Part shown: piece by piece, positions 1-6,945 of the stretch | How the letters are laid out: the number at the start of each line of letters is the position of its first letter | Position numbering within the stretch: the stretch's first letter is position 1 | Sequence record: NZ_CP084015.1 | Length of the DNA: 6,945 bases | From: a plasmid | Strand: one strand, 5' to 3' | The notes under the pieces: generated by a model | Databases searched by the model: none | What the model was told of the DNA's origin: nothing | The model's input: only the letters and a program-made list of their open reading frames with translations | Position numbers and translations under genes: made by a program

Positions 1-72
1 ACCAAAGAATAGCACCAAACTGATAAACCAACCTTAGATATCTATTTAATTGACAAATTAAAGGTGGCAAAG

Positions 73-120
73 TATATGAGGCAGCAACTACCTACCTCAT
101 ATACTTTTGCCTTTTAATTC
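73..120. terminator. Hairpin (TATATGAGG / CCTCATATA, 13-nt loop) followed by a T-rich tract on the plus strand (CTTTTGCCTTTTAATT). The tract is less T-rich on the minus strand. Possible bidirectional terminator closing the minus-strand operon that ends at 160.
   Basis: 9-bp perfect inverted repeat 73-81/95-103, read directly. A U-tract follows on the plus strand. It lies immediately downstream of the 160..360(-) stop. Confidence 0.4.
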
Positions 121-159
121 CCTCATCTGTTCTTTCATCCATTTATTTCACTGACTTTT

Positions 160-360
160 CTATAAAACCCAAGATTGCTGAATATGCTTGTACAATCCAT
201 TCTGATCAAGCAGATCATTCGTTACCTCAATATCGTAAGATGGCTCTTCCTGTTGGAAAAACGTTCCTTGCGCATCCACTATAACAATCGTTCCATTTTT
301 TATTTTTTGTCCATACCGAAATAATACAATATCTCCTTTTTTATACTTCACCTCATCCAT
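160..360 (-). CDS. Hypothetical small protein, 66 aa. Last gene of a three-gene minus-strand operon.
   Basis: Complete ORF with a strong SD (GGAGGAAACGC-ATG; plus-strand cctcc at 368-372). Composition is typical of the neighbouring genes (K/E/I-rich). No family recognised. Confidence 0.6.
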   Translation of the reverse strand: MDEVKYKKGDIVLFRYGQKIKNGTIVIVDAQGTFFQQEEPSYDIEVTNDLLDQNGLYKHIQQSWVL

Positions 361-379
361 GCGTTTCCTCCTTTCTATT

Positions 380-577
380 TCATACTACCTGAACTTCCAC
401 TATTTTGTTTCTATACAGAACTTTCATTTGATTTCCTTTTTTATCTTTTACAATTGCTTCTTCATCTGATACAAAATATACATCTACACTTTCTTCTTCA
501 AAATTTTTGTTAATCTCTTGCATTATTTTGTATTGGCTAACTGTATGCAACCCTTTTATAGTATAACTATTTTTCAT
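380..577 (-). CDS. Hypothetical small protein. Start most likely the ATG at 577 (MKNSYTIKG..., 65 aa) rather than the ORF-track start at 616.
   Basis: AGAAAGGAAA SD lies 6 nt upstream of ATG 577..575. The 616 start has no SD and would overlap the upstream gene's stop. No family recognised. Confidence 0.5.
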   Translation of the reverse strand: MKNSYTIKGLHTVSQYKIMQEINKNFEEESVDVYFVSDEEAIVKDKKGNQMKVLYRNKIVEVQVV

Positions 578-594
578 TATCATTTTCCTTTCTT

Positions 595-999
595 TTATTT
601 CCAAAACTTCCACCATTTCTTATTTGATTCTTCTTGATTTTCTATCAACATTTTTTGCTCTGTTACCATGTGGATCTGTTGTTCCTGATCTAACAGCTTC
701 TGGCATTCCATAAGTCTTTTGCTTAATTCATCTATCTGTTTATTTTTATGCTCTAGCTCATTACGGAGCAGATCAACAATAGCTTGATTCACTACATCAT
801 CTGCTTTCGCTAATTGCGCAACATCTTTCGCATCTTTCGCAACATCAACCTTATAATGCTTATAAATCCTATATTCTATAGTTTCGCTAATTTCGAAACT
901 TCCTTTCGCATCTTTCGCGATATGATTTTTCCTACACCATGCTCTAACAGCTTGTTCAGATACTCCGCATGTCTCAGCAATTTCTCTTGTTGTTTTCAT
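595..999 (-). CDS. HTH DNA-binding protein (excisionase/AlpA/MerR-superfamily HTH_17-like N-terminus: EIAETCGVSEQAVRAWCRKNHIAKDAKGSFEI) with a C-terminal coiled-coil. Putative transcriptional regulator.
   Basis: ATG 999..997 with AAGGAG SD 5 nt upstream. The N-terminal motif GVS-x2-AVRxW-x5-I-x-AxKxGxxxxI matches the HTH_17 pattern. The C-terminus has an E/K/L/Q heptad-like composition. An operator palindrome lies just upstream (1088..1109). Confidence 0.7.
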   Translation of the reverse strand: MKTTREIAETCGVSEQAVRAWCRKNHIAKDAKGSFEISETIEYRIYKHYKVDVAKDAKDVAQLAKADDVVNQAIVDLLRNELEHKNKQIDELSKRLMECQKLLDQEQQIHMVTEQKMLIENQEESNKKWWKFWK

Positions 1000-1087
1000 G
1001 TTTTCTCCTTATACCACTAGTTATAAACCATATATACGAAACTGTCATATTTAAAATCGAGAGTTCTGTTCGTATTTTACTGTATTT

Positions 1088-1109
1088 CTATCAAAATTAA
1101 ATTTGATAG
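1088..1109. promoter_or_regulatory. Operator O1: perfect 22-bp palindrome CTATCAAA-ATTAAA-TTTGATAG in the promoter region of the HTH gene operon.
   Basis: Read directly. The same core (TCAATCAAAATTAAAT) recurs at 2555..2571 and 2601..2617, flanking a promoter. Confidence 0.5.
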
Positions 1110-1196
1110 TGTTTTGCGCTGGTATAATCATACTCTCACAATCACTGCGCTTTCATATACTCTGAAAGAATATATCTATAAGTTTTCCGATTTTTG

Positions 1197-2246
1197 TTAT
1201 GCATTATTTTCAACTAAATACTTCATATATCCAAACCGGCTCTTCACATCTTTTTTGTTCTGCAGAGATTTATATTTTCGTAACAAATAGTGATAGATGT
1301 CCAGATCATGACGTCCTGCATCTGTTGGCTCATACTCTACATGTTCCTCTGCAAGCAGTGCCAGTTCTTCCAACTGTGATCGATTAAATTCATTGCCACA
1401 TGCTTCAGACCATAACGTAAATTTACTTTCAAGAACCGCATTTTGTTCCTGATCTGCAGTCGAATCAGAGTCTGGACAATATTCCGGAAAATCGTATATT
1501 TCCATCTGCCCATGTATTTGCTCTTGTTCTGCAGTACACTTTTTTATTTTAAATTTAATTGCCCGCGTTAAACGCCCTTTGGTTATTTTTTCGTATTCAA
1601 ATTCAATATCTGTAACTTCATTTATGTCTTTCTTACATTTTTGTAGCACTTTATTAAATTCTCGAAAGCTCTCATTATTTTTATTTGTTGCCCCCATTAG
1701 TTCTCTTAAATCTTTAAGCTCTACAGTCCATTCTCTCCTGTATAATTTGTCCTTTAAAAGAGGATATAATTTTAGAGAATATTTTGATTTCAAACGCAAA
1801 GAATAGTCTAATGTATATTCAATATATCCTTTTTCAGCCAATCCAAAAAATGCTTCTTTGAGTTTTGGATTACAGTCGATCGTTATTGTTCTTTTTCCGA
1901 AATCTGGATCACTCACAATAACTCTTGCGTCCGAAAATAAATTTACTTTTATATAATCCCCATTATTATTCAAATCAATTTTTATTCTTGAACCAAGAAG
2001 TTTGTCAAGACTCTTTTCAATTTCGCTGCTTTTCAATTTATTGGGATACTCATATCCAAGTAACCTTAAATATTCATCAATAGTAAAGACTACTTCCGAA
2101 CTTTCTTCTTCTCTTGCATTTATTTTAGCCAAGTATGTATCAATCAATCTCATTTCTCCAAGGTTGTATTCTGAAAACTTTGACCATATTAAAGGTTTCG
2201 ATTTTTCGACTATATAATTTTTAGTTAATGTATTTTTTTTAGACAT
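1197..2246 (-). CDS. rep: Rep_3-family (iteron-type theta) plasmid replication initiator protein, 349 aa.
   Basis: ATG 2246..2244 preceded by AGGAGGTG 4 nt upstream. The N-terminal region (NYIVEKSKPLIWSKFSEYNLGEMRLIDTYLAKI) resembles the conserved Rep_3 N-terminal motif of lactococcal and enterococcal theta replicons. Six 22-bp iterons lie immediately upstream. The ORF-track start at 2294 would lie inside the promoter, so the downstream ATG was chosen. Confidence 0.85.
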   Translation of the reverse strand: MSKKNTLTKNYIVEKSKPLIWSKFSEYNLGEMRLIDTYLAKINAREEESSEVVFTIDEYLRLLGYEYPNKLKSSEIEKSLDKLLGSRIKIDLNNNGDYIKVNLFSDARVIVSDPDFGKRTITIDCNPKLKEAFFGLAEKGYIEYTLDYSLRLKSKYSLKLYPLLKDKLYRREWTVELKDLRELMGATNKNNESFREFNKVLQKCKKDINEVTDIEFEYEKITKGRLTRAIKFKIKKCTAEQEQIHGQMEIYDFPEYCPDSDSTADQEQNAVLESKFTLWSEACGNEFNRSQLEELALLAEEHVEYEPTDAGRHDLDIYHYLLRKYKSLQNKKDVKSRFGYMKYLVENNA

Positions 2247-2265
2247 GAGCCACCTCCTATTCCCT

Positions 2266-2294
2266 ATTATAATATAATAGTGGTATATTGTCAA
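2266..2294 (-). promoter_or_regulatory. rep promoter: -35 TTGACA (2294..2289), 17-nt spacer, -10 TATAAT (2271..2266). An inverted iteron half-site GTGGTAT (2280..2286) sits in the spacer.
   Basis: Consensus hexamers read on the minus strand. The half-iteron inside the spacer fits the classic Rep autorepression arrangement. Confidence 0.6.
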
Positions 2295-2301
2295 TCTTTA
2301 T

Positions 2302-2435
2302 ATACCACTATATGCCGCAAAAAATACCACTATATACCGCAAAAAATACCACCGTTATACCGCAAAAAATACCACTATATACCGCAAAAAATACCACTAT
2401 ATGCCGCAAAAAATACCACCATTATACCGCAAAAA
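2302..2435. repeat. Six tandem direct repeats (iterons) of 22/23 bp: ATACCACTATAT(G/A)CCGCAAAAA at 2302, 2324, 2369 and 2391, and 23-bp variants ATACCACC(G/A)TTATACCGCAAAAA at 2346 and 2413. Putative Rep binding sites of the replication origin.
   Basis: Counted directly. The repeats are contiguous and head-to-tail with no unique spacers, so this is not a CRISPR array. They sit immediately upstream of rep. Confidence 0.85.
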
Positions 2436-2466
2436 CGTTGATTTTACGCTGTTTATTAACTCCGTA

Positions 2467-2515
2467 AACAAGTAATTAAACAAGTAATTAAATAAAATAT
2501 TAAACAAGCTAACTA
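2467..2515. repeat. AT-rich tandem 12-mer AACAAGTAATTA x2 (2467..2490) plus a degenerate third copy AAACAAGCTAACTA (2502..2515). Candidate DNA unwinding element of the origin.
   Basis: Read directly. AT-rich repeats adjacent to iterons are typical of theta origins. Confidence 0.4.
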
Positions 2516-2541
2516 ACACGCGCGTACGCGCAAGGTTAGTT
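2511..2541. other. 31-bp interrupted palindrome AACTAAC-ac-GCGCGTACGCGC-aag-GTTAGTT. The core is a perfect 12-bp GC palindrome.
   Basis: Read directly. It is the only GC-rich block in an AT-rich origin region. Function unknown; could be a protein-binding site or cruciform. Confidence 0.4.
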
Positions 2542-2554
2542 GGCTTGCTAGTTT

Positions 2555-2624
2555 TTTCAATCAAAATTAAATTTGACCGTAGCGGTGAATTATGCTATAA
2601 TTCAATCAAAATTAAATGTGAAAG
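2555..2624 (+). promoter_or_regulatory. Promoter of the 2636 gene: -35 TTGACC (2573..2578), 17-nt spacer, extended -10 TGCTATAAT (2593..2601). It is flanked by two operator copies: O2 (2558..2579) overlapping the -35 and O3 (2603..2624) at the transcription start.
   Basis: Hexamers and spacing read directly. A 17-bp direct repeat TTCAATCAAAATTAAAT occurs at 2555..2571 and 2601..2617. It shares its core with O1 at 1088..1109. Confidence 0.6.
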
Positions 2625-2635
2625 TAGTGAATAGC

Positions 2636-3133
2636 ATGAACGAAAAATCAATGCAAAAGATAAAAGAATATGCAAAAGAGCGTAAGGATCTATATCTGCA
2701 GTATAGTGTTTCGGAAAAAAATATTCCGGAAAGTATCAAAAAACAGAACAAAGAAAATCTGAAACTGATGCAAGATGCACTGGCAACATTAGGCGTTCGA
2801 TTGAATATCAAAGATGGAGAGATCTCGCTTCTGATGCACACATCAAATTTTGTAGATCGTAAAACAAGGAGAGCTGGCCGGAAAAGAACATATGCGTTAA
2901 AGGAGCAAGAACAAGGAAACTACACAGCAGATGCATACCGGTTTTCAGATGTGATATTGCTGATTGAAGAAAAAGGGGATAAGGAGACGCAAATCATTCT
3001 TGGAATGAGTGAATCGACTTATTTCCGGCATAAAAAGAAAATGAAAGCCAGTGAATACTACAGTTTGTTAGACCCACAAAAAATGACGGATCGGATGTAT
3101 CTGGAATCCGTAAAAGGCAACAACTACTTTTAG
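2636..3133 (+). CDS. Putative DNA-binding protein, 165 aa, with a Hin/resolvase-like C-terminal HTH (GRKRTYALKEQEQ ... GMSESTYFRHKKK) but no serine-recombinase catalytic domain.
   Basis: ATG at 2636 lies downstream of the predicted TSS. The ORF-track TTG at 2573 is the -35 element itself. The C-terminal resemblance to Hin (GRPRAINKHEQEQ ... STLYRYF) is from memory, not a search. Confidence 0.6.
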   Translation: MNEKSMQKIKEYAKERKDLYLQYSVSEKNIPESIKKQNKENLKLMQDALATLGVRLNIKDGEISLLMHTSNFVDRKTRRAGRKRTYALKEQEQGNYTADAYRFSDVILLIEEKGDKETQIILGMSESTYFRHKKKMKASEYYSLLDPQKMTDRMYLESVKGNNYF

Positions 3134-3161
3134 ACTTTCAATTTTAATTTCGGTAGTACTA

Positions 3162-3190
3162 TTGACGACAGAAATAAGCTATTGTAAAAT
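3162..3190 (+). promoter_or_regulatory. Promoter P1: -35 TTGACG (3162..3167), 17-nt spacer, -10 TAAAAT (3185..3190).
   Basis: Read directly. No protein-coding ORF follows. A terminator lies about 60-120 nt downstream. Confidence 0.45.
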
Positions 3191-3196
3191 AACTGC

Positions 3197-3311
3197 AGAA
3201 GTAAGGTGGCCTCGTCGCAATTGGAGCGGCGCTAGCGCAAACTTTTAGGACAGGAATAAGATAACCCACAGCAATTGGAGCGGTGCAAGTGTCAATTCCT
3301 GTCCGTTTTTT
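3197..3311 (+). ncRNA. Candidate small RNA (about 115 nt) from P1 to a strong intrinsic terminator. Contains two copies of GCAATTGGAGCGG (3217..3229 and 3271..3283) and a GCGCTAGCGC palindrome.
   Basis: Promoter and terminator bracket a region with no plausible ORF (only a 9-codon GTG frame and stops). The internal direct repeats were read directly. Confidence 0.35.
3248..3311 (+). terminator. Intrinsic terminator: stem GGACAGGAAT (3248..3257) / ATTCCTGTCC (3295..3304) with a 37-nt loop, followed by G-TTTTTT-ATT.
   Basis: 10-bp perfect stem and T-tract read directly. It may also terminate the 2636..3133 gene. Confidence 0.6.
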
Positions 3312-3376
3312 ATTATCTGACAATTACAGACTGCAGAACGAAAATTGTGTTTGAAAAAGAGACAATTAGGGGATAC

Positions 3377-3405
3377 TTGAAAAGCTTATGGTCATATGCT
3401 ATAAT
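3377..3405 (+). promoter_or_regulatory. Promoter P2 (antitoxin RNA): -35 TTGAAA (3377..3382), 17-nt spacer, extended -10 TGCTATAAT (3397..3405). The palindrome TGCCTATAGGCA (3405..3416) sits at the start site.
   Basis: Read directly. Confidence 0.6.
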
Positions 3406-3411
3406 GCCTAT

Positions 3412-3484
3412 AGGCAAAACGATAGAAAGTGCTCATATGGCACAACAAAACCCCCACGAGTTCGCACCTCGTGGGGGTTTTTAT
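3412..3484 (+). ncRNA. Candidate type I antitoxin small RNA (about 70 nt). It carries AAACGATAGAAA (3417..3428) and CATATGGCACA (3434..3444), which are perfectly complementary to the toxin mRNA translation-initiation region. Ends in the shared bidirectional terminator.
   Basis: Strong promoter, no credible ORF (a frame from ATG 3437 runs through the terminator), and a perfect terminator. The two blocks repeat in the same orientation at 3589..3600 and 3607..3617, the antisense of the toxin RBS/start region. Confidence 0.55.
3447..3482. terminator. Bidirectional intrinsic terminator: AAAA-CCCCCACGAG (3451..3460) - 7-nt loop - CTCGTGGGGG (3468..3477) - TTTTT. Shared by the convergent antitoxin RNA (plus) and toxin mRNA (minus).
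   Basis: 10-bp GC-rich perfect stem with an A-tract on the 5' side and a T-tract on the 3' side, read directly. Confidence 0.75.
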
Positions 3485-3519
3485 GCCGTTTTGGGTGGGT
3501 GGCTTAAACCCCAAGGTTG

Positions 3520-3609
3520 CTACCAGTCATTCTTGTCCAACCATTTGCAGATGTAGTAGGCAACTACACTCGCCAGGACAGAAAGTATAAACGATAGAAA
3601 TTCACTCAT
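3520..3609 (-). CDS. Candidate type I toxin, Fst/Ldr-like in architecture: 29-aa peptide MSEFLSFILSVLASVVAYYICKWLDKNDW, with a single transmembrane helix and a short charged C-terminal tail.
   Basis: ATG 3609..3607 with SD GGGGG 8 nt upstream; TAG stop at 3522..3520. It is below the ORF-track size cutoff. The SD is sequestered by an upstream anti-SD (CACCCC) in a 6-bp hairpin (plus coordinates 3616..3644). Convergent small RNA and shared terminator as in par of pAD1. Confidence 0.55.
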   Translation of the reverse strand: MSEFLSFILSVLASVVAYYICKWLDKNDW

Positions 3610-3655
3610 ATGGCACACCCCCTTTCTCTACCTGTCTAGGGGTGGTAGCTTATCC

Positions 3656-3685
3656 AGTATAGCATATGACATTTAATACTGTCAA
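3656..3685 (-). promoter_or_regulatory. Toxin promoter: -35 TTGACA (3685..3680), 18-nt spacer, extended -10 TGCTATACT (3664..3656).
   Basis: Read directly on the minus strand. The -10 region GTCATATGCTATACT is an inverted copy of the antitoxin promoter's GTCATATGCTATAAT (3391..3405). Confidence 0.5.
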
Positions 3686-3704
3686 TTTTAAAACTGACAG
3701 TATT
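3675..3704. promoter_or_regulatory. Perfect 10-bp inverted repeat AATACTGTCA-N10-TGACAGTATT overlapping the toxin -35 element. Possible operator, or an insulator hairpin after the upstream gene.
   Basis: Read directly. No U-tract on either strand, so it is not a canonical terminator. Confidence 0.35.
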
Positions 3705-3740
3705 AGAGGAGAAATCAACAAAATACGTATGTTTGTGTGT

Positions 3741-4757
3741 TTATCGAAACCTGTACCAATTTCGTTTTAGATATGCTCTGATTCCAAGATAAAGTGTATG
3801 AATCAGGAACAACAGCACAACCAGATTGATGGGAATAAAATTCCGTATGAAATCTCCAAACCATATCAGGCATGCCAGGCTTAGCAACCAGACAGAAAGA
3901 CTGATTGTGTCAGCGTACTGGTTCGCATAATGCTTACAACCTTTTATAGCACAAATTGCAAGTAAAGAAATACTTCCGACACCAAGCAGTAAAATCATCA
4001 GTATCCAGAGAAGACAGTGAATAACCATAGATGCAACAGGATGTGGAACCATATCACCCAATTGTGACGCCCAATTTGCCGCTTTAAATAGATTTTCCGT
4101 GCAAAGGCATATAAAAGTCCATGTAGAGTCGAAAAACGCCTTAAAATCGCGAATAAAGGCGTCAGAGTAAAATGCAGTAAATAAAGTGACTATAATTCCG
4201 TATAGTAATGACACCACAAAAAATGTCTGATGTGAGAGTGTACGTGCTTGATATTCCTGTTTCAGCTGTTTTTCCAGTATTTCAGATCTCAATCTTGCCT
4301 GTTCATACACCTGTTCGTTCAAAGAACGTCTATAGGCCTCTGTTTCCTTTCTTTCTTGTTCTGCTTTTTCCTGTGCGGTCTGCAACTGCCTTTCCCTGTT
4401 GGAATACTCTGACCTAACGGCTTCTACCTCGGCTAGGGCGTTTTGGATGTTCTTTTGCAATAGAGTGTTTTGTTTCTCTAATTCCTGATTTTGTTGAAAT
4501 ATCACATCGCTGTTGTTCAGCTTCTCGATCTGATCTGCCTGTTCGGCTATTTTCTTCTTTTGCTGTTGCACGATCAATTCCAGCTCTTGCTTCTCGGATG
4601 ATGTCCTGGACTGCAGATTCTTCAGTTCCAGGTAAAGACTCTCCGCCTTGTCCAATGCTTCGGAGAGCTGCAAGTCTTTTTTCGATAGCTGCATCTGCAT
4701 CTCTTCGAGTTGGCTCATCAACTGCTCTTGTAGCTCTAAGTCGTTGTAATCGCTCAT
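3741..4757 (-). CDS. Coiled-coil (about 170 aa, E/K/L/Q-rich) plus C-terminal polytopic membrane domain (4-5 predicted TM helices). Either the C-terminal two-thirds of the relaxase, separated by a +1 frameshift, or an independent mobB-like overlapping gene.
   Basis: 338-aa ORF with composition matching the genome. ATG 4757..4755 has SD GGGGG 6 nt upstream. The coiled-coil continues seamlessly from the relaxase-frame coiled-coil across the junction. Hydrophobic segments in the C-terminal 150 aa. Confidence 0.6.
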   Translation of the reverse strand: MSDYNDLELQEQLMSQLEEMQMQLSKKDLQLSEALDKAESLYLELKNLQSRTSSEKQELELIVQQQKKKIAEQADQIEKLNNSDVIFQQNQELEKQNTLLQKNIQNALAEVEAVRSEYSNRERQLQTAQEKAEQERKETEAYRRSLNEQVYEQARLRSEILEKQLKQEYQARTLSHQTFFVVSLLYGIIVTLFTAFYSDAFIRDFKAFFDSTWTFICLCTENLFKAANWASQLGDMVPHPVASMVIHCLLWILMILLLGVGSISLLAICAIKGCKHYANQYADTISLSVWLLSLACLIWFGDFIRNFIPINLVVLLFLIHTLYLGIRAYLKRNWYRFR

Positions 4758-5649
4758 GTAGTGCCCCCTTTGCCTTTTCTCTCAGTTCTTCCAATTGTTT
4801 GACCAAGGTCTCTTTCAGTTCCGACAATTTATCGAATTGCAGAGACAGCAAATTATACTTTCGAATGTTCCGATTCGTCTCACAGCGTGAGGATATGACA
4901 CCTTTTTGCTCCATTTTCCTTGCTACATATCCTTCATGAATGGTCGGGATCTGCTCTTTTCCCTGTCTTTCATAGCTTCGGTGATCGATCTGCAGATTAG
5001 GTTCAAGGTATTGATTACAATATTGCGCCCAACGCATTCTCCATTCTTCCACCTTTTCTGTTTTATTCCAGTCGTTAGCCTCCACGGTTACTCTTTGCCA
5101 CATTTTTCTGCCTTTTGCTCCGATTTTTTGTAAGCCTGTTTCAGAATCAATGATTGGAATTTTTTGGCCGGATTCGTCTAATTTATATCCCTTTTTCTCT
5201 TTCTGTCCCCATGTCCCATTTTTGGTGAGTGGTCTTGTTGTTCCCAAAATATGTGCATGATGGTTTCCTTGTTTCCAATGGATATTTGCATCGACACACA
5301 TGCCCTCATCCGCAAGACTCTGTGCAAATTCATGCACTAACTTCTTACTTTGTTCCAGATCAAGTTCATTGGGAATAGCAACCTCCCATTCTCTAGCAAG
5401 CCTTGCATTACTTTGTGATTCCACTTTATGGACAGCATTCCAAAGTGTCTCTCGATTTTGATAGGACTCTGGCGCATATTTGCACAAGATTACTTCGGAA
5501 AATACGACTCCATTCTTTTTTCGATAGTCATGGATGATTCCTGTTTCCATATCTTCTAATTTATCAGCAGATCGATAAGCAGAGCTTGCAACTGCTGACT
5601 GTCCTTTTCCACGGCTGATGTTTTTTATAGAACAATGATAAATTGCCAC
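4414..5649 (-). CDS. mobA: MobA/MobL-family (MOBQ) conjugative relaxase, GTG start. The authentic frame is probably only 5649..about 4765. The last 112 codons of this ORF (R/A-rich) look like a shadow of the overlapping coiled-coil frame.
   Basis: N-terminus MAIYHCSIKNISRGKGQSAVASSAYRS matches the MobA/MobL signature (RSF1010 MobA begins MAIYHLTAKTGSRSGGQSARAKADY). Histidine triad HHAHIL present. SD AAAGGAG lies upstream of GTG 5649..5647. Confidence 0.8.
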   Translation of the reverse strand: MAIYHCSIKNISRGKGQSAVASSAYRSADKLEDMETGIIHDYRKKNGVVFSEVILCKYAPESYQNRETLWNAVHKVESQSNARLAREWEVAIPNELDLEQSKKLVHEFAQSLADEGMCVDANIHWKQGNHHAHILGTTRPLTKNGTWGQKEKKGYKLDESGQKIPIIDSETGLQKIGAKGRKMWQRVTVEANDWNKTEKVEEWRMRWAQYCNQYLEPNLQIDHRSYERQGKEQIPTIHEGYVARKMEQKGVISSRCETNRNIRKYNLLSLQFDKLSELKETLVKQLEELREKAKGALHERLQRLRATRAVDEPTRRDADAAIEKRLAALRSIGQGGESLPGTEESAVQDIIREARAGIDRATAKEENSRTGRSDREAEQQRCDISTKSGIRETKHSIAKEHPKRPSRGRSR

Positions 5650-5693
5650 GATTGCAAATCTCCTTTCGTATCCTACTGATTTTAAATGGGGTT

Positions 5694-5772
5694 GAGGGGC
5701 GAAGCCCTCACGCGATTACAGATATACTCACTTGTGAGTGTGTCTGTAAGTGCGCCCTTAACAAGTTAAGGG
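5694..5772 (+). other. oriT: Candidate oriT. Inverted repeat ACTCAC-tt-GTGAGT (5726..5739), then 7 nt, then the MOBQ-type nic core TAAGTGCG|CCCT (5747..5758), with the predicted nick between G5754 and C5755. A second hairpin CCCTTAAC-aa-GTTAAGGG (5755..5772) and a GAGGG..CCCTC hairpin (5694..5709) are also present.
   Basis: The 12-mer TAAGTGCGCCCT is identical to the RSF1010/pC221-family nic region as I recall it. An inverted repeat 5' of the nic and a location immediately upstream of, and divergent from, the relaxase gene fit that family. Confidence 0.6.
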
Positions 5773-5785
5773 ATTATTGAAATGT

Positions 5786-5814
5786 AGTTTACCACAATTT
5801 TGATTTTGTATCAA
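5786..5814 (-). promoter_or_regulatory. Putative relaxase promoter: -35 TTGATA (5814..5809), 17-nt spacer, extended -10 TGGTAAACT (5794..5786). Transcription would read through oriT.
   Basis: Read on the minus strand. The hexamer match is moderate. Confidence 0.35.
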
Positions 5815-5852
5815 GAATATGTTAGACTATATAAAAAGGAGAGTGATTTATA

Positions 5853-6128
5853 ATGTCAGAAATAAGATCAACAGAAGAACGGATTGCCGAACTGGATAAG
5901 AAGATGGAACAGATTAAAGCGCAGAAAAAGGCAATCTTACAGAGAGAGAAAGAAATACAGCGAAAAGCGCGTACCAGAAGATTGATTGAGGTTGGAGGAG
6001 CGGTAGAATCTGTTTTGGGGCATCCAATTGAAAAAGAAGATATCCCAAATCTTATTGCCTTTTTGGAACAGCAAGAAAAGCGTGGAAATTACTTTTCAAA
6101 AGCTATGAAAAAAATAGATATTCTTTAA
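5853..6128 (+). CDS. DUF3847-like small protein, 91 aa. Mobilization-associated; commonly encoded next to MobA/MobL relaxases in Firmicutes.
   Basis: Sequence RKARTRRLIEVGGAVESVLG matches the DUF3847 core (RKARTHRLIERGAILES) from memory. SD GGAGAG 9 nt upstream. Divergent from the relaxase across oriT, in the position of RSF1010 mobC. Confidence 0.7.
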   Translation: MSEIRSTEERIAELDKKMEQIKAQKKAILQREKEIQRKARTRRLIEVGGAVESVLGHPIEKEDIPNLIAFLEQQEKRGNYFSKAMKKIDIL

Positions 6129-6136
6129 ATGTTTTA

Positions 6137-6165
6137 TTGCTAATTTATAGAGTGTGGTTTATAAT
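6137..6165 (+). promoter_or_regulatory. Promoter: -35 TTGCTA (6137..6142), 17-nt spacer, -10 TATAAT (6160..6165), upstream of the secreted-protein gene.
   Basis: Read directly. Confidence 0.5.
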
Positions 6166-6288
6166 TATTTTAGTACATTTCAACAATGATTTCAAATAAG
6201 GCAGAGGTGGTTCCAGTGGTTAAATAAATTTGTATCTATCATATAGTAGTGATGTCTCAAAACAGAAAGGTTAAAAAAGGGAAAATAA

Positions 6289-6939
6289 ATGAAAACAAAA
6301 ATCCAGAAATTTTTACCGGGTATATTTTGTATATTGTCACTATTCATATTTAGCTCTGTCACAGCATATGCAGAAGAAAACACAGATTCAAAAATTGCAG
6401 ATTTAGAGAAAAAATATGACGTACAAATAGTAAAAGCTAATGGATATAGCCTGATGGACGATTCTACATTAAATGATTTGGAATCAAAATTAAAAGCTGG
6501 ACAACATGCCAGAGAAGAAAATCAGAAGAGTTATGACGAATATATTGATCAACTAGAAAAATCTGGAAGAATCGATAATTCTACAGCTGATGAAAATACC
6601 AATTTCCGTGCAGGTTTATCACGAACATATTTCCATAATGTAGGAAGTTTAGTTCCTAATGGAACTACTATTCGTTGTAATATGACAGGTAGAACCATGC
6701 TAGATGGATATGGAAACACTCTTTGGAGCTCTTTAGATTCACATTCCAGCCGTTTGAGTAGTGGATATGGAACTGATTGGAGAGAAACTGATTTTTCTTA
6801 CAATAGGTTAGACGGAGGAAGAACATATAGTTGTTCTTATACCGGCACATTAGAAGAACCTTATATGTCCGCTGGAGTTGTTCAATATTATGTTTATAGC
6901 GAAGGTTGGAGAATATGGTTTGAAGCCTATTCAAGCTAA
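6289..6939 (+). CDS. Secreted protein of unknown function, 216 aa. Sec signal peptide MKTKIQKFLPGIFCILSLFIFSSVTAYA|EE; the mature part is G/S/T/Y/W-rich.
   Basis: SD AAGGG 7 nt upstream. N-region, h-region and AxA cleavage motif present. No lipobox. No family recognised. Confidence 0.75.
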   Translation: MKTKIQKFLPGIFCILSLFIFSSVTAYAEENTDSKIADLEKKYDVQIVKANGYSLMDDSTLNDLESKLKAGQHAREENQKSYDEYIDQLEKSGRIDNSTADENTNFRAGLSRTYFHNVGSLVPNGTTIRCNMTGRTMLDGYGNTLWSSLDSHSSRLSSGYGTDWRETDFSYNRLDGGRTYSCSYTGTLEEPYMSAGVVQYYVYSEGWRIWFEAYSS

Positions 6940-6945
6940 CAGAAA

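Follow-up and report, generated by a model that had tools for sequence, protein, structure and literature searches.

The window analysed here, the whole 6,945-nt stretch of plasmid DNA from record NZ_CP084015.1, represents a replicon of ~7 kb with a Rep_3 initiator, iterons and a MobA/MobL relaxase. On this small mobilisable plasmid lies a 300-bp cassette for which an original prediction, made from the letters alone, had proposed a type I toxin-antitoxin locus; every feature that it named was found at the position given there. In agreement with its view that annotation had overlooked the locus, four GenBank/RefSeq plasmid records call no gene at this place. For comparative analyses we used 53 non-redundant modules; promoter alignment and helix covariation drew on 32 relatives. 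The features, named for the roles that we propose, are as follows (window coordinates).

3377-3405, plus strand: antitoxin promoter; -35 TTGAAA (3377-3382), 17-nt spacer, extended -10 TGcTATAAT (3397-3405); 11/12 consensus positions plus TG
3412-3484, plus strand: predicted antitoxin RNA (ends included), ~72 nt, no ORF; in order, 5′ AGGCAAAA, single-stranded block A′, small hairpin, terminator
3417-3428, plus strand: block A′ AAACGAUAGAAA, complementary to toxin codons 4-7 (3600-3589); 12-bp RNAduplex arm
3429-3443, plus strand: small antitoxin hairpin, GUGCU (3429-3433) pairing with GGCAC (3439-3443) in the MFE fold
3430-3444, plus strand: block B′ UGCUCAUAUGGCACA, complementary to the SD-AUG spacer, AUG and codons 2-3 (3617-3603); 15-bp RNAduplex arm with two G-U pairs
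3443-3649, minus strand: predicted toxin mRNA (ends included), ~205 nt, from the Rfam SpF66 match, fold energy and -10 position
3447-3481, both strands: bidirectional intrinsic terminator, 14-bp stem and 7-nt loop, preceded by an A-run and followed by a T-run whichever strand is read
3497-3501, minus strand: candidate second anti-SD CACCC in the 3′ UTR, which could pair with GGGUG (3620-3616)
3519-3525, minus strand: 3′ arm of the long-range helix, UGGUAGC, containing the toxin stop codon UAG in this window; from covariation and MFE fold
3520-3609, minus strand: toxin ORF, ATG 3609 to TAG 3522-3520, 29 aa, MSEFLSFILSVLASVVAYYICKWLDKNDW
3547-3573, minus strand: hairpin within the ORF (codons A-S-V-V-A-Y-Y-I-C), nucleotides nearly invariant, 99% of cells paired
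3618-3623, minus strand: Shine-Dalgarno (SD) AGGGGG (GGGGG core 3622-3618), read from the sequence; AUG 8 nt downstream
3638-3642, minus strand: 5′ anti-SD CCCCU, pairing with AGGGG (3623-3619) in a 5-bp SD-sequestering stem
3643-3649, minus strand: 5′ arm of the long-range helix, GCUACCA, at the mRNA 5′ end; from covariation and MFE fold
3656-3685, minus strand: toxin promoter; -35 TTGACA (3685-3680), 18-nt spacer, extended -10 TGcTATACT (3664-3656); 11/12 consensus positions plus TG
3674-3705, both strands: 32-bp palindrome overlapping the toxin -35, a possible operator, outside the shared cassette

Both promoters expected from the original prediction are present with their TG extensions. 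Among the 32 aligned relatives, the TTG of the antitoxin -35 is invariant and TGnTATAAT nearly so; across the 53 modules, antitoxin promoters match the consensus at a mean of 10.3 of 12 positions (at least 9 in 51 modules, TG in 49) and toxin promoters at 9.2. The toxin -10 is kept in the relatives and precedes the conserved GCUACC 5′ end by 7 nt, and the toxin -35 is specific to this plasmid because homology with the relatives ends at ~3666. Since the two promoters are equally near consensus here, an excess of antitoxin is not obvious from the sequence, which counts against a toxin-antitoxin reading. The sequence that the promoters were said to have in common in inverted orientation does exist (3391-3406/3655-3670, 16 nt, 94% complementary), but it is not a conserved element, as the toxin side of the relatives lacks it. 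We therefore rejected it as a regulatory element and regard it as two promoters of the TRTGnTATAAT type. A 20-mer related to the 32-bp palindrome occurs at 3128-3147.

The reading frame and its peptide

The 29-aa ORF was recovered just as predicted (ATG 3609, TAG 3520), and it shows coding-type selection. In 47 of the 53 relatives an ATG, GTG or TTG follows an SD sequence, with SD spacing, reading frame and a predicted length of 26-32 aa preserved; GGGGG or GGAGG is kept at the SD position. Codon-position entropy is 0.63, 0.26 and 0.96 for positions 1, 2 and 3 (53 relatives), so that position 3 is the most variable and position 2 the least, and at I19, L23, V10 and V15 (Ile, Leu and Val codons) only synonymous changes are seen. 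Indels inside the ORF are in frame.

These data bear on the idea that the minus-strand transcript is a non-coding regulatory sRNA with an untranslated small ORF, as the Rfam label 'SpF66 sRNA' might imply. The related Rfam family is classed as 'Gene; sRNA', the RNA is highly structured and the nucleotides of the ORF hairpin hardly vary. We nevertheless consider a purely regulatory RNA very improbable, given variation that tracks codon positions, synonymous changes in the Ile, Leu and Val codons, in-frame indels, and the frame, SD spacing and peptide length kept in 47/53 relatives. We give next to no credence to the proposal that the real gene of the region is the 93-aa plus-strand ORF at 3275-3556. 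This is the sole listed ORF of at least 60 aa in the region; it starts with TTG and traverses a promoter, the 14-bp terminator stem and the opposite-strand toxin ORF. As the original prediction held it to be spurious, so it proved not to be conserved among the 53 relatives, where the frame across the terminator stays free of stops for anything between 26 and 129 codons, and for at least 80 in 15 of them.

The peptide consists of a hydrophobic stretch (residues 4-21) followed by W23 and LDKNDW, giving a charged tail after the tryptophan, which is invariant in 53/53 relatives. Fst/Ldr toxins have a conserved Trp where the hydrophobic transmembrane helix gives way to the charged C-terminus (Fozo 2010; Weaver 2020, PMC7472228). 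To this extent the assignment to an Fst/Ldr-type peptide holds; the Fst HMMs, however, are not matched. Searched at E up to 10, neither NF033608, with its cutoff of 26 bits, nor Pfam PF13955 Fst_toxin, with one of 36 bits, matched the window peptide, which counts against the reading. Fst of pAD1 (34.7 bits) and PepA1 (58.3 bits), used as positive controls, both pass NF033608, and the PF13955 threshold is uninformative here because both fall below it. No Pfam, NCBIfam or Rfam model reaches threshold for the cassette, and a collection of 15 billion proteins lacks most of the peptides. The family differs from par/Fst in its near-invariant VAYYICKWLD core. At S10-V-L-A-S14 the window peptide has SxxxS vs. 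PxxxG in most Fst toxins; SxxxG stands at the same position in 7/53 relatives and D/ExxxG in streptococcal relatives.

The C-terminal tail of the window peptide, KNDW, departs from the family norm G[DE][DEK], which again counts against the reading, and appears from the aligned nucleotides to have arisen by a 4-nt deletion. The window copy could accordingly be a decaying or inactive remnant, disabled or altered by the frameshifted tail and the replaced toxin -35 region. Its stop codon lies inside the 3′ arm of the long-range helix, the homology break at ~3666 falls upstream of the toxin -10, and since 6/53 relatives are without a canonical start codon some copies may be decaying, a further point against the reading. 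Still, we judge such a remnant improbable: the ORF, SD, both promoters, both exact pairing blocks and the terminator are intact, and a 98.3%-identical sister plasmid encodes the same peptide unchanged. Moreover, Fst of pAD1 is still toxic with its charged tail truncated (Weaver 2020, PMC7472228), and the new tail here remains polar and charged.

Folding and pairing of the two predicted RNAs

The predicted toxin mRNA has a fold energy of -71.5 kcal/mol (z -2.75). Covariation backs the 5′-3′ helix, the SD stem, a 3′-UTR hairpin and the terminator; 89.5% of cells in the helix set are paired vs. 42-50% in slid controls, and 0/500 shuffles attain the observed score. In the 7-bp long-range helix, compensatory changes occur in 4/7 pairs (C-G 16/U-A 14; A-U 19/G-C 9). 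The SD stem, with 93% of cells paired, has compensatory changes in 2/5 pairs (C-G to U-A where the SD is GGAGG). The proposal that a hairpin hides the SD is thus supported as regards the sequestering 5′ stem, but covariation favours the pairing CCCCU 3642-3638/AGGGG 3623-3619, and the CA at 3644-3643 belongs to the separate long-range helix. For the candidate second anti-SD helix 82.5% of cells are paired, with both-side changes in 3/5 pairs; its status is uncertain because it competes with the covarying 3′-UTR hairpin. The ORF hairpin at 3547-3573 is beyond the reach of covariation, as almost no variation exists there. A short local helix in which the 5′ UACC pairs with an internal GGUA covaries at one pair and is a possible alternative fold.

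The terminator is a perfect 14-bp inverted repeat (3447-3460/3468-3481) that folds on both strands. One bidirectional terminator for both predicted transcripts was supported by compensatory changes in 9/13 pairs (32 relatives), and because they share it the 3′ hairpins of the two RNAs are fully complementary. In par, contact between RNA I and RNA II starts at a YUNR U-turn motif in the terminator loop. The present family differs in that this motif is absent from the loops of both strands in 43/53 modules (loops by automatic fold), which counts against the reading; in the window, UUCG occurs only in the antitoxin loop.

The predicted antitoxin RNA has a fold energy of -30.0 kcal/mol (z -5.7), keeps its 5′ AGGCAAAA in the relatives and weakly resembles RefA9, an Enterococcus antisense sRNA in Rfam (23 bits, E 0.53). 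Both repeat blocks that had been noted as complementary to the toxin start are exact: AAACGATAGAAA at 3417-3428 and 3589-3600 (12 nt), and CATATGGCACA, the 11-nt core of block B′, at 3434-3444 and 3607-3617. The duplex has two arms over the toxin start, as proposed, but a different geometry, with 15 bp (3617-3603/3430-3444) and 12 bp (3600-3589/3417-3428) around a 2x1 internal loop instead of 11 and 12 bp with a 5/6-nt bubble. The apparent mismatch between the blocks arises because the 5′ arm of the small antitoxin hairpin lies there. RNAduplex gave -39.1 kcal/mol for the two 5′ regions vs. -13.1 ± 3.0 for shuffles (best -25.2, n=500). The small hairpin has at least 4 bp in 35 of the 44 relatives scored, a few antitoxin starts among them being mis-located, and its stems differ by eye between relatives (GUACUC/GAGUAC, UGGUC/GACCA, GUUUCA/UGAAAC).

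The pairing blocks co-evolve within each locus, every relative retaining its own matching pair. Local alignment of the toxin 5′ region with the region past the terminator scored 33.5 within a locus, 15.9 between loci and 14.7 for shuffles, and the toxin's own antitoxin region was the best partner in 49/53 modules. In a sampled version based on duplex energy the values were -36.8 within vs. -23.6 kcal/mol between loci; this comparison is noisier, owing to pairing of the SD with terminator flanks rich in G+C and to near-duplicate modules still present. The original prediction had itself raised the alternative that the repeated blocks are DNA sites for a protein, operator or iteron-like, and the plasmid does have repeated DNA sites elsewhere (22-bp iterons at 2302-2457). 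A conserved DNA-binding protein would need a conserved site, whereas the repeat varies between loci yet is matched within each. No protein gene moves with the cassette; of the window, only 3364-3666 is common to any other locus or replicon. One copy falls within an ORF, whereas the other belongs to a transcribed stretch that begins close to a promoter and ends at the shared terminator. Protein-binding sites are, in our judgement, an extremely unlikely explanation.

We consider that window positions 3364-3685 very probably represent a type I toxin-antitoxin cassette of par (Fst/RNA II) architecture, a reading for which the support is comparative; post-segregational killing is its proposed role. 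The original prediction had proposed to check whether homologous plasmids conserve the peptide and the pairing blocks; the 53 copies keep the ORF and the two-block repeat, and the promoters and terminator as well. The minus-strand promoter would produce an mRNA of ~205 nt (3649 to ~3443) for a 29-aa single-helix membrane peptide, and this mRNA would silence its own translation through the 5-bp stem over the SD and the 7-bp helix joining the 5′ end to the stop-codon region. From the convergent plus-strand promoter a ~72-nt RNA (3412 to ~3484) would be transcribed, and its 5′ single-stranded tail and small hairpin would pair with the mRNA from just 3′ of the SD via the AUG to codon 7 (15 + 12 bp), denying access to the ribosome. 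Upon plasmid loss the short RNA would no longer be renewed, and the mRNA, presumed to be the more stable of the two, would be translated into a peptide that arrests or kills the segregant.

Distribution and possible functions

Relatives were found in 298 GTDB species genomes (gut Lachnospiraceae and Oscillospiraceae, gut Clostridia), in 53 IMG/VR viral contigs and on plasmids of C. perfringens, Waltera and L. salivarius, spanning three bacterial orders; Waltera intestinalis 19YCFAH0.3Co2 and Roseburia inulinivorans DSM 16841 are among the carrier strains. Megablast of the whole window against plasmids matched only the cassette, and blastn of the cassette against GenBank phages gave no match. 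Contigs of up to 10 kb carry 42 of the 80 loci kept; further relatives lie on chromosomal contigs as long as 2.1 Mb and on viral contigs the size of a prophage (30-45 kb). Because relatives occur in chromosomes and prophages too, plasmid addiction is not the sole role.

A functional par-like pair may serve mainly in something other than post-segregational killing, such as phage exclusion or abortive infection, mobile-element competition or stress-induced growth arrest. The large chromosomal and viral contigs, the presence of two or three copies in several genomes and the still obscure functions of chromosomal Fst loci (Weaver 2020, PMC7472228) all lend it some weight. The cassette here nevertheless sits on a ~7-kb Rep_3/Mob plasmid, roughly one in two retrieved loci lies on a contig of plasmid size, and no PADLOC defence model matches the window peptide. 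We regard a different main role as a minority possibility, and killing and other roles are not mutually exclusive.

Read as a par-type killing cassette, the locus would be a new, widespread and unannotated representative of an already known type of system, with predicted transcription, toxicity and plasmid stabilisation. A 2019 review recorded Fst-like matches in Clostridia other than C. difficile only in C. bolteae and C. asparagiforme; the present cassette occurs in ~300 species-level genomes of gut Lachnospiraceae/Oscillospiraceae and lacks annotation in each of the four plasmid records inspected. That plasmids from different orders carry near-identical cassettes speaks against an earlier opinion, by which type I systems do not move horizontally (Fozo 2010). 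Recognising the cassette would help to explain the persistence of small cryptic plasmids in gut commensals, and would offer those working with genetically difficult Clostridia a compact tool for stabilisation or counter-selection. For work on antisense specificity, the family also supplies many naturally co-evolving RNA-RNA pairs.

Relation to known type I systems

Each architectural element of par given by Weaver 2020 (PMC7472228) was found in the window and is kept in the relatives, bearing out the par-type layout first suggested. With par of Enterococcus faecalis pAD1 (RNA I/RNA II), Fst/RNAII and SprA1/SprA1as, the locus has in common the convergent promoters, an antitoxin of ~65-75 nt and a toxin mRNA of ~200 nt, and transcript overlap restricted to a bidirectional terminator. 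They are alike, too, in having two direct repeats (DRa, DRb) that lie outside the overlap and make the antitoxin complementary to the region where toxin translation starts, in concealing the SD within a 5′ stem, and in their plasmid location; the toxin in each case measures ~30 aa, and its single helix ends at a Trp and is followed by a charged tail (layout from Weaver 2020 and the T1TAdb paper).

The closest Rfam family is RF02442 SpF66_sRNA, to which the window toxin mRNA aligns over the full model (positions 1-239) with 34.1 bits (E 2.6e-6); this is below the gathering score of 42, and a scan of the window at gathering thresholds returned nothing. The SpF66 locus of the S. sanguinis satellite phage Javan542 scores 102.9 bits and resembles the window in layout, with a promoter, an SD stem and an ORF as well as the terminator, a second copy of the start-region block and a convergent promoter of the TGnTATAAT type. 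Its peptide likewise ends in CKWLD and a charged tail (BLASTP to the window peptide, E 2e-7). The streptococcal peptides differ in length (32-37 aa), in their D/ExxxG motif, in four extra helix residues and in weak matches to the Fst HMMs (12-19 bits vs. none for the window peptide), and their hosts are Lactobacillales vs. Clostridia for the window family. SpF66 is probably the streptococcal Fst clade with the DxxxG motif of Weaver 2020 (PMC7472228). We infer that it corresponds to the S. pneumoniae Fst-B locus, a homologue reported as toxic and with an antisense RNA of ~65-75 nt (Fozo 2010, PMC2887945). Literature searches for SpF66 with Streptococcus and by peptide motif found no paper; Tesorero 2013 uses SSRC names, without SpF66.

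The type I toxins of C. difficile (CD2517.1-RCd8, CD0956.2-RCd10 and others; NF047374; PHROG 738) show weak similarity in the N-terminal helix, with NF047374 scores of 13-21 bits (E 3e-4 to 0.1; window peptide 18.9 bits, far from the cutoff of 60) and E 8.6e-5 for phrog_738. They too come from clostridial hosts and are associated with prophages as well as plasmids (Soutourina 2019). Those toxins, however, have 50-53 aa and a Lys-rich tail vs. 29 aa for the window peptide. As antitoxin they have a long antisense RNA whose overlap with the toxin gene indicates a degradation mechanism, whereas here a short predicted RNA has repeated blocks and terminator-limited overlap.

The mRNA of the present family differs from that of par in its covarying 7-bp helix between the 5′ end and the stop region and in the possible second anti-SD in the 3′ UTR, and we know of no description of either for par. 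In hok/sok of plasmid R1 and aapA1/IsoA1 of Helicobacter pylori, fold-back and metastable structures keep the toxin mRNAs inert, and activation needs 3′ processing. Like them, the full-length mRNA proposed here has long-distance 5′/3′ pairing and at least two candidate anti-SDs; the toxins belong to other families, and the antisense RNAs of those systems lie opposite the 5′ part of the mRNA.

Tentatively, and with less than even confidence, we suggest that the AYYICKWLD peptides form a distinct toxin family related to Fst at the superfamily level only, encoded by a 300-bp cassette that has spread horizontally between the plasmids, prophages and chromosomes found in gut Clostridia and in other bacteria too. 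Control of the toxin might combine a par-type two-block antisense RNA with an mRNA lock of the hok/AapA1 type, built from the 5′-3′ fold-back helix and two alternative anti-SDs. If so, the ten-residue core, near-invariant in both peptide and nucleotides, would point to a specific target in the cell and/or to a second role of the codons in forming an RNA hairpin, and not to generic membrane damage.

Elements of the cassette and predicted pairing of its two RNAs

Taken together, the architecture, the co-evolving repeat blocks, the covarying mRNA helices and the coding-type variation of the reading frame support the par-type reading of the original prediction, and the locus is very probably a type I toxin-antitoxin cassette of the par type. 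It is widespread and previously unannotated, and it belongs to a known kind of system, not to a new one; the features of most interest beyond this are its mobility between replicons, a covarying 5′-3′ fold-back helix with a possible second anti-SD, and an invariant core. All coordinates first proposed for the locus were borne out by direct reading of the window sequence.

Features of the cassette (promoters, Shine-Dalgarno and direct repeats from sequence reading, toxin ORF from the ORF listing)
3377-3382 and 3397-3405, plus strand: antitoxin promoter, TTGAAA, 17-nt spacer, TGcTATAAT
3685-3680 and 3664-3656, minus strand: toxin promoter, TTGACA, 18-nt spacer, TGcTATACT
ATG 3609 to TAG 3520, minus strand: toxin ORF, product MSEFLSFILSVLASVVAYYICKWLDKNDW
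8 nt upstream of the toxin ATG, minus strand: Shine-Dalgarno (SD) GGGGG
3417-3428 and 3589-3600: exact direct repeat AAACGATAGAAA
3434-3444 and 3607-3617: exact direct repeat CATATGGCACA
3447-3460 / 3468-3481: perfect 14-bp inverted repeat between both genes, A-run on one side and T-run on the other

The two promoters are the top promoter-like sites within 3200-3900, each with 11 of 12 consensus positions and a TG extension, and the 14-bp inverted repeat folds as a terminator hairpin on either strand (RNA folding). In aligned relatives the antitoxin-side -35 TTG is invariant, TGnTATAAT is nearly so, and the predicted antitoxin 5′ end AGGCAAAA is conserved. Type I systems usually have the stronger promoter on the antitoxin side; the mean promoter match over 53 non-redundant copies of the cassette (modules) was 10.3/12 for the antitoxin and 9.2/12 for the toxin. 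The window's own toxin -35 matches the consensus and falls in a 32-bp palindrome outside the shared cassette, so that the antitoxin promoter is not evidently the stronger one here and extra regulation may apply. This near-perfect palindrome (TAATACTGTCAATTTT/AAAACTGACAGTATTA, 3674-3705) has a related 20-mer at 3128-3147, at the end of a 186-aa ORF, and could be an operator to which a regulator of the plasmid binds.

The 5′ regions of the toxin mRNA and the small RNA are predicted to form a duplex of -39.1 kcal/mol (RNAduplex), compared with -13.1 ± 3.0 kcal/mol for 500 shuffled controls (best, -25.2). The two repeated blocks had been expected to pair with the toxin start as separate 11- and 12-bp duplexes; the repeats are indeed exact, but with two G-U pairs included the arms extend to 15 bp (3617-3603 with 3430-3444) and 12 bp (3600-3589 with 3417-3428), and together they begin immediately past the SD, span the AUG and reach as far as codon 7. 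The gap noticed between the blocks arises because the 5′ arm of an antitoxin hairpin (GUGCU 3429-3433 / GGCAC 3439-3443) sits there; this hairpin is conserved, with a stem sequence that varies between relatives. Against the par reading, most of the 53 modules lack the YUNR motif of par in their terminator loops.

Block sequences vary among loci, yet remain matched inside each locus. Smith-Waterman scores of the toxin 5′ region against the region past the terminator averaged 33.5 within a locus, 15.9 between loci and 14.7 for shuffles, the own downstream region was the best partner of the toxin in 49 of 53 modules, and a sampled energy comparison concurs (-36.8 kcal/mol within vs. -23.6 between loci). 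DRa and DRb of par, which has the same architecture as the window locus, are likewise locus-specific but matched, and cross-talk between paralogues is absent because the blocks differ by locus and match within it (Weaver 2020, PMC7472228). Four of the fetched loci (L007, L040, L070, L078) carry two or three cassette copies a few kb apart in the same genome with differing pairing blocks, an arrangement consistent with paralogues insulated from cross-talk. According to the T1TAdb paper, Fst/RNAII and SprA1 loci also interact outside their region of overlap.

The toxin reading frame and the fold of its mRNA

Variation in the toxin ORF is of the coding type: over 24 aligned core codons of the 53 modules, entropy was 0.63, 0.26 and 0.96 at codon positions 1, 2 and 3. 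In the same alignment, whose numbering is used here, Val10, Val15, Ile19 and Leu23 show synonymous changes only, and F6, A16, Y17, C20, K21 and W22 are invariant. ATG, GTG or TTG with an SD is found in 47/53 modules, and the predicted peptides have 26-32 aa. The start codon is replaced by ACG, ATA or GTA in L008 (~2990-3000), L076 and the first copies of L040 and L007; these still keep the SD, the ORF and a matching antitoxin block, and may represent toxins that are decaying or attenuated, or else use non-canonical initiation. A 93-aa plus-strand ORF was considered as a rival gene and rejected, since it is not conserved in relatives; it had already been called spurious.

Protein databases contain almost none of these peptides: of ten exact sequences queried, two are present, one with a spurious extension to 65 aa and the other with 32 aa, labeled 'hypothetical protein' or unnamed. 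HMMER against 1.84 billion representatives gave 204 clusters at E ≤0.001; among the clusters listed, all belong to one tight family (...SV[LM]AS[VI]VAYYICKWLD...), with many N-terminally over-extended ORF calls. The family shares a ten-residue core that is unusually invariant in its amino acids as well as in its nucleotides. The KNDW tail of the window peptide departs from the family norm and, judged by the aligned nucleotides, looks like the product of a 4-nt deletion after which the frame ends on the UAG within the long-range mRNA helix described below; the peptide of a sister plasmid (L005) is identical. In a prophage-linked variant (L102-L136, IMG/VR contigs of 30-45 kb) Gly stands for the otherwise invariant Trp, and the tail is hydrophobic, not charged (...VAYYICKGLDKLLSVLCGN).

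An alignment of 32 toxin mRNAs (A3) supports a 7-bp helix between the start of the mRNA (GCUACCA 3649-3643) and the region of the stop codon (UGGUAGC 3525-3519), with compensatory changes in 4/7 pairs, and an SD-hiding stem (CCCCU 3642-3638 with AGGGG 3623-3619). Covariation was seen also in a 3′-UTR hairpin and in the terminator, where 9 of 13 pairs carry compensatory changes. For all helices together, 89.5% of cells were paired vs. 42-50% with slid partners, and none of 500 shuffles reached the observed score. Alternative pairings covary as well (SD with 3′-UTR CACCC; 5′ UACC with internal GGUA), and thus the mRNA may switch between folds. Synonymous sites in the codons for ASVVAYYIC (3547-3573; A3 columns 109-135) are nearly frozen family-wide in a segment that forms a hairpin, and constraint at the RNA level may account for some of the extreme conservation of the peptide.

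Relationship to known toxin families

The window peptide shares with the Fst/Ldr superfamily its signature, a conserved Trp between helix and charged tail. The peptide match to Fst toxin HMMs that the original prediction had put forward as a check was not obtained, though the controls Fst-pAD1 and PepA1 pass NF033608. Most Fst toxins have PxxxG, whereas the window peptide has SxxxS; SxxxG occurs in 7/53 relatives.

The closest described relative is Rfam SpF66, which the window toxin mRNA matches end to end at 34.1 bits (E 2.6e-6), below the gathering score of 42. A true SpF66 locus, that of the S. sanguinis satellite phage Javan542 (102.9 bits; peptide MSDIAIELVLTIMAEVIAGLCLHYLCKWLDSKEDDRD), has the same layout as the window cassette; its peptide aligns with that of the window at E 2e-7 and itself gives only a sub-threshold 12.3 bits with the Fst HMM. 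SpF66 probably corresponds to the DxxxG-bearing clade of streptococcal Fst toxins, of which the member Fst-B is toxic and has an antisense RNA of ~65-75 nt (Fozo 2010, PMC2887945). The 'Ldr/Fst-like' sequences reported in C. bolteae and C. asparagiforme (Fozo 2010) may be members of the AYYICKWLD family. The N-terminal helix is weakly similar to the C. difficile type I toxin model (NF047374, E 3e-4 to 0.1; phrog_738, E 8.6e-5); those toxins have 50-53 aa, and their antisense RNAs are long and overlapping.

Distribution of the cassette and its plasmid context

When the entire window was compared with 72,556 plasmids by megablast, there was one match, restricted to 3364-3649, on a 225-kb C. perfringens plasmid; a more sensitive search added a Waltera intestinalis plasmid of 5.6 kb, uncultured plasmid pRGI00522 and, partially, an L. 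salivarius megaplasmid. No gene is annotated at the cassette locus in these four plasmid records. Cultured carriers of the cassette include Waltera intestinalis 19YCFAH0.3Co2 (plasmid LC817946.1) and Roseburia inulinivorans DSM 16841. Scanning one genome for each GTDB species with a back-translated pattern yielded 298 loci, mostly in Lachnospiraceae and Oscillospiraceae; contigs of ≤10 kb hold 42 of the 80 loci kept, others lying on contigs up to 2.1 Mb. IMG/VR contributed 53 further loci, many of them on contigs of prophage size (30-45 kb).

Among all fetched loci, which were compared with the window by BLAST, one sister plasmid (L005) was 98.3% identical over 4.2 kb, and all others have only 3364-3666 in common with the window; therefore, the moving unit is the 300-bp cassette itself. 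The cassette clearly moves between unrelated replicons. Contamination or assembly artefacts may account for some of the apparent host range, because a Waltera-type cassette lies on 0.5-kb contigs of Streptomyces assemblies (L042, L054) and a database protein matching the toxin (P0020) has the cassette product fused to an adapter-like VSYTHLDVYKRQ stretch, which we take to be translated Illumina Nextera adapter. The evidence from complete plasmid records, which span three orders, is solid.

Apart from the cassette, the window consists of a small mobilisable plasmid that carries a Rep_3 initiator with 22-bp iterons, a relaxase of the MobA/MobL type, and proteins with DUF6040 and DUF3847. About 6-7 tandem 22-bp repeats (ATACCACTATATRCCGCAAAAA, 2280-2457), most likely replication-origin iterons, lie directly upstream of the Rep_3 gene (1197-2294, minus strand) and are followed by an A+T-rich 12-bp repeat at 2465-2508. 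GCAATTGGAGCGG is present twice (3217 and 3271), and in the stretch that separates the 186-aa ORF from the cassette a stem GGACAGGAAT...ATTCCTGTCC (~3250-3304) precedes a T-run; possible readings of the elements at 3217-3312 are a terminator, an uncharacterised RNA and an oriT-like element. On the minus strand, the relaxase ORF (4414-5649) and the DUF6040 ORF (3741-4757) overlap by 344 nt (4414-4757) in different frames, and one of the two is probably over-extended.
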